Assembly (NCBI GenBank): GCA_902592715.1 | Contig: CACJFS010000005.1 | Span: 10,489 to 74,488 of the forward strand | Source of the DNA: an uncultured Pelagibacteraceae bacterium | GTDB lineage: Bacteria; Pseudomonadota; Alphaproteobacteria; Pelagibacterales; Pelagibacteraceae | Direction of reading: 5' to 3' | DNA length: 64,000 nt | In this document: positions 1 to 64,000 of the stretch, piece by piece | Layout: each line of letters begins with the position of its first letter | Numbering within the stretch: position 1 is the first letter of the stretch | The notes under the pieces: generated by a model | Database searches by the model: none | What the model saw: the letters and a program-made list of their open reading frames with translations, nothing else | Told to the model about the DNA's origin: nothing | Program-made: the position numbers and the translations under genes

Positions 1-1305
1 AGTGAAACAAAATATTTAAACAGTGAGTACAAAGATTTTTTTGAAAAAAGCTTATTAGATAGTGATCCAGAAATTTATAAAGCTATTAATGATGAGTTAG
101 TAAGACAACAAAATCATATTGAACTAATTGCATCTGAAAATATCGTATCTCAAGCAGTCCTTGAAGCTCAAGGTTCAGTATTAACAAATAAGTATGCTGA
201 AGGATATCCAGGCAAAAGATACTATAACGGTTGTGAACATGTGGATGTAGCTGAACAATTAGCTATAGATAGACTTAAAGAATTATTTAATTGTAAATTT
301 GCTAACGCTCAACCTCACTCAGGGGCACAGGCAAACGGAGCTGTATTTTTAGCTTTGTTAAAACCTGGTGATACTTTTATGGGAATGAGTTTGAATTCAG
401 GTGGACATATTACTCATGGTTTAAAAATTTCTATGTCTGGAAAATGGTTTAATGCAATTGGCTATGAAGTTGATAAAGAATCTGAACTTATTGATTATGA
501 TAATGTTGAAAAACTTGCGCTTGAACATAAACCTAAACTTATAATTGCTGGTGGTAGTGCTTATTCAAGAGTAATTGATTTTAAAAGATTTAGAGAAATA
601 GCTGATAAAGTCGGAGCATACCTCATGGTTGACATGGCTCATTTTTCTGGTTTGGTTGCTGGTAAGGGATATCCAAATCCATGTGACTATGCTCATGTAG
701 TTACATCAACTACTCACAAGGTATTTAGAAGTGCTAGAGGTGGAATTATATTAACCAATCATGAAGATCTATCTAAAAAATTTAATACTGCAGTTTTCCC
801 TGGATACCAAGGGGGACCATTAATGCATATCATAGCTGCCAAAGCTGTTGGATTTAAAGAAGCATTAAAACCAGAATTTAAAGATTATATAAAAACAGTT
901 TTAGCTAATGCAAAAATTTTAGCTGAGACATTAAAAAATAATGGTTTTAAAATTTATTCAGGCGGTACTGATACTCATCTGATGTTAGTTGATTTAAGAC
1001 CTTTTAATGTAAAAGGTAATGTAGCTGCTGAAAGCCTTTCTAGAGCCAATATTACATGCAATAAAAACGGTATTCCATTTGATAGTGAAAGCCCAATGAT
1101 AACTTCTGGTATAAGACTTGGGTCACAGGCTGCCACAACAAGAGGATTTGGATTAAAAGAATTTCAAATAGTAGGTGATTTAATAACAAAAACAATCAAA
1201 GGATTGGCAGAAAATCCTGAAGATAACTCTAAAACTGAGGATGAAGTAAGAAAAGAAGTTGTTAGCCTATGTTCAAATTTTCCTATATATAAGCACTTAG
1301 GTTAA
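1..1305 (+). CDS. glyA: Serine hydroxymethyltransferase (5' end lies before the window)
   Basis: Frame open from base 1 (SETKYL...IELIASEN...[13 protein letters not shown]); PLP motif TSTTHK; SGIRLG. The ORF-track start at 241 is internal. Confidence 0.97.
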
Positions 1306-1314
1306 CTTAAGCTT

Positions 1315-1773
1315 ATGATATGTCCTATATGTAAAAAAGGCGATACATCTGTTGTTGACTCTAGACCTACAGAAGATGGAACAACAATTAGAAGAAGAAG
1401 ACTTTGTACATGTGGACAAAGGTTTACTACTTTTGAAAGAGTACAATTTAGAGAATTAACTGTAATTAAAAAGAACGGAAGAAAATCAACTTTTGACAGA
1501 GAAAAACTTTCAAAATCTATTTATGTTGCTTTAAAGAAAAGACCTATTGATACAGAAACAACTGAAAAATTTATTTCGAAAATAAGCAGATCACTTGAAG
1601 AATTAGGTCAAAGCGAAATATTATCAAATACAATCGGCACAATGGTTATGGAGGGTTTAAAAGAGCTTGATCCTGTAGCATATGTCCGATTTGCATCAGT
1701 CTATAGAAACTTCAGAGAAGAAAAAGACTTTGTTCAATTTGTGGATAGAATTGATGTCTTTAAAAAAAGATAA
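1315..1773 (+). CDS. nrdR: Transcriptional repressor NrdR
   Basis: N-terminal Zn ribbon, IRRRR, RFTTFE, ATP cone, AYVRFASVY; glyA-nrdR-ribD synteny. Confidence 0.96.
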
Positions 1774-2851
1774 TTATAAATCATCAGATAAAAAAATTAT
1801 GAACTTTGCTATAAACTTAGCAAAGAATAATAAGTATTTAACTGGCACAAATCCATCAGTTGGATGTGTAATTGTAAAAAATAATAACATCTTATCTTTT
1901 GCAACTACTAATAATGGTGGTAGACCACATGCAGAAAGCATTGCTTTAAATAAAAATAGATATAATAAAGGAACATCGCTTTACTCGACACTTGAGCCTT
2001 GTTCTCATCACGGGGTTACACCTCCTTGCACAAATGCAATAATAAAAAATAAAGTTAAGAGAGTGTATTACTCAATTGAGGATAAAGATTTACGAACATT
2101 TAATAAAACTAAAAAGATTTTAAAGTCTAAAAAAATAGTTGTAATATCAGGACTTCAAAAAAGAGAAGTTAAGAACCTTTATAATGAATATAATTATATA
2201 AGATCTAACAAAGCCCCTTATATAATTGGAAAAATTGCAAGTTCATCAAATTTAAATATTTTAAGAAACAATTCTTTTATAACAAATGAACATTCAAGAA
2301 GCGTTTCACATATTTTAAGATTTCAAAATCATGCCATAATAACTTCTTACAAAACAATTAATACAGACAACCCCAAACTTAATTGTAGATTAAATGGATT
2401 AGAGAAATTTTCACCTACTGTAGTTGTAATAGATAAGAATTTAAAAATAAAAATTAACTCTTACGTGATTAAAAATTCAAAAAAGAGTAAATTAATTATA
2501 TTTCACTGTTCTAAAAATATCTCAAAAATTAAATATTTAAAAAATAGAGGTGTTAAACTTATTTATCAAAAACTAGAAAATAAGACTAACTTTAACCTTA
2601 GACAAATAACACAAACACTTTATACACTTGGTCTACACAGGCTTCTAATAGAGGCTGGTAAGGATTTAATGACAAATTTTCTTAATGAAAATTTATTAAA
2701 TGAATTCTATTTCTTTAAAAGCGACAAAATAATCTCTAATAGAGATAAAATTAATCTATCTTCATTAGTAAAAATGATTAATAAAAGCTACAAAAATAAA
2801 AAAAAAATAAACACATATTTAGATAAAGATATACTCACTCACTACTATTAA
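1754..2851 (+). CDS. ribD: Riboflavin biosynthesis deaminase/reductase RibD
   Basis: [26 protein letters not shown]; start reassigned to ATG 1754 to avoid a long nrdR overlap. Confidence 0.93.
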
Positions 2852-2852
2852 A

Positions 2853-3446
2853 ATGTTTAATGGAATTATATTTAATAAAGGAATAATTAACGAAATCAAA
2901 AAAAGGGCAAAAGGAGTTAATTTATTTATAAAATCTTCATTGAAAGTTTCGAATAAAAATCTTGGGATTTCAATTTCTTGTGATGGAGTTTGTCTTACTT
3001 TGATTTCTTATAAGAATAATACTTTAGAATTCTATCTATCTAATGAAACGTTGGCCAAATCAAAATTTAGAAATATTAAGATTGGAGATGAAATTAATTT
3101 AGAAAAACCTTTAAAATTTGGTGATAATATTTCAGGACATATCTGCCAGGGTCATGTTGATACAGTTTGTTCTGTAAAAAGTATTAAGAAAGTTGATAAA
3201 TCAAATATTTTTGAATTTAAAATAACAAAATCACTTAAGAAGCAATTAGTAGAAAAAGCTTCTATATTAATAAATGGAGTATCACTAACGATATCAAAAA
3301 TTAAAAAGAATTCTTTTGAAATATGGATTATACCTCATACATTAAAATTAACTAACTTAATCACTCTTAAAAAAAATGATTTGGTCAATGTTGAGATTGA
3401 TATTATGTCAAAATATGTAAAGAAATTTATCAATGAAAAAAAATAA
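2853..3446 (+). CDS. ribE: Riboflavin synthase
   Basis: MFNGII N-terminus, GVCLT, SGHICQGHVD, NGVSLT, VNVEID. Confidence 0.95.
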   Translation: MFNGIIFNKGIINEIKKRAKGVNLFIKSSLKVSNKNLGISISCDGVCLTLISYKNNTLEFYLSNETLAKSKFRNIKIGDEINLEKPLKFGDNISGHICQGHVDTVCSVKSIKKVDKSNIFEFKITKSLKKQLVEKASILINGVSLTISKIKKNSFEIWIIPHTLKLTNLITLKKNDLVNVEIDIMSKYVKKFINEKK

Positions 3447-4548
3447 TTTTAGCTCAATAGAAAGTATCATTAAGACAGTTAAAAAAAATGGAATGTTTAT
3501 TCTTGTTGATGATGAGAGTAAACATGAAGAGATGGAAAATGAGGGTGATTTAGTAATTTCCACATCAGCTGTTAATCCTAATCATATTAATTTCATGGCC
3601 AAACATGCAAGAGGATTAATTTGTTTAGCGATGGATAATGCACAATCAAAAAAAATTGGATTAACTTTGGCTTCACCAATAAATCAATCGAGAAGCAAAA
3701 CTGCTTTTACTTACTCTATAGAAGCTAAAAAAGGTGTTACAACAGGTATATCAGCTTATGATCGCGCAAAAACGATTAAAGCTGCATCAAATAAAAATGC
3801 AAAAAAAAATGATATTGTATCTCCAGGACATGTTTTTCCAGTTATAGCAAGAGATGGAGGTGTGCTTGTTAGAGCAGGGCATACGGAAGCTTCAGTTGAT
3901 ATATCAAAACTTGCTAAAAAAAATAATTCAGCTGTTATTTGTGAAATTATGGCAGATGATGGAAAAATGGCGACAGGTAAAACATTATTTAATTTTGCTA
4001 AAAAACATAAACTTAAAATAGGTAAGATCGAAGATTTAATTGCTTATAGGTTAAAAAGAGAGAAACTTGTTAAATTAAAAAAAACTTCTTCAATAATTGT
4101 TCAAAAACAGAAATTTAAAATAAAAGTATTTGAAAATGTACTTGATGGATCAGAAAACTTTGCACTGATAAAGGGAACTTTAATGAAGGGAGTTGTACCT
4201 AGATTAAGAGTAATATCATCTAATGTAGTTCAAAATTATCTAATTAATCAAAAACTGCCAAATTCATTCGATAAAACAATCTCACATTTTAAAAAATATA
4301 ATAACTGTGTTCTTGTATTTATAAGAGACCCTAATTTAAAATCAGTTACCCAAACACTTAAACAGTATAAAAGTAAAACCTTTTATAAAAAGGGTCATGA
4401 CAAATTGATTAGAAACTATGGTATAGGAGCTCAAATTATTAAATCTTTAAATATTAAAAATATGATACTTGTTACTAGATCTAAAAAAAAGGTGATAGGT
4501 TTAGAAGGATATGGCATTAAAATTAAGAAGCAGGAAATTATAAAGTGA
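3433..4548 (+). CDS. ribB: DHBP synthase fused to a degenerate GTP cyclohydrolase II-like domain (RibBX type)
   Basis: ENEGD, TGISAYDR, PGHVFP, RAGHTEA; the C-domain retains RNYGIGAQI but lacks the Zn-binding Cys. Confidence 0.93.
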   Translation: MKKNNFSSIESIIKTVKKNGMFILVDDESKHEEMENEGDLVISTSAVNPNHINFMAKHARGLICLAMDNAQSKKIGLTLASPINQSRSKTAFTYSIEAKKGVTTGISAYDRAKTIKAASNKNAKKNDIVSPGHVFPVIARDGGVLVRAGHTEASVDISKLAKKNNSAVICEIMADDGKMATGKTLFNFAKKHKLKIGKIEDLIAYRLKREKLVKLKKTSSIIVQKQKFKIKVFENVLDGSENFALIKGTLMKGVVPRLRVISSNVVQNYLINQKLPNSFDKTISHFKKYNNCVLVFIRDPNLKSVTQTLKQYKSKTFYKKGHDKLIRNYGIGAQIIKSLNIKNMILVTRSKKKVIGLEGYGIKIKKQEIIK

Positions 4549-4931
4549 AAAAAAAAATTCTAATTGTTGTTGCAAGTTATTACGAAAATATTGCTAGGTC
4601 TTTATTAAAAAGTGCAATAAATAAAATTAAAACTAAATGCAGTATAAAGGTGATTAATGTACCTGGTGCATTTGAAATACCTGTAACTATAGGAAAAAAT
4701 TTAAATAAATTTGATGGTTTTATAGCTTTAGGTTGTGTAATTAAAGGTCAAACACCTCACTTTGATTTTATATCTAAAGCAACTACCGATGCATTAATGA
4801 CGTTATCAATTACATCTAAGAAACCTGTGGGGAACGGTGTAATTACCTGCTTAAACAAAAAACAAGCTAATGAACGAGGCAGAAAAGGTTCAGAGGCTGC
4901 AGAAGCAGTTTTATCTGTTCTATCACAATAA
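4545..4931 (+). CDS. ribH: 6,7-dimethyl-8-ribityllumazine synthase
   Basis: VPGAFEIP, LGCVIKGQTPHFD. Confidence 0.95.
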   Translation: MKKKILIVVASYYENIARSLLKSAINKIKTKCSIKVINVPGAFEIPVTIGKNLNKFDGFIALGCVIKGQTPHFDFISKATTDALMTLSITSKKPVGNGVITCLNKKQANERGRKGSEAAEAVLSVLSQ

Positions 4932-4934
4932 ATT

Positions 4935-5339
4935 ATGTCAGTTCAATTTTCACCACAAAAAAATCCAAGAGTAATAATTATACAAAAACTTTATGGAAAA
5001 CTTTTTAATAACGAGGAAAATATAACTTTTCCAAAACATAGATTTAAAAAATTTATTAAAGATATTGTTAATGGCACTATTGAGAGAGAAGAATTAATAA
5101 ATACTGAGATCAATAATCATTTAGATCAAGATCTTAAGATTAAAAATATGGATAAAGTATTTCAAATAATTATAAAAAGTGCAATTTTTGAATTTTTATA
5201 TAAGCCAAATACTTCAATTAAAATTATAATTAATGAATATTTGAAAGCATCAAATTTTTTTATAGAAGACTCGCAAACTAAATACCTAAATGCATTATTA
5301 GATAAAATTTCAAAAAAAATTAGAATTAGCAATGAATGA
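4935..5339 (+). CDS. nusB: Transcription antitermination factor NusB
   Basis: IIINEY, YLNALLDKI; ribH-nusB-thiL synteny. Confidence 0.88.
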   Translation: MSVQFSPQKNPRVIIIQKLYGKLFNNEENITFPKHRFKKFIKDIVNGTIEREELINTEINNHLDQDLKIKNMDKVFQIIIKSAIFEFLYKPNTSIKIIINEYLKASNFFIEDSQTKYLNALLDKISKKIRISNE

Positions 5340-6291
5340 GTTTGCTCTAATTCAAAAATACTTTAAAAAATTATCTTATAATAACCCATCAGCATTAGGT
5401 TTAAATGATGATGTTTTTTTTGATAAAAAACGCAAGGTTGTTATTTCTATTGATACTTATGTAGAGGGTGTTCATTTTCTAGACTTCACTAAACCAGGTT
5501 TAGTAATTAAAAAAGTATTAAGGTCATCAATATCAGATTTGTATTGCAAAGGTGTAAAACCAAAGTTTTTTTTTATAGGTACTAGTGGAAATAATAAATC
5601 ATTTTCAAAAAAAAATCTTAATCTAATATCTAAAAGTCTTGAAGAAGAGCAAAAGAAATTTGATATTAAATTGTCTGGTGGCGATACTACTAAATCAAAA
5701 AAACTAACCTTTACAATTATGTCATTGGGTTATTCCAATCGTATAATTGAAAGAAATAAGTGTAAGAATGGTGATGATGTATATGTAACAGGAAACATTG
5801 GTGATAGCTATTTAGGATTGCAGATTTTAAAAAAAAAAGTTTTGTTGAATAGAAAAAAAAATAATTATTTTATTAAAAAATACTATTTACCTGACTTACC
5901 AATCCAAATTAGTGCTAAACTTTTAAAACTAGCTAACTCCTCAATTGATATTTCAGATGGACTTTTTGGGGATTTAAGTAAACTAATGAATAATAATAAA
6001 TTATTTTATAAAATATATTTAAATAAAGTTCCAGTTTCATCAAATATGACAAACTATCTTAAAAAATTTAAAAAAAAGAAAATTAATTTCATTTCAAAGG
6101 GTGATGATTATCAAATTATATTTACATCACCAAAGTCAAAGAGAAATTATATTAAAAAATTTTGTAAAAAGATGAATCAAAAAGTATCACTAATCGGCTA
6201 TTTAACTAAAGATGCAAAAAATAATGAGATTATTGATGGTGATAAGAGATTAAAACATGCGTATAATGAGGGATATTCTCATAATTTCTAA
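5332..6291 (+). CDS. thiL: Thiamine-monophosphate kinase
   Basis: MNEFALIQ, DD, EGVHF, SD, GGDT, DISDG, GDDYQ. Confidence 0.93.
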   Translation: MNEFALIQKYFKKLSYNNPSALGLNDDVFFDKKRKVVISIDTYVEGVHFLDFTKPGLVIKKVLRSSISDLYCKGVKPKFFFIGTSGNNKSFSKKNLNLISKSLEEEQKKFDIKLSGGDTTKSKKLTFTIMSLGYSNRIIERNKCKNGDDVYVTGNIGDSYLGLQILKKKVLLNRKKNNYFIKKYYLPDLPIQISAKLLKLANSSIDISDGLFGDLSKLMNNNKLFYKIYLNKVPVSSNMTNYLKKFKKKKINFISKGDDYQIIFTSPKSKRNYIKKFCKKMNQKVSLIGYLTKDAKNNEIIDGDKRLKHAYNEGYSHNF

Positions 6292-6365
6292 AAAAGTTAA
6301 ATATTGCGTTTTATATCATATTTTGTATTACATATTTTTCACATGTATAATTAACAAAGGAACAA

Positions 6366-8471
6366 ATGAACACATCAACTGAAACAATAATGTATTATAT
6401 AATAGCGGCTGGAATATTATCCATCGTTTACGGTTTTATAACAGGTCGAAATATTTTAAATTCAAGCTCAGGTAATGCTAAAATGTTAGAAATTGCATCT
6501 GCAATTCAAGAAGGAGCTAGAGCATATTTAAATAGACAATATAAAACAATTGCAATAGTTGGTGTAGTAGTTCTGATAATTATAACAATTTTATTTAGTC
6601 CATTGGTTGGCTTAGGATACTTAATCGGTGCTACTTTATCTGGAATAGCAGGTTATGTTGGAATGCTTGTTTCTGTTCAAGCTAATGTAAGAACAGCTGA
6701 AGCCTCAAGAAAAAGTTTGGCAAGTGGTTTATCAATAGCATTTAAATCAGGTGCAGTAACTGGAATGTTGGTTGCTGGTTTGGCGTTACTTTCAATTGCA
6801 GTATATTATTATTATTTAGTAAAAGTTGGAATTGAAGAGAGAGAAATTGTTAATGCACTAGTCGCCTTAGGTTTTGGTGCATCGCTTATTTCTATTTTTG
6901 CAAGACTGGGTGGTGGTATTTTTACAAAAGGTGCTGATGTAGGAGCTGATTTAGTTGGAAAAGTTGAAGCTGGTATTCCAGAAGACGATCCAAGAAATCC
7001 CGCAGTTATTGCAGACAACGTTGGTGATAATGTTGGTGATTGCGCAGGTATGGCAGCTGATCTCTTTGAAACTTATGCTGTTACTATTGTTGCTACCATG
7101 GTCCTTTCATCTATTTTCTTTGTAAATGATTTAAATATGATGATATATCCATTGGCTATTGGTGGAGCTTGCATTTTAACATCTATTCTTGGAACTTTTT
7201 TTGTTACTCTTGGTAGTGATAAGAATATTATGAAAGCCATGTATAAAGGTTTTGTAATAACGGCAATTAGTTCTTTAATTATATTATTTCCAATTACAAA
7301 ACACGTTATAGGTTTTACTACGGAATATGTAGCAAATGGAAAAACTTTTAATGGTTTAAGTCTATATTTTTGTGGAATTATAGGTTTAATAATCACAGGT
7401 TTAATAATTTGGATAACAGAATATTATACAGGAACTGATTATAGACCTGTAAAAAGTGTAGCTAAATCATCAACTACAGGTCATGGTACAAACGTAATTC
7501 AAGGTTTAGCAGTTTCTATGGAAGCAACTGCTGTTCCAGCATTAATAATCGTTGGTGGAATTTTATGGACTAATCATATAGCTGGCCTTTATGGTATTGC
7601 CATTGCTGTAACTACAATGCTGGCCTTAGCAGGTATGGTTGTTGCATTAGATGCTTATGGTCCTGTAACAGATAATGCTGGCGGAATAGCTGAAATGTCA
7701 AATCTTCCAAAAAATGTTCGTAAAACGACGGATGCTCTTGATGCGGTTGGCAACACAACAAAAGCTGTAACAAAAGGTTATGCAATAGGATCTGCTGGTC
7801 TTGGAGCGTTAGTACTTTTTGCAGCATACACAGAAGATATAAAACATTTTTCTAAAGTTGCTGGTTCAAATTTAGAGGGAATAGTTGTTACTTTTGATTT
7901 ATCTAATCCATATGTCGTAGTTGGTTTACTTATAGGTGGTATGCTTCCTTATCTTTTTGGATCAATGGGCATGCAAGCAGTAGGTAGAGCAGGAGGCGCT
8001 GTTGTTATTGAAGTTAGAAGACAATTCAAAAAAATTCCTGGTATAATGAAAAGGAAAGCTAAACCTGATTATGGTAAGCTAGTTGATTTACTTACAAAAG
8101 CGGCAATTAAAGAAATGGTTATTCCTTCTTTATTACCAATACTATCGCCTATTGTATTATACATTGTAATTTATTTTATAGGTGGGCAGGTCGCAGCTTT
8201 ATCATCCCTTGGAGCAATGTTATTAGGTGTTATTATAACTGGTCTATTTGTAGCTGTTTCTATGACAGCTGGTGGTGGTGCATGGGATAATGCAAAAAAA
8301 TATATTGAAGATGGAAAATTTGGAGGCAAAGGTTCAGAAGCTCATAAGGCAGCTGTTACTGGCGACACTGTTGGCGATCCATATAAGGATACAGCAGGAC
8401 CTGCTGTAAATCCCATGATTAAAATCACCAATATTGTGGCTTTGTTATTGCTTGCAGTAATTGCGGGATAA
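6366..8471 (+). CDS. hppA: Membrane-integral pyrophosphatase, K+-independent H+-pumping type
   Basis: [36 protein letters not shown]; multiple TM segments. Confidence 0.96.
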
Positions 8472-8606
8472 CAATTTGCTTAAATAATAGTTGCAAGTAA
8501 CTTTTATCTTGAAGATTAAACATAGAAAAAATATATCATTTTGAAATCTATCCTAGTTTTATGATGTATATTAAATTATCAACAATTAGACTGTTTATAA
8601 AAAATA

Positions 8607-8870
8607 ATGGTATATTTTGTATATCTTATATTAACTAAAAAAGTCAATAAATTCAGGTCTTATGTAGGATATACGAATAATATTGAAAAAAGACTTCATC
8701 TTCACAATAATTCAAAAGGTGCAAAATTTACAAAAGGAAATTCATGGAAGTTAATATATTACCAAAAGTATAATGATAAAATTATTGCCATGAAAGAAGA
8801 ATATAAATTGAAAAAAAATTATAAATTACGAAATAAATTAAAAGATAAGTTTATTAAGAATGTTAAATGA
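8607..8870 (+). CDS. Small GIY-YIG nuclease superfamily protein (UPF0213/YhbQ-like)
   Basis: FVY...YVGYT, RL..HN..KGAKFT, A.KEEY.LK. Confidence 0.85.
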   Translation: MVYFVYLILTKKVNKFRSYVGYTNNIEKRLHLHNNSKGAKFTKGNSWKLIYYQKYNDKIIAMKEEYKLKKNYKLRNKLKDKFIKNVK

Positions 8871-10981
8871 AAATATCAATCTTGCTTCCATATAAAGAAG
8901 ATTATTCGCCAAAATATTCTGGGGCTGTTTCTATACATGTTTCAAATTTATTAAAATTTTCTAAATTTAAATCTACCACTTTTATATATGGCAATACTAA
9001 AGGTAATAACTACTTAACTAAAAATTTCTACAATATAAAAGTTAAAAAAAATATTTTCTCAAGTAATAATAAAAAATATTTGAAAAGGTTTGTCGATATT
9101 AATAAAAATAAAAATATTGATTTAATTGAAATACATAATAGACCTTCCTACTTTAAAGCTATTAAAGAAAACCTAAATTCTAAAATTATTATTTACTTTC
9201 ATAATGATCCATTAACATTATCTGGATCAAAGAAAAAAGTAGATCGTTTAAACCTTATAAAGAATTGTGACTATATATTCTTTAATAGTAACTGGACTAA
9301 AAATAAATTTTTCACAAATATAAATGAGCAAAACTATTTGTCAAAATTTGGAATCTGTTTCCAATCAACAAAAAAATTAAAAGTTAATTTATCTAGTAAA
9401 CAAAAATTAATAACTTTTGTTGGAAAGCTTAATGAGTCAAAAGGTTATGATGTCTTTGGAAAGGCAATTTTAAAAATATTAGATGAGTTTCCTGAATGGA
9501 AATCAACAGTTATAGGTGACGAACCTAGAGAAAAACATATTTTTAATCATAAAAATTTGAAAATTTTAAATTTTCAAGAGAATAATGCTGTTCTTAATAC
9601 ATTAAAAGGATCAAGTATATTTGTAGCATGTTCAAAATGGGAGGAGCCATTTGGAAGATCTAGCTTAGAAGCATGTAGTGCTGGCTGTGCAACAATAATA
9701 ACTAATAGAGGTGGACTGCCAGAAACAACAAAGCACCCAATAATCCTGCATAAACTCGATCCTAAAACATTATATAGTTCAATTAAAAAATTAATAATAA
9801 AGCCTAATTTTAGAAAAAAAATACAAAAGTTGAATTATAAATCTTTTTTCCTTAGTCATGAGTATGTTTCCAGTATAATAGATAAGGCAAGAAGCAATTT
9901 ATTTTCAGAAATATTACACAAAAGCTTTAATTTTAATAAAAATTCAAAACTTAAAATAATCCATATTACAAATTTTAATCACCGATACTTTGGCAGACTT
10001 CAATATAATACTGGCATAAGAATTAATAACGGATTAATTAGAGAAGGACACAATGTTTTGAATATATCCGATAGAGATATAATTAGTTATTCAAGATCTT
10101 TTAACGACCCCTCTGGTGAAAATTATCTTAATAAGTTAGTAAGCAATACAATAGAAAACTTTAAGCCTGACTTGTTAATTCTTGGTCATGCCGACCGTGT
10201 TGATCCACAATCCTTATTAGATGCAAAAAATAAATATTCTAATTTAAAAATATCCCAATGGTTTCTTGATCCATTATCGAGACAAGGACCAGATTTTTTA
10301 AAAAATAAATCTCGTGTTTTAAATAAAAGTAATTTTTGTGACGCTACTTTTATAACAACAAGTCCTGATGCATTAGATTTTAAAATTAAAAATTCTTTTT
10401 TTATCCCTAACCCTTGTGATAGAGCTTTAGATCATTTAGAAAATTTTAGGCAAAATAAAATATATGATATTTTTTACGCTATAAGTCATGGTGTCCATAG
10501 AGGTAAATTAAGAACTGGAAAAATTGATGAGCGTGAGAATTTTATAACTAAATTAAAAAGTCTATCAAATGGAGTAAAATTTGACATTTATGGGATGTTT
10601 GGTAGAGAGCCAATTTGGGGAGATAATTTTTTATCCAACTTGTCAAATTCGAACATGGCAATTAATCTAAGCAGAGGCAAACCAACCAAATATTATAGTA
10701 GTGATAGAATTGCACAGCTTGTGGGCAATGGTTTACTAACTTTTATTGACGAGAGAGCTAAATATAGTGATTTTTTTGAAAACGATGAAATGATTTTTTA
10801 CAAAGATGTATTTGATTTATCAGAAAAAATTAAAAGGTATAAAAAGGATAAAAAATTAGGTTTTAGAATAGCTAAAAAAGGACACTCAAAATATCATAAA
10901 TATTTTAATTGCTCATTAGTTTCAAAATATATTATAGAAAGGACATTTGGGTCCAATTCAAAATTCTATTGGGATAGGTGA
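8867..10981 (+). CDS. Two-module glycosyltransferase (GT4-like N-half plus second GT-B-like C-half)
   Basis: FVGKL..KG, EPFGRSSLEA in the N-half; INLSR..YSSDR in the C-half. Confidence 0.8.
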   Translation: MKISILLPYKEDYSPKYSGAVSIHVSNLLKFSKFKSTTFIYGNTKGNNYLTKNFYNIKVKKNIFSSNNKKYLKRFVDINKNKNIDLIEIHNRPSYFKAIKENLNSKIIIYFHNDPLTLSGSKKKVDRLNLIKNCDYIFFNSNWTKNKFFTNINEQNYLSKFGICFQSTKKLKVNLSSKQKLITFVGKLNESKGYDVFGKAILKILDEFPEWKSTVIGDEPREKHIFNHKNLKILNFQENNAVLNTLKGSSIFVACSKWEEPFGRSSLEACSAGCATIITNRGGLPETTKHPIILHKLDPKTLYSSIKKLIIKPNFRKKIQKLNYKSFFLSHEYVSSIIDKARSNLFSEILHKSFNFNKNSKLKIIHITNFNHRYFGRLQYNTGIRINNGLIREGHNVLNISDRDIISYSRSFNDPSGENYLNKLVSNTIENFKPDLLILGHADRVDPQSLLDAKNKYSNLKISQWFLDPLSRQGPDFLKNKSRVLNKSNFCDATFITTSPDALDFKIKNSFFIPNPCDRALDHLENFRQNKIYDIFYAISHGVHRGKLRTGKIDERENFITKLKSLSNGVKFDIYGMFGREPIWGDNFLSNLSNSNMAINLSRGKPTKYYSSDRIAQLVGNGLLTFIDERAKYSDFFENDEMIFYKDVFDLSEKIKRYKKDKKLGFRIAKKGHSKYHKYFNCSLVSKYIIERTFGSNSKFYWDR

Positions 10982-11021
10982 TATGTTTCAAAATATATCA
11001 AAATACATTTAAATTTATTAT

Positions 11022-11879
11022 ATGAGGGCAATAATTTTAAATGCCACAGCATGGATGATTGTTCCTGTAATGGATGCTTTGGCAAAGTATTTAAGCTCTT
11101 CAATGGATGTTTTACAAATAACTTGGGCTAGATATTTTTTTACTGTTGTTTTTACATTATTAATAATGTTTTTTTTTAAAAGAAAATCTTTTGTATGGAG
11201 TAAAAAACCAACTCTACAATTATTAAGAGGATTAATTTTTGTATTTTCTACTTATTTATTTTTTTATGCAATATCTGAAATTTCCTTGCCTAAAGCACTT
11301 ACTCTAGCATTTGTTGCACCTATTTGTGTAACCGCCATGTCCCCATTTTTTTTAAATGAAAAGGTTGGCATTAGAAGATGGACTGCAGTTTCTATTGGGT
11401 TTATAGGAACTTTAGTAGTAATAAGACCGGGTTTTATTGAGATAAATTTAGCTACTTTGGCAGCTTTAGGTAATGGAATTTGTTATGGATTTTATCTAAT
11501 TATTACCAGAAAATTAAGTAAATCTGATAACTCTCTATTAACCTTATTATTTGCCGGCACGGTAGGGACTATAGTTATGTCCTTCTTTATGCCTAACGTC
11601 TGGATTAACCCATCCTCAAATCAGTGGGTTATGATGGCTTTAATAGGTCTTGTGGCTGCAGTAGCACATTTATTTATTATTTTATCATTAAAATATGCTG
11701 ATGCATCCAAACTTGCCCCTCTTGGTTATACTGAAATAATTACTAATATTATTCTTAGTTACTATATTTTTAATGAATTACCTGATAATTGGACTTATTT
11801 AGGCCTATTTATTATTGTTTTATGTGGTTTTTATATTTCTAAAAGAGAATATTATCTTTCAAAGAATATATATAGGTAA
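11022..11879 (+). CDS. DMT/EamA family transporter
   Basis: About 10 TM helices, EKVG..RW, GF.G...IRPG, ADASKLAP..Y. Confidence 0.88.
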   Translation: MRAIILNATAWMIVPVMDALAKYLSSSMDVLQITWARYFFTVVFTLLIMFFFKRKSFVWSKKPTLQLLRGLIFVFSTYLFFYAISEISLPKALTLAFVAPICVTAMSPFFLNEKVGIRRWTAVSIGFIGTLVVIRPGFIEINLATLAALGNGICYGFYLIITRKLSKSDNSLLTLLFAGTVGTIVMSFFMPNVWINPSSNQWVMMALIGLVAAVAHLFIILSLKYADASKLAPLGYTEIITNIILSYYIFNELPDNWTYLGLFIIVLCGFYISKREYYLSKNIYR

Positions 11880-12114
11880 TAACTACTGTCATATATACTA
11901 ATGTAATGGTTTAAAAATTAATTGTAAACTATTGTATTTATTATTTTTATTAGTTTTAAGTTTTATAAAAATTATTTTAATGATAAATAAATTATCAAGA
12001 TTTATTAGAATAAAAATAAATATATAACTAAATTACTTAGCCAGATCTAAAGCTAGATTAGATAGATAATTTTAATATCTATAAAAGACTATTTTACTTG
12101 ATTTTATATAAAAG

Positions 12115-12122
12115 GGGTAGGG
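12115..12122 (+). other. KOPS-like octamer GGGTAGGG pointing rightward
   Basis: Exact GGGNAGGG match in non-coding, very AT-rich DNA. Confidence 0.55.
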
Positions 12123-12160
12123 ATCAAAAACAAATTATTCATTTAAATATCCAAATCTCT

Positions 12161-12190
12161 TTGATTTACATGAATCTTTCAACATAAGCT
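12161..12190 (+). promoter_or_regulatory. Putative sigma70 promoter for the candidate rod-like RNA
   Basis: TTGATT (12161-66), N18, TAAGCT (12185-90); would start about 12197, where the fold begins. Confidence 0.3.
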
Positions 12191-12196
12191 CATAAA

Positions 12197-12395
12197 CTTG
12201 AGTAAAAAATTAGCTTCACTATTTACTGAAATGCAAAAATATTATTAAGCTTTGCAAATTTCGAATATACCTTTTAATCGCCTATAAGGGGGTCTATTTT
12301 AAGTATTAGTTAATTTATAGTGCAACTTATAGGTGATTTATAAAAATATGAGCTATATATTGTATTTCTGCATAAAAGAGTTGATATTACTTGCT
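12197..12395 (+). ncRNA. Candidate rod-shaped ncRNA (6S RNA-like architecture)
   Basis: Nested helices 12199-205/12387-393, 12209-216/12378-385, 12231-242/12362-373, 12248-252/12350-354 and 12276-288/12326-338, with internal bubbles; mismatches are mostly G-U on the + strand. Confidence 0.4.
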
Positions 12396-12396
12396 A

Positions 12397-12672
12397 TTAA
12401 AGCAAAATTCCTTCTGAAATAAGTAGTTTTCTTTTTTTTTTAATACCTCCCAAACCAGAATAACCGCCTAATGACCCATTTGACCTTATAACTCTATGGC
12501 ATGGAATCTTTGGAGCATATGGATTTTTACCTATTGCATTTGCCACAGCTCTAACTGCTTTTGGCCTATTTATAGCTTTTGCTACATCAGAGTAAGACCT
12601 AACTTGTCCCCTAGGGATTGTTTTGAGGTATTTCCAAACTTTAACTTGAAATTTAGTTCCTTTTAGAATCAT
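12397..12672 (-). CDS. ogt: Methylated-DNA-protein-cysteine methyltransferase (MGMT), C-terminal domain only
   Basis: GTKFQ.KVW, IP.GQV.SY, RAVANA, active-site PCHRV; true start is ATG 12672 (the track's extension runs through the ncRNA). Confidence 0.92.
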   Translation of the reverse strand: MILKGTKFQVKVWKYLKTIPRGQVRSYSDVAKAINRPKAVRAVANAIGKNPYAPKIPCHRVIRSNGSLGGYSGLGGIKKKRKLLISEGILL

Positions 12673-12725
12673 AAAAAAAACCCTGTTTCCTTGCACCTTT
12701 TCAGGTACAAAGAACAGTAGTTTTT
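12673..12725 (-). terminator. Rho-independent terminator hairpin at the 3' end of the structured RNA
   Basis: CTGTTCTTTGTACCT-GAAA-AGGTGCAAGGAAACAG followed by GG and T8. Confidence 0.75.
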
Positions 12726-12862
12726 GGCACGTCGTTTTATGCGCTACCGCCATGCCGTTCACTCTACAATTTTAGCGCTACTCTGTAGAGCTTTCTGCCC
12801 TCTGGGCTTGAACCTCTCGGTTTTTCCCCAGCTGGTCAGTTAAGAGTTGCCTCTTAATTCAT
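12673..12862 (-). ncRNA. Highly structured ~190-nt RNA upstream of ogt (probably the marine psRNA2-type SAR11 small RNA; recalled, not verified)
   Basis: GC-rich island with five helical domains, GNRA loops GCAA, GAGA and GAAA, twin loops sharing GUAGCGC...UAAAA, and a terminal U8. Confidence 0.8.
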
Positions 12863-12964
12863 TTAGTACAATATCAGATAGGGTAGGTTGTATGTATCAC
12901 TTTATCGTTGAATATACTGAGTTTTTAACAGGGATGAATAGTGGGGATAACTTAATCTAAAGCT

Positions 12965-13438
12965 TTAAGTAAACCATCTAAAACCCTCATACATTGCAAT
13001 TCCATAAATAGAGTGTCTAGTAAAAAACATAATTGACGTTTTAATGGGTATTCCAGTCTTATTTGCAAACACTCCTTGTCCTGTAAATGGTAAAAATATC
13101 AATAATGGAGCTAAAGTTGTAAGAGCTCCAAATATAAAGCCTGAATAATAACTCATTTTTAGACCTATAATAAAAAAACAAAAATAATAAATAACGGACC
13201 AACAAATTGATACATAATAGTGAAAAACCCATCCAAGTAAGACCTCATATTTAAAATTAGGCATTTTGGCGATATTTGGGTTATAAAAAGTAGCATTTTT
13301 AAGCATATAATAAGTCCATCTTCCAACAATTCCCCAAGACGGTTCTGGAATACCGATTAATTTTAGTAAATAACCAAGAATATCAAGAATTATGCATGAA
13401 AATGTCCCAGCAACTAAAATACTAATAATATCTATCAA
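12965..13438 (-). CDS. DUF2938-like membrane protein
   Basis: W..VGRW, LGW..HY, P.TG.G, H..YG motifs; TTG start with upstream GAGG. Confidence 0.72.
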   Translation of the reverse strand: MIDIISILVAGTFSCIILDILGYLLKLIGIPEPSWGIVGRWTYYMLKNATFYNPNIAKMPNFKYEVLLGWVFHYYVSICWSVIYYFCFFIIGLKMSYYSGFIFGALTTLAPLLIFLPFTGQGVFANKTGIPIKTSIMFFTRHSIYGIAMYEGFRWFT

Positions 13439-13444
13439 TTAACC

Positions 13445-13609
13445 TCAAAACATTAATAAAAATAGAAGAACAAAAATACTTATAAAAAATATGCCAAAAA
13501 TAATCATTAAAATACGATTTTTTGTTTGTTCTTTTAATTTTGGCCAGTAATTCATAATTAGAAATGTTCCAATAACTACAACAAGACCGATTAATACATA
13601 TTTAGGCAT
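13445..13609 (-). CDS. Small two-TM hypothetical protein, 54 aa (not in the ORF track)
   Basis: MPKYVLIGLVVVIGTFLIMNYWPKLKEQTKNRILMIIFGIFFISIFVLLFLLMF*; AAAGGA RBS; stop 6 nt before the DUF2938 start. Confidence 0.7.
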   Translation of the reverse strand: MPKYVLIGLVVVIGTFLIMNYWPKLKEQTKNRILMIIFGIFFISIFVLLFLLMF

Positions 13610-13632
13610 TAAGATCCTTTTACATTAAATGC

Positions 13633-13661
13633 TTGACTTGTAAAATGTGTTATATTATAAT
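13633..13661 (+). promoter_or_regulatory. Near-consensus sigma70 promoter of the recombinase
   Basis: TTGACT (13633-38), N17, TATAAT (13656-61). Confidence 0.75.
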
Positions 13662-13690
13662 TTCCGATAATTAATGGTTATCGGTAATTA
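13658..13690. other. loxP/dif-like tyrosine recombinase core site, 13-7-13
   Basis: TAATTTCCGATAA-TTAATGG-TTATCGGTAATTA; arms are a 12/13 inverted match with an asymmetric spacer; ends 2 nt before the recombinase ATG. Confidence 0.72.
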
Positions 13691-13692
13691 AT

Positions 13693-14610
13693 ATGAAAAA
13701 TATTATTAGTGATATTAAATCACTTGAACTAGAAACAATTAAAAACTTAAAAAACTCTAAAGCAAAAAATACAGTTCGAGCATACGAGTCAGATTTTAAG
13801 GACTTTGCTTTGTTTTGTCTGAAAAATGGACTTAATTCACTTCCAACTGAACCTAAGATATTATCTTTATATTTAACTCACCTATCAAAAAAAAGTAAAT
13901 TTAGTACATTAAAAAGAAGAATAGCTTCAATCAAAGTTGTGCATAAAATGAAAGGTTATTATTTGGATTCAAAACATCCTATAATAATGGAAAATCTGTT
14001 AGGTATAAAACGGGTAAATGGATCATATCAGAAATCAAAAAAACCTATATTAATCAATAATTTAAAGCTTATAATTAAAGCTATAGATGATAATGAAAAG
14101 AAAGAATTTAAACGAATAAGGAATAAATCTCTAATACTATTAGGGTTTTCTGGGGGGTTTAGGAGATCTGAATTAGTTAATATTGAGTATGATGACCTAG
14201 AATTTGTAAATGAGGGTCTTAAAATTTTTATTAAAAGATCTAAAACAGATCAATCAGGCGAAGGTAGTCTAAAAGCAATACCCTACTTCGAAAATTTAGA
14301 ATTTTGTCCAGTAATAAAACTTAAAGACTGGATTAATTTTAATAATATTAAAATAGGAAAAATTTTTGAAATTTCGGATAAGTCAGTCTCACTCATAATT
14401 AAAAAATATGCTTTTCTGGCAGGTTTAGATCCAACAAAATATGGTGGACATAGTTTAAGATCAGGATTTGCGACATCTGCTGCAGAAGCTGGTGCTGAAG
14501 AAAGGAACATTATGGCTATGACAGGCCATAAAACAACACAAATGGTAAGAAGATATATTAATGAGGCAAATTTATTTAAAAATAACGCATTAAATAAAAT
14601 TAAGTTTTAA
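13693..14610 (+). CDS. Cre-like tyrosine site-specific recombinase
   Basis: Catalytic set intact: GFRRSEL (R), RSKTDQ (K), GHSLRSG (HxxR), TGH (H), RRY (Y); Cre-like N-domain (NTVRAY, LPTEP...YLTHL, STLKRRIASI..HK..G). Confidence 0.93.
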   Translation: MKNIISDIKSLELETIKNLKNSKAKNTVRAYESDFKDFALFCLKNGLNSLPTEPKILSLYLTHLSKKSKFSTLKRRIASIKVVHKMKGYYLDSKHPIIMENLLGIKRVNGSYQKSKKPILINNLKLIIKAIDDNEKKEFKRIRNKSLILLGFSGGFRRSELVNIEYDDLEFVNEGLKIFIKRSKTDQSGEGSLKAIPYFENLEFCPVIKLKDWINFNNIKIGKIFEISDKSVSLIIKKYAFLAGLDPTKYGGHSLRSGFATSAAEAGAEERNIMAMTGHKTTQMVRRYINEANLFKNNALNKIKF

Positions 14611-14688
14611 TAAAATTCGACAAATAATGATCATCATCAATCGATAATATATATATAAAATTTAATTTAGATAAAAAATTAACTTAAA

Positions 14689-15573
14689 TCATAATAAATT
14701 GTAAATATCTTTAGAAAGTTCATCAAAATTCTTTCTAAATACATAGTTATAATTTCTAAAATGTGAAGTCCAAACACTATAATCATATGATTTATCTATT
14801 ATATCTATTTGAGATATATTTTTTGAAGCAGCTATATGTGAAATTGATCCATGACAAGAAATTAATAATTTTGAATTAAAGACTATTTTTTCAAGTTCGA
14901 AAAAACTTTGATTTAATAAAATTTCCACGTTTTTAAAATAGTCAGACAAGGTAAGTTTTATTAATTTCATAGGAGTATGACTTCCTGTCGTAATAATTAT
15001 TTTTAATTCAAGCTTTTCTTCTAATTGTTTAATAAAGTTTATTAATTCATCTAAATTAGGTTCAATATTCATATAATTAGAAATATATGTTTTGTTTGAC
15101 CATTTTTCATCATAATGAAAAACAATATATTTCCCCTTTGAATTATCCAATAAATTATTTTTAATATCTAAAATATTCAAATTATTTTCAGAATAATTAA
15201 AACCAATCTCAGTAATAATATTTTTAATAATATCAATTTTTGTTTTTTGCTTATTTTTATCAATTAAAATTGTCTTTTTTTTTCTAATCAGAAAATTTAA
15301 GATTTTAGATCTATCCTTATCATCATGAATTATCGAATAATCAAATTTTTTTTTAAATAACTTTAAAAAATTAAAAAAATAAGAAAGTAAATTTTTTTTA
15401 TAAATAATAACTTGATCAATCCCCTTATATCTAGATATATAATCGTAGTTTTTTTTTGAACAAACAATTGTAATAGAACTATTTGGATCATTAGATCTAA
15501 TATTTTTAATTAGTATGCAGGTAAGCAGAAAATCACCAATACGATCAGTTCTGAAAATAAGATAATTCTTCAT
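14689..15573 (-). CDS. GT9/heptosyltransferase-like glycosyltransferase
   Basis: LIFRTDRIGDFLL N-terminus; ISCHGS.SHIAA. Confidence 0.7.
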   Translation of the reverse strand: MKNYLIFRTDRIGDFLLTCILIKNIRSNDPNSSITIVCSKKNYDYISRYKGIDQVIIYKKNLLSYFFNFLKLFKKKFDYSIIHDDKDRSKILNFLIRKKKTILIDKNKQKTKIDIIKNIITEIGFNYSENNLNILDIKNNLLDNSKGKYIVFHYDEKWSNKTYISNYMNIEPNLDELINFIKQLEEKLELKIIITTGSHTPMKLIKLTLSDYFKNVEILLNQSFFELEKIVFNSKLLISCHGSISHIAASKNISQIDIIDKSYDYSVWTSHFRNYNYVFRKNFDELSKDIYNLL

Positions 15574-16472
15574 TAGCTAAAGTATTTTAAGGCAAAAAAG
15601 ACTGTTATTGGAACTGTAATTAATGACATTAAAGTTGAAACAACTATTGTACTAGATATATTATCGACTATCTCTTTAGGTGAATACATAGAAGCAACCA
15701 GATAACAAAGAATTGCACTTGGCATTGATGATTGAATTAAAAGAACTCCAGCAGCAAAACCCGACAGATCAAAAAATAATATTAAGGCAAATCCAATTAA
15801 TGGACCTATAATAACTCTTCCAGTAGATGTAATTAAAGCATCCTTAAATGAAAAAACCTTCATTTGAGTTAATGAGACACCTAAAGACATTAAAATCATG
15901 ACAATCATTCCATAAGCTAGAAGCATGACAGTATTTAAAATAAATATTGGTAATGGTATTTCGTAATAAAGAAAAATGATTGTTGTAATTATTGCATAAA
16001 ATGAGGGACTTTTGATTATAACTTTTAAATCGAATTCACGTTTTGCTAAAAAAATATTTAAAGTAAAATGAAGAAGCACAACTAATGAAGATATAGCTGC
16101 CGCCACACCCATGCCTAATTTACCATATGCAAACAAGCATATTGGAATACCCATATTACCTGTATTAGGTAAGAAAAATGTTGGTAACTCCCTTAGGTAG
16201 TCTTTTTTCATCAAAATCAAAAAAAATAAGCCAACAATTAAAAAAGAGGATAATAGGATTACTGCATATAAGAAATACTCAGAAAACATTGCGAAAGTTA
16301 CACCACTTGCCGATATTGAAAAGATTACTATTGATGGAGTACCAAAATTAGCTGAATAAGTAGTTATAAAAGAAGTATCAAAATTTGGATTTTTTTTTCC
16401 AAGAAAATATCCAATCCCAACAATAATGAAAACTGGAAAAAGAACTTCAAATAGTTTTATATAAAGTTCCAT
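15573..16472 (-). CDS. AEC (auxin efflux carrier) family transporter
   Basis: PNTGNMGIP, MPSA, multi-TM. Confidence 0.85.
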   Translation of the reverse strand: MELYIKLFEVLFPVFIIVGIGYFLGKKNPNFDTSFITTYSANFGTPSIVIFSISASGVTFAMFSEYFLYAVILLSSFLIVGLFFLILMKKDYLRELPTFFLPNTGNMGIPICLFAYGKLGMGVAAAISSLVVLLHFTLNIFLAKREFDLKVIIKSPSFYAIITTIIFLYYEIPLPIFILNTVMLLAYGMIVMILMSLGVSLTQMKVFSFKDALITSTGRVIIGPLIGFALILFFDLSGFAAGVLLIQSSMPSAILCYLVASMYSPKEIVDNISSTIVVSTLMSLITVPITVFFALKYFS

Positions 16473-17761
16473 TAAAATAATCGAATAAGAACTGGATTTT
16501 TAATAATGTTTTTATTTGATTTAAAAGATTTAATGCATCTTTGAGCGTCTAATTCATTGGCATTATGAGTAATTAGAACAATCGTAGCTGTCTTACTTTT
16601 ATTTTCGGGTAATTGTATTAATCTTTGAATTGAAATTTTATATTTTGCCAAAATCTTAGTTATAGAAGAGAGAACACCAGGTTTATCCTTAACTTTCAAT
16701 CTAACATAAAGAGAATTTGATGATTGAGCTTTATTAAATATTTTAGGCTTTAATCTTTTATTTTTAGATATACCAAAAGGATATTTTATATTTCCTCTTA
16801 ATATAGATAAAAGATCAGACATTAATGCAGAGGAGGTTGGCCCTGGTCCAGCACCCTCCCCTTGTAATACAGACTCTCCTATAGGAGAACCATTTAATAT
16901 TACAGCATTCATTACTCCTCCAACATTTCCTATGTAAGAGTCTTTTTTAACCAAACATGGATGAACTCTTTCAAAAATTCTATTATTTATAATTTCAGTA
17001 ATACCTAATAATTTTATTCTAAAATCTAACTGGTCAGCAATTTTAATGTCTGTATAATCAATATTTTCAATACCTTCCATTAGACAGTTAGATTTAGAAA
17101 TACGCTTATTGAAAGCTAATGATGTCAAAATTTTAATTTTAGCCAATGCATCATAACCATTAAGATCTAATTTTGGGTTTCCAGGTTCAGCATAGCCAAG
17201 TTTCTGTGCCATCTTCAGAACATTTTTAAAACTATCTTTAGTTTTTTCCATTTCTGACATGATATAATTACATGTACCATTAAGAATACCATAAACTTTT
17301 GTAATTTTATTTGTAGCTAAACCCTCTTTAATTGTTCGTATAATTGGAATTCCGCCTGCAACAGATGCTTCAAATTCAAGATTTACTTTATTTTTTTCTG
17401 CTAATTCACCTAATTTATCACCATGCTTAGAAATTAATGCTTTATTAGGTGTTATTACATGAATCTTATTTTTAAGAGCTATCTCAATAATTTTTTTTGA
17501 TATACCATCTGATAAACCTATTGCTTCAATTACTATATCTAGGTTTTTAATCTTTAAAATATTTAGGGGATTTGAATAAAAAATTTTCTTATTAATTTCA
17601 AATTTTCTTTTCTTATTTTTATTCTTAGCCGATATAGCTATAATTTTAATTCTCTTTCCAGTTTTAGTTTCAATATCTTTTTTTTTTGTATTTAACTCAT
17701 TTAGGACGTAAGAACCAATTTGACCAAGACCTATAACAGCAATATTTACATTATTTTTCAT
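16472..17761 (-). CDS. hom: Homoserine dehydrogenase with C-terminal ACT domain
   Basis: GLGQIG, FEASVAGGIP, GILNGTCNY, GAGPGPTSSA, DKPGVL. Confidence 0.96.
   Translation of the reverse strand: MKNNVNIAVIGLGQIGSYVLNELNTKKKDIETKTGKRIKIIAISAKNKNKKRKFEINKKIFYSNPLNILKIKNLDIVIEAIGLSDGISKKIIEIALKNKIHVITPNKALISKHGDKLGELAEKNKVNLEFEASVAGGIPIIRTIKEGLATNKITKVYGILNGTCNYIMSEMEKTKDSFKNVLKMAQKLGYAEPGNPKLDLNGYDALAKIKILTSLAFNKRISKSNCLMEGIENIDYTDIKIADQLDFRIKLLGITEIINNRIFERVHPCLVKKDSYIGNVGGVMNAVILNGSPIGESVLQGEGAGPGPTSSALMSDLLSILRGNIKYPFGISKNKRLKPKIFNKAQSSNSLYVRLKVKDKPGVLSSITKILAKYKISIQRLIQLPENKSKTATIVLITHNANELDAQRCIKSFKSNKNIIKNPVLIRLF
16854..16861 (-). other. KOPS-like octamer GGGGAGGG pointing leftward
   Basis: + strand CCCTCCCC inside hom. 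Confidence 0.45.
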
Positions 17762-17765
17762 TAAA

Positions 17766-17972
17766 TTAATCTAATTTAGGAAAATCGCTAATTTTACCAT
17801 ATTTAATAACATTTTTTTTAAATTCGTCAAAAGATGTTTCATTTTCAAAGTTTAATTTTGAAATATCATTGTTTGTACCACCATCATCAATATTCCACAT
17901 GGAAACAGGATGATTTAGTGAGCAATGCGATAATGAAAATATTAATAGAATTATAAAAATATATTTAAACAT
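17766..17972 (-). CDS. Small putative lipoprotein
   Basis: Hydrophobic signal ending in LSHC; translationally coupled to argC. Confidence 0.6.
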   Translation of the reverse strand: MFKYIFIILLIFSLSHCSLNHPVSMWNIDDGGTNNDISKLNFENETSFDEFKKNVIKYGKISDFPKLD

Positions 17973-18990
17973 TCAGACCTTCACTCTCATTAAAGCCATA
18001 ATAATTATTCATATTTTGTACAGCTTGACCCCCACCACCTTTAATCAAATTATCAATTACAGATAATATTATTATTTTATCTTTATATTTGCTATTGCAT
18101 ACAGAAATTATGCAATTATTGGTATTGATCACATCATTAGTGCTTAAGTATGTTTTTTTTTTACTAATTTTAATAAATTTATGATTCTTGTATTGAGCAT
18201 TTAGAACTTTAATAACCTTGTTAATGTTAATGTCTTTCTTTAAATCAACATAGATAGTACTTAAGATTCCCCTAAACATTGGAGTTAGATGAGGTGTAAA
18301 ATGAAATTTATTTTTTTTACCAGTCTTTAAATCTAGCTCTTGTTGAATTTCAGAATTATGTCTATGATTTGCTAATCCATAAGCGCTCAATGACTCATAT
18401 AAATTTTTATCTTTATATTTTTTATGCACACCTCTACCTGCACCCGAATAACCAGATTTCGAGTCAATAATAATTGTTTGATTATTAATTAAGTTTTTTT
18501 TAATTAATGGAATTAATGGAATTAAGATAGATGTGGGGTAGCAGCCAGGACATGAGACTATTGGAAATTTTTTAATTAATTGACCAGTAATTTCAGGTAT
18601 AGAATAAATACTTTTGTTGATTTGATTTAATGCTTTGTGTTTAATTTTATACCATTTTTCATAATCTTTTTTATTATTAAGCCTAAAATCAGCTGCTAGA
18701 TCTATTAGTAAATTATTCTTATTTAAAAATTTTGAAATAGATTGTGCCTCACCATTTGGTAATGCTGTAAATATTATATCCACATTTAGTAAATATTCTT
18801 TTTTAAATTTTGTTATTTTTGGTAATTTATATTTTTTTAATTCTTTTTCATAGGAGTCAATTTTTTTTCCAATAGAAGTACTTCCACATAAATATTTAAT
18901 ATCTATTTTTTTATGTTTACATAAAAGTTTAGTTAGTTGTAATCCTATATATCCAGTAGCACCATATATAAGAACATTTTTCTTGCCCAT
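17965..18990 (-). CDS. argC: N-acetyl-gamma-glutamyl-phosphate reductase
   Basis: GATGYIG, DLAADFR, PGCYPT, SGYSGAGR, HRH, DNLIKG. Confidence 0.96.
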   Translation of the reverse strand: MGKKNVLIYGATGYIGLQLTKLLCKHKKIDIKYLCGSTSIGKKIDSYEKELKKYKLPKITKFKKEYLLNVDIIFTALPNGEAQSISKFLNKNNLLIDLAADFRLNNKKDYEKWYKIKHKALNQINKSIYSIPEITGQLIKKFPIVSCPGCYPTSILIPLIPLIKKNLINNQTIIIDSKSGYSGAGRGVHKKYKDKNLYESLSAYGLANHRHNSEIQQELDLKTGKKNKFHFTPHLTPMFRGILSTIYVDLKKDININKVIKVLNAQYKNHKFIKISKKKTYLSTNDVINTNNCIISVCNSKYKDKIIILSVIDNLIKGGGGQAVQNMNNYYGFNESEGLNV

Positions 18991-19023
18991 AAATTAATAT
19001 AACAGTTGAAATTTAAAAAGGAA

Positions 19024-19455
19024 TTATCTTTTAGAAAACTGGAAGCTTTTTCTCGCTTTTGCTTTGCCGGGTTTTTTTCTCTCTACAGATCTTGAGTCTC
19101 TTGTTGTGAGTTTTTCTTTACGTAACGTTGATTTTAAAGTTTCATCAAATTTTAACAAAGCTCTTGAAATTCCATGCACTAGTGCACCAGCTTGACCAGT
19201 TTGTCCTCCACCCACAACACTAGATCTAACGTCATAATCTGTTGATTGGTTAATAATTTCGAAAGGTCTTAAAATTTGCATTACATGATTAGCTCTTGGA
19301 AAATAGTCATTTAATGATTTTCCATTCACATAAAATTTTCCCGAACCCTTTTTTAACCAAACTTTTGCAACAGATTTTTTTCGTCTTCCTGTTGCATATT
19401 TGCTGTCTTTAAAATCTAATTTTACTTTAGGTGAAGATGTTTGTGTAGTTTCCAT
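19024..19455 (-). CDS. rpsI: 30S ribosomal protein S9
   Basis: TGRRK, GGG.GQAGA, RD.R.VERKK, QFSKR. Confidence 0.98.
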   Translation of the reverse strand: METTQTSSPKVKLDFKDSKYATGRRKKSVAKVWLKKGSGKFYVNGKSLNDYFPRANHVMQILRPFEIINQSTDYDVRSSVVGGGQTGQAGALVHGISRALLKFDETLKSTLRKEKLTTRDSRSVERKKPGKAKARKSFQFSKR

Positions 19456-19456
19456 T

Positions 19457-19915
19457 TTAATTTCTTATTATATTTTTTGCGTTAAGTTTAGCAATTTCAA
19501 TTATTTTCGGATTTTGTGCAGTATGAGGATGATCCTCTCCAGAATAAATTTTAAGTTTTGTTAGTTGTTTTTTTCCCAAGGCTCCTGAAGGTAACATTCT
19601 TTTGACTGCTAACTTTAATACTTCGCCAGGTTTATTTTCACTCAATTTTTCAGGAGTTATTTCTTTAATACCACCAGGATATCCAGTGTGTCTGTAATAT
19701 TTTTTATTTTGAAATTTATTACCTGTAAATTTAATTTGGTCTACATTTTTAATAACAACAAAGTCTCCATGGTCCATGTGGGGGGTATAAGTAGTTTTAT
19801 TCTTCCCTCTTATAATTTTCGATACAACTGCTGCTAGTCTACCAACAACTGCACCAGTGGCATCAATTTCAAACCACTCGCTATTTATCTCGTCTTTTTT
19901 AACAAACTTTGTCAT
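19457..19915 (-). CDS. rplM: 50S ribosomal protein L13
   Basis: GRLA, YTPHMDHGD, YYRHTGYPGG, MLP; start taken at ATG 19915. Confidence 0.97.
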   Translation of the reverse strand: MTKFVKKDEINSEWFEIDATGAVVGRLAAVVSKIIRGKNKTTYTPHMDHGDFVVIKNVDQIKFTGNKFQNKKYYRHTGYPGGIKEITPEKLSENKPGEVLKLAVKRMLPSGALGKKQLTKLKIYSGEDHPHTAQNPKIIEIAKLNAKNIIRN

Positions 19916-20061
19916 GAATGCGGGATTAATACTTATAATTACATATATTGTCAAATTATTATATTTTATTTGTACTGAATGGTTGATTGAATTATGACCA
20001 TTTATTAGTAATAATAGACATCATAAAAACGAATTCACAATATTTTAATTAAAGGAGCCTT

Positions 20062-21393
20062 ATGAGTGATAAAAAAAAAGAACTAAAACCAAATACTTAT
20101 AAATTTGATACTCTCAGTTTACATGCTGGTTATCAACCACACAAAAATGCAGGAGCAAGACAGGTTCCTATATATCAAACAACATCATATCTTTTTGATG
20201 ATGTAGATCACGCAGCAGCTCTATTCAATTTAGAACGTGGTGGTCATATTTACAGTAGAATTTCTAATCCAACAGTTGGAGTATTAGAAGAAAGAGTTGC
20301 ATCATTAGAAGGTGGAACGGCGGCACTAGCAACATCATCTGGAATGAGTGCAATATTTTTGACAATTATGACTCTTTGCGAAGCAGGAGACCACTTAGTT
20401 GTATCATCACAACTTTATGGTGGTACTGTAAACTTGTTTAGACTTACTCTACCAAAATTTGGTATTACATGTACTTTTGTAAAACCAAGAGATACTGAAG
20501 GTTTTAAAAAAGCAATAAAAAAAAATACAAAAGGTATATATGGTGAATTAGTTGGTAATCCTGGTAATGAACTTATGAATATGCCTGAGATTGCTAATAT
20601 CGCCCATGAAGCTGGAATTCCATTAATCGTTGACTCTACTTATCAAACTCCATATTTATGCAAACCATTTGAACATGGTGCTGATATTGTAATTCATTCT
20701 TTAACAAAATGGATGGCTGGTCATGGTTCTTCAATGGCTGGGATATTAGTTGAAGGTGGAAATTTTGATTGGATGCAAAATGATAAATTTCCAACAATGA
20801 CAAAACCATATGAAGGATACCATGGATTATCATTTGCAGAAGAATTTGGTCCTACCGCATTTACTATGAAAGCTAGAGCAGAGGGAATGAGAGACTTTGG
20901 TCCTTGTTTAAGCCCACAAAATGCCTGGAATGTTCTTCAAGGTTTAGAAACATTATCAGTAAGAATGAAAAAGCACTGTGAAAATGCCGAGGAAATGGTC
21001 AAATATTTATCTAAACATGAGAGTGTTGCGTGGGTTTCACATCCAAGTGCACCTAATCATCCAGATTCTGCTCTTGCCGATAAGTTACTTCCAAATGGAA
21101 AAGGATCTATGATAGCATTTGGAATTAAAGGTGGAAAAGATGCGGGAGTTGCGTTTATAAATAATGTAAAATTGGCATCTCACTTAGCAAACGTTGGTGA
21201 TACAAGAACATTAGTTATTCATCCAGCATCAGGAACACATTCTCAAATGGATGAAGCAACATTAAAGTTTGCTGGTTTATCGCATGATATGATTAGATTG
21301 TCTGTAGGTATGGAAGATATTGATGATATTAAAAATGATTTCGAGATTGGGTTTAGAGCAGCAAGAAAACCGAGACTTGTTTCTAATCAATGA
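20062..21393 (+). CDS. metY: O-acetylhomoserine aminocarboxypropyltransferase (MetY-like), paralogue 1
   Basis: PIYQTTSY, YSRISNPT, PLP Lys in HSLTKW, HLANVGD, RLSVG.E. Confidence 0.88.
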   Translation: MSDKKKELKPNTYKFDTLSLHAGYQPHKNAGARQVPIYQTTSYLFDDVDHAAALFNLERGGHIYSRISNPTVGVLEERVASLEGGTAALATSSGMSAIFLTIMTLCEAGDHLVVSSQLYGGTVNLFRLTLPKFGITCTFVKPRDTEGFKKAIKKNTKGIYGELVGNPGNELMNMPEIANIAHEAGIPLIVDSTYQTPYLCKPFEHGADIVIHSLTKWMAGHGSSMAGILVEGGNFDWMQNDKFPTMTKPYEGYHGLSFAEEFGPTAFTMKARAEGMRDFGPCLSPQNAWNVLQGLETLSVRMKKHCENAEEMVKYLSKHESVAWVSHPSAPNHPDSALADKLLPNGKGSMIAFGIKGGKDAGVAFINNVKLASHLANVGDTRTLVIHPASGTHSQMDEATLKFAGLSHDMIRLSVGMEDIDDIKNDFEIGFRAARKPRLVSNQ

Positions 21394-22208
21394 AATTTAA
21401 AGTAAATGGGGATGACGTTTTCGCCTCTACTGGCGGAAGACCGTTTGATAAAAAAAAACCATTAATAATCTTTGTGCATGGAAGTGGTTTAACCCACATG
21501 ACTTGGGTTCTTCAAACAAGATATTTCGCTTTTCATGGCTACAACTCTTTAGCAATTGACCTTCCTGGTCATGGATTGTCAGGTGGCAAAAGTCTTAAAT
21601 CAATTGAAGAAATGGCTGATTGGGTAAGTGCTGTAATTGATGCACTTGGTCATAAGCGGGCATCTTTGGTAGGACACTCACAAGGGTGTTTAGTAACAGT
21701 GGAATGTACATCAAGGTATCCGGACAAAATTAAAACTTTGAGTTTGATGGGTGGAGCTGGTGCTATACCTATGAATCCAGAACTCCTATCACTTGCTGAA
21801 AATAATGATCCAAAAGCAGTAGATTTAATGATGGATTGGGCGCATGGTCCAGCTGGTCACTTTGGAGGTCATCCAGTACCTGGTCTTTACCATATTAATA
21901 CAGGAACAATGCTTGCAAAATCTAGAACAATACAAAATACATTAGGTGTAGATTTTAGAGCTTGTGATAATTACAAGAATGGATTTGAGGCAGCTAAAAA
22001 AATTAAGTGCCCCACTCTTTCAATTTTAGCAACTGATGACAAAATGTGCCCTGTTAAAGAGGGAAAAAAATTAGCTTCATTAATTGATGGTAGTCAAGTT
22101 GATATAATTGATAACTGTGGTCACATGATGTTATTAGAAGAAGCAGATAGAGTATTAACTGTACTTAAAAAATTTATAACTACAAATTATCCCCCATTAT
22201 CAAGTTAA
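21390..22208 (+). CDS. Alpha/beta hydrolase
   Basis: HG, DLPGHG, nucleophile elbow GHSQG, D, GHM; ATGA overlap with metY1. Confidence 0.88.
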   Translation: MKFKVNGDDVFASTGGRPFDKKKPLIIFVHGSGLTHMTWVLQTRYFAFHGYNSLAIDLPGHGLSGGKSLKSIEEMADWVSAVIDALGHKRASLVGHSQGCLVTVECTSRYPDKIKTLSLMGGAGAIPMNPELLSLAENNDPKAVDLMMDWAHGPAGHFGGHPVPGLYHINTGTMLAKSRTIQNTLGVDFRACDNYKNGFEAAKKIKCPTLSILATDDKMCPVKEGKKLASLIDGSQVDIIDNCGHMMLLEEADRVLTVLKKFITTNYPPLSS

Positions 22209-22269
22209 ATTTAAGCTTGATTGTATTTTTTCATTTTAGTTTAATGCATGTTTAAACAGAAGGGGAAAT

Positions 22270-23595
22270 ATGAGTAAAAACAAACATCCAGAAACAATTG
22301 CATTACATGGTGGAGATTACAGAAGTGATCCAGCTACAACGGCAGTAGCAGTACCATTATACAGAACAACATCTTATCAATTTAATGATACAGATCATGC
22401 TGCAAATTTATTTGCACTCAAAGAATTTGGAAACATATACACAAGAATTATGAATCCAACAAATGACGTACTTGAAAAAAGAGTTGCGGCTCTTGAAGGT
22501 GGGTTAGCAGCTGTAACTGTTGGATCAGGACAAGCAGCATCAACATTTGCAATAATGAACGTGTGTCAATCAGGAGATAACTTTGTTAGTTCAACTGATT
22601 TATATGGCGGAACAGTAAATCTATTCACTCACACACTTAAAAAATTAGGTATTGAATGTAGATATGCAGATCCATCAGATCCAAGTAATTTTGAAAAATT
22701 AATTGATGATAGAACAAGATGTTTTTATGCAGAAACTTTGCCTAATCCATATTTAAGAGTATTTCCAATAAAAGAGGTATCTGACATAGGCAGAAAGTAC
22801 AGTATTCCATTAATTATGGATAATACTGCAGCACCAGTAATTTGTAAGCCTTTAGAACATGGAGCTGCTGTAGTAGTTCATTCACTTACTAAATTTATTG
22901 GTGGTCATGGTACGGTAATAGGAGGATGTCTTGTTGATGGAGGTAATTTTGACTGGACAAAGGATCCAAAAAGACAGCCTTTATTTAACGAGCCAGATGC
23001 TAGTTATGGTGGCGCGCAATGGGGTGTTGTTGTTCCACAATTGACAGGAGCAAATGTCTCATACGCAGTAAGAGCACGTGTTGTACTATTAAGAGATCTA
23101 GGAGCACCATTAGCACCTGATAATGCATGGGGAATAATTCAAGGTTTAGAAACTGTTCCCTTAAGAATGAAACAACATTGTTCTAATGCCGAGAAAGCTG
23201 TTGCATTTTTACAAAAACATAAGAATGTAGAGAGAGTTATCTACCCTACTCTTCATAAAGGAGAAATTGGTGAAAGATCCAAAAAATATATGAAGGGTGG
23301 AAATGGAGCACTCATAGGTATCGAAGTTAAAGGTGGTGTTGAAGCAGGTAAAAAATTTATAGAGTCATTAAAGATGTTTTACCATGTTGCAAATATTGGA
23401 GATGCCAGAAGTTTAGCTATTCATCCTGCAACTACTACTCATAGCCAATTAACTGAAGAGGAACTTTTAGCTGCAGGTGTAACACCTGGATATGTAAGGT
23501 TGTCTATAGGTATTGAACATCCAGACGATATTATAGCTGATCTAGATCAAGCTTTAGGAGCTTCTGGAAAACCTAGCTTGAAAGCTGTAAGTTAG
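22270..23595 (+). CDS. metY: O-acetylhomoserine sulfhydrylase MetY, paralogue 2
   Basis: GNIYTRIMNPT, HSLTKFIGGHG, HVANIGD, RLSIGIE. Confidence 0.92.
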   Translation: MSKNKHPETIALHGGDYRSDPATTAVAVPLYRTTSYQFNDTDHAANLFALKEFGNIYTRIMNPTNDVLEKRVAALEGGLAAVTVGSGQAASTFAIMNVCQSGDNFVSSTDLYGGTVNLFTHTLKKLGIECRYADPSDPSNFEKLIDDRTRCFYAETLPNPYLRVFPIKEVSDIGRKYSIPLIMDNTAAPVICKPLEHGAAVVVHSLTKFIGGHGTVIGGCLVDGGNFDWTKDPKRQPLFNEPDASYGGAQWGVVVPQLTGANVSYAVRARVVLLRDLGAPLAPDNAWGIIQGLETVPLRMKQHCSNAEKAVAFLQKHKNVERVIYPTLHKGEIGERSKKYMKGGNGALIGIEVKGGVEAGKKFIESLKMFYHVANIGDARSLAIHPATTTHSQLTEEELLAAGVTPGYVRLSIGIEHPDDIIADLDQALGASGKPSLKAVS

Positions 23596-24604
23596 ATCTT
23601 GTATTTATAAATAAAAAATAGATACAAGAAGCTACTAAAAATATAGAACTTATTTGGTGCATAGATGCAATCAATATCTGTGCACCATATAATAAAGTAA
23701 ATATTCCTAAGACAATCTGCAAAATTATAAAAATTCCTAAAACGTTAACTGATTTATATAAATCAGTTTTTTTATTCCTGTAAATATAAAATAATAAATA
23801 CAGATAAAATAATCCTATTAAATAAGCTAATTTTCTATGTATAAATTGAACCAAAGAAGGGTCGCTAAAAGCAGATAATTTAAATAAATTAATAACATTA
23901 TTATCATTTGGAAAAATTGAGTCACCCATTAATGGCCAGGAATTATAAATTTTACCTGCATCCATTCCTGAGACAAATGCACCAATAGAAATTTGTAAAA
24001 AGACTAAAAAAAGAAAACTCAATGGGAATATAATATTTATAGTATTTAGAAAGTTGTTTTTAACTTTTATTTTTAAATAATTCCAAAAAATTAAAGATAA
24101 AATAAGAAAGGCTACTAATAAATGTATAGATAATCTAAAATGGCTAACATCTACTCTATCGATAAGACCACTGCTTACCATATACCATCCTATAAATCCT
24201 TGAAAACATATTAAAGCAAAGATGAAATAAAGATTTATTAATTTTTTAAATTTAATTTTAAATGAGAAATATATTAGTGGTATTAGAAAAGCTAAACCTA
24301 TTAATCTTCCCATAAATCTATGAGCCCATTCCCACCAAAAGATTACTTTAAATTCTTGCATGGTCATATCATAATTTTGTAATTTAAATTCGGGTATCTC
24401 TTTGTATAAATCAAAATACATAGTCCATTGAGAATTATTAAGTGGTGGAAAGAAACCAGAAAATAGTTGCCATTCAGTAATTGATAAACCAGAATCAGTT
24501 AGTCTTGTTAAGCCTCCAACTACAATCATTGCTGAAATTATCCAAAACATGCTCATAAGCCATATTGATATTTGATTATTAACCTTTAGATTTTCAGTAT
24601 ACAT
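23573..24604 (-). CDS. ctaA: Heme A synthase (COX15/CtaA)
   Basis: GGLTRLTDSGLSITEW, EWAHR, GWYMVSSG, HR, HQ. Confidence 0.95.
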   Translation of the reverse strand: MYTENLKVNNQISIWLMSMFWIISAMIVVGGLTRLTDSGLSITEWQLFSGFFPPLNNSQWTMYFDLYKEIPEFKLQNYDMTMQEFKVIFWWEWAHRFMGRLIGLAFLIPLIYFSFKIKFKKLINLYFIFALICFQGFIGWYMVSSGLIDRVDVSHFRLSIHLLVAFLILSLIFWNYLKIKVKNNFLNTINIIFPLSFLFLVFLQISIGAFVSGMDAGKIYNSWPLMGDSIFPNDNNVINLFKLSAFSDPSLVQFIHRKLAYLIGLFYLYLLFYIYRNKKTDLYKSVNVLGIFIILQIVLGIFTLLYGAQILIASMHQISSIFLVASCIYFLFINTRSNLQLSS

Positions 24605-24647
24605 AAAGGGATAAATATAATAATTTTTGAATTATCCAAATATATAA

Positions 24648-24941
24648 ATGTCGCCATTAAAAAAAAAAAAACTCAGTAAAATAAGAAAAGAACTGGATAA
24701 TTTAGACAATATATTAATAAAAATAATCAAGAAAAGAACCAACCTTGTTAAGAGAGTTTTAGCACTTAAAGAAAAAAAAAACCAAATTGTTGACCAAAAA
24801 AGAATTAATTTAATCCTAAAAAATATTAAAAATAAATCAATTAAAAATAAAATTGATCCAAAGATTACAAATAAAATTTGGAAAAATATGATCTATGCTT
24901 ACATTGATTTTGAAAGAAGAAATTTTAATAAAAAAAAATAA
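24648..24941 (+). CDS. Chorismate mutase (AroQ type)
   Basis: LSKIRKELD.LD, KR, K, IVD..R. Confidence 0.85.
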   Translation: MSPLKKKKLSKIRKELDNLDNILIKIIKKRTNLVKRVLALKEKKNQIVDQKRINLILKNIKNKSIKNKIDPKITNKIWKNMIYAYIDFERRNFNKKK

Positions 24942-24942
24942 A

Positions 24943-25134
24943 TTACTTACTATGCGGTGGTAATTTTTTTTCCACGAAAACCTCATGTTTTCTAGTTGCT
25001 GGGTTATACTTTTTTGCCTTTAGCTTCACTTTAGCCTTTTCACCACCTGCTGGTTTTTTAGCATAATAAAAAAAAGGACTATCTGGCTTTTCCTCGGGAA
25101 CCAATCTAACTTTTACGTGCGTTTTTTTTGCCAT
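24943..25134 (-). CDS. rpmG: 50S ribosomal protein L33
   Basis: MAKK..VKVRL, KL..KKYNP..RKH..F.EKK. Confidence 0.9.
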   Translation of the reverse strand: MAKKTHVKVRLVPEEKPDSPFFYYAKKPAGGEKAKVKLKAKKYNPATRKHEVFVEKKLPPHSK

Positions 25135-25135
25135 T

Positions 25136-25507
25136 TTAATTCTTAATGCTAGTAATTAATTTTTTAATTTTTATAAGTTTTGTTTTAATATTATTTTTTT
25201 GGTTTATAGAGGTATTGTACCATTCGTCAATATCTGAATTATCGGAATTAAGAACCTTTTTAACTCCATTTAAAGTCATACCCTTATCTTTTAGCAAATA
25301 TTTAATCTTTTTTAATATATTAATAGATTTTTCGTCATAATACCTTCTATTACCTGAAAAAAATTTAGGTTTAATTTGTTTAAACTGTTTTTCCCAAAAA
25401 CGTATTGTATGAGTAGATAAGGATCCTTTTTTTTCATTAAAAAGATTTAAAATTTGAGCCACTTCGCCAATAGTTTTATATTTCCTATTACCCTTTGGAT
25501 TATCCAT
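25136..25507 (-). CDS. MerR-family HTH regulator
   Basis: TIGEVA, HTIRFWE, RRYY, GMT..GVKK; conserved after ihfA. Confidence 0.9.
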   Translation of the reverse strand: MDNPKGNRKYKTIGEVAQILNLFNEKKGSLSTHTIRFWEKQFKQIKPKFFSGNRRYYDEKSINILKKIKYLLKDKGMTLNGVKKVLNSDNSDIDEWYNTSINQKNNIKTKLIKIKKLITSIKN

Positions 25508-25796
25508 TTTTATTAATATACTCTTTAAATTCTTTAGAGGCTTTAAAAAGTATTACATTTCTTTCAGAAATTATTTTAACCTCTTTTGTCTTAGGGTTTC
25601 TTCCTATTCGTTGATTTTTTTTTCTTAATGTAAATGTACCAAATTTTGCGATTTTTACTTTTTTATGTTTTATTAAGCTACTTAAAATAATTTGAAATAT
25701 ATCTTCCAACAAATTTTCGCTTATTTTTCTAGAAAATCCTATCTGCATATAGATAGAGTTAATAATTTCTTTCTTTGTTAAATTTATTCTTTTCAC
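25500..25796 (-). CDS. ihfA: Integration host factor alpha
   Basis: VKI..FGTF, RIGRNPKT, FKAS. Confidence 0.92.
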   Translation of the reverse strand: MKRINLTKKEIINSIYMQIGFSRKISENLLEDIFQIILSSLIKHKKVKIAKFGTFTLRKKNQRIGRNPKTKEVKIISERNVILFKASKEFKEYINKNG

Positions 25797-26804
25797 TTAA
25801 TATATGTTTGTCTTTATTTGTTCTATAAGTTTGCCTCTAATAGTTTTTTCGCAAACTTTAAGAGAATTAGCAAAACCCAAGGCGTCTGTAGATCCATGAC
25901 TTTTAATAACAGGTTTATCTAACCCTAGTAATATTGCTCCATTGTAAAGTCTTGGATCAAGTTTATTTTTAAAACTTCTTAAATTGCTAAAATTTAATAA
26001 AGATGATAATTTTCCAATCATAGTTGTGGTTAATGCTTTTTTTAACTCACTAATTATAAAGTTTGAGGTGCCTTCTGCAGTTTTAAGTGCTATATTGCCT
26101 GTGAATCCATCAGCAACTATAACATTAACGTCACCATCCATAATATTATTACCTTCTATATAACCCTTAAATTCAAACAAGGGATATTCATTATCATTAA
26201 GTATTTGGTAAGTATCTTTAATCATAGCATTGCCTTTTAATTCTTCAGATCCAATATTTAATAAAGCAACGCAAGGTTTTTCATTTGAATACAACGCTTT
26301 CAAAAGAGCTGACCCCATGATAGAAAAATCTACTAAATTTTTTGAATTGCATTCAATGTTGGCTCCCAAGTCTAAGACAACATTCATTCCCTTTTTACTA
26401 GGCCAAAGCGCAGATAGAGCAGGCTTATCAATATTATCTATCATTTTTAAGTTAAGTTTAGATATTAAGAAAAGAGCTCCAGTATTTCCTGCTGATACTA
26501 TTGCATGGGCTTCATCTTTTTTTAAAGATTCAATTGCGAGCCATAAACTTGTCTTCTTGCCTTTTTTTGCTGCAGATAAAGCTGAGTCTTCGCCTTCTAC
26601 AAATTTATCTGTATGTATTAAATAAAATCTATCATTAGAAAGGTTAAATTTTTTTATAAGAGGGTTTATTAAATTACCATCTCCAAAAATTTTATATTTT
26701 ACATCTTTTGATAAACTTGAATGAAGACTGATACCCTCAATAACTTTGCTAGGTGAATTATCACCACCCATTGCATCAATTGCAATTATTATTGGGTTGT
26801 TCAT
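25797..26804 (-). CDS. plsX: Phosphate acyltransferase PlsX
   Basis: IDAMGGD, SAGNTGA, DLGAN, DGFTGN..LK..EG, KSHG. Confidence 0.96.
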   Translation of the reverse strand: MNNPIIIAIDAMGGDNSPSKVIEGISLHSSLSKDVKYKIFGDGNLINPLIKKFNLSNDRFYLIHTDKFVEGEDSALSAAKKGKKTSLWLAIESLKKDEAHAIVSAGNTGALFLISKLNLKMIDNIDKPALSALWPSKKGMNVVLDLGANIECNSKNLVDFSIMGSALLKALYSNEKPCVALLNIGSEELKGNAMIKDTYQILNDNEYPLFEFKGYIEGNNIMDGDVNVIVADGFTGNIALKTAEGTSNFIISELKKALTTTMIGKLSSLLNFSNLRSFKNKLDPRLYNGAILLGLDKPVIKSHGSTDALGFANSLKVCEKTIRGKLIEQIKTNIY

Positions 26805-26809
26805 AAAAA

Positions 26810-26989
26810 CTAATCTTTTGGATCTAAAACCTGTCTACCTTTATACATACCTGTTTTTAAATCTAAATGATGTGATAGCCTATACTCACCAGATTTTTTA
26901 TCCTCAATAATATTTTTTGAAAACGTTTTTTGATGTGAACGTCTTTTTCCTGCTCTTGATTTAGAAGTTTTTCGTTTAGGTACAGCCAT
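26810..26989 (-). CDS. rpmF: 50S ribosomal protein L32, 59 aa (not in the ORF track)
   Basis: [19 protein letters not shown]...GMYKGRQV, read from the reverse strand. Confidence 0.96.
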
Positions 26990-26991
26990 AA

Positions 26992-27465
26992 TTAAAATCC
27001 TATTTCTATTATATCTTTTGTTAAGATATTTAAAGAGTTTTTTGTCAAAAAATCTCTATATTTATCGAAGTAATTAACAATTATATCGTTATCTTCGTGA
27101 ATATTTATGAAATTGGCAATTAAGACTAATTTATCAACTTTGGATAAGTTGTCCCAATTTTCAATCTTTTCTAAAATAGAGTAAAAAAGATTGACATATT
27201 CCTTCATTTTTTTATTAACCGCAACATCCCCATATCCTATTTCTCTTATTGATAATTCAATCTGTCTAATAAAAAAATCAAATAAATCCTGAGAATATTT
27301 TTTTGATAATTTAAATTTATTAATTTTAAATAAAAATCCAAAATGAAATAAAAGTATTACTAATCTATCTGAAAATGTATCGTTATTTTTAAGATTTAAA
27401 TAGAGATTTTTATTTCTAGTTAAATTAATCAAATTATTGTAAATATTTAAAAAATCATTATTCAT
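26992..27465 (-). CDS. Ubiquinol-cytochrome c chaperone (Cbp3-like)
   Basis: DTF..R, LH, REIGYGD.AV.KKMK; divergent from bamE as usual. Confidence 0.85.
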
Positions 27466-27918
27466 ATGAGAATTATTTTTTTATTTATTCTATTTTTTCT
27501 TACACTGAATTGCTCAATAAATAAAGTTTCAAATCTTCACGGTTTTAGGTTTATTGAAACAAAATATGAAGAAATTAAAATAGATAAAACAAATAAAAAT
27601 GATGTTAGAAAAATAATAGGACCACCATCCTCTGTAAGTAAATTTGATGACACATGGTTTTATATAGAGAGGAAAAAAACAAATCAAACATTATTAAAAC
27701 TTGGAAAAAAAAAATTGGATAAAAATAATGTTTTAATTATAGAATTTAATAAGATGGGATTGGTTTTAAATAAAGAACTTTTAAACCTAGATGATATGAA
27801 TGATATAAAAAGAGCAGAAGCTAAAACAAATAAAAAATTTGATCAAGATAATTTACTTAGTGACGTATTAACCACGCTTAGAGAAAAGATAAATGCCCCT
27901 ACGCGAAGAAAAAAATGA
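27466..27918 (+). CDS. bamE: Outer membrane assembly lipoprotein BamE/OmlA
   Basis: Lipobox TLNC, HG, V..IIGPPS, WFY. Confidence 0.85.
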   Translation: MRIIFLFILFFLTLNCSINKVSNLHGFRFIETKYEEIKIDKTNKNDVRKIIGPPSSVSKFDDTWFYIERKKTNQTLLKLGKKKLDKNNVLIIEFNKMGLVLNKELLNLDDMNDIKRAEAKTNKKFDQDNLLSDVLTTLREKINAPTRRKK

Positions 27919-27993
27919 TGGCGGTCCCTAGGGGAATCGAACCCCTCTTTCATGGATGAAAACCATGTGTCCTAACCGATAGACGAAGGGACC
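27919..27993 (-). tRNA. tRNA-Glu(UUC)
   Basis: Cloverleaf GGTCCCT...AGGGACC-G-CCA; anticodon arm CATGG-TTTTCAT-CCATG. Confidence 0.97.
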
Positions 27994-28028
27994 AGTGTTG
28001 GATCTTTTATTGTAATTTTTTCAAATAA

Positions 28029-28973
28029 TCAAGTAATCGAGGTCTCTTTTTTTACGATTTCTAAAATATTTTTATTATAAGTTACAATTGTTTCCGTAAT
28101 GTACTTACCATTTTTTTTTACAATTCCATTCATTAAGTCACCAGGTGTAATACCTGTTGCACAAAAAATACTTTGTCCTCTAACAATTTCATTAATTTCA
28201 TATTTTTTGTTTAAATCTTTAATGCCCATTCTTTTTGCTCTTACTTTATCCTCATTTGAATTAAACAAAAATCGACCTTGAAATTTACAATTTAATTTAT
28301 CTAAAGCTGCAGCGGCAATTACACCCTCGGGTCCACCACCTATACCCATAAATATATCAACTCCAAATTTTTTATCTGAGACAAGTAATGCTCCACTAAC
28401 ATCACCATCTGATATATATTTTATATTAACATTTAATCTTTTTAAATCATTTATGATTTTTTGGTGTCTTGGTCTATCTAATAAACATACCGTTATTTCA
28501 TTTAATTTTTTTTTTGAAGCCTTTGAATAGTTTGTAATATTTTTCTCCACAGTAAAATCAAGATCTATAGTATCTTTTGGAATATGATTCCCTGTTGCAA
28601 TTTTTTCCATATACGTTTCAGGAGCTTTAAAAAGATTACCTTTTTCAGAAACAGCCATTACCGACATTGAGCCTGGTAAATTTTTGGCTACAAAATTTGT
28701 ACCTTCAACAGGATCAACAGCAATGTCAATCTCTGGACCATTTCCTGTGCCAAGTTTTTCTCCTATATAAAGCATTGGCGCTTCATCTAATTCGCCCTCA
28801 CCTATCACTACCTCACCCTTGATGTTTAATTTATTAAGCTGGTCTCGCATAATATCAGTTGCGGCTTTATCAGCTAAAATTTTTTCATTTTTACCAATAT
28901 ATGGATAACAAGCAATTGCTGAATTAGATGTAATATCTATAAGATTATTTAATAACTCTTGAGATAACTTCAT
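28029..28973 (-). CDS. glpX: Fructose-1,6-bisphosphatase class II
   Basis: VVIGEGE.DEAPMLYIGE, DPVEGT, DGDV, GGPEGV. Confidence 0.96.
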   Translation of the reverse strand: MKLSQELLNNLIDITSNSAIACYPYIGKNEKILADKAATDIMRDQLNKLNIKGEVVIGEGELDEAPMLYIGEKLGTGNGPEIDIAVDPVEGTNFVAKNLPGSMSVMAVSEKGNLFKAPETYMEKIATGNHIPKDTIDLDFTVEKNITNYSKASKKKLNEITVCLLDRPRHQKIINDLKRLNVNIKYISDGDVSGALLVSDKKFGVDIFMGIGGGPEGVIAAAALDKLNCKFQGRFLFNSNEDKVRAKRMGIKDLNKKYEINEIVRGQSIFCATGITPGDLMNGIVKKNGKYITETIVTYNKNILEIVKKETSIT

Positions 28974-28979
28974 TAAATA

Positions 28980-29975
28980 TTAGGTTTTTAACTTTTCATC
29001 TATTTCATTATTTTCTAGTTTATACTCAAATTCTCTTAATCTTTTGTAAACGCTAGCTAATTCAATTATTGTTGGCCATGCTTTTAAGATATACTGCATT
29101 GATCCTTCTACACGTCCAAATGCTCTTATAATTTGCTGCATTACCCCAAGTGTAACTGCTCCTGCAACAATAGCAGGCGCAAGAAAAACATATGCAGATA
29201 ATACATTTGCTTGTAGATAAGCTATTCTACCAATATTAAAGTAAAGATATCTAATATAACTAAGAAAATGAATCCCTCTTACATCGTCAAATAACTCTTC
29301 AATAGACTTTGGTCTTACAGTTCCATCATCTTCAGCAATAACCAATATTTTTCTGTATGCAGCCTCCTTTTTTTGAAGGTCATATTCGACACCAACTAAT
29401 CTTAAAATTAATCCTAAAATGATTAAAAAAATTGTTCCACCAACAGACCAGATTAGAGCACCCACAATCAATCCATACTCCCAATCTCCAAAAAAGAATA
29501 TTGGTATACCAATACTTAAACCAAATAAAATTGGCATAAACTCTATTAATATCATAATTGCTTCTATTAAACTGGTTCCGAGCGATTCCATTATACGAGA
29601 AAACTTAATAGTGTCTTCTTGTACTCTTTGTGAGGCTCCCTCTATCTTGCGAGCTTTTTCATAAACACTATGATAGTATTCTACCATTGCCGTTCTCCAT
29701 CTAAATAAATAATGAGATGTAAAGTAACTAACAATAACTGCTACACCCACATACATAGCAGCTAAAACAATAAAAGAAAATAAACTTGCCCAATACTCAT
29801 CAATAGTAATGGCATTTGGTTTTCCAAGAGCTTTTTGTATCATGTCATAAAATTCTCCAAACCACTCATTAATTTTAACATCTATTTTTACTTGTACCCA
29901 AAGCGAAGATAAGATGATCAATGATCCGATCCATGACCATAAATACCATTTTTTTATTGTAAAAAATCTAAACAT
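28980..29975 (-). CDS. SbmA/BacA-like peptide transporter
   Basis: FRWRTAM, IEGASQRVQEDT, Q..EAAYRK, KRLREFE. Confidence 0.9.
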   Translation of the reverse strand: MFRFFTIKKWYLWSWIGSLIILSSLWVQVKIDVKINEWFGEFYDMIQKALGKPNAITIDEYWASLFSFIVLAAMYVGVAVIVSYFTSHYLFRWRTAMVEYYHSVYEKARKIEGASQRVQEDTIKFSRIMESLGTSLIEAIMILIEFMPILFGLSIGIPIFFFGDWEYGLIVGALIWSVGGTIFLIILGLILRLVGVEYDLQKKEAAYRKILVIAEDDGTVRPKSIEELFDDVRGIHFLSYIRYLYFNIGRIAYLQANVLSAYVFLAPAIVAGAVTLGVMQQIIRAFGRVEGSMQYILKAWPTIIELASVYKRLREFEYKLENNEIDEKLKT

Positions 29976-30256
29976 TATTTTATAAAGTTATCAGCATAAG
30001 ATTTTTTCACTATTTTTCTATTTTGTGGCTCTATTAACTCGTAGTTAATATTATTTTTTTTTGCATATTCTATAGCCAAATCTCTAGATTTAAATTCTAA
30101 ATTTAATTCAGAATAAGTATCTGAAGAACTTTCCCATCCCATAAGAGGATTTCTGCCAGGATCTTCTGTTATAAATTCTATGATCCATTTATCAAATTTC
30201 TTCGAACCAGATTGCATAGCTGTTTTAGATGGTTTGTATATTTTAGCTTTTTTCAT
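29975..30256 (-). CDS. ETC complex I subunit (NDUFS4-like)
   Basis: IYKP.KTAMQSG, NPLMGW.SS.D, SYADNF. Confidence 0.92.
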   Translation of the reverse strand: MKKAKIYKPSKTAMQSGSKKFDKWIIEFITEDPGRNPLMGWESSSDTYSELNLEFKSRDLAIEYAKKNNINYELIEPQNRKIVKKSYADNFIK

Positions 30257-30262
30257 AAATAA

Positions 30263-30339
<77 letters not shown>

Positions 30340-30434
30340 ATTGCAGTACTAATACAGCAGATAAAACAAAATTCAAAGGTTATATTAGTTACAAATTTAT
30401 AATAAATTTGATATTTAATGCTATAAGAGATCAT

Positions 30435-30950
30435 ATGATCATAGAATGTCCCAATTGTAATAAAAAATTCAATCTTGAAGAAAAATTAATACCTGAAAAT
30501 GGGAGAACTCTTAAATGTAGTGCCTGCAACCATATTTGGCATTATAAAATTAACCTAGACACGAATACTAGTGACCAAAAAATATCTGAAGATAAAAACA
30601 TTAAATTAAACATTAATATTTCTAGAAACGACAAAAAAGACAGTGAAATAAATGAAATTAACGATAAGGATATTTCGGAAAAAAGTGATGATGTTTATTC
30701 TGAGACCAAGACTAAAGATAAAGAAGTTAAAACAAAAGATGAAATATCAAGTGATGAAAAAACAATTAAACCAAAGATGATATTTATATATTTTATTATT
30801 ATGATAATATCTTTATTGGGCTTAATATTTTTATTAGACACATTTAAGTATAATTTAACAAATGTATTTCCAGGTATAATTCCTATTTTTGATAGCATTT
30901 ATGAAACTCTATTAGATTTAAAACTTTTCTTCAAAGATCTTGTTAACTAA
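30435..30950 (+). CDS. Zinc-ribbon (MJ0042-type finger) membrane-anchored protein
   Basis: CPNC...CSAC.H.W, charged linker, C-terminal TM; the track start at 30312 is inside tRNA-Pro, so moved to ATG 30435. Confidence 0.82.
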   Translation: MIIECPNCNKKFNLEEKLIPENGRTLKCSACNHIWHYKINLDTNTSDQKISEDKNIKLNINISRNDKKDSEINEINDKDISEKSDDVYSETKTKDKEVKTKDEISSDEKTIKPKMIFIYFIIMIISLLGLIFLLDTFKYNLTNVFPGIIPIFDSIYETLLDLKLFFKDLVN

Positions 30951-30952
30951 AT

Positions 30953-32125
30953 ATGATTCAAAAAATTACAAAAGGGTTTACATCATTTTTTAAACTTGAA
31001 GCTGCAAGTGGAATAGTGCTTCTCTTTGCAGCTGTAATAGCATTGATTATAAGTAATTCTGAATTGTCTAATCTATATTTTTCAACATTAGAGAGATATT
31101 TATTTATTGGAATAAATAATTTTGGACTTAAGCTTTCTGTTTTGCATTGGATAAATGATGCTTTAATGGCAATCTTTTTCTTTTTTGTAACACTTGAAAT
31201 TAAAAGAGAATTTTTACAAGGAGAGTTATCTAATATTAAACAAGCTTTGCTTCCTATAATAGCTGCTGTTGGTGGAATGATTGTTCCTGCACTTTTTTAT
31301 GTTTTTATAAACTTAGGAGATCCAGAAACATTAAAAGGTTGGGCAATACCATCAGCAACAGATATAGCCTTTTCTTTAGGTGTATTATCATTATTAGGTA
31401 AGAGAGTACCCCTCTCATTAAAAGTATTTTTAACAGCTTTAGCAATTATAGATGATTTAGGAGCAATAGTTATAATTGCTTTATTTTATTCTGGTGATTT
31501 AAGTATTAAATATTTATCTCTGATGTTGTTAGCATTTATTATTTTATTAGTTATGAATAAATTTAATATAAAAAAAATTCTACCTTATTTGATAGTAGGG
31601 ATTTTCTTATGGGATTTTACTCATAACTCAGGAATTCATGCAACTATCGCTGGTGTATTGCTAGCAATGACAATCCCGCATAGAAAAAAAGATAAAGATT
31701 TCTCACTTTTAATTAAAGTAGAACATGCAATAAGTCCTTATGTAGCTTTTGGAATAATGCCTATTTTTGCTTTTGCAAATGCAGGTGTATCTTTAGAAGG
31801 TTTATCTTTTTCATCACTATTAGATAAAGTTCCATTAGGAATAGTTTTAGGTTTATTTGTTGGAAAACAATTAGGCGTTTTTGTTTTTTCATTCATATCA
31901 ATTAAATTAAATATTGCCCAAATGCCAAGTAATACAAGCTGGTATAATTTTTATGGTGTAGGCGTTTTAACTGGAATAGGTTTTACAATGAGTTTGTTTG
32001 TTGGAAATTTAGCATTTGCTGAAAGTATGCAGTATATGGATGGTGTAAAAATTGGGGTTTTAACTGGGTCATTATTATCCACTTTATTTGGGTACTTTTT
32101 AATACTACTTACACCAAATAAATAA
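30953..32125 (+). CDS. nhaA: Na+/H+ antiporter NhaA
   Basis: WINDALM, ATDIAF, LAIIDD, GK, GIGFTMS. Confidence 0.97.
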   Translation: MIQKITKGFTSFFKLEAASGIVLLFAAVIALIISNSELSNLYFSTLERYLFIGINNFGLKLSVLHWINDALMAIFFFFVTLEIKREFLQGELSNIKQALLPIIAAVGGMIVPALFYVFINLGDPETLKGWAIPSATDIAFSLGVLSLLGKRVPLSLKVFLTALAIIDDLGAIVIIALFYSGDLSIKYLSLMLLAFIILLVMNKFNIKKILPYLIVGIFLWDFTHNSGIHATIAGVLLAMTIPHRKKDKDFSLLIKVEHAISPYVAFGIMPIFAFANAGVSLEGLSFSSLLDKVPLGIVLGLFVGKQLGVFVFSFISIKLNIAQMPSNTSWYNFYGVGVLTGIGFTMSLFVGNLAFAESMQYMDGVKIGVLTGSLLSTLFGYFLILLTPNK

Positions 32126-32133
32126 TTAAAATA

Positions 32134-32682
32134 ATGAAAAACCTACTAATATTTGGCATTACAATAATAATGATTTTTTTTAAAAGTTCATCACATGCGA
32201 ATTATGAAAAAATCTTTTATGACTTTAAAATAAATAGTATTTCAGGTGATATAATAAACTTAAATGACTTTAAAGGTAAGCCAGTTTTAGTAGTGAATAC
32301 TGCTAGTTATTGTGGATTTACAAAACAATATGATGATATGCAAGAGTTGTGGGAAAGATATAAAGATAAGGGATTGATTGTACTTGGAATACCTTCAAAC
32401 TCTTTTAATCAGGAAAAAAAAGATAATTCTGATGTTAAAGAATTTTGTGAAGTAAATTTTAATATTAACTTTCCTCTTACTGAAATAACTGATGTAAAAG
32501 GCGATAAAGCTCATGAAATATATAAATGGGCCAAAGAGAATTTTGGAAAATCTGCCGTTCCTAAATGGAATTTCTACAAAATATTAATAAACAAAGAAGG
32601 TAAAATTGAAGATACTTATGCATCTTTAACAAATCCAACATCCAAAAAAATTATAAACAAAGTAGAAAGTTTGTTAAATTGA
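32134..32682 (+). CDS. Glutathione peroxidase family (Cys type) with signal peptide
   Basis: NTASYCGFT.QY, P.N.F.QE, KWNFYK. Confidence 0.92.
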   Translation: MKNLLIFGITIIMIFFKSSSHANYEKIFYDFKINSISGDIINLNDFKGKPVLVVNTASYCGFTKQYDDMQELWERYKDKGLIVLGIPSNSFNQEKKDNSDVKEFCEVNFNINFPLTEITDVKGDKAHEIYKWAKENFGKSAVPKWNFYKILINKEGKIEDTYASLTNPTSKKIINKVESLLN

Positions 32683-33447
32683 AATAGTTAACCCGTCATG
32701 TGCAGGAATTACATTTTTAGGTAACTGTTTTTTAATTTTATTATAATCAATTTCGTTACTCAGATTTGTAAGAATTGATTTCTTAGGTTTAATTTTTCTA
32801 ATTAGCTTAAGTACATCATCTAAATTAAAATGAGTTGGATGAAAATTATATCTTAAACAATCTATAATAAGATATTTTAAATTTTTTAAATATTTTAGAT
32901 TTTTATTATCTATTTTATTAACATCAGGTGCGTATGCACATTTATTATTTATAATATAACAAATACTTTTGATTGAACCATGATGAACCTTTAATGATTT
33001 AACAACAATTTTTTTATTAATATCATTTATAATATGAGTATTTTTTAAGGTTTTCGCATCAAGTATGGATGGATAATTTTTATTATCTTTAAAACAATAA
33101 GCAAAAGTGTTTTTAAGAATCTTTTTTGTAATTAAGTCAGCATAAATTGGTATTTTCTTTCTATTCTTTAATGAGAAAACTCTTAATTCATTAATTCCAT
33201 GCGTTTGATCAGCATGAGCATGCGTATAAAAAACTTTATCAATATTTTTAATTTTATTTAAAAGTAATTGAGATTTAAGATCTGGAGATGTATCAATAAG
33301 AATATTCAAATTTTTTGATCTTATCAATGCTGAACATCTTGAACGTATATTTTTTTTATTCTTGGGATCACAATTTCCATAATAACCGTCAATTCTAGGT
33401 ATACCTAAAGAACTGCCACAACCTAAAATAGTAAATTTTAAGCTCAT
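32674..33447 (-). CDS. MBL-fold phosphodiesterase (PhnP-like)
   Basis: LGCGSS.G.P, THAHADQ..G, H, D; follows tatD. Confidence 0.88.
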   Translation of the reverse strand: MSLKFTILGCGSSLGIPRIDGYYGNCDPKNKKNIRSRCSALIRSKNLNILIDTSPDLKSQLLLNKIKNIDKVFYTHAHADQTHGINELRVFSLKNRKKIPIYADLITKKILKNTFAYCFKDNKNYPSILDAKTLKNTHIINDINKKIVVKSLKVHHGSIKSICYIINNKCAYAPDVNKIDNKNLKYLKNLKYLIIDCLRYNFHPTHFNLDDVLKLIRKIKPKKSILTNLSNEIDYNKIKKQLPKNVIPAHDGLTISI

Positions 33448-34205
33448 GCGTTAAAAAATAATCTATTAAAATTGTCTGTAGTTATTTTATCAAGTTCTTG
33501 AGAGTTAATATTTTTCAAATCTGATAGTTTTTTTAAGGTATAACGAACAAAAGATGGTTCATTTTTCTTACCTCTCATTGGTTCAGGTGCTAAAAAGGGG
33601 CTGTCTGTTTCAATTAGCAATCTTTCTAAAGGTAACTGTTTAAAAGTATTTTGAAGATCATTGCTGTTTTTAAAAGTAATAATACCACTGGCTGAAAAAT
33701 AAGAATTAAGCTCCATTAATTTTAAAGCAAATGGCAGAGAACCCGTGAAACAATGCATTAGTATTTTTAAATTATTGTCTGAATTTTTTAATATTTCATA
33801 AGTTTCATCTTCAGCATTTCTTGAATGAACAATTAGAGGAAGGTCTAATTCTAAAGCAGCATTAATATGATTTTTAAAACTTGTTATTTGATTATCTTTA
33901 TCACTATTGTTGTAATAAAAGTCTAAACCTGTCTCCCCTACTCCGATAATTTTATTATTTGATTTGATTTTACTTATTATTTCATCTTTAGAAATTTGAT
34001 CAGTGTTTGTTTCGTGAGGATGTATACCAAAAGTGCCATATATCATTTCATCCTTATTAACTATTTCCAAAATTTTCGGGAAACCGCCTAATGTTGTGGA
34101 AATTGTTAATACTTTGTTAACTCCTTCTTTTTTGCATCTTGATAAAACATCGTGAATATTTTGAGCTAAAGGTTCATGATCTAGGTGGCAATGTGAATCA
34201 ATCAT
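33444..34205 (-). CDS. tatD: TatD family DNase
   Basis: DSHCH, GIHPH, GETGLD, HSR, HCF, ETDSPF. Confidence 0.93.
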   Translation of the reverse strand: MIDSHCHLDHEPLAQNIHDVLSRCKKEGVNKVLTISTTLGGFPKILEIVNKDEMIYGTFGIHPHETNTDQISKDEIISKIKSNNKIIGVGETGLDFYYNNSDKDNQITSFKNHINAALELDLPLIVHSRNAEDETYEILKNSDNNLKILMHCFTGSLPFALKLMELNSYFSASGIITFKNSNDLQNTFKQLPLERLLIETDSPFLAPEPMRGKKNEPSFVRYTLKKLSDLKNINSQELDKITTDNFNRLFFNA

Positions 34206-35736
34206 TTTTTTCAATCTTTTTAAACAAAATATCTAATTTATTCAATTTGAGACCTTTTTTTAAATAATTATTTTCTTTAATAGTTTCAAAATTAATATTT
34301 TCCTCACTTATACCAAATATTCCTAAAACTTTTAGTGATGATGATGGTATAATAGGATAAAGCAATATGGTTACTTTTCTTATTAGTTCCAATGCAACAT
34401 AAATAATTGTATTCATCCTTAATTTATCATTCTTTTTTTTCCAAGGTTCTTGATCATTAAAATACTTATTTGCTGAAAACAGTTGCTCAACAATAAAATT
34501 TATATAAGAATTAACATCTTGATTATTTGAATACTTTACTAAATCATCATAATATTTAGAGTATTGATCTAAAATAACCTTATCAGCTTCTGTTAGATTA
34601 TCTATATCAGGAACCTCTAAGTTAGCGTTCTTATCACAAAATGCTAAAACTCTTTGACACAAATTTCCATAATTATTAGCTAAATCACTATTGATACAAG
34701 ACTCTAATTTTTCTTGTGAGATATTTCCATCATTACCAAATGAAACTTCTTTAATTAAATAATATCTTAAAGGGTCTAGACCATAATTATCTATAATCTC
34801 AAGTGGGTCTAAAATGTTACCTTTGGATTTAGACATTTTTTCATCACCAGAAAGTATCCATCCGTGGCCAAATACTCTTTTTGGAGGTTCTATATTTGCA
34901 GCTAATAAGAAAGCCGGCCAATAAATAGCATGAAATCTTAATATATCTTTTCCAATTAGATGTAAATCTGCAGGCCAAAAAGATTTGTACAAATCATCAC
35001 TTTCATTTGGATAATTTAAAGCACTAAGATAATTTGTTAAAGCATCCAACCAAACATAAATAACATGGTCTTTATTAGATGGAACTTTTATACCCCAATT
35101 AAAAGATTTTCTACTTACAGATAAATCTTTTAATCCTGATTTAACAAAACTGATAACTTCATTTTTTCTCGTTTCAGGTAGTATAAAATCTGGATTTTTA
35201 TTATAAAACTCTATCAATTTATCTTGCCAATTTGATAATTTAAAAAAATACGATTCTTCTTCTAACCACTCTACTTTTGAACCTGAACTAATTGATTTTT
35301 TTATACCGTTTAAATCTTCAATTTCACTTTCTGTATAAAATGCTTCATCTGATACTGAATACCATCCAGAGTATTTGGATAAGTAGATTTCACCTTTTTT
35401 TTCTAAAATATTCCAAAGATTTTCAACAGATTTAGCATGTCTTTTTTCAGTTGTTCTTATGAAATCATTATTAGATAAATTTAATGTGTCGGATAAATCT
35501 TTAAAAGTTTTGCTAATTTCATTACAAAATAATAAAGGATCCATTTTTTTTTCTTCTGCAGCTCGTTGTATTTTTTGTCCATGCTCATCAGTGCCTGTTA
35601 AAAAATAAACATTAAAACCCTGTATTCTTTTTAATCTTGCAAAAAAATCAGCAATAATACTTGAATAAGCATGACCCATATGCGGTTTTGCAGATGGATA
35701 ATAAATTGGTGTTGTAATGTAGTAATTTTTATTCAC
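34198..35736 (-). CDS. metG: Methionine-tRNA ligase
   Basis: HMGH, GTDEHG, YVWLDAL, KMSKS. Confidence 0.97.
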   Translation of the reverse strand: MNKNYYITTPIYYPSAKPHMGHAYSSIIADFFARLKRIQGFNVYFLTGTDEHGQKIQRAAEEKKMDPLLFCNEISKTFKDLSDTLNLSNNDFIRTTEKRHAKSVENLWNILEKKGEIYLSKYSGWYSVSDEAFYTESEIEDLNGIKKSISSGSKVEWLEEESYFFKLSNWQDKLIEFYNKNPDFILPETRKNEVISFVKSGLKDLSVSRKSFNWGIKVPSNKDHVIYVWLDALTNYLSALNYPNESDDLYKSFWPADLHLIGKDILRFHAIYWPAFLLAANIEPPKRVFGHGWILSGDEKMSKSKGNILDPLEIIDNYGLDPLRYYLIKEVSFGNDGNISQEKLESCINSDLANNYGNLCQRVLAFCDKNANLEVPDIDNLTEADKVILDQYSKYYDDLVKYSNNQDVNSYINFIVEQLFSANKYFNDQEPWKKKNDKLRMNTIIYVALELIRKVTILLYPIIPSSSLKVLGIFGISEENINFETIKENNYLKKGLKLNKLDILFKKIEKND

Positions 35737-36649
35737 TTAATAATTTATCGTTAAATTCTAGAAAAAAAGATTCAAAATCTAAGTTATATTTATTAACAAA
35801 AGAAAGTTTAAGGTAAAAATATTTTTTTATTTTAAATGAAATTTTCTTAGAGATATTTATATTTTTATAGAAAAAAAGTTCAATAAATAAATTCAAATAT
35901 TCTTTAATAAAATCGTTTGACATGTATGATTTATTTTTGATTATATAGGCCAATAGATCCTCTATAGAGTTGTCTTTAATTGATAAATCATTACGTTCTA
36001 AAAAGTTCACTAATGATATTAAAAAGGATGGAGAGTTGTAATTGTTTATAAAATCTAAATTTATATCTTTATATATATTAGCTTCAAAGTGGTAATTCAC
36101 AATCTCCATTACTTCTGAATTTAGTAAATTTAATTTAAATTCTAAACATCTTGATTTAATAGTTTCCAAAACTTTAAATTCTGAGTTATTGATTAAAATA
36201 AAGTGTATTTTGTTATTAGGTTCTTCAATTGATTTTAATAACGCATTAGCAGAATTAATTCCTAATAGATTAACATTTTCAATAATTATAAACCTTCTAT
36301 CATTATTAAAAGAGGTTTGATTGGTGAATTTAATCATTTCTCTAATTTGATCTATATCAATTATTTTTTTATCATTTCTTCGATAAATTTTGAAAATATT
36401 GGGATGAGAGTTCGAAGATATAAGTTTAGATATATTATTACTCAAATTATATTCATAATTTTTTAAATTATAAGATTGTTTGTTCTCTTTTAAATAAAAA
36501 TAATTTAAAAAATGATTTACAAATAATTTTTTACCAATACCTCTCGGACCATTTAATAAAATTTTATTAGGAAATTTTTGTACCTGATCAAGGTAAATAA
36601 AGTTATTAAAAAGAGGCTTATGACCAATCATTTTACTTATCTCACTCAT
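35729..36649 (-). CDS. holB: DNA polymerase III delta' subunit
   Basis: GPRGIGK, IDQIR, NALLKSIEEP, TIKSRC; tmk-holB-metG synteny. Confidence 0.9.
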   Translation of the reverse strand: MSEISKMIGHKPLFNNFIYLDQVQKFPNKILLNGPRGIGKKLFVNHFLNYFYLKENKQSYNLKNYEYNLSNNISKLISSNSHPNIFKIYRRNDKKIIDIDQIREMIKFTNQTSFNNDRRFIIIENVNLLGINSANALLKSIEEPNNKIHFILINNSEFKVLETIKSRCLEFKLNLLNSEVMEIVNYHFEANIYKDINLDFINNYNSPSFLISLVNFLERNDLSIKDNSIEDLLAYIIKNKSYMSNDFIKEYLNLFIELFFYKNINISKKISFKIKKYFYLKLSFVNKYNLDFESFFLEFNDKLLSE

Positions 36650-37270
36650 TTACTTTATAATTTTATCAATTTTGTTAATTAATTTATTTTCAATTATTTT
36701 TAAATTATCTTTATTGGTATCTAAAATTAAGTATTTAGATTTGTTTTTATTTGCAATTTTTAAAAAACCTTTTTGAACTTTATTATAAAAATTATAATCA
36801 AAATTATCGTATTTATTTTTATTTTTTCTAAACTTTAATCTATTGAGCATATTTTTTTTATTTACAATACTTAAGAAAGTAAAGTTTGGTCTTATATTAC
36901 CTAATAAAAAGCTATTCATTTTTAAAATTAAATCTTTATCTATTTTCATTCCATAATGTTGATAGGCTAATGTCGAGTCAATAAATCTATCAATTAATAT
37001 AACTTTTTTTTTGTAATTTTTTTTTAGAATTTTTTCTATATTTTCTGATCTAGAAGCCATTAGTAAAAATAAATCTGTTTTATTACTTAAAGCTGATTTT
37101 TTATTTAGCATTAAAGATCTTAATTTCTCAGATAGATTTGTGCCACCTGGTTCTCTAAAGGATACATACTTGATCTTGTTTGTTTTTAAATATTTAATTA
37201 TTTTTTTTAAGCTAGTGGATTTTCCAGAAGCTTCTATACCTTCAAATACTAAGATGGGATATTTAGACAT
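36650..37270 (-). CDS. tmk: Thymidylate kinase
   Basis: FEGIEASGKST, REPGG, DRF.DST.AYQ. Confidence 0.95.
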   Translation of the reverse strand: MSKYPILVFEGIEASGKSTSLKKIIKYLKTNKIKYVSFREPGGTNLSEKLRSLMLNKKSALSNKTDLFLLMASRSENIEKILKKNYKKKVILIDRFIDSTLAYQHYGMKIDKDLILKMNSFLLGNIRPNFTFLSIVNKKNMLNRLKFRKNKNKYDNFDYNFYNKVQKGFLKIANKNKSKYLILDTNKDNLKIIENKLINKIDKIIK

Positions 37271-38417
37271 CACCCCAGATTAGGAAATTTATAGAAGAAA
37301 TAAACCTAGAGAAAATATTTTGTCTTTTTACATCTTCAAAAGCTAATAGATCGTATTCACCTATTTGTTCATCTTTATATAATATTTTAACTTTGCCTAT
37401 TATGTCATTTTTCAATATTGGTGCTTTCAAAGGACCTTGATAATTGACTGATACTTTTAGATATTTTTTTTTAGCTTTAGGAATTGTTTGATAAACATCT
37501 TCATTTATATATGATCTAATAGTTTTTTGTGTTCCTTGCCAAACATCTAATTCATCAAATATTTCATCTTTTTTTGCAATATTGATTGTGTCAAAATTTG
37601 TTAAACCATATGTTAGTAATTTAAGTGACTGTTTTGATCTTTCATTTTTTGAAACAAAACCACTTCCAACTGCAATTATTCTCCTATCATTTCTTTTAAT
37701 TGTTGAAGCAAGTGAATATTTTTCATACGCAAGATATCCAGTCTTTATTCCATCAACTCCTATATTTTTATAAAGCAATGGGTTTCTATTGCCTTGTTTA
37801 ATTGGGTCTCCACCTGTTCTATCCCAAGTAAATTCAGTTTCTTTGTAATATTCATAATAATTCGGGTAATTTTTTATCAAATAATTAGACATAATTAATA
37901 TATCTCTAACTGTTGATAAATTATCTGGAGCATTTATTCCTGATGAATTTGAAAAGTTAGTATTTTCCATACCAATTTCTTTTGCCTTTTCAGTCATCAT
38001 AATTGCAAACTCTTCTTCTGTGCCAGCAATACCTTCAGCAAGTGCAATACAAGCATCATTGCCTGATGAAACAATAATACCTCTTAATAAATTTTCTACG
38101 GTTATTTCATCTCCAACCATAATAAACATCGATGAATATCCTGCTTGTGACAATCTCCATGCATTTTCTGATATTAAAAATTTTTCATCTAATGATAACT
38201 CACCACTTTTAAGTAAATCAAAAGCTATAATCGAAGTCATAATTTTTGTCATAGACGCAGGAAAAATTTGTCGGTCGGCATCCTTTTCATACAATATTTT
38301 TCCAGATAAATAATCTTGCACAATAGCAGTTCTCGCATTTACATCGAAATTAGCAAAAACTGGTTTTATTAAAAAAGATAAAAATATTAAAATCAATGAT
38401 AAATTTTTTATTCTCAT
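37263..38417 (-). CDS. dacA: D-alanyl-D-alanine carboxypeptidase
   Basis: SMTK (SxxK), SGN (SxN), KTG. Confidence 0.93.
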   Translation of the reverse strand: MRIKNLSLILIFLSFLIKPVFANFDVNARTAIVQDYLSGKILYEKDADRQIFPASMTKIMTSIIAFDLLKSGELSLDEKFLISENAWRLSQAGYSSMFIMVGDEITVENLLRGIIVSSGNDACIALAEGIAGTEEEFAIMMTEKAKEIGMENTNFSNSSGINAPDNLSTVRDILIMSNYLIKNYPNYYEYYKETEFTWDRTGGDPIKQGNRNPLLYKNIGVDGIKTGYLAYEKYSLASTIKRNDRRIIAVGSGFVSKNERSKQSLKLLTYGLTNFDTINIAKKDEIFDELDVWQGTQKTIRSYINEDVYQTIPKAKKKYLKVSVNYQGPLKAPILKNDIIGKVKILYKDEQIGEYDLLAFEDVKRQNIFSRFISSINFLIWGDV

Positions 38418-39241
38418 AGTTTAATTATTTCAATGCTATCAAAATCAAGATTTTCGATATTATGAAATCCTTTCTTTAATTTCTCAAAATCTTTATAAGG
38501 TCCTTTATAAACTCTAAAATTATTTTGTGACAACTTTTTGATTAAGATATTCTCAATATTATGCTCATCAAATAACCTATTTTTTAACATAATAGCAGAA
38601 TCTTCAAAATAAAAATCTGCAAATTTAATTATATAATTAAAATTTGTTACAAAATTATTAGTCTTAGATTCTTTAATTTCAGTTTCTAAACTTATGCTCT
38701 GGACCATTATATCGTCAACAGGAGCTTTATTAGCAACTTCTTTTTCTTCATCAAATGTTTTTACATCGTTTGCAACATATAAATTGTTAGAATTGATAGT
38801 TTCAATATACACATAAGGCTCATTAGGATTTATTGATAGTTCACTAGCAATTCTCTTTGTTATTACTGAATTATAAAAGGCAGGCAAAACAGTTTTGTTT
38901 TTAACAATAGTCATTAAAGATTTTCCGTTAATTATATTTGTTATTCTAACTGGTGTACCATTAGGTAGATTAGGACTTAATATATTCAGTGACGTATTAT
39001 CTAATTTGCTTTCCAGTGAGTTATCTACATCTTCATTATATATCAATGCAAAACCTTTATTAGAATAAATAATATTAATTATTTCTTTTTTTTTATTTTT
39101 ATCTGATGAGACTTTAATTTTATCTTTTTGGACAACAGCTTTTTTATCTTCAGGTTTATTTTTAATATTTATGTTTTTTGAATGATGCTCGCAGGCAAAT
39201 AAAGTTAAAAATAAAAGATATAAAATATATTTAAATTGCAT
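38414..39241 (-). CDS. RlpA-like lipoprotein (degenerate DPBB domain plus SPOR-like domain)
   Basis: Lipobox LFAC; LP.GT.VRITN..NGKS; C-terminal FRV..GPY; position between mltB and dacA. Confidence 0.6.
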   Translation of the reverse strand: MQFKYILYLLFLTLFACEHHSKNINIKNKPEDKKAVVQKDKIKVSSDKNKKKEIINIIYSNKGFALIYNEDVDNSLESKLDNTSLNILSPNLPNGTPVRITNIINGKSLMTIVKNKTVLPAFYNSVITKRIASELSINPNEPYVYIETINSNNLYVANDVKTFDEEKEVANKAPVDDIMVQSISLETEIKESKTNNFVTNFNYIIKFADFYFEDSAIMLKNRLFDEHNIENILIKKLSQNNFRVYKGPYKDFEKLKKGFHNIENLDFDSIEIIKL

Positions 39242-40229
39242 TTTTAAATTTGTTTTTTAATGTGCATACGGCTAATGCAAATCTTAAAGATCTATTCCAT
39301 TTTAAAATTAATTCGTAATTATCAAAAACTAAATAAGCTGGAGTTAATTTTTGTGCGTCAGGTATAATATCATAATCAGGGGTCACAATTGCAGCCTTCA
39401 AATTATCAAGATCATTAAGATTTTTGCTGTTTTTGATATATTTTTTTAAATAGGATATTTTATTTTTATGCTTAATTTGTTTTGCAGATGTATTTAGATA
39501 TTTATAAGGTGTTTCATTGATAAGTTCTACTTTGTAAAAACATGGTTTTTTATTATCCCATCCTATATTATTTAAGTAATTTGCAGCAGAAGCAAATGAA
39601 TCCTCAATATTCTTCAAATTTATAATTTCATCTTCATTGTAATCAATTGCATAATTTTTAATTGTAGAAGGCATAAATTGGAAATTACCAAAAGCTCCTG
39701 CCCAAGACCCTAAATAATTATTTGGATCTATAATTCCTTTATCAAATAAAATTAAAAGTGTAAGTAGCTCTGATGTGAAGAATTCACTTCTTCTTTTGTC
39801 ATAACTTAAAGTAGCTAATGATGAGACTATATCCATTTTGCCTAAATAATTACCAAAATTTGTTTCGATTCCCATAAGAGATAAAAGTAAATTCTTATCA
39901 ACAGAAAATTCTTGAGTGATTTTATCGATTTTTGATTTGTTAATTTTATAAATTTTTAAACCAGAATTTACTTTTTTATTATTAGCTCTTTTAGAAATAT
40001 ATGTTTTGGTATCTTCATAAAATTCTGGTTGGTATCTATCATACTTTATAACATTCTTTAAAAAAATAGATTTATCAATTGTATTTTCGATTGTTTTTAA
40101 ACTCACACCTTTTTCTAAAGCAATTAATTTAAAATTTTTTTTCCATTCATTAAATTCAGAGTCATTTGCATAGACGTTAAAATTGATTAAAATAAAAAGA
40201 AAAAAAACGTAAATTTTAATTTTTTTCAT
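39231..40229 (-). CDS. Lytic murein transglycosylase (MltB family)
   Basis: QPEF, G.ETNFG, GSWAGA.G..QFMPST, ASAANYL, WNRS. Confidence 0.92.
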   Translation of the reverse strand: MKKIKIYVFFLFILINFNVYANDSEFNEWKKNFKLIALEKGVSLKTIENTIDKSIFLKNVIKYDRYQPEFYEDTKTYISKRANNKKVNSGLKIYKINKSKIDKITQEFSVDKNLLLSLMGIETNFGNYLGKMDIVSSLATLSYDKRRSEFFTSELLTLLILFDKGIIDPNNYLGSWAGAFGNFQFMPSTIKNYAIDYNEDEIINLKNIEDSFASAANYLNNIGWDNKKPCFYKVELINETPYKYLNTSAKQIKHKNKISYLKKYIKNSKNLNDLDNLKAAIVTPDYDIIPDAQKLTPAYLVFDNYELILKWNRSLRFALAVCTLKNKFKNAI

Positions 40230-41097
40230 AAATATCTTTCAGATATATGAATACAGCAATCCATATTAAAATAAAACTAACTAACTGATTTATATTAAAT
40301 TGCTCATTATAAATGAAAAAGCCAAGAATAAATTGCAAAGTAGGAGTAATATAAAAAATCATTCCAGCAGGTCCTAGTCCTGCTAATTCAACACCTCTTA
40401 CATATAAAAAAAGAGGAATCACCGTCATTGGTCCTGCCAACATTAATAATGGCATCAATGAGGGATTTGATAAACTGAAATCATTATAATTATTTATACT
40501 TATAAAATAAAAAGCAACTAGTACAAAAGGAAGTATATACAAACTTTCTATAAGAAGCCCAATATCAGTTTCTACGTTAATTTTTTTTCTAAATAGATTA
40601 TAAAAACTCCAACTTAAGGCTACGATTAAACCTACCCATGGAATTGAATTAAAATCTATTATCAATAAATAACTGACAGAAATAATTACTAAAAAGATCG
40701 AAATTTTTCCTTTTTTAGTTATAGGTTCTTTAAAAAAAAAATTACCAAGAAAAACACTTATAATTGGCATGATAAAATAGCCAAAACTTGCATCAATTAT
40801 TTTATCTATGCTAATTGCATAAATCCACACACCCCAATTAATAAAAATTAAAAAACCAGAAATAAAGAGAATAAATAATTTCTGTTTATCATTGAGAATT
40901 TTTTTAAAAATACTCCATTTAGAAAAGAAAAAAGTAGTAACTATTAATAAAAAAGCTGTCCAAACACTTCTATGAATTAATACTTCTATATGACCTGCAA
41001 AGGAAATATATTTAAAGTAAATAACACCAAAAAAACCCCACCAAAACGAACCAAAGGATGTAAGCAAAACTCCTTTATTAAAATTTTTTTTGTTCAT
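40216..41097 (-). CDS. rarD: EamA family transporter RarD
   Basis: HR..W, NW, ASFGYFI.P, Y...RK, YITPT.QF. Confidence 0.9.
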   Translation of the reverse strand: MNKKNFNKGVLLTSFGSFWWGFFGVIYFKYISFAGHIEVLIHRSVWTAFLLIVTTFFFSKWSIFKKILNDKQKLFILFISGFLIFINWGVWIYAISIDKIIDASFGYFIMPIISVFLGNFFFKEPITKKGKISIFLVIISVSYLLIIDFNSIPWVGLIVALSWSFYNLFRKKINVETDIGLLIESLYILPFVLVAFYFISINNYNDFSLSNPSLMPLLMLAGPMTVIPLFLYVRGVELAGLGPAGMIFYITPTLQFILGFFIYNEQFNINQLVSFILIWIAVFIYLKDIYEKN

Positions 41098-41181
41098 TTT
41101 AAAATATCTGAATATTTTGACTAACTACTTAAGTCATTTTATTGTTGAAATATATATTAATAATAATAAAACCTTGCACAC

Positions 41182-41271
41182 GGAGAGATGGCTGAGCGGT
41201 TGAAAGCATCGGTCTTGAAAACCGACAAAGGGGCAACTCTTTCCTGGGTTCGAATCCCAGTCTCTCCGCCA
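41182..41271 (+). tRNA. tRNA-Ser(UGA)
   Basis: GGAGAGA...TCTCTCC-G-CCA; anticodon loop CTTGAAA; long variable arm. Confidence 0.97.
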
Positions 41272-41272
41272 T

Positions 41273-41518
41273 TCATTTAAAATCAATCAACAGTTTTAAT
41301 ATTTTATTATTTTTAAATATCATTTCATTCTTTGAAATTTTGATAATGTCTTCATCATTCATATTAATTAACTTATCTAAATCCACTAAATCATCAAAAG
41401 ATAATGTATCAATTATAGATTTAACAAAGCTACTGACAAATATATCCATTTCTTTTGTACCTCGATATTGAGATCTATAAATTATCTTATTAATTAAATT
41501 TTGTTTATTTGAATTCAT
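41273..41518 (-). CDS. sdhE: Succinate dehydrogenase assembly factor 2 (SdhE)
   Basis: YRS.YRGTKEMD (RGxxE); divergent from recG. Confidence 0.88.
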   Translation of the reverse strand: MNSNKQNLINKIIYRSQYRGTKEMDIFVSSFVKSIIDTLSFDDLVDLDKLINMNDEDIIKISKNEMIFKNNKILKLLIDFK

Positions 41519-41546
41519 TGGTTATAAACATATATATATATATTTA

Positions 41547-43589
41547 ATGAGTAATTTTGAATATTTATTGTCACCTATTAATAAAATTAAAGGTGTTGGT
41601 AAAAAAACATTAAATTCATTCAACAAAAAAAAAATTTTTACAATTTTTGACCTGTTGTGGCATTTACCTATATCAAGAATTGAAACTGCTGAAGATACTG
41701 AAATTGATGATTTACAAGCAGGAAAAAATTACAACATAAAAGTAATACCAATTAAATATAATTTTCCACGAATTAGAAATTTACCTAATAAAGTACTGTG
41801 TGAAAAAAATGGAGTAAAATTAGACTGTATTTTTTTTAATAGTTATGAGGGATATATCAAAAAATTATTACCTTTAAATGAAGAAATAATAATACATGGA
41901 AAAGCAAATAATTTTAAAAATAAATTCCAATTTGTAAATCCAACGACAAAAAAGACAAATAATTTAAATATTATAAATGAAGATAGTAAATATAGTCTTT
42001 CTGATGGTTTAACATTAAATAAATATAATCAAGTAATAAATAGTGTTTTTCAAAATTTACCTGACCTAGAAGAATGGTTGCCAAAACAAGTATCGAGTTT
42101 ATTTGATGATATAACTTGGAAGGAATGTATTATTAAAATTCATAAGGAAGAAATTACAAAAATTAGAAACACAAAATATTTTAGGAGACTCGTTTTTGAT
42201 GAGATATTTGCAAATTTTTTACTTTCTTCTGATATTAGAAATAAAATAAAAAAAATAAAAAAAAAAAATAAAATCTTAGACTCACAATATCAAAATAAAC
42301 TAATTAGTAATTTAAATTTTGAACTTACAACCGATCAAATAACTTCATTAAAAAATATTAATAAAGATATGGAGTCAAAACAAAAAATGTTTAGATTATT
42401 ACAAGGAGATGTGGGATCTGGAAAAACAATAGTATCTGTAATAGCTGCATTAAATGCTATAAAAGCTGGCTATCAAGTTGCAATAATGGCTCCAACTGAA
42501 ATATTAGCAATTCAACATTATAAATTTATATTAGAAAATTTTAATACCTTTTGTAATCCTGAAATATTAACTGGTAAAACTGATTATAAAAAAAGAAAAA
42601 ATATTTTAAGTGATCTCATGAATAATAAAATTGATATTTTAGTTGGTACACATTCTCTTTTTCAAGAAAAAATTACCTACTTTAATTTGGGATTAATTGT
42701 AATTGATGAACAACACAAATTTGGTGTTAATCAAAGAAAAAAACTATCAGATAAAGGAGGTAAAGATTGTGATGTACTCGTTATGTCAGCAACCCCTATT
42801 CCAAGAACAATGATGATGACTATTTATGGAGATATGGATGTTTCTTTAATAAAATCTAAACCAAAAAATAGAAAACCAATCAAAACATATAGTAAAAATG
42901 AAACTAAAATTAATGAAGTGATTAATTTTATTAAAAGTGAAATTTCAAAAAAAAATCAAGTTTTCTGGGTTTGTCCACTTATAAAAGAGTCAAAAAAGAT
43001 TGACCATCAATCTGCTACAGAGAAATATAAATATTTAAGTAAAATTTTTAAAGATAGAGTTGATATTGTTCATGGAGCAATGAATAAGGAAGAAAAAGAT
43101 AAAGTTTTAAATAAGTTTAATGAAAGAAAGATAGATATATTGGTTTCAACTACAGTAATAGAAGTTGGCATCGATTTTCCAAATGCTAATGTAATCGTTA
43201 TTGAAAATTCAAATAAATATGGTTTATCCCAGTTACATCAATTGAGAGGACGAGTTGGTAGGGGTAGCAAAGAATCTTCATGCATACTAATGTTTAAAGC
43301 AGGACTAAGTGAAAACGCACGTAAGAGAATAACAATCCTCAAAAATACTAATGATGGTTTTAAAATTGCTGAAGAAGACTTAAAAATTAGAGGATATGGC
43401 GATATTTTAGGATTTAAGCAAAGTGGCCTAAAAAAATACAACTTAGCAGACCCTATTCAGCATGAAGATCTTTTCAATATTGCAGAAAAAGAGATTAAAA
43501 AAATTGAAAAAAATAATATTAAAATAAATAACTTTAATAAGCTTATCAAGCTTTACGACAAGGTTGCTGTGATTAATGAGACTATTTAG
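41547..43589 (+). CDS. recG: ATP-dependent DNA helicase RecG
   Basis: QGDVGSGKT, DEQH, SATPIPR, QLHQLRGRVGRG. Confidence 0.97.
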   Translation: MSNFEYLLSPINKIKGVGKKTLNSFNKKKIFTIFDLLWHLPISRIETAEDTEIDDLQAGKNYNIKVIPIKYNFPRIRNLPNKVLCEKNGVKLDCIFFNSYEGYIKKLLPLNEEIIIHGKANNFKNKFQFVNPTTKKTNNLNIINEDSKYSLSDGLTLNKYNQVINSVFQNLPDLEEWLPKQVSSLFDDITWKECIIKIHKEEITKIRNTKYFRRLVFDEIFANFLLSSDIRNKIKKIKKKNKILDSQYQNKLISNLNFELTTDQITSLKNINKDMESKQKMFRLLQGDVGSGKTIVSVIAALNAIKAGYQVAIMAPTEILAIQHYKFILENFNTFCNPEILTGKTDYKKRKNILSDLMNNKIDILVGTHSLFQEKITYFNLGLIVIDEQHKFGVNQRKKLSDKGGKDCDVLVMSATPIPRTMMMTIYGDMDVSLIKSKPKNRKPIKTYSKNETKINEVINFIKSEISKKNQVFWVCPLIKESKKIDHQSATEKYKYLSKIFKDRVDIVHGAMNKEEKDKVLNKFNERKIDILVSTTVIEVGIDFPNANVIVIENSNKYGLSQLHQLRGRVGRGSKESSCILMFKAGLSENARKRITILKNTNDGFKIAEEDLKIRGYGDILGFKQSGLKKYNLADPIQHEDLFNIAEKEIKKIEKNNIKINNFNKLIKLYDKVAVINETI

Positions 43590-44205
43590 TTTTAGTATCT
43601 GATGTCCCAGCTGACACTATAAACTTAGAGGCTTCTTCAAATGTCATATCCAGATATACAATCTCACTTTTAGGAAACATTAGTAGAAAGCCACTGGTTG
43701 GATTTGGTGTTGTAGGAACAAAAACGTTTATTAATTCTGTATTGGTTTTTTTAGATATTTCACCTTTGTTTTCTTTTGTGGCAAAACCAACTGCCCAGGT
43801 ACCTTTTCTTGGGTATTGAATTAAAACTACACTTTTTTTTGATCCCTTTTTTGGAGCAAATGTTTCTGTCATTTGTCCAATTGCAGAATATATAGTTCTT
43901 AAAATTGGTATTTTTTTTAATAAATCATTAAATAATTGTAAAATTTTTTTTCCAATAAAAGAAAGCGACAGACCGCCTACAAGAGTAATAAAAATTACTG
44001 AAAGTAAAATTTCTAAGCCTGGAATAGCAAAAGGCAAATAGCTATTTGGATTTATTCCTTGTGGAATTAATTTTGATGAAATTGATATAAAAAACGTTGT
44101 AAGGTATAGTGTAATACCAATAGGAACTAAAACAACAATTCCTGTTATAAAGTAATTTCTTAATCTTGCTATAAATGAAATTTTTTTTCTTTTTAATTTA
44201 GACAT
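43582..44205 (-). CDS. DUF502 family membrane protein
   Basis: FITG, IP..R.IY, VFVPTTPNPTSGF; start moved to ATG 44205 to avoid overlap with the divergent gene. Confidence 0.88.
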   Translation of the reverse strand: MSKLKRKKISFIARLRNYFITGIVVLVPIGITLYLTTFFISISSKLIPQGINPNSYLPFAIPGLEILLSVIFITLVGGLSLSFIGKKILQLFNDLLKKIPILRTIYSAIGQMTETFAPKKGSKKSVVLIQYPRKGTWAVGFATKENKGEISKKTNTELINVFVPTTPNPTSGFLLMFPKSEIVYLDMTFEEASKFIVSAGTSDTKTK

Positions 44206-44251
44206 AACTTTAATTGATTGTAAAATACATGTAATATAAATATTAAGAAAA

Positions 44252-45073
44252 GTGAATAGAAGAAATTTTATATATTTAATGGGTTGTGGCTGTATTTCTG
44301 CAGGTTTACATGCTTGTGCTAATACTCCGATCACAGATAGAAGGCAGTTGAGATTAATTCCAGAATCAAAGCTGAATGCTCAAGCTGCCCAATTATATGA
44401 AAAAGTAAAACAAAAAGCTAAATTAAGTGAAGATAAAGAAAATTTAGATAAAATTATTGCTATTGGATCAAAAATAGAAACATCAATATCTGAATATTTT
44501 TATAATAATAACATGGATGACCCAACTTCAAACTTTTCATGGGAATATATTTTAATAGATAACAAAAAAGTTAAAAATGCATGGTGCATGCCTGGAGGAA
44601 AAATTGCTGTTTACACTGGCATGTTAGATATTACCAAAAATGATGATGGGTTAGCGGCTGTAATGGGTCATGAAATTGCTCATGCTGTTGCTAAACATTC
44701 TGTTGAGAGAGCAAGCAGAACGGTATTATTAAATACTACAACTGGAATAATCGATATTGCAACAGGTGGTAAGATATCTAAAGTTAATAGAACAACAGGC
44801 ATGAATACAGTTGGATTGTTATCACAAATTGGAATTATGAACCCATTTACCAGAAAACAAGAAAGTGAGGCTGATTATTTAGGATTAATTTTCTCATCAT
44901 TATCTGGTTTCGATATCAGAGAAACGACCAAAATATGGGAAAGAATGAAGAAGGCAAATAAAGGTAAAGAGCCACCAGAGTTTATGAGCACACATCCTTC
45001 AAATGATAGAAGAATTGAGCAAATAAATAATTGGACGAATGAAATTATTTTAAAGTACCCACCAATAGCATGA
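44252..45073 (+). CDS. M48 family Zn metallopeptidase (Oma1/LoiP-like), probable Tat-exported lipoprotein
   Basis: NAWCMPGG, HEIAH, E.EAD, STHP; NRRNF motif and LHAC lipobox. Confidence 0.92.
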   Translation: MNRRNFIYLMGCGCISAGLHACANTPITDRRQLRLIPESKLNAQAAQLYEKVKQKAKLSEDKENLDKIIAIGSKIETSISEYFYNNNMDDPTSNFSWEYILIDNKKVKNAWCMPGGKIAVYTGMLDITKNDDGLAAVMGHEIAHAVAKHSVERASRTVLLNTTTGIIDIATGGKISKVNRTTGMNTVGLLSQIGIMNPFTRKQESEADYLGLIFSSLSGFDIRETTKIWERMKKANKGKEPPEFMSTHPSNDRRIEQINNWTNEIILKYPPIA

Positions 45074-45078
45074 TGTGT

Positions 45079-45154
<76 letters not shown>

Positions 45155-45204
45155 AACACGAAAATTCTTATATTGATTTTTTGATATTTGGCAATGGTTA
45201 AAAT

Positions 45205-46323
45205 TTACAAAATATTAATATACTTGTCATGAAATTGATCAAAAGTTCCCATTTTGATATTTTTTCGAATTTCATACATAAGTTCTTGATAGAAATTTAT
45301 ATTATTTAATGTCAAAATCATTGATGACAACATCTCATTAGTATTGTTAAGGTGATTTAAATAATTTTTAGAGTATTTATTTAAGTCAAACTTTGTAACA
45401 TTGCTATCTAGAGGTGTATTATCTAATTTATTTTCAGAATTTCTAATTTGAACTCTACCATTCCAAGTAAAAGCTAATCCAGTTCTTCCTGATCTTGTTG
45501 GAAGGACACAGTCAAACATGTCTATTCCCCTCTTAACTGCTCCCAATATATCGGATGGAGTTCCTACACCCATTAAATATCTTGGTTTATCTACTGGTAA
45601 ATTATCCTTGATGCCATCTAATACATCAAACATTTCTTTTTGAGTTTCTCCAACAGCTAAACCACCAATTGCATATCCATCAAATTCTATTTCAATTAAT
45701 TTATTAAGTGACTCATTCCTTAAATCATTAAATAAACCTCCTTGAACTATGCCAAACAAAGCTTTGTGAGGATTTTTTCCAAATTCTTCCTTGGACCTTT
45801 TAGCCCACTCTGTTGATAAATCCATGGAAGTTTTAATTTTGTTATAATCATTAGTATTTTTTGGACATTCATCCATTACCATTACAATGTCTGAATTAAG
45901 TTTTTTTTGTATTTTAATGCTTTCCTCAGGACTTAATATAAAAGTTTTTCCATCTATATGAGATTGAAAAATTGCTCCTTTAACTTTATCAATCTTATTA
46001 AATTTAGATAATGACATTACCTGGTAACCACCAGAATCTGTTAAAATAGGAAGTTTACAATTCATAAATTTATGTAACCCTCCCACAGCTTCAATTCTTT
46101 CAGTGCCAGGTCTAATCATTAGGTGATATGTATTTGAGAGAATAATCTCACTTCCTGTCTTAATAATATCATCAATAAAAACACCTTTAACAGTAGCTTG
46201 AGTACCCACCGGCATAAAAGCAGGAGTATTAATATCTCCACGATGGGTTTGAATTAATCCTACACGATAATTTTTATTTTGATGTTTTACGCTAAAAGAA
46301 AAATTCTTTTTAATGTCTTCCAT
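45205..46323 (-). CDS. tgt: tRNA-guanine transglycosylase
   Basis: TPAFMPVGT, TDSGG.Q, DEC, GIVQGG, GGLAVGE, DMFDCV. Confidence 0.96.
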   Translation of the reverse strand: MEDIKKNFSFSVKHQNKNYRVGLIQTHRGDINTPAFMPVGTQATVKGVFIDDIIKTGSEIILSNTYHLMIRPGTERIEAVGGLHKFMNCKLPILTDSGGYQVMSLSKFNKIDKVKGAIFQSHIDGKTFILSPEESIKIQKKLNSDIVMVMDECPKNTNDYNKIKTSMDLSTEWAKRSKEEFGKNPHKALFGIVQGGLFNDLRNESLNKLIEIEFDGYAIGGLAVGETQKEMFDVLDGIKDNLPVDKPRYLMGVGTPSDILGAVKRGIDMFDCVLPTRSGRTGLAFTWNGRVQIRNSENKLDNTPLDSNVTKFDLNKYSKNYLNHLNNTNEMLSSMILTLNNINFYQELMYEIRKNIKMGTFDQFHDKYINIL

Positions 46324-46333
46324 CCATTTAATT

Positions 46334-46891
46334 CTACTCGGATTTAAAGCTAATTATTTTATCTGGATTAGAAACAGACCCATTAGATCCATCTCCTTTT
46401 GTAATCATATCGACAAATTCCATACCTTCTGTTACTTTTCCAAAAACAGTATATTGTCTATCAAGATGTGGCGTGGATCCAAAACAAATAAAGAACTGAC
46501 TGTTAGCACTATTTGGATCTGAAGATCTTGCCATTGACAATGTTCCTCTCTCATGTGGTAAATCATTAAACTCTTCTTTAAGATCAGGTAGATCAGAACC
46601 ACCCATGCCAGCTCTACTTAAGTTGAATTTATCAGAAGATGAATTTCCAAATTGTACATCGCCAGTTTGAGCCATAAATCCATCTATTACTCTATGAAAA
46701 ACAACTCCGTCGTATTTTCCACTGTTTGCTAACTCAGTTATTCTTTTAACATGGTTTGGTGCCACGTCTGGAAATAATTCAATTTTTACATCTCCATCTT
46801 TTAATTTAAGTATCATTGTATTCTCCTTTGCATTTAAAGCTGTTGTTAATAAAAATATTGATAAAAATAAAATAATGATTTTTTTAAGCAT
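46334..46891 (-). CDS. Cyclophilin-type peptidyl-prolyl isomerase (secreted)
   Basis: FHRVIDGFMAQ, SMAR, SANSQFFI, YTVFG. Confidence 0.94.
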   Translation of the reverse strand: MLKKIIILFLSIFLLTTALNAKENTMILKLKDGDVKIELFPDVAPNHVKRITELANSGKYDGVVFHRVIDGFMAQTGDVQFGNSSSDKFNLSRAGMGGSDLPDLKEEFNDLPHERGTLSMARSSDPNSANSQFFICFGSTPHLDRQYTVFGKVTEGMEFVDMITKGDGSNGSVSNPDKIISFKSE

Positions 46892-47378
46892 AAATCTCTT
46901 TTAATGACTTAATTGTACTTTTTGTGGTAAATTTCCTTAAATCACCTTTGTGTAAAGCTATTTCTTTCACAAATCTCGATGAAATAATCTGATTTTCAAC
47001 GTCTGACATTAGAAAAACTGTTTCTACTTTATTATTTAATTTTCTGTTCATGCCCGCTAGTTGGAACTCATATTCAAAATCTGATACTGCCCTTAAACCT
47101 CTAAGAATTAGGTTTGATTTATATTTTTTACATAGTTCTGTTGTTAAGGAGTTAAACTTGATTACTTGAATTTTACTTTTTGCTAATTTCAAGTCGCCAT
47201 ACAAGGCTTTTTTGACAATTTTGTATCTTTCGTCAATTGGAAATAAAAAATTTTTTTCATTACCATCTGATATACCGACAATTATTTTGTCAGCTAATTT
47301 TAACGCTTTTTTAATAACATCAATATGACCGTTAGTTATTGGATCGAATGTTCCCGGGTATATAGCTATATTTTTCAT
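46884..47378 (-). CDS. coaD: Pantetheine-phosphate adenylyltransferase
   Basis: YPGTFDPITNGH, RGLR..SDFEYE. Confidence 0.97.
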   Translation of the reverse strand: MKNIAIYPGTFDPITNGHIDVIKKALKLADKIIVGISDGNEKNFLFPIDERYKIVKKALYGDLKLAKSKIQVIKFNSLTTELCKKYKSNLILRGLRAVSDFEYEFQLAGMNRKLNNKVETVFLMSDVENQIISSRFVKEIALHKGDLRKFTTKSTIKSLKEIYA

Positions 47379-49960
47379 TAAACCAAATTATCATCTAATT
47401 TAATTGAAGAGACAACCTTTTCATCACCAGTTAATTTAATAATTCTTACTCCTTGAGTATTTCTTCCAGCAATTCTTATTTCTTTAACAGCTGTTCTAAT
47501 AACTCTTCCTTTGTTTGTAGAAATTAATATTTGATCACCTTCAAAAACTGGGAAAGATGAAGATACATTGCCATTTCTTGGAGAATTTACAATTCCAATT
47601 ATCCCCTTCCCTCCACGATTTGTAACTCTAAAATCATAATGGGATGTTCTTTTGCCATAACCATTTTCTGTAATTGACAAGATAAATTTTTCTTTGGCTT
47701 TTGTCTCTGTTTTTTCATCTTTAGTTTTATTTTTATTTTTTTTATTATCATCTTTGTCGACTATAGATAAAGAAACAATTGTATCTTTTTCTGAAAGATT
47801 TATCCCTCTTATACCTTTAGAAGATCGTCCTTTGAAAACTCTAAGTTTTTTTGATTCAAACCTTATGCATTTTCCAAATTTGGTATTTAACATTATATCT
47901 TGATCATCAGTACATATTTTTACACCAATAATTTTATCATCAGAGTCTAGCTTCATTGCAATTTTACCAGAAGCATTAATAGATGAAAAATCTTCTAAAT
48001 TATTCTTTCTTATTTTTCCTTTACTAGTTGCAAATATAATATGCATATTTTTCTTATCAACATCATCTGCGGGAAACGGCATAATAGAACTAATAGACTG
48101 ATGATTTTTTAAAGGCAGTATATTAAACAGTGATTTACCTTTAGATGACGCTGAACCTTCAGGTATTTTCCAGGCTTTAACTTTATAAGCTAAACCTTCT
48201 GTTGAAAAAAATAACAATGACGTATGGGTATCTACAGACAAAGTTTGAACAACAGAGTCTTCATCTCTAGTTTTAATCCCTGCTTTTCCTTTTCCACCCC
48301 TTTTTTGTTGTTTAACGTTGCTTAATGCACCTCTTTTTATATAACCCTGAAGCGTAATAGTAATTATAACTGACTCTTTTTGAATTGTTTCTTCAATATC
48401 ATAATTTAAGACAGCATCTATAATTTGAGTTCTTCTGGGTACTGAAAATTTTTCTTTTATCATCTGCAAATCGTTGCTTATTACACTTAACAGCTCATTT
48501 TTTGAATTAATAATTTTTTTATACTTAGAAATCTCTGCAGCTAATTTTTTAATTTCTATCTCTATTTCATTTATTCCTATTGCAGTTAATTTTTGGAGTC
48601 TAAGTTCCAATATAGACGTCACTTGATCGCTTGAAAGTACATATTTTCCTTTATAATTTTTATTATCAACTAATTTAATAAGTTTTGATGCTCTATTAAT
48701 TTTCCAAGTTGTTTTTAAAAGAGAATTTTTTGCCTCTTCAGGATTTTTTGATGATCTGATTATTTTAATAACTTTATCAATATTTTCAACACTCACGGAT
48801 AAACCTAATAAAATATGAACTCTCTCCTCTGCTTTATTAAGATCAAATTTTGTTCTTTTTATAACTACATCTTCTCTAAATTTTAAAAAGTTTTCTAAGA
48901 AATCTTTAAGGTTACAGGTCTTTGGTTTTTGATCAACTATTGCAAGTGAATTAAAACCAAATGAAGATTCTATGGATGTGAATTTGTATAATTGTCTTTT
49001 GACAGTTTCTGGCTCAACATTTCTTTTGAGGTCTATAGATACTCTAATACCAACACTATTAGACTCATCTCTTATATCACTTATACCCTCTATTTTTTTA
49101 TCTCTTACTAATTCAGCAATTCTTTCATTTAAATTTGACTTGTTAATTTGATAAGGTATTGAAGAAATAACAAGTCTGTCTTTACCATTTTTTAAATTTT
49201 CAACTGAAATTTCTCCACGAATTTTAAAAGATCCTCTTCCAGTTTTATATCCTTGTTTAATTATATCTTTTCCAATTATTAATCCACCTGTTGGAAAGTC
49301 TGGACCAGGAATATGTTTCATTAATTCATTTATTTTAATATCTTTGTTTTTGATCAAAGCTAATGTTCCATCCACAACCTCGCCCAAATTATGAGGTGGT
49401 ATGCTTGTTGCCATTCCAACAGCTATTCCACCAGCTCCATTAACTAAAAGATTTGGATATTGAGCAGGTAACACAATAGGTTCTTGCTCTGTTTCGTCGT
49501 AATTACTTTTAAATGATACTGTGTTTTTTTCTATATCATCGATTAAAAACTGTGAGACTTTAGCAAGTTTAGTTTCAGTATATCTCATTGCTGCAGGTGG
49601 ATCTCCATCTATAGAACCAAAATTACCTTGTCCATCAACTAATGGTAAGCTCATTGAAAATTCTTGAACCATTCTCACTAGCGCATCATAAACAGCTTGA
49701 TCTCCATGAGGATGATATTTACCAATTACATCTCCAACAATTCTTGCAGATTTTCTGAATTGTTTTGACCAATCAAAACCACCTTTGTGCATTGCATATA
49801 TAATTCTTCTATGAACTGGCTTTAATCCATCTCTGATATCAGGTAGCGCCCTACTCACTATAACACTCATAGCATAAGACAGATATGATGAACTCATCTC
49901 ATCATACATTGAGATTGGTTTAATATTATTATTGATCTTAGGAATTTCGGTTTTTTCCAT
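47378..49960 (-). CDS. gyrA: DNA gyrase subunit A
   Basis: YHPHGD, AAMRYTE, GyrA-box QKRGGKG, C-terminal pinwheel. Confidence 0.97.
47604..47611 (-). other. KOPS-like octamer GGGAAGGG pointing leftward
   Basis: + strand CCCTTCCC inside gyrA. Confidence 0.4.
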
Positions 49961-49965
49961 ATTGT

Positions 49966-50415
49966 TTAAAATGGAATATCATCGTCTAAGCCGCTTTGAT
50001 CAGGTGAAGGGCTGTCATCAAAATTTTGTTTATTATCTTGTGATGCAATATTATTTTGATTTCCACCTCCAAGCATAGTTAAAGATGAATTATAACCTTG
50101 TATTAAAATTTCCGTTGAGTATTTATCTTGTCCACTTTGTTCATCTTTCCATTTTCTTGTTGAAAGCTGTCCTTCAACGTATACTTGTGCTCCTTTTTTT
50201 AAATACTGCTGAACAACATTTACCAAACCTTCGTTAAAAACTACTACTCTATGCCATTCAGTCTTTTCTTTTTTTTCACCAGTATTTTTATCTTTCCAGG
50301 ATTGACTTGTGGCAAGGCTTAATCTGGCAACACTTTTACCATTTACCATTTGTTTTACTTCTGGGTCTGCGCCTAAACGACCAATTAATAATACTTTATT
50401 TAAACTACCAGCCAT
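49966..50415 (-). CDS. ssb: Single-stranded DNA-binding protein
   Basis: NKV.LIGRLG.DPE, TEWHRV, C-terminal DDDIPF. Confidence 0.98.
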
Positions 50416-50496
50416 AATATTTTAATATTTAAGAATGTTTATTATATCACTTATTAACTTGAATATTAATTTTATTAAACTAAAGCAACAAAAATT

Positions 50497-53374
50497 ATGC
50501 TTAAAAAGATAGTTATTAAGGGTGCAAAAGAGCACAATTTAAAGAATATATCGCTAGAGATTCCAAAAGAAAAATTTGTGGTTATAACTGGTCTATCTGG
50601 ATCAGGAAAATCCTCTTTGGCATTTGATACAGTTTATGCCGAAGGTCAGAGACGATATGTTGAAAGTTTGTCAGCTTATGCAAGACAGTTCTTGGATAAA
50701 ATGAAAAAACCAAATGTTGATTTAATAGAGGGATTAAGTCCAGCAATCTCAATTGAACAGAAAAATACATCTAAAAATCCAAGATCTACTGTTGCAACTG
50801 TTACAGAAATTTATGATTATATGAGAGTGCTTTATGCAAGAGCAGGTATTCCTTACTCTCCATTTACTGGACTACCAATCACTTCTCAAACTATAAGTCA
50901 AATTGTTGATAAGATTAAAACACTGCCAAAAAAATCAACAATTTTTTTTATATGCACCAGTAGTTAGAGGAAGAAAAGGAGAATATAGAAAAGATATTCT
51001 TGGATACAAAAAAAGAGGTTTTAGAAAAATCAAAGTTGATAACAAACTATATGATATTGATGACGTTCCAGAACTTAATAAAAAATTAAAACATGATATA
51101 GCAGTTCTAGTTGATAGAATTGTTTTAAACGCTTCACTAGGAAACAGATTAGCAGAAAGTGTTGAAACTGCAGTTAATCTTGCAAACGGATTAATGTTTG
51201 TCGAATACGAGGATGAAACTCTTCCAAAAAAATTTAGAAAAACTGAAAATTTAATTTTTTCGACTAAATTTGCTTGTCCTGAAAGTGGTTTTACTATTGA
51301 AGAAATAGAGCCAAGACTTTTTTCTTTTAATAGCCCATACGGAGCATGTGAAGAATGTGAAGGTATCGGAGTTAAACTAAATGTAGATCCAAAATTAGTT
51401 GTTCCAGATGAGAAAAAAACTATTGCAGATGGAGCTATAGAACCTTGGTCAAAATCTTCTTCTTTATATTATGCTCAAACTTTAGCATCTATAGCCAAGC
51501 ATTATGGATTTTCATTAAATGATAGATGGGCAAGACTATCAAAAAAAATTAAAGATGTAATTTTGTTTGGTTCTGATGATGAAGAAATAAAATTTTCTTA
51601 TGACGATGGGTATGAGAAATACTCTCATAAAAAAACGTTTGAAGGAGTAGTAAATAATTTGGAGAGAAGATTTCTAGAAACTGATAGTGATTGGAAAAGA
51701 GAGGAAATATCTCAGTATCAATCAGATACAAAATGTGAGAGATGTAACGGGCACAGATTAAAGGATGAAGCTCTTTGTGTTAAAATTAACGAACTTAATA
51801 TTAGTGAAGTAACAGAAAAATCTATATTTGATGCCAAAGAATGGTTCAAATCACTCGAAACAAAATTAGATAAACGTCAACTTAAAATTGCTCAACATAT
51901 TTTGAAAGAAATAAATGAAAGATTAAACTTTCTATTAAACGTTGGTCTTGACTACTTAACTTTGTCAAGAGAATCTGGAACTTTATCAGGTGGTGAAGCA
52001 CAAAGAATAAGACTAGCTTCGCAAATAGGTTCAGGATTAACAGGTGTATTATATGTTCTAGATGAGCCTTCTATTGGATTGCATCAAAAAGATAACGTTA
52101 AATTAATAGACGCATTAAAAAGACTTAGAGATTTGGGAAATACGGTCATAGTTGTTGAACATGACACTGAAACAATGGAAAATGCCGATCATATTATTGA
52201 TTTAGGTCCTGAAGCAGGAAATAAAGGTGGTGAAGTAATTGCTCAGGGATCTTATAAAGATATTTTGAATAATAACGACAGTATTACTGGAAGATATTTA
52301 TCTAATAAAAGCTTCATACCAATCCCAAGAAATAGAAGACTTGCAAAAAATGGAAGATTTTTAGAAATTAATGGAGCAACTGGAAATAATTTAAACAACG
52401 TTAATCTTAAAATTCCATTAGGAAGTTTTACATGTGTAACAGGTGTATCTGGAAGTGGAAAATCAACATTGATACTTCAAACACTATACAGCGCTCTAAA
52501 TCTTACTTTAAATAATAATAAATCAAGAAAAATACCAAAACCTTTTAGAGGTTTTAAAGGAATAGAATTAGTTGATAAAATTATAGATATAGACCAATCA
52601 CCTATCGGTAGAACACCGAGATCAAATCCTGCAACATATACAGGTGCATTTGGTCCCATAAGGGATTGGTTTACTAATTTGCCAGAGTCTAAAAGTAGAG
52701 GATATAAACCTGGAAGATTTTCTTTCAATGTAAAGGGTGGACGGTGTGAAGCTTGTGAAGGAGATGGTGTTATAACATATGAGATGCATTTTTTACCTGA
52801 TGTATATATCACTTGCGATGAATGTAAGGGAACTAGGTATAATAGAGAGACATTGGAAATTAAATTTAAAGATAAAAGTATTGCAGATGTTTTAGCAATG
52901 ACAGTAGATGAAGGTTGTGAATACTTTGAAAACATTTCAAATATTAAAACAAAACTACTCACACTGAAAAAAGTTGGTCTTGGGTATATAAAAATTGGAC
53001 AACAAGCAACAACCCTATCTGGTGGTGAGGCTCAAAGAATTAAATTAGCAAAAGAATTATCGAAAAGATCAACCGGAAGAACAATTTATATTTTAGACGA
53101 ACCAACAACAGGCTTGCATCAGCATGATATTAAAAAATTATTAGAAATATTACATACATTTGTTGCAACAGGAAATACTGTGGTTGTTATAGAACATAAT
53201 TTAGATGTTATAAAAACAGCTGATTATATTGTTGATATGGGTCCAGATGGTGGTGTTAAGGGAGGAAATATCATTGCAGAAGGAAAACCTGAGGAAATCA
53301 TTGATGTTAAGGAGAGTTATACTGGTAAATTTTTAAAACCTTTATTGGACAATAAGTTCAAAAAAACTGCTTAA
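50497..53374 (+). CDS. uvrA: Excinuclease ABC subunit A, interrupted by a +1 frameshift in T8 (50942-50949)
   Basis: GLSGSGKSS in ORF 50497-50967; continues in another frame ([12 protein letters not shown], two [14 protein letters not shown]); removing one T fuses the two ORFs. Confidence 0.95.
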
Positions 53375-53408
53375 GTTTCAACCAAAAATAGTATAAATTG
53401 GAAAAATT

Positions 53409-54011
53409 ATGACATCGATTCTTCAATCATTATCAAAAACAATTCACATTTCTTTAGCTTTATCTATTCTATTATTTGTAGGTTTATACTTTGGAAATGG
53501 TGGTTTTGATATTGATCAAGTTTTTTGGAGTTGGTTATTTAGATATATACATGTCATCGTTGCAATAATGTGGATTGGATTACTTTGGTATTTTAATTTT
53601 GTTCAAATACCTAACATGGCAAAAATTCCAGACGAACAAAAACCAGCTATTGGAAAAGTTATAGCTCCTGCAGCTCTTTTTTGGTTTAGATGGGCAGCTT
53701 TAGTTACAGTAGTATCAGGACTTATTTTAGCTTATTTAAACGGTTATGTTCATCAAGCTATGACATTAGGAATTGGATCGGGTGGTGGAAAAGCAACTGC
53801 CATAGGAATTGGTATGTGGTTAGGAATTATAATGGCATTTAATGTGTGGTTTGTAATATGGCCTAATCAGAAAAAAGCTTTAGGTATTGTGGAGGTTGAA
53901 GCTGACATTAAGGCTAAATCTGCAAAAACAGCGATGCTTTTTTCTAGAACAAATACGCTTCTATCATTGCCAATGCTTCTAACAATGGTAATTGCTCAAA
54001 ACCTATATTAA
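53409..54011 (+). CDS. Urate hydroxylase PuuD-like membrane protein (N-domain only)
   Basis: RYIHV...WIG..YFN, WFRW, IMAFNVW.VIWPNQKK, SRTNT. Confidence 0.8.
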   Translation: MTSILQSLSKTIHISLALSILLFVGLYFGNGGFDIDQVFWSWLFRYIHVIVAIMWIGLLWYFNFVQIPNMAKIPDEQKPAIGKVIAPAALFWFRWAALVTVVSGLILAYLNGYVHQAMTLGIGSGGGKATAIGIGMWLGIIMAFNVWFVIWPNQKKALGIVEVEADIKAKSAKTAMLFSRTNTLLSLPMLLTMVIAQNLY

Positions 54012-54904
54012 TTTTTTTCTTCTTCTTTAACGATTGTTCGTTGGCTAACATTCAGTGCAACTAGAATAGGATTTGCGATATATATTGAGGAGTAAGTTCC
54101 AAAAATAACTCCTAATATCATTGCTAAAGAAAAGCCTTTGAGTATTTCACCACCAAATAAGTAGATTGATAAAAGAGCTAACAATGTAGTTACAGATGTG
54201 ATTATTGTTCTAGATAAAGTTTCATTAATTGAAATATTAGTTAAGTCAAAAATTTTAATATCAGAATACTTTCTTAAATTTTCTCTTACTCTATCAAATA
54301 TAACAACAGTATCGTTCATTGAATAACCAACAATAGTTAAAACAGCTGCTACGATAGAAAGGTTTATTTCAAGTGAGAAAATAGAAAATAAACCCAATGT
54401 AATTATAACGTCATGAAATATAGCTAAAATAGCTCCTAAGCTAAACTGCCATTCAAATCGTATCCAAATATACAAAAGCATTGCTGCAAGTGACAAACTT
54501 ATAGCTATTATTCCAGATTTTAAAAGTTCTGAGCTTACTTTAGGACCAACATTTTCTACTCTTCTAAAGTCGATTTCACCAATGGAACTAGACAATTTAT
54601 TTTTAATATTTTGAATAAATTCAGGATCATTTGAATTTTGCTTTTCAAACTTAACAATAAAGTCTGTTTCATTGCCAAATTTTTTGACTGACACGTCTCC
54701 TAAATTCATTTGATTAAAGCTATCTCTGATAAGACTAATATTATTAGTTTTATCTGTAGTTCTTAATTCAATTAAAGTACCACCTTTAAAATCAACACCA
54801 TAATTTAAACCTTTAAAAATTAAAAATACTAATGAAATTACTATTAGGATAAGTGACAATATATTAAATTTTCTATAAAATTTATTAAAAGAAATATTAT
54901 TCAT
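54008..54904 (-). CDS. secF: Protein translocase subunit SecF
   Basis: GVDFKGG, HDV, GYS.NDT.V.FDR.RE. Confidence 0.96.
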   Translation of the reverse strand: MNNISFNKFYRKFNILSLILIVISLVFLIFKGLNYGVDFKGGTLIELRTTDKTNNISLIRDSFNQMNLGDVSVKKFGNETDFIVKFEKQNSNDPEFIQNIKNKLSSSIGEIDFRRVENVGPKVSSELLKSGIIAISLSLAAMLLYIWIRFEWQFSLGAILAIFHDVIITLGLFSIFSLEINLSIVAAVLTIVGYSMNDTVVIFDRVRENLRKYSDIKIFDLTNISINETLSRTIITSVTTLLALLSIYLFGGEILKGFSLAMILGVIFGTYSSIYIANPILVALNVSQRTIVKEEEKN

Positions 54905-54905
54905 T

Positions 54906-56459
54906 TTAAAGTAACTGCTCCTTATCTTTATTTTTAACTACATATAAAGAAGTTAACAATCTTGCTATGAAATAGACTGAAAACAAAGTAGTCAAAATAC
55001 CAACACCTAAAGTTACAGAAAAACCTTTTACAGGTCCTGATCCCATAAAAAACAAAATGAATGCTGCAATTAGTGTTGTAATGTTTGCATCTAAAATAGT
55101 TGTTCTTGATTTTGTATATCCAGCATCAAATGCTATTATTGGATTTTTTTCATTTTTAGTCTCTTCTTTAATACGTTCAAAAATTAAAACATTTGCATCT
55201 ACTGCCATACCGACTGTCAAAATGATACCTGCAATCCCAGGCAAGGTTAATGTCGCCTCAAATAAAGTTAGGATACCAATTAATAAAAAGAGGTTCGAGA
55301 CTAATGCTAAATTAGCAATTAATCCAAACGCTCTATACTTATAAATCATAAATAAAATTACTAACAAGAAACCAATAAACAAAGATAAAATACCAGCATC
55401 TATAGAGTCTTGACCTAAGTCAGGTCCAACTGTTCTCTCTTCAATAATATTTAAAGGTGCAGGCAAAGCTCCAGATCTAAGTAGTAAAGCGAGATCTGTT
55501 GCAGATTGAAAAGTAAAGTCACCTGAGATTTGTCCAGAACCTCCAATAATTGGCTCTCTAATCGAAGGAGCGCTAATTATCTTACCATCTAATACTATTG
55601 CCAATTGTTTGCCAACTCCAGTACTAGTTGCTTTGCCAAATTTTTTGGCACCTACTCTATCTAAGCTAAATGAAACTACTGTTTCATTTGTTTGTGAATT
55701 CATAGTTGGCTTTGCATCAACTAGGTTATCACCACTTAAAATTATTCTTTTACTAACAATTGCATCTCTGGAACCATCTTCAAAAGATAATTTTTCTGTT
55801 CCAAACGACTCTTCATTATTTTGTGATATAAATTGAAATGTGAGATTTGCTGTTTTTCCAAGCAAAGATTTAATTCTATTTGGATCATCTAAACCTGGTA
55901 ATTCAACTAATATTCTATCATTACCTCTTTTTAGAATATTGGGTTCATTTGTTCCAACCTCATCAACTCTTCTTCTTACAATTTCTATTGCCTGATCTAG
56001 TGAAGAATTTTTTAATAAAACTAAACCATATCTAGAGTAATTTAATGAAAAAAGATTTCCATCCTCTAAAACATCAAATTCATGTGATTTATAGGTTGGG
56101 TAATATGTATTAACATCACTTTCTTTATCATTTAAAATATTTTTAACATTTTCAATTTCGTTATTCGTTGTTTCAAATGAAATTGTATTTTCTTTAAGTG
56201 AAAAATTTTTAAGAGTTATTTGCTTTTCTTTAAAATATCTTTTTAATTCAATTATTTTTGCCTGTAGTTTTTGAGTAATTACTGGTCGGTTATCTATTTC
56301 AAGAAGTAAGTAAGATCCACCCTGCAAATCTAAACCTAAATTTATATTTTTTGAAAAAAATTTATCATCAAATTTAATAAAATTTGAAAAAGCAAAATAG
56401 GAAAAGATGACTGTAAAAACAATTACTGAAACTATTCGTAATTTTGAAAAGTATAACAC
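54906..56459 (-). CDS. secD: Protein translocase subunit SecD
   Basis: LGLDLQGG, LRSGALP, GMAVDANV. Confidence 0.96.
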   Translation of the reverse strand: MLYFSKLRIVSVIVFTVIFSYFAFSNFIKFDDKFFSKNINLGLDLQGGSYLLLEIDNRPVITQKLQAKIIELKRYFKEKQITLKNFSLKENTISFETTNNEIENVKNILNDKESDVNTYYPTYKSHEFDVLEDGNLFSLNYSRYGLVLLKNSSLDQAIEIVRRRVDEVGTNEPNILKRGNDRILVELPGLDDPNRIKSLLGKTANLTFQFISQNNEESFGTEKLSFEDGSRDAIVSKRIILSGDNLVDAKPTMNSQTNETVVSFSLDRVGAKKFGKATSTGVGKQLAIVLDGKIISAPSIREPIIGGSGQISGDFTFQSATDLALLLRSGALPAPLNIIEERTVGPDLGQDSIDAGILSLFIGFLLVILFMIYKYRAFGLIANLALVSNLFLLIGILTLFEATLTLPGIAGIILTVGMAVDANVLIFERIKEETKNEKNPIIAFDAGYTKSRTTILDANITTLIAAFILFFMGSGPVKGFSVTLGVGILTTLFSVYFIARLLTSLYVVKNKDKEQLL

Positions 56460-56471
56460 TTTTTTGTTATG

Positions 56472-56756
56472 TTATTTTTTTGGTTCTGTAGAGCTTACTA
56501 AACCTTGAATTCCAGTTGCTCTGACAACTTCAACATTTACATTATCAGAAATTTGAACCTCAACTTTTTCGTTATCAATTATTCTTTCAACAGTACCAAC
56601 TATACCACCGGAAGTAATTACCTTGTCCCCTCTTTTAAGTGCTTCAACCATAGCTTTATGATCTTTTACTTTTTTTTGTTGAGGTCTAATAAGAAAAAAA
56701 TAGAAAATAACAAAAATTAAAATTAAAGGTATAAATTGTCCAATTCCAGCATCCAT
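56472..56756 (-). CDS. yajC: Preprotein translocase subunit YajC
   Basis: YF.LIRPQQK, L.RGD.V.T.GGI.G. Confidence 0.96.
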   Translation of the reverse strand: MDAGIGQFIPLILIFVIFYFFLIRPQQKKVKDHKAMVEALKRGDKVITSGGIVGTVERIIDNEKVEVQISDNVNVEVVRATGIQGLVSSTEPKK

Positions 56757-56811
56757 AACGTATCCTATTAAGTTAAGGCTATTTATCCTATCTATTATTC
56801 AAACTCAACTC

Positions 56812-58071
56812 TTAATTGATAGAAATTTTATCTATATTTGGCATATATGGCTTCAGAACATCTGGTATCAAAATAGATCCATCCTCTGTTTGATAGTTTT
56901 CCATAATAGCAATCATGGTTCTACCAACTGCCAATCCACTGCCATTAAGAGTGCCAACAAATTCTTTTGTGCTATCTTGTGCTTTATATCTAGCTTTCAT
57001 TCTTCTTGCTTGGAAAGTGCCACAAGATGAGCAACTTGATATCTCTCTATATTTGTTTTCAGATGGAAGCCAAACTTCTATGTCATAGGTTTTTTCTGCA
57101 CTAAAACCCATATCACCAGTACATAAAACAATTTTTCTATAAGGAAGTTTTAACGCGTCCAATATCATTGAAGCAGAATTAGACATTCTTTCTAATTCTT
57201 CTGAACACTTATCGTTTTCAACAATACTTACTAATTCCACCTTATAAAATTGATGCTGTCTGATCATACCTTTAGTATCTTTACCGTAACTACCTGCTTC
57301 TTTTCTAAAACATGGTGTTGATGCAACTACTCTAATTGGTAAACTATTCTTTTCTAAAATTTGATTTTTTACAATATTTGTCAAAATTACTTCAGCTGTT
57401 GGTATTAAGAACTTTCTTCCTTCACCATCATCTAACTTAATTTCAAATTGATCATTTTCAAATTTTGGCAATTGTCCAGTGCCAAACATTGTTTCAGCAG
57501 TTGCAATTAAAGGAGGTGATATTTCTGTATAACCATTTTTTTGAGTATGAGTATCAATCATAAAATTTGATATTGCTCTTTCTAATTGAGCTAATTCTTT
57601 TTTAACAAATACAAATCTTGAACCAGTTGTTTTTGTGGCTAAGTCAAAATCAAGCATATTTAATTTATCTCCTAGTTCATAATGAGTTTTTGGCTTGAAA
57701 TTAAAATCTTTTATTTCCCCTTTTTTTTCTATCTCTTTATTAGAATTTTCATCTTGCCCTACTGGGACATCGCTTAATGGTATATTAGGGATAGAAGATA
57801 AAATATCAGTAATCTGGGTCTGTAATTTTATTTGATTTTTATTAATTTCTTCAATCTTTAAAGAAAGTTCTTTTGATTTTTCAAATAAACTTTGATCTTT
57901 AGATTTTGAAATGGTTTTTTTTTCCATTTCAAATTTTTCTTTTTCTTGAATAAGCTTTCTATTTTCCCCATCTAAACTTATTATGTTATCAAGACTTATA
58001 TCAATATTTCGATTTTTAAGCTTTTCCTTAAAGTTTTCGAAGTCATTTCTGATATCTTTAATATTGTGCAT
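56812..58071 (-). CDS. serS: Serine-tRNA ligase
   Basis: LIPTAE, FRKEAGS, RQHQF, EISSCS, TLNGSG; start taken at ATG 58071. Confidence 0.97.
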   Translation of the reverse strand: MHNIKDIRNDFENFKEKLKNRNIDISLDNIISLDGENRKLIQEKEKFEMEKKTISKSKDQSLFEKSKELSLKIEEINKNQIKLQTQITDILSSIPNIPLSDVPVGQDENSNKEIEKKGEIKDFNFKPKTHYELGDKLNMLDFDLATKTTGSRFVFVKKELAQLERAISNFMIDTHTQKNGYTEISPPLIATAETMFGTGQLPKFENDQFEIKLDDGEGRKFLIPTAEVILTNIVKNQILEKNSLPIRVVASTPCFRKEAGSYGKDTKGMIRQHQFYKVELVSIVENDKCSEELERMSNSASMILDALKLPYRKIVLCTGDMGFSAEKTYDIEVWLPSENKYREISSCSSCGTFQARRMKARYKAQDSTKEFVGTLNGSGLAVGRTMIAIMENYQTEDGSILIPDVLKPYMPNIDKISIN

Positions 58072-58828
58072 TTTTTTCTGCTGCTTTCTTTTCAATTATT
58101 CCTACTGATATTATTGATAATTCATATAAAATTAATAAAGGTATGCCTAAACCAATTTGTGTGATTGGATCTGGTGGCGTTAATACAGCTGCTGCTGCGA
58201 ATATTATTACAACAACATATTTTCTTCTTTCTTTTAAAAATGTTGAATTCACAACTCCAATTCTAGCTAATAAACTTAATACTACTGGCAATTGAAAACT
58301 TAAACCAAATGCAAAAATAAGCTTCATTACCAATGATAAATACTCATTTACTTTAGCTTCCAATTGGATTGGTAAATTTGTGGCTGCACCTAAGCTCTCG
58401 AAGGATAAAAAAAACTTTATAGCTAAAGGCATTATTAGATAATAAACCAACATTCCTCCAAGTATGAAAAGAATTGGTGTGATAACCAAGTAAGGCATTA
58501 TTGCTTTCTTTTCATGATTATAAAGTCCAGGTGCTATAAATTTCCAAATTTGAATTATTATAAAGGGACTTGTAATAAAAAAAGCAGCAAAAAAAGAAAC
58601 CTTTAGGTATGTTAAAAATGTTTCTTGAAGAGCGGTAAATATTAACCTTCTATTTGTGTCGTCATCTTTTACAGCGTTTGCATATGGCTCAACTAAAAAT
58701 CCATAAATGTACTCAGAAAAATAATAACAAATTACAAATAAAATAGCTAAAAATATAAATGAATTTATTAGTCTTTTTCTAAGTTCAGTTAAATGACTTA
58801 TGAAACTTCCTTCTTTTTCTTTACTCAT
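58058..58828 (-). CDS. tatC: Twin-arginine translocase TatC
   Basis: HLTELRKR, FIAPGLY, FQLP, TPPD; start taken at ATG 58828. Confidence 0.96.
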   Translation of the reverse strand: MSKEKEGSFISHLTELRKRLINSFIFLAILFVICYYFSEYIYGFLVEPYANAVKDDDTNRRLIFTALQETFLTYLKVSFFAAFFITSPFIIIQIWKFIAPGLYNHEKKAIMPYLVITPILFILGGMLVYYLIMPLAIKFFLSFESLGAATNLPIQLEAKVNEYLSLVMKLIFAFGLSFQLPVVLSLLARIGVVNSTFLKERRKYVVVIIFAAAAVLTPPDPITQIGLGIPLLILYELSIISVGIIEKKAAEKNAQY

Positions 58829-59054
58829 CTTTTTTTTTCTCTTTGTTTTCTGATTTAGGTTTTTCGTCAATATCAGTATTTAGAGTTTCATTTGTTAAAT
58901 CACTAACTTGCCCTTGAACATCACGAACATATCTCTTGGCTGAACCAATCCATGAACCAATTTTTTTTAACATGTAGGGAAAATCCTTAGGACCTACTAC
59001 AATAATTGCTATTGAGACTATGATTAATATTTCTAGCCAGCCAATTGACGGCAT
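58821..59054 (-). CDS. tatB: Twin-arginine translocase TatB
   Basis: IGW.E, V.GPKD.P. Confidence 0.93.
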   Translation of the reverse strand: MPSIGWLEILIIVSIAIIVVGPKDFPYMLKKIGSWIGSAKRYVRDVQGQVSDLTNETLNTDIDEKPKSENKEKKKDE

Positions 59055-59057
59055 TTG

Positions 59058-59255
59058 TTATTCTTTTTTATTTGAGTCTTGATTTTCTGAAATATTTTTA
59101 GTTTGGTCTTCATCATTAACATCTGTAGCCATCCCTTTTTTAAAACTTTTAATTCCTTTAGCTACATCACCCATTAGGCTAGAGATTTTTCCTCTACCAA
59201 AAAGTAAAACAACTAAAATTACTACAATTGCTATTTGCCAAAATCCTATACTCAT
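59058..59255 (-). CDS. tatA: Twin-arginine translocase TatA
   Basis: LLFG.GK, GI.SFKKG. Confidence 0.95.
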
Positions 59256-59298
59256 GAATTATTTATAACCTTATTCTTGATTTATTAAAAGTGATTTT

Positions 59299-59988
59299 TT
59301 AGGTTTCGTCAGATTTGAGGGTACTACTTAACATTTCGTCAATATCAGAATAAATATTTTCCTTTTTATCGACTTGTTTCTCTTTAAAAAATTTACCTGT
59401 TCCAAATATTGAAGAGTCTACACTTGATGTATCAATTAGGCCAGCTGAACCTAATTCATTCACGGTTGGTAAATCAGACAATTTTTGTAGATTAAAATGA
59501 CTTAAAAATTCATCTGTAGTTCCATATTGTATTGGTTTCCCAGGAACATTTTTTCTACCTTCGTGTTTAACCCAGTTTAACTCCATTAAGATTTCTAAAG
59601 TATTAGTTCCAAAAGCCACACCTCTTATCTCTTCAATTTCAGACCTTGTAACAGGTTGGTGATAAACAATAATAGCAAGAGTTTCGATTGCAGCTCTAGA
59701 TAATTTTTTTTCAACAGTTTTTTGTTCTGACATTAAAGAAGATAAATTAACTGCAGTTCTGAATGACCATTTATTAGATATGCAAATCAAATTAATACCT
59801 CTATTTGAGTAAAAATCTCTTAGTTTTTCCAGTGATTGTTGAATATCTGTTTGTTTTGATAATTTAGACTCTATTGTTTCAACTGAAAGAGGTTCAGCAG
59901 CAGCAAATACAATAGCTTCAATCTCTCTTTCTACATCGGTGAGTTTGGTTGGAAAACTTACAATATTATTTTTTTTAATTTTGTTCAT
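59299..59988 (-). CDS. scpB: SMC-Scp complex subunit ScpB
   Basis: EAIVFA, LSRAA.ETLAII.YHQP.TR.EIE.IRGV, YGTT..FL..F. Confidence 0.95.
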   Translation of the reverse strand: MNKIKKNNIVSFPTKLTDVEREIEAIVFAAAEPLSVETIESKLSKQTDIQQSLEKLRDFYSNRGINLICISNKWSFRTAVNLSSLMSEQKTVEKKLSRAAIETLAIIVYHQPVTRSEIEEIRGVAFGTNTLEILMELNWVKHEGRKNVPGKPIQYGTTDEFLSHFNLQKLSDLPTVNELGSAGLIDTSSVDSSIFGTGKFFKEKQVDKKENIYSDIDEMLSSTLKSDET

Positions 59989-60722
59989 TAATTTTCCTTA
60001 ATATAGATATCATCGAATAATTCTTTTTGTTTTAAAGATATATTTCCTTCTTTTACCAATTCTAAAGAGCCAGCAAAAATTCCAGCTTTACCTGTTTTTT
60101 TTAAATTGGGAGATTTATTAAATCCAGACGGAACCAACTCAGACAAATTTTTCCAATCATTAAGCGTGCCAAAGAACTCCTTTATTCTTTTAATAGCATC
60201 TTCAGTAGTAAAGACAGGTAGTTTAGGTATGTTCATGGTATGAAAATCTTTGGTCATGACAATCCCTGAATATGCTTTTAATAATTCAAATAAAGTTAAA
60301 GAAACTTTTTTATCATAAATCGACTTTACACCACTTTTAGAGCCACGCATAAAAACATCTCTACCCAGTCTTTTTCTATCTAACATTTGGGAGGATAACA
60401 ATCTAATTAACTCTAATTTTTTTAATTGTAGTTTAAGTTTCTCAGCAACTTCAAAAGCCTTAAACTCATCTTCATCAGTTTCAGGAAGTAATAATTTTGA
60501 TTTCAAATAAGTAAGCCAAGTTGCCATTAACAAATATTCAGAAGCTATTTCTAAATTTAAATTTTCTTTTTCTGTTAGATATTGATGAAATTGATCAGCA
60601 AGTTTTGTTATAGAAATTTTTTCTAAATCTACTTTTTGAGATTTAGCAAGATCTAGTAAAATTTCAAGTGAACCACTAAAATTATTTAAATTTACATTAA
60701 AGTCTAAAGAATCATCGGACAT
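59988..60722 (-). CDS. scpA: SMC-Scp complex subunit ScpA
   Basis: F.G.L..LL, YL.MA.WL..LKS..LLP, F...LEL.KEG. Confidence 0.94.
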   Translation of the reverse strand: MSDDSLDFNVNLNNFSGSLEILLDLAKSQKVDLEKISITKLADQFHQYLTEKENLNLEIASEYLLMATWLTYLKSKLLLPETDEDEFKAFEVAEKLKLQLKKLELIRLLSSQMLDRKRLGRDVFMRGSKSGVKSIYDKKVSLTLFELLKAYSGIVMTKDFHTMNIPKLPVFTTEDAIKRIKEFFGTLNDWKNLSELVPSGFNKSPNLKKTGKAGIFAGSLELVKEGNISLKQKELFDDIYIKEN

Positions 60723-60733
60723 CGTAAATCACT

Positions 60734-61687
60734 CTAACCTATAATTTTTATTAATTGTGATGTTTTTTTTGTTACAAATTTGTCTAGTTTTGGTGAGTTT
60801 TGTGCAACTGTAACCATTTCACTTAAATTTCCATTGCAATGTAAGGCTAAATTGCATCCAGCTAAAAAAGATTTTTTTACTCTAACATCAAGTTTATCTT
60901 TTAAAGCTTTCATTGAAAGATCGTCTGTTAAAATTAGATTTTTAAATTTTATTTTATTTCTTATTAAACTAATAATTTTTTTTGAATGAGTAACATTATT
61001 TTGTGGATCAATTTTTTGAAATAGCAAATGGCCTGTCATTGCAATCAATGATTTCTTATTTTTAAAAGTATAAAAATCATTTTTAACTAAATAATCCTCA
61101 TTTTTAGTTATTTTAGGAAGATTTTTATGACTGTCGACTTTAGCTAAACCATGTCCAGGAATGTGTTTCATCACTGTTGCAACACCATTTTTATGAAAAT
61201 GATTGATACAAATATCTCCCATTATTGATACTATTTTTTTATTACTTGAAAATGATCTGTCATCAATAATTTTATGAAAATTTTTTCTTTTAAGGTCTAG
61301 AACTGGAACTGTATTGATATTTATACCTAATAATTTTAATAGGTATGTAATTTGTTTAACATAAACATTATAATAGATATTAAACTTTTTTTTATCTCTA
61401 ATAAATAGTTTGCCAAAATATTCTGCTGAAAAAATAGAATTATCAATAAATTTTCTTAATCTACTAACTCTACCTCCCTCTTCATCTATCATAATAGGAT
61501 AATTTTTATTTTTAAAAATTTTTTTAATAGAATTTGTTAGTTCTTTAGTTTGATTTATAGAATTTATATTTCTAGAAAATAAAATAATTCCCCATGGTTT
61601 ATATTTTTTTAAAAAACTTATTTCCTTTTGGGTAAGATATTTACCTTTTATTCCACAAATAAAAGATCTATGGGATTTATTTGTCAT
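60734..61687 (-). CDS. nagZ: Beta-N-acetylhexosaminidase (GH3)
   Basis: ILF.RN, D.EGGRV.R, KHIPGHG...DSH, TDDL.M. Confidence 0.93.
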   Translation of the reverse strand: MTNKSHRSFICGIKGKYLTQKEISFLKKYKPWGIILFSRNINSINQTKELTNSIKKIFKNKNYPIMIDEEGGRVSRLRKFIDNSIFSAEYFGKLFIRDKKKFNIYYNVYVKQITYLLKLLGININTVPVLDLKRKNFHKIIDDRSFSSNKKIVSIMGDICINHFHKNGVATVMKHIPGHGLAKVDSHKNLPKITKNEDYLVKNDFYTFKNKKSLIAMTGHLLFQKIDPQNNVTHSKKIISLIRNKIKFKNLILTDDLSMKALKDKLDVRVKKSFLAGCNLALHCNGNLSEMVTVAQNSPKLDKFVTKKTSQLIKIIG

Positions 61688-61940
61688 TATAAAGAAGTTC
61701 CCAAAAGGAATATTTATTTTTTTTCTTATTATTTTTAAATTCTACATATTCAATAATATTATCTGTATCATTTTTTAATAATATTAGATCTTTTTCGATA
61801 ATATTAATTTTTTCATCAATTGAAGAAAGTGATCTGTAAGATTTCTTAATATTTTCATCTGAAAAATAGTATCTGGCGGTAAAAAATATAAAGAGGAAAA
61901 TTATAATAAGGAAAAAAAGATACTTTAGTTCTTTAATCAT
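61677..61940 (-). CDS. Small single-TM hypothetical protein in the argS-nagZ slot (possible minimal FtsN)
   Basis: N-terminal TM helix and about 60 soluble residues; overlaps both neighbours. Confidence 0.7.
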   Translation of the reverse strand: MIKELKYLFFLIIIFLFIFFTARYYFSDENIKKSYRSLSSIDEKINIIEKDLILLKNDTDNIIEYVEFKNNKKKNKYSFWELLYNDK

Positions 61941-63670
61941 TACATTTTTTCAGGTGTGTCTACACCCAAAATATTCATACCAGTTTTCAAAGTATTGGCT
62001 ATAGATTTTAGGAAAACTAGTTTTTCCATTTTAATTGTATTGTCTTGATCGATAAATCTTTTAGAAACATCTTCCTTGCCCATATTCCAATAGGAGTGGA
62101 ATTCAGAAGCTAATTCATAAAGATAAACTGAAATTCTATGTGGTTCTAATTTTTCTGAAGAAACTTCAACACATTTAGGCCATGCACTAATTTTTTTGAA
62201 TAATTTTATTTCTTCATTCGCAAAATTAAAATCTGAATTCTTGACCTCAAGATTGCTATTGATATCATTTTGGGTATTTCTAAAAACAGAAGAAATTCTA
62301 GCATATGCATACTGAACATAGTAAATAGGATTTTCTTTCGATTTTTCTTTTACTTTGTCAAAATCAAAATCAATTTCTGCATCACTGCTTCTGCTTAACA
62401 TAATAAACCTTGTTGCATCCTTACCCACTTCATTAATAAGATCCTCAATAGTAATATAATCACCTTTCCTTTTAGACATTTTAAAAGGTTTTTTATCTTT
62501 AATAAGTTTTACTAACTGACTAACTTTGCAAATTAATTTATTTTTTTCACCTGACAAAGCTTCAACTACAGAAGTAATTCTTTTAATATAACCAGCGTGA
62601 TCGGCACCAAGTATATTTATAAGAATATTAAAATCTCTTTTTAATTTTGTATTATGATAAGCAACATCACTTGCAAAATATGTCCATGATTTATCTTCTT
62701 TTTGAAGAGCTCTATCTTTATCATCACCAAATTCTGTAGATTTAAATAATAATTGCTCTCTTTCCACCCAATTTTCGTTACTTTCTCCTTCTGGAGCTTT
62801 AATTTTTCCTTCATAAATATATTTTTTATCTTTTAAATTTTTAATTACTTCATCAACTTCATTATTATTTATAACTTCAGTTTCGCTGGCAAAGTTATCA
62901 TGTTTTATACCAAGATTTTCTAAATTAATTTTTATCAACTTTAAAGACTCTTGTATTGAAAGATGTTTTAGTTTTTCTGATACAGAGTCAAAATTTTTAA
63001 AATCTAAATCTTTATTATTTGAAATTATTTTTTTTGCTATATCTATAAGATAGTCTCCAGGATATAAATCCTTATCTTCTATAGGAAAAGTTTCACTATA
63101 AAGTATTTCTTTTATTCGTAAATAAACTGATTTTGTAAAATGAGAGATTTGATTTCCATAATCATTAACATAATATTCTTTGGTAACTTTATGACCATTA
63201 AAAGATAAAAGATTAGATATTACATCTCCAAGTATAGCGCCTCTTGAGTGACCCACGTGCAAAGGTCCAGTTGGATTGGCAGAAACAAACTCTACTAAAT
63301 AACTATTTTTTTTCCCACTAGCACTATTTCCATATGATGAATTATTTAAGACATCTAATATAAAGCCATTCCAAAATTCATTTTTGAATTTAAGATTAAT
63401 AAAACCTGGTTTTTCAATACTAATTTCATCAATATTGCTATCACTATCTTTTATTAAATCAGCTATCTGCTTAGCAAGTTCTATAGGAGGTTTTTTATTA
63501 ATTTTGGATAAAACCATTGCAACATTTGTAGAAATGTCTCCACTAAACTTTGCAGGTGGAATATCAACATTGATACCCGATAAATTATCTGGCAACTCTA
63601 ATAAATTATCTTTGTGGGCAGACTTAATAATTTTTTCTATCTTTAATAAATAATTTTCAAATATATTCAT
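61940..63670 (-). CDS. argS: Arginine-tRNA ligase
   Basis: SANPTGPLHVGH, GADH, KMSKRKG, YVQYA.AR, PEKM. Confidence 0.97.
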   Translation of the reverse strand: MNIFENYLLKIEKIIKSAHKDNLLELPDNLSGINVDIPPAKFSGDISTNVAMVLSKINKKPPIELAKQIADLIKDSDSNIDEISIEKPGFINLKFKNEFWNGFILDVLNNSSYGNSASGKKNSYLVEFVSANPTGPLHVGHSRGAILGDVISNLLSFNGHKVTKEYYVNDYGNQISHFTKSVYLRIKEILYSETFPIEDKDLYPGDYLIDIAKKIISNNKDLDFKNFDSVSEKLKHLSIQESLKLIKINLENLGIKHDNFASETEVINNNEVDEVIKNLKDKKYIYEGKIKAPEGESNENWVEREQLLFKSTEFGDDKDRALQKEDKSWTYFASDVAYHNTKLKRDFNILINILGADHAGYIKRITSVVEALSGEKNKLICKVSQLVKLIKDKKPFKMSKRKGDYITIEDLINEVGKDATRFIMLSRSSDAEIDFDFDKVKEKSKENPIYYVQYAYARISSVFRNTQNDINSNLEVKNSDFNFANEEIKLFKKISAWPKCVEVSSEKLEPHRISVYLYELASEFHSYWNMGKEDVSKRFIDQDNTIKMEKLVFLKSIANTLKTGMNILGVDTPEKM

Positions 63671-64000
63671 TTGTGTGACTTGTATAATTGTATTGCGTAT
63701 CTATCAGTCATTCCTGATATATAATCAGAAATTGCTCTATATTTATTATTATCTATAGATTTATTAATAATAAACTTTTTGGGTTTCTTTTCTATTATTT
63801 TAAATAAATTTTCTACTATTTTTTTTCCTCGATTATTTTTCAATTGCACAATCTTATTATTGTACATATTTACTTTTAAAAAATTTTTAACTTCTTTTTC
63901 TAATGATAAAAATTTACTAGAGAAATTGATTATTTTATCTTTATACATATAAACGTCTCTTTTAGTATTGATCTTATTTTTCTTTAAATTTTTAATACTA
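63667..64000 (-). CDS. dgt: dGTP triphosphohydrolase, C-terminal part (truncated by the window edge)
   Basis: R.ISDYISGMTDRYA motif; dgt-argS synteny. Confidence 0.85.
   Translation of the reverse strand, partial: SIKNLKKNKINTKRDVYMYKDKIINFSSKFLSLEKEVKNFLKVNMYNNKIVQLKNNRGKKIVENLFKIIEKKPKKFIINKSIDNNKYRAISDYISGMTDRYAIQLYKSHK

Follow-up and report, generated by a model that had tools for sequence, protein, structure and literature searches.

The DNA analyzed here is a stretch of 64,000 nt (the window, by which the whole of that stretch is meant). On its minus strand, a structured, GC-rich RNA ends exactly where a gene for an O6-alkylguanine-DNA alkyltransferase (ogt, also called MGMT) begins. 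The question raised by this arrangement is whether the RNA is a leader that governs ogt or a gene in its own right, and by what kind of action its product might serve the cell. SAR11, the group with which the RNA is associated, outnumbers every other bacterial group in the sea. Abundant noncoding RNAs have been recovered from marine metatranscriptomes, according to PMC8049014.

Family identity and fold

The first-pass annotation had suspected a small RNA of the kind found in marine metatranscriptomes, and it had proposed both a comparison with the IMES families of Rfam and a covariation analysis of SAR11 homologues. In the cmscan comparison, positions 12724-12864 (minus strand) matched IMES-2 (RF02035), for which the gathering score is 54.7, at 162 bits and E = 1.1e-42, and the alignment covered the full length of the model (positions 1-141 of 141). 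The suspicion was thus borne out; because the element is a member of a known Rfam family, it is not novel and founds no new class. The gathering score was also exceeded by divergent copies (69-156 bits), and all variant classes tested passed it. The window's genome (1.08 Mb, 78.5% complete) contains a single copy. The IMES-2 motif was reportedly described by Weinberg, Perreault, Meyer and Breaker in Nature in 2009; Shi, Tyson and DeLong, in the same journal and year, are said to have delineated putative sRNA groups, some of which overlap IMES motifs. The retrospective PMC8049014 cites this work. In these 2009 papers, IMES-2 reportedly figures among the most abundant noncoding transcripts of surface-ocean metatranscriptomes. 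No report on the function of IMES-2 was found in the literature searched.

The minimum free energy (MFE) of 12660-12870 (minus strand) was -73.3 kcal/mol, compared to -47.3 +/- 4.3 kcal/mol for shuffled sequences (z = -6.0); none of 200 shuffles was as good. The MFE fold recovers four hairpins (P1-P4) and the hairpin of a terminator. These hairpins, as well as the U8 tract of the terminator, had been drawn in the first-pass annotation, and all of them are present on the minus strand. High G+C content in an AT-rich genome had also been remarked upon, and the motif indeed has 48% G+C, compared to 23-36% in the 2-kb intervals that surround it.

Covariation was examined in two alignments. The first (A1) comprised 136 distinct homologues. 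Standard pairs occupied 89.5% of its cells, but only 35-44% when the 3' partners were slid; changes on both sides were found at 44 of the 62 pairs, and the observed values were reached in 0 of 500 shuffles. The second (A2) comprised 64 distinct true IMES-2 copies from metagenome contigs that were chosen by a non-GCGC core in the P3 loop alone, and 94.2% of its cells were paired. Covariation was found in every helix among the 136 distinct homologues, and, along with the z-score of -6.0, it upholds the earlier claim of a structured noncoding RNA under selection.

P1 (12840-12857) is a 7-bp hairpin of near-invariant sequence; 100% of its cells were paired in A1, with both-side changes at just 2 of the 7 pairs. 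P2 (12795-12839) is a long stem that is interrupted by an internal loop and closed by a GNRA tetraloop (GAGA). Its two helices were paired in 92.6% and 90.1% of the A1 cells, and both-side changes occurred at 9 pairs. In P3 (12761-12791), which has 8 bp and a 15-nt loop, both-side changes were found at all 8 pairs (95.5% of cells paired, A1). P4 (12726-12756) has nine positions, including a conserved G.A mismatch, and a 13-nt loop; both-side changes were found at 5 pairs in A1 and 7 in A2. Sequence hardly varies in the P1 stem and at the base of P2, whereas P3 covaries freely. Three GNRA loops had been claimed at the outset. The GCAA loop of P1 is kept throughout the homologues; that of P2 is of the GNRA type in the main group (GAGA, GCAA, GAAA or GCGA) but not in the divergent copies of another genus (g5, see below); and the GAAA loop of the terminator did not hold up as a feature of the family, as it varies between lineages.

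A further helix connects the loops of P3 and P4. The strand GCGCUA in the P3 loop (12773-12778, RNA positions 87-92) is complementary to UAGCGC in the P4 loop (12741-12746, RNA positions 119-124), and this 6-bp helix was paired in 95.8% of cells in A1, with both-side changes at 4 of the 6 pairs, and in 99% of cells in A2. To avoid bias, the P4 loop was read only after the A2 copies had been chosen on P3. The P3/P4 cores in A2 were GUAC/GUAC (37 copies), GUGC/GCAC (9 copies), GAAC/GUUC (9 copies, one of which had the flanking A-U pair mismatched), GUUC/GAAC (5 copies), GAGC/GCUC (1 copy), and GUGC/GCAA, which has one end mismatch (3 copies). A1 contributes the core pairs GCGC/GCGC, UCGC/GCGA and GCAC/GUGC. 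At the two variable kissing pairs, there were 0 unpaired cells in 65 sequences. Eight complementary core states are thus represented, which requires at least seven compensatory events; this covariation shows that a 6-bp helix joins the P3 loop to the P4 loop. In most of the eight states, the core is not a palindrome and the P3 sequence is unlike that of P4, which rules out self-self kissing as well as the binding of a common factor to both loops. As a pattern, the covariation would look alike whether the loops paired within a single molecule or across two. The pseudoknot is absent from the structure line of cmscan for IMES-2; Infernal drops pseudoknots. A mutual-information scan for further tertiary pairs beyond the known helices gave clade-correlated noise only. 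Taken together, the kissing helix and the two conserved GNRA tetraloops point to a compact, rigid three-dimensional fold.

The first-pass annotation had seen no likeness to a tRNA or to any riboswitch class that it could recognize, and no tRNA or Rfam riboswitch match was found at E <= 1. The possibility of a tRNA-like element was rejected as well: no tRNA model matched within 11800-13750 at E <= 1, and the topology differs. It was observed that a decamer in the P4 loop (GGUAGCGCAU, 12738-12747) equals the D-loop/D-stem 3' segment of the tRNA at 30266-30339, and that UA precedes both kissing strands, as in a tRNA D-arm. Because the tRNA model misses IMES-2, the identity of the decamers is probably a coincidence.

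Promoter module, terminator and genomic distribution

Just upstream of the core, where an extended -10-like element had been noted before, lies TG-n-TATTGT (TGATATTGT, 12868-12876, minus strand), which was read from the sequence and is the probable promoter of IMES-2. The element recurs: TGn and a TAnnnT-like hexamer are found at the same distance in most homologues. Two additional motifs on the same strand are conserved in the upstream regions. The promoter-proximal block, TCAAC-N6-AAAGTGATAC, occupies 12894-12911, and GTGAT is kept in 158-159 of the 159 distinct upstream regions. Ca. 70-85 nt upstream of the RNA, two abutting 9-mers (TTATCCCCA and CTATTCATC, 12933-12950) are near-invariant across the 159 distinct regions, with the consensus sequences TTATCCMCN and NWATTCACA; the composite 9-mer motif is unique in the window's genome. 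The conserved upstream module should bind a regulator. The 9-mers look like DnaA boxes, and perfect DnaA boxes in a complete relative showed no clustering and were fewer than in the control; the DnaA-box reading is offered as a lead only.

The 3' end is formed by an intrinsic terminator (12673-12720, minus strand) that consists of a bulged hairpin (12681-12720) and the U8 tract (12673-12680). The stability of the hairpin was -22 kcal/mol, and both-side changes were found at 16 of its 17 pairs in A1. It is present in all lineages, with a sequence that varies between them. A scan for consensus promoters and terminators called neither the extended -10 nor the bulged terminator. Terminator strength was also compared between ogt-linked and unlinked loci, a measure that is confounded by A-tract/U-tract pairing, which consumes the U-run.

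IMES-2 occurs in three unrelated neighborhoods. In the window's clade, it is accompanied by a recombinase gene and ogt. In g8, a second genus of the family, mnmA precedes it, and the gene that follows is convergent and belongs to an unknown family. In g5, a third, the divergent copy stands between a gene for an SNase-family nuclease and a convergent SRAP (abasic-site repair) gene; in locus L046, the two genes occupy 982-1425 and 1694-2326. The extended -10, the TCAAC block and the 9-mers accompany the RNA in all three contexts, and in g8 and g5 the upstream blocks overlap the stop codon of the preceding gene. That DNA-repair genes are neighbors in two separate contexts (SRAP in g5, ogt in the window's clade) may be chance.

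In searches with the Rfam model, 21 of 36 relatives sampled from the window's genus had an IMES-2 match. In a second draw, which was weighted to complete genomes, 21 of 77 same-genus genomes carried it. Among other genera of the family, all 3 genomes of g8 and 3 of the 4 of g5 had a match, the latter being divergent at 62-69 bits. There was no match in 60 genomes of the sister family, nor in any of 149 other families of the class. A pattern scan for P1-P2 matched at least 120 species-level genomes, and all 80 titles among the matches listed were Pelagibacter-type names; in the genomes sampled, IMES-2 is restricted to one family (f1) of the order. Carriage by phages was addressed with the same pattern, which had 0 matches in viral contigs. 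Every genome with a match had exactly one IMES-2. Many complete, single-contig genomes of the genus are devoid of it, and the RNA must therefore be dispensable. The promoter motifs that travel with the RNA, its own terminator and its presence as one copy per genome together argue that it is a stand-alone gene.

Other features of the locus were recorded. Downstream of ogt is a 517-bp, ORF-free, AT-rich gap (11880-12396); a gap of 450-530 bp is maintained at this position 3' of ogt across the genus, with blocks at ca. 12248-12388 and 11892-11977 that are 72-85% identical, and no Rfam match was found in 11880-12396 at E <= 1. A tyrosine recombinase (PF00589, 305-317 aa) is encoded at 13693-14610 (plus strand) in the window and at L002:1992-2945 in a related locus; for most loci of the genus, its transcription diverges from the IMES-2 side, and the RNA is thus usually its neighbor. 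A small membrane ORF (ca. 57-70 aa) that is conserved and has the motif GSIDGEIPAVWFLI was recorded in L017 (1200-1412, with the locus turned to make IMES-2 forward), L006 and L173. Its place is just upstream of IMES-2, but in L006 it separates IMES-2 from ogt. One genome devoid of IMES-2 has this ORF directly upstream of ogt; in the window, a DUF2938 gene (12965-13438) stands in its place. The cumulative GC skew peaks at ca. 12 kb and again at ca. 23 kb, fitting a terminus.

Possible modes of action

It is judged moderately probable that IMES-2 is a stand-alone, single-copy sRNA gene of the SAR11 type whose transcript, of ca. 190 nt, works in trans by virtue of its shape. Transcription would start at the conserved promoter region, made up of the extended -10 and the two upstream motifs, and would end at the intrinsic terminator. 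The 141-nt core, with its four hairpins, P3:P4 kissing and GNRA loops, would adopt the compact, rigid fold. The RNA most likely would serve a protein as its ligand or scaffold and would not engage in long antisense pairing. That the P1 stem and P2 base are invariant while P3 covaries freely hints at a partner that recognizes them specifically. No match to Hfq, ProQ or CsrA was found in the window's genome (78.5% complete), and a search of five near-complete IMES-2-bearing genomes for Hfq was likewise negative; it is from the invariant helices and the lack of Hfq that we infer a protein partner.

A compact fold with tertiary contacts would be no less suited to a ribozyme or to an RNA that binds a small molecule. 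A globular RNA that acts in trans as a small-molecule sensor, a sponge or a ribozyme, and that does not serve a protein, would be in keeping with the kissing helix, the two conserved GNRA loops, the conserved A-rich internal loops and joining regions, and the very high sequence conservation outside simple helices. However, no cleavage site, ligand or conserved metabolic neighborhood is evident, and the distribution is that of an accessory element; we regard this account as unlikely. A more elaborate version, in which the RNA is globular and binds a small molecule or is catalytic in trans while its synthesis is set by a factor (possibly DnaA) acting on the tandem 9-mers, is considered highly doubtful.

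A base-pairing sRNA, targeting mRNAs via a conserved loop or a single-stranded tail, would likewise be expected to have a stand-alone gene with a promoter and a terminator, and conserved, unpaired, A-rich segments are present. Nevertheless, the most conserved loop segments are occupied by the kissing helix, and the absence of Hfq and ProQ matches also speaks against such a role. Complementarity to the RNA elsewhere in the window's genome included no stretch longer than 13 nt; the best stretches (<= 13 nt) were AT-rich and at chance level. One GC-rich 12-mer complement reads, on the opposite strand, like a tRNA D-arm and is probably a look-alike in a tRNA gene and not a target. Action through base pairing with mRNAs appears quite improbable.

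With respect to the question posed at the outset, a cis-acting leader would be a riboswitch or attenuator that senses, e.g., an alkylated base and toggles the terminator at the ogt start codon. In the window, ogt (12397-12672, minus strand) codes for a 91-aa, single-domain O6-alkylguanine-DNA alkyltransferase (PF01035, E = 2.8e-33) whose translation contains the PCHR active-site motif (PCHRV). A 121-aa ORF with a GTG start (12397-12762), which overlaps the RNA, was rejected as a gene of its own: it is an in-frame extension of ogt, the Pfam domain takes up the 91-aa form from residue 7 onward, and the ATG of that shorter form is conserved. A leader would agree with the aptamer-like complexity of the fold and with the U8 tract, which runs right into the ATG at 12672. 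It would also agree with spacing: in 116 of 161 IMES-2 loci (from two collections that were not de-duplicated; 154 were distinct among 159 extracted 203-nt stretches), ogt starts 40-69 nt past the motif. The position upstream of MGMT given in the first-pass annotation is accurate for some lineages, ogt being directly downstream on the same strand in 118 of the 161 loci, but it does not apply to the family as a whole, because ogt is absent there in the other 43. In g5 and g8, moreover, the next gene is convergent. Conversely, ogt is kept (69-75% identity) in five complete same-genus genomes that have no IMES-2, where it immediately follows a GNAT-like ORF or a small membrane ORF. The terminator sequence varies by lineage, and no conserved anti-terminator pairing was seen on reading the sequences. 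The 43 loci without ogt and the retention of ogt in relatives without IMES-2 argue, at the level of synteny, that IMES-2 is an independent gene and not a dedicated ogt riboswitch; the leader hypothesis is accordingly given very little credence.

The least credible proposal is that the P3 loop of one molecule pairs with the P4 loop of another and that dimers or chains of IMES-2 are the active form: GCGC and GUAC, the cores seen most often, are palindromic and the covariation is compatible with one or two molecules alike, but GUGC/GCAC and GAAC/GUUC exclude P3:P3 or P4:P4 kissing, and the adjacent hairpins, which are of similar length and are joined by a 4-6-nt linker, appear well placed for intramolecular kissing.

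In the window's clade, a small fraction of transcripts reading through the terminator probably expresses the abutting ogt. Such read-through would be a by-product of gene packing, as opposed to ligand-controlled regulation, and ogt appears to be a promoterless gene that rides on whatever lies upstream. The function of IMES-2 should now be easier to test, given a dispensable gene that is not a switch, a kissing helix that locks the two 3' hairpins together and varies freely at its central pairs, a promoter module, and hosts without an Hfq match.

Comparison with known RNAs

Compared to the rest of the IMES-2 family, nothing sets the window's copy apart; it has the same four hairpins and conserved blocks, and the hosts are marine bacteria of the SAR11 type. 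To the description of the family, the present analysis adds a P3:P4 kissing helix backed by covariation, a conserved promoter module, and the optional linkage to ogt.

The aptamers of the lysine and purine riboswitches contain L2-L3 kissing loops. As in those RNAs, two neighboring hairpins of IMES-2 would be docked alongside each other through Watson-Crick pairs formed from loop to loop, and GNRA-type contacts would likewise add to a compact fold. In contrast to these kissing-loop aptamers, IMES-2 has no conserved downstream gene, no conserved expression platform was seen on reading the sequences, no closing helix surrounds P3 and P4, and no Rfam riboswitch model matches it at E <= 1.

6S RNA, an abundant sRNA that acts through its shape and is linked to RNA polymerase, has the shape of a rod with a central bubble. 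At E <= 1, the IMES-2 stretch showed no match to the 6S model (RF00013), and searches with this model were also negative for the window's genome and for five complete genomes from its genus. IMES-2 differs from 6S RNA in being composed of four hairpins, not a rod with a central bubble; like 6S RNA and other abundant, shape-acting sRNAs, it stands alone, is structured, and probably works by being bound as opposed to antisense pairing.

What the first reader, a model, noticed from the sequence alone, without database searches (positions are those of the whole stretch)
13633..14610. Lone Cre-like recombinase with a loxP-like site at the apparent terminus: candidate non-XerCD chromosome-dimer-resolution system
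Seen: a 305-aa tyrosine recombinase with all catalytic residues and a Cre-type N-domain. Immediately upstream is TAATTTCCGATAA-TTAATGG-TTATCGGTAATTA, with 13-bp arms (12/13 inverted match) and a 7-bp asymmetric spacer. There are no phage, transposon or plasmid genes and no second copy of the site in the window. The locus sits where gene orientation and KOPS-like octamers converge. Known: loxP is 13-8-13 and Cre resolves P1 dimers. Canonical dif is 11-6-11 with unequal XerC and XerD arms. Streptococcal XerS/difSL uses a single recombinase with the site directly upstream of the gene. Inference: near-symmetric arms fit a homotetramer of one enzyme, so this streamlined genome may have domesticated a Cre/lox-like module as its dif/Xer replacement. 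It could also be a new orthogonal Cre-like tool.
Basis: partly seen in the sequence, partly recalled or inferred. Interest (0 to 1): 0.9.

Follow-up and report, generated by a model that had tools for sequence, protein, structure and literature searches.

The report
Cre/lox-like chromosome dimer resolver in SAR11
SAR11 ocean bacteria, long listed as lacking the usual XerC/XerD-dif machinery for unlinking joined sister chromosomes, carry one Cre-like recombinase next to its own lox-like site exactly at the replication terminus, which most likely does that job.

Summary
The site is at window 13658-13690: 13-bp arms matching 12/13, with a 7-bp asymmetric spacer. It ends 2 nt before the ATG of a 305-aa tyrosine recombinase with a complete catalytic set.

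- **Only recombinase.** It is the only tyrosine recombinase in this assembly and in most of 187 high-quality genomes of the family. The sister family keeps canonical XerC and XerD.
- **One site per genome.** Gene and site are conserved together across at least seven genera. 306 of 360 genomes hold exactly one copy; a reversed control pattern matched in none. Two arm types co-vary with two protein length classes.
- **Terminus position.** In 7 of 7 complete genomes the site lies 0.9-2.8 kb from the cumulative GC-skew maximum.
- **Polar motifs.** RGAGTAGG and GGGNAGGG converge on the site, 44 of 44 within ±100 kb in six genomes. FtsK has a gamma domain.
- **Cre-like.** By sequence profile and fold the enzyme is closer to Cre than to any Xer. 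About 1,700 plasmids carry homologues, often beside the same kind of site.
- **Phage copies.** HTVC010P-type pelagiphage contigs carry the site without the gene.

Earlier agents of this scan reached the same reading on other SAR11 genomes. I found no publication describing it. No recombination has been shown.

The parts
13633..13661 (+). Sigma-70-like promoter of the recombinase gene (TTGACT, 17 nt, TATAAT). Its -10 hexamer overlaps the outer end of the left arm of the site.
   Evidence: Matches 11 of 12 consensus positions. A TTGACA-N17-TATAWT arrangement is conserved upstream of every orthologue. The function is inferred.
13658..13690 (.). lox/dif-like recombination site: left arm 13658-13670, asymmetric 7-bp spacer TTAATGG 13671-13677, right arm 13678-13690.
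   Evidence: Read directly. Unique in the window and the genome. One copy in 306 of 360 family genomes, with 0 of 360 for the reversed control. Arms co-vary with protein type. At the GC-skew peak in 7/7 complete genomes.
13693..14610 (+). Cre-like tyrosine recombinase, 305 aa (P0001). Catalytic residues R158, K184, H253, R256, H279, Y288.
   Evidence: Profile against PDB: Cre 8e-34, XerD 7e-20. AlphaFold model pLDDT 94.8; the top 29 Foldseek hits are all Cre or its engineered variant Tre, TM 0.72-0.81.
12115..12122 (+). KOPS-like polar octamer GGGTAGGG, left of the site and pointing towards it.
   Evidence: GGGNAGGG polarity around the site in six other genomes: left +8/-1, right +1/-13.
16854..16861 (-). 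KOPS-like polar octamer GGGGAGGG, right of the site and pointing towards it.
23245..23251 (-). First of four GAGTAGG polar motifs, all on the - strand and all right of the site (also 33937, 49850, 55651).
   Evidence: RGAGTAGG is 43:3 co-oriented from origin to terminus in complete genome G013. Within ±100 kb of the site in six other genomes it is 22:0 on + to the left and 0:22 to the right.

Best explanation
This is the chromosome dimer resolution system of Pelagibacteraceae (SAR11). It is a single Cre-family tyrosine recombinase and its cognate lox/dif-like site, inherited as one module at the replication terminus in place of XerC/XerD-dif.

Proposed mechanism; every step is inferred:
1. RecA-dependent crossing-over between sister chromosomes makes a dimer that carries two directly repeated copies of the site.
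2. Septal FtsK, which has a gamma domain, pumps DNA in the direction set by polar RGAGTAGG/GGGNAGGG motifs. These converge on the site, so the two copies are brought together.
3. Two recombinase monomers bind the near-identical arms of each site. A tetramer synapses the two sites.
4. Y288 cleaves and exchanges strands across the asymmetric 7-bp spacer. The spacer's asymmetry fixes the alignment, so the outcome is deletion to two monomers.
5. The site covers the -10 to +1 region and the short leader of the recombinase's own gene, so bound enzyme probably also represses its own transcription.

The module was most likely recruited from a plasmid multimer-resolution cassette of the Cre/loxP kind.
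For: **Sole recombinase.**
- One PF00589 hit in this assembly, and no hit reaching the XerD cut-off.
- In 187 genomes of the family at 90% completeness or more, 174 have a recombinase of this weak-scoring type, mostly as the only one. None scores like a canonical Xer.
- All 13 sister-family genomes have canonical-strength (XerC/XerD-type) hits, two in 12 of them and one in the other.

**Gene and site as one unit.**
- The site lies directly upstream of every orthologue in at least 7 genera.
- Arm type A (TTCCGATAA) goes with 304-308-aa proteins; type B (ATTACTAAYGATAA) goes with 317-318-aa proteins.
- The spacer orientation relative to the gene is constant.

**Single copy.** One copy in 306 of 360 genomes; the reversed control matched in 0 of 360.

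**Terminus.**
- In G013 the cumulative GC-skew maximum is at 615,774 and the site at 617,602.
- Six more complete genomes from four genera place the site 0.9-2.8 kb from the local maximum, with positive skew for 100 kb on the left and negative for 100 kb on the right.

**FtsK guidance.**
- FtsK has 4TM, alpha, motor and gamma domains.
- RGAGTAGG was found in G013 (43:3) and is 44/44 polar towards the site in six other genomes.
- In G013 the combined motifs converge between 586,755 and 619,598 and diverge at the skew minimum.

**Cre kinship.**

**Plasmid origin.** 1,719 plasmid records carry homologues. CCGATAA-type inverted repeats with 6-8-bp spacers lie beside 6 of 8 examined.

**Dimers can form.** RecA is present in 5 of 5 near-complete relatives.

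**Established knowledge.** Cre/loxP resolves P1 plasmid dimers. loxP placed at dif together with Cre can replace XerCD/dif in E. coli.
Against: - No recombination, binding or phenotype has been shown; everything is positional and comparative.
- This assembly is 78.5% complete, and its own contig gives only a coarse skew switch, with the peak about 10 kb from the site. RecA was not found in it.
- 13 of 187 high-quality family genomes showed no recombinase. These are probably assembly gaps, since many orthologues lie at contig ends, but that is not proven.
- The related genomes are not independent samples.
- RGAGTAGG is sparse (about 1 per 29 kb) and was found post hoc, although it then held in other genomes.
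- A site placed between promoter and ATG would also be expected for a plain operator.
Confidence: 0.8

Rival explanations
1. The site is mainly a chromosomal attachment or capture site. The resident recombinase integrates and excises circular DNA that carries a matching site, such as pelagiphage genomes or gene cassettes for the variable neighbouring slot. Dimer resolution is absent or secondary.
For: - 40 IMG/VR contigs carry the site core, against 6 for the reversed control. About 19 also match the arms, and none encodes the recombinase.
- These contigs are HTVC010P-type pelagiphages.
- Cultured phage HTVC100P has two adjacent site-like sequences.
- The flanks of the module differ between strains: 8 downstream-flank clusters among 34 loci.
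Against: - No genome among 360 has two copies, as an integrated element would leave. The one apparent case is a duplicated contig end.
- Synteny breakpoints fall outside the site core.
- This reading does not explain the exact terminus position, the converging polar motifs, or the loss of XerCD.
- In known systems such hijacking (IMEX elements) sits on top of a dimer-resolution function.
Confidence: 0.08
2. The palindrome is only an autoregulatory operator. The recombinase acts on some other, unrecognised target or is a relic.
For: The site overlaps the -10 hexamer and fills the space up to the ATG.
Against: - In Cre-type enzymes the binding site is the recombination site.
- The 13-7-13 layout with an asymmetric spacer is that of a crossover site.
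- A mere operator gives no reason for the terminus position in 7/7 genomes, for phage-borne copies, or for plasmid homologues whose site can lie up to about 860 bp from the gene.
- The gene is intact and conserved across the family at 57-79% identity.
Confidence: 0.05
3. It is a remnant of an integrated plasmid or other mobile element that happens to lie near the terminus and has no cellular role.
For: The closest non-SAR11 relatives (34-50% identity) are plasmid-borne or patchily distributed 'site-specific integrases'.
Against: - It is fixed across at least 7 genera at the same chromosomal position, with intact catalytic residues.
- It is the only recombinase in genomes known for extreme streamlining.
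- No other tyrosine recombinase is present in this assembly.
Confidence: 0.03

Closest known systems
Cre/loxP of phage P1, and engineered loxP-at-dif plus Cre in E. coli
   Same: - Best match by sequence profile: 8e-34, full length; hhalign 2.9e-25.
- Best match by fold: TM 0.72-0.81.
- A single enzyme acts on inverted arms around an asymmetric spacer.
- The site lies upstream of the gene: in P1, lox is about 430 bp before cre.
- The natural role is replicon dimer resolution (established knowledge).
- The arms resemble loxP. The Skermanella plasmid relative has TAACTTCCGATAA in a 13-8-13 layout.
   Different: - Only about 20% identity to Cre.
- His279 stands where Cre has Trp315.
- The spacer is 7 bp, not 8.
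- The module is chromosomal, fixed at the terminus, flanked by converging KOPS-like motifs, and overlaps its own promoter.
- Vertical inheritance in a whole bacterial family rather than carriage on a phage-plasmid.
Single-recombinase Xer modules: XerS/difSL (streptococci, lactococci) and XerH/difH (Helicobacter, Campylobacter)
   Same: One recombinase replaces XerCD. The site lies next to the gene as one module at the terminus, in non-coding, AT-rich DNA (PMC2731167, PMC5357621).
   Different: - A different recombinase lineage: the XerS model scores 48.9 bits against a cut-off of 267, and XerH gives profile E 7e-8 against 8e-34 for Cre.
- The protein is shorter (305 aa against about 356-363 aa).
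- The arms are longer and nearly perfect repeats.
XerL/dif of Legionellales (PMC9765430)
   Same: A dimer-resolution system overlooked in a group listed in 2009 as lacking dif/Xer. It has one recombinase, long uninterrupted inverted arms, varying flanking genes, and a mobile element that carries a mimic of the site.
   Different: xerL lies more than 400 kb from dif, or on a plasmid in Coxiella. XerL is longer (catalytic Tyr at 387-389). I did not compare the sequences, and XerL function has been shown experimentally.
XerC/XerD-dif with FtsK and KOPS
   Same: Terminus position, one copy per chromosome, an FtsK with a gamma domain, polar G-rich octamers converging on the site, and the inner arm bases ATAA/TTAT.
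   Different: - One enzyme instead of two.
- 13-7-13 near-symmetric arms instead of 11-6-11 unequal arms.
- The XerD and XerC models score 67 and 59 bits against cut-offs of about 330.
- The sister family of the same order still has the canonical pair.

Membership tests
dif/Xer-type chromosome dimer resolution system (functional class) | Tyrosine recombinase with a complete catalytic set | tested here: met
   R158, K184, H253, R256 and Y288 are invariant and H279 is nearly invariant in 70 family members. Pfam Phage_integrase 7e-18.
dif/Xer-type chromosome dimer resolution system (functional class) | One site of about 30 bp with inverted arms and a central region, in non-coding DNA, single copy per chromosome | tested here: met
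   One copy in 306 of 360 family genomes; the reversed control matched in none.
dif/Xer-type chromosome dimer resolution system (functional class) | Site at the replication terminus (cumulative GC-skew maximum) | tested here: met
   7 of 7 complete genomes place it within 0.9-2.8 kb. On the window's own contig the result is only coarse, at about 10 kb.
dif/Xer-type chromosome dimer resolution system (functional class) | FtsK translocase with a gamma domain, and polar motifs converging on the site | tested here: met
   FtsK_gamma scores 89.7 bits. RGAGTAGG is 44/44 polar in six genomes. G013 shows convergence around the site. All 7 motif occurrences in the window point at the site.
dif/Xer-type chromosome dimer resolution system (functional class) | Recombination between two sites, and a segregation defect on loss | not testable with these tools
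   Needs excision assays and mutants.
XerC / XerD (TIGR02224, TIGR02225) | Score above the curated equivalog cut-off | tested here: not met
   67.0 bits against 329.6 (XerD) and 59.1 against 335.15 (XerC). Sister-family proteins score 316 and 314 bits.
XerS (NF003462) / XerH / XerA | Sequence membership | tested here: not met
   XerS scores 48.9 bits against 267, and the XerA model 67.1 against 220. Family profile against XerH gives 7e-8 and against XerA 5e-18, while Cre gives 8e-34.
Cre-type recombinases | Full-length sequence and fold similarity to Cre, including the N-terminal DNA-binding domain | tested here: met
   The profile covers Cre residues 34-328. hhalign probability 99.7% over 275 columns. 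The top 29 Foldseek hits are all Cre or its engineered variant Tre.
Cre-type recombinases | lox-type site: 13-bp inverted arms around an 8-bp asymmetric spacer, near the gene | tested here: inconclusive
   The arms are 13 bp here (9-14 bp across the family) and the spacer is asymmetric, but it is 7 bp. Plasmid relatives have 6-, 7- and 8-bp spacers. The cleavage positions are unknown.
Cre-type recombinases | Cre catalytic signature R-K-H-R-W plus Y | tested here: not met
   His279 aligns with Cre Trp315, giving the Xer/lambda-type R-K-H-R-H.

The most novel reading that the evidence does not exclude
A natural Cre/lox-type module has fully replaced XerCD/dif in the most abundant bacterial family of the ocean. 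It works with FtsK only for positioning, with catalysis autonomous as in Cre. HTVC010P-type pelagiphages, among the most abundant phages known and lacking an integrase of this family on the contigs examined, carry the site as an attP mimic. They would use the host enzyme to integrate at the terminus, or to resolve their own multimers, as tailed-phage IMEX elements.
Probability: 0.3. Interest if true: 0.85.

Novelty: new variant of a known kind. Interest (0 to 1): 0.8.

Why it matters
- **It closes a gap open since 2009.** Carnoy and Roten (PMC2731167) listed Pelagibacter ubique as having no dif/Xer system and took this as evidence that streamlining can discard dimer resolution. The evidence here says the function was kept but handed to a different, smaller one-gene module.
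- **It would be a fifth independent solution.** The known ones are XerCD, XerS, XerH/XerA and XerL. This would be the first natural case of a Cre-family enzyme serving a chromosome.
- **It gives a precise terminus marker.** The marker and a candidate FtsK-orienting motif (RGAGTAGG) apply to a group that is hard to study genetically.
- **It offers candidate genome-engineering tools.** Two co-evolved recombinase/site pairs could serve as orthogonal Cre-like tools.
- **It suggests a route for phage exploitation.** Abundant pelagiphages may exploit the host enzyme through their own copies of the site.

Tried and rejected
- **De novo octamer screen in G013 ranked by z-score** gave only A-rich words with weak skew. 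Ranking by skew ratio was needed to find RGAGTAGG.
- **A genome with two copies of the site (G256)** looked like an integrated element. It is a 5.3-kb, 99% identical duplication of contig ends.
- **Small viral contigs (4-6 kb)** suggested microviruses. They are fragments of tailed phages with terminase, portal and capsid genes.
- **A canonical dif pattern with one mismatch** is no commoner than its reversed control in these AT-rich genomes. One recurrent sister-family sequence looks like a true 11-6-11 dif, but I did not place it relative to a terminus.
- **RecA was not found in this assembly**. It is present in 5 of 5 relatives.
- **Invertase or shufflon reading** was rejected because there is only one site.
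- **tblastn of the protein against phage genomes** gave only two weak hits, so a phage origin is unlikely.
- **Literature searches** for SAR11 or Pelagibacter with dif, Xer, dimer resolution or tyrosine recombinase found no description of this system. The library covers only open-access PMC and bioRxiv.
- **One treekit run failed** on a row-name error; I replaced it with FastTree.

Full report
**What is there.**
- The site at window 13658-13690 reads TAATTTCCGATAA / TTAATGG / TTATCGGTAATTA. The arms are 13 bp and match 12/13; the spacer is 7 bp and asymmetric.
- The site ends 2 nt before the ATG (13693) of a 305-aa ORF, 13693-14610.
- A promoter-like TTGACT-17-TATAAT lies at 13633-13661. Its -10 hexamer overlaps the left arm.
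- The protein has the Pfam Phage_integrase domain (7e-18) and a SAM-like N-domain.
- It falls far below every curated Xer cut-off: XerD 67 bits against 329.6, XerC 59 against 335, XerS 49 against 267.
- The site is unique in the window (0 of 100 shuffles gave a match). It is also unique in the 1.08-Mb, 42-contig, 78.5%-complete assembly, even allowing 6 mismatches.

**It is the only recombinase.**
- The assembly has a single PF00589 hit.
- Among 187 genomes of the same family (f1, at least 90% complete), 174 have a recombinase of this weak-scoring type (Pfam E 1e-18 to 1e-23), usually as the only one. None has a hit of canonical Xer strength.
- All 13 genomes of the sister family (f2) have canonical-strength hits (E 1e-39 to 1e-48), two in 12 of them and one in the other. 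In one of these genomes the two proteins score 316 bits on the XerD model and 314 on the XerC model.
- FtsK in this assembly has the 4TM, alpha, motor and gamma domains.
- RecA was not found in this incomplete assembly. It is present in 5 of 5 near-complete relatives.

**Gene and site travel together and co-vary.**
- Orthologues at 57-79% identity occur in 29 of 36 sampled genomes of the genus and in six further genera.
- Every orthologue with upstream sequence has the same layout: promoter, inverted repeat, 7-bp spacer TTWATKG in constant orientation, then the ATG within 15 nt.
- Type A arms (TTCCGATAA / TTATCGGAA) go with 304-308-aa proteins; this window is type A. Type B arms (ATTACTAAYGATAA / TTATCAATAGTAAT) go with 317-318-aa proteins.
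- On a protein tree most type B proteins form one clade. Both types occur in more than one genus.
- The core pattern occurs exactly once in 306 of 360 family genomes. The reversed control pattern matched in none.
- The single genome with two copies has a duplicated contig end, not an insertion.

**It is at the terminus.**

| Genome | Evidence | Distance, site to GC-skew maximum |
|---|---|---|
| G013 (complete, 1,343,202 bp) | Maximum at 615,774, minimum at 1,290,841; gene 616,649-617,599; site 617,602-617,633 | 1.8 kb |
| G109, G061, G216, G071, G065, G081 (four genera) | ±100 kb fetched; skew positive across the 100 kb on the left and negative on the right | 0.9-2.8 kb |
| Own contig C5 | Skew +0.082 left of the site, -0.043 right of it | about 10 kb |

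That identification is my inference.

**Polar motifs converge on it.**
- A screen of G013 for strongly strand-biased octamers gave overlapping words that define RGAGTAGG, which is 43:3 co-oriented from origin to terminus. The screen found 10 such words with the true axis and 2 with a rotated axis.
- I then tested the motif on six other genomes within ±100 kb of the site. It is 22:0 on + to the left and 0:22 to the right.
- The nearest occurrences lie 303 bp to the left of the site in one genome and 710 bp to the right in another.
- Canonical GGGNAGGG shows the same polarity: 8:1 on the left and 1:13 on the right.
- In G013 the two motifs together converge between 586,755 and 619,598. They diverge at the skew minimum.
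- In the window all seven occurrences point at the site.

**It is Cre-like and plasmid-derived.**
- The single sequence hits XerA, XerD and Cre about equally against PDB.
- A profile of 70 family members separates them: Cre 8e-34 over its full length, XerD 7e-20, XerA 5e-18, XerH 7e-8.
- hhalign gives 2.9e-25 to P1 Cre and 1.9e-11 to the sister family's XerD.
- The AlphaFold model (pLDDT 94.8) has Cre or its engineered variant Tre as its top 29 Foldseek hits, TM 0.72-0.81. XerH follows at 0.67.
- His279 replaces Cre Trp315.
- The family is large, with 1,840 clusters at E < 1e-30. Its closest non-SAR11 members are 'site-specific integrases' of scattered taxa.
- 1,719 plasmid records carry a homologue, against 2 weak phage hits.
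- Of eight plasmid homologues examined, six have an inverted repeat of the same kind near the gene:
  - Skermanella: TAACTTCCGATAA-N8-TTATCGGAAGTTA
  - Protochlamydia: 16-7-16
  - Rickettsiales Ac37b: 13-6-13
  - Alicyclobacillus: 13-7-13
  - Sporosarcina and Methylomonas: imperfect repeats
- In P1, lox also lies upstream of cre.

- The site core occurs in 40 IMG/VR contigs, against 6 for the reversed control. None encodes the recombinase. About 19 also match the type A or B arms beyond the core.
- These contigs are fragments of tailed phages. In the one contig annotated in detail (L213) the site lies between the small and large terminase genes; in others it lies a few hundred bp upstream of the large-terminase gene.
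- The terminase is 62% identical to that of HTVC010P-type pelagiphages.
- Cultured phage HTVC100P has two adjacent site-like sequences in a non-coding stretch near one genome end.
- This fits exploitation of the host enzyme, but no integrated copy was found in 360 genomes.

**Literature.**
- The 2017 review of single-recombinase Xer systems and the 2022 XerL paper do not mention SAR11.
- No searched paper describes this module.
- Earlier agents of this scan reached the same reading on other SAR11 genomes.

**Verdict.** The most likely function is FtsK-guided chromosome dimer resolution by a plasmid-derived Cre/lox-type module, with probable autorepression. All mechanistic steps are inferred, and recombination has not been shown.

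Noticed in passing
L213:5359-5377; L191, L204, L188 and other IMG/VR loci L186-L225; L242:225-290 (Pelagibacter phage HTVC100P, record 34,317-34,382): HTVC010P-type pelagiphage contigs carry the SAR11 site near the terminase genes (between the small and large subunit genes in L213) but not the recombinase. HTVC100P has two adjacent site-like sequences, one with a 6-nt spacer.
   Followed up: partly
G013 whole genome; six ±100-kb windows (L126-L185); window 12115, 16854, 23245, 33937, 47604, 49850, 55651: RGAGTAGG is a strongly polar, KOPS-like motif in Pelagibacteraceae. It is 43:3 genome-wide in G013 and 44/44 oriented towards the site in six other genomes. It differs from GGGNAGGG at one of seven aligned positions.
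   Followed up: yes
window 14689-15573 (-): A 294-aa ORF directly downstream of the recombinase has no Pfam family, even at E up to 1. The downstream neighbour differs between strains: 8 flank clusters among 34 loci.
   Followed up: partly
window 12397-12762 (-) and 12965-13438 (-): Upstream neighbours are a 121-aa protein holding only the methylguanine-methyltransferase DNA-binding domain and a DUF2938 protein. Further upstream lie an EamA transporter (11022-11879) and a 704-aa double glycosyltransferase (8867-10981). The immediate upstream neighbour also varies between strains.
   Followed up: partly
L246:1470-1550, L245:1470-1550 (-), L248:1470-1550 (sister-family genomes G037, G044, G038): Candidate canonical 11-6-11 dif in the XerCD-bearing sister family: ACATATAA TTACAT TTATGTTAAGG, and CACATAA TTTACA TTATGTAAAGA. 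I did not place it relative to a terminus.
   Followed up: partly
Loci L007, L009, L014, L029, L031, L032, L033, L121: In draft genomes the recombinase locus very often lies within about 1-3 kb of a contig end or is cut by it. This suggests assemblies break in the variable DNA next to the terminus, and may explain the apparent absences.
   Followed up: no
G256:C1:1-5335 and G256:C3:182,576-187,909: Two 99% identical copies of the locus sit at contig ends, and the recombinase alignment is split or frameshifted in both. This looks like a two-strain assembly artefact, not a duplication.
   Followed up: yes
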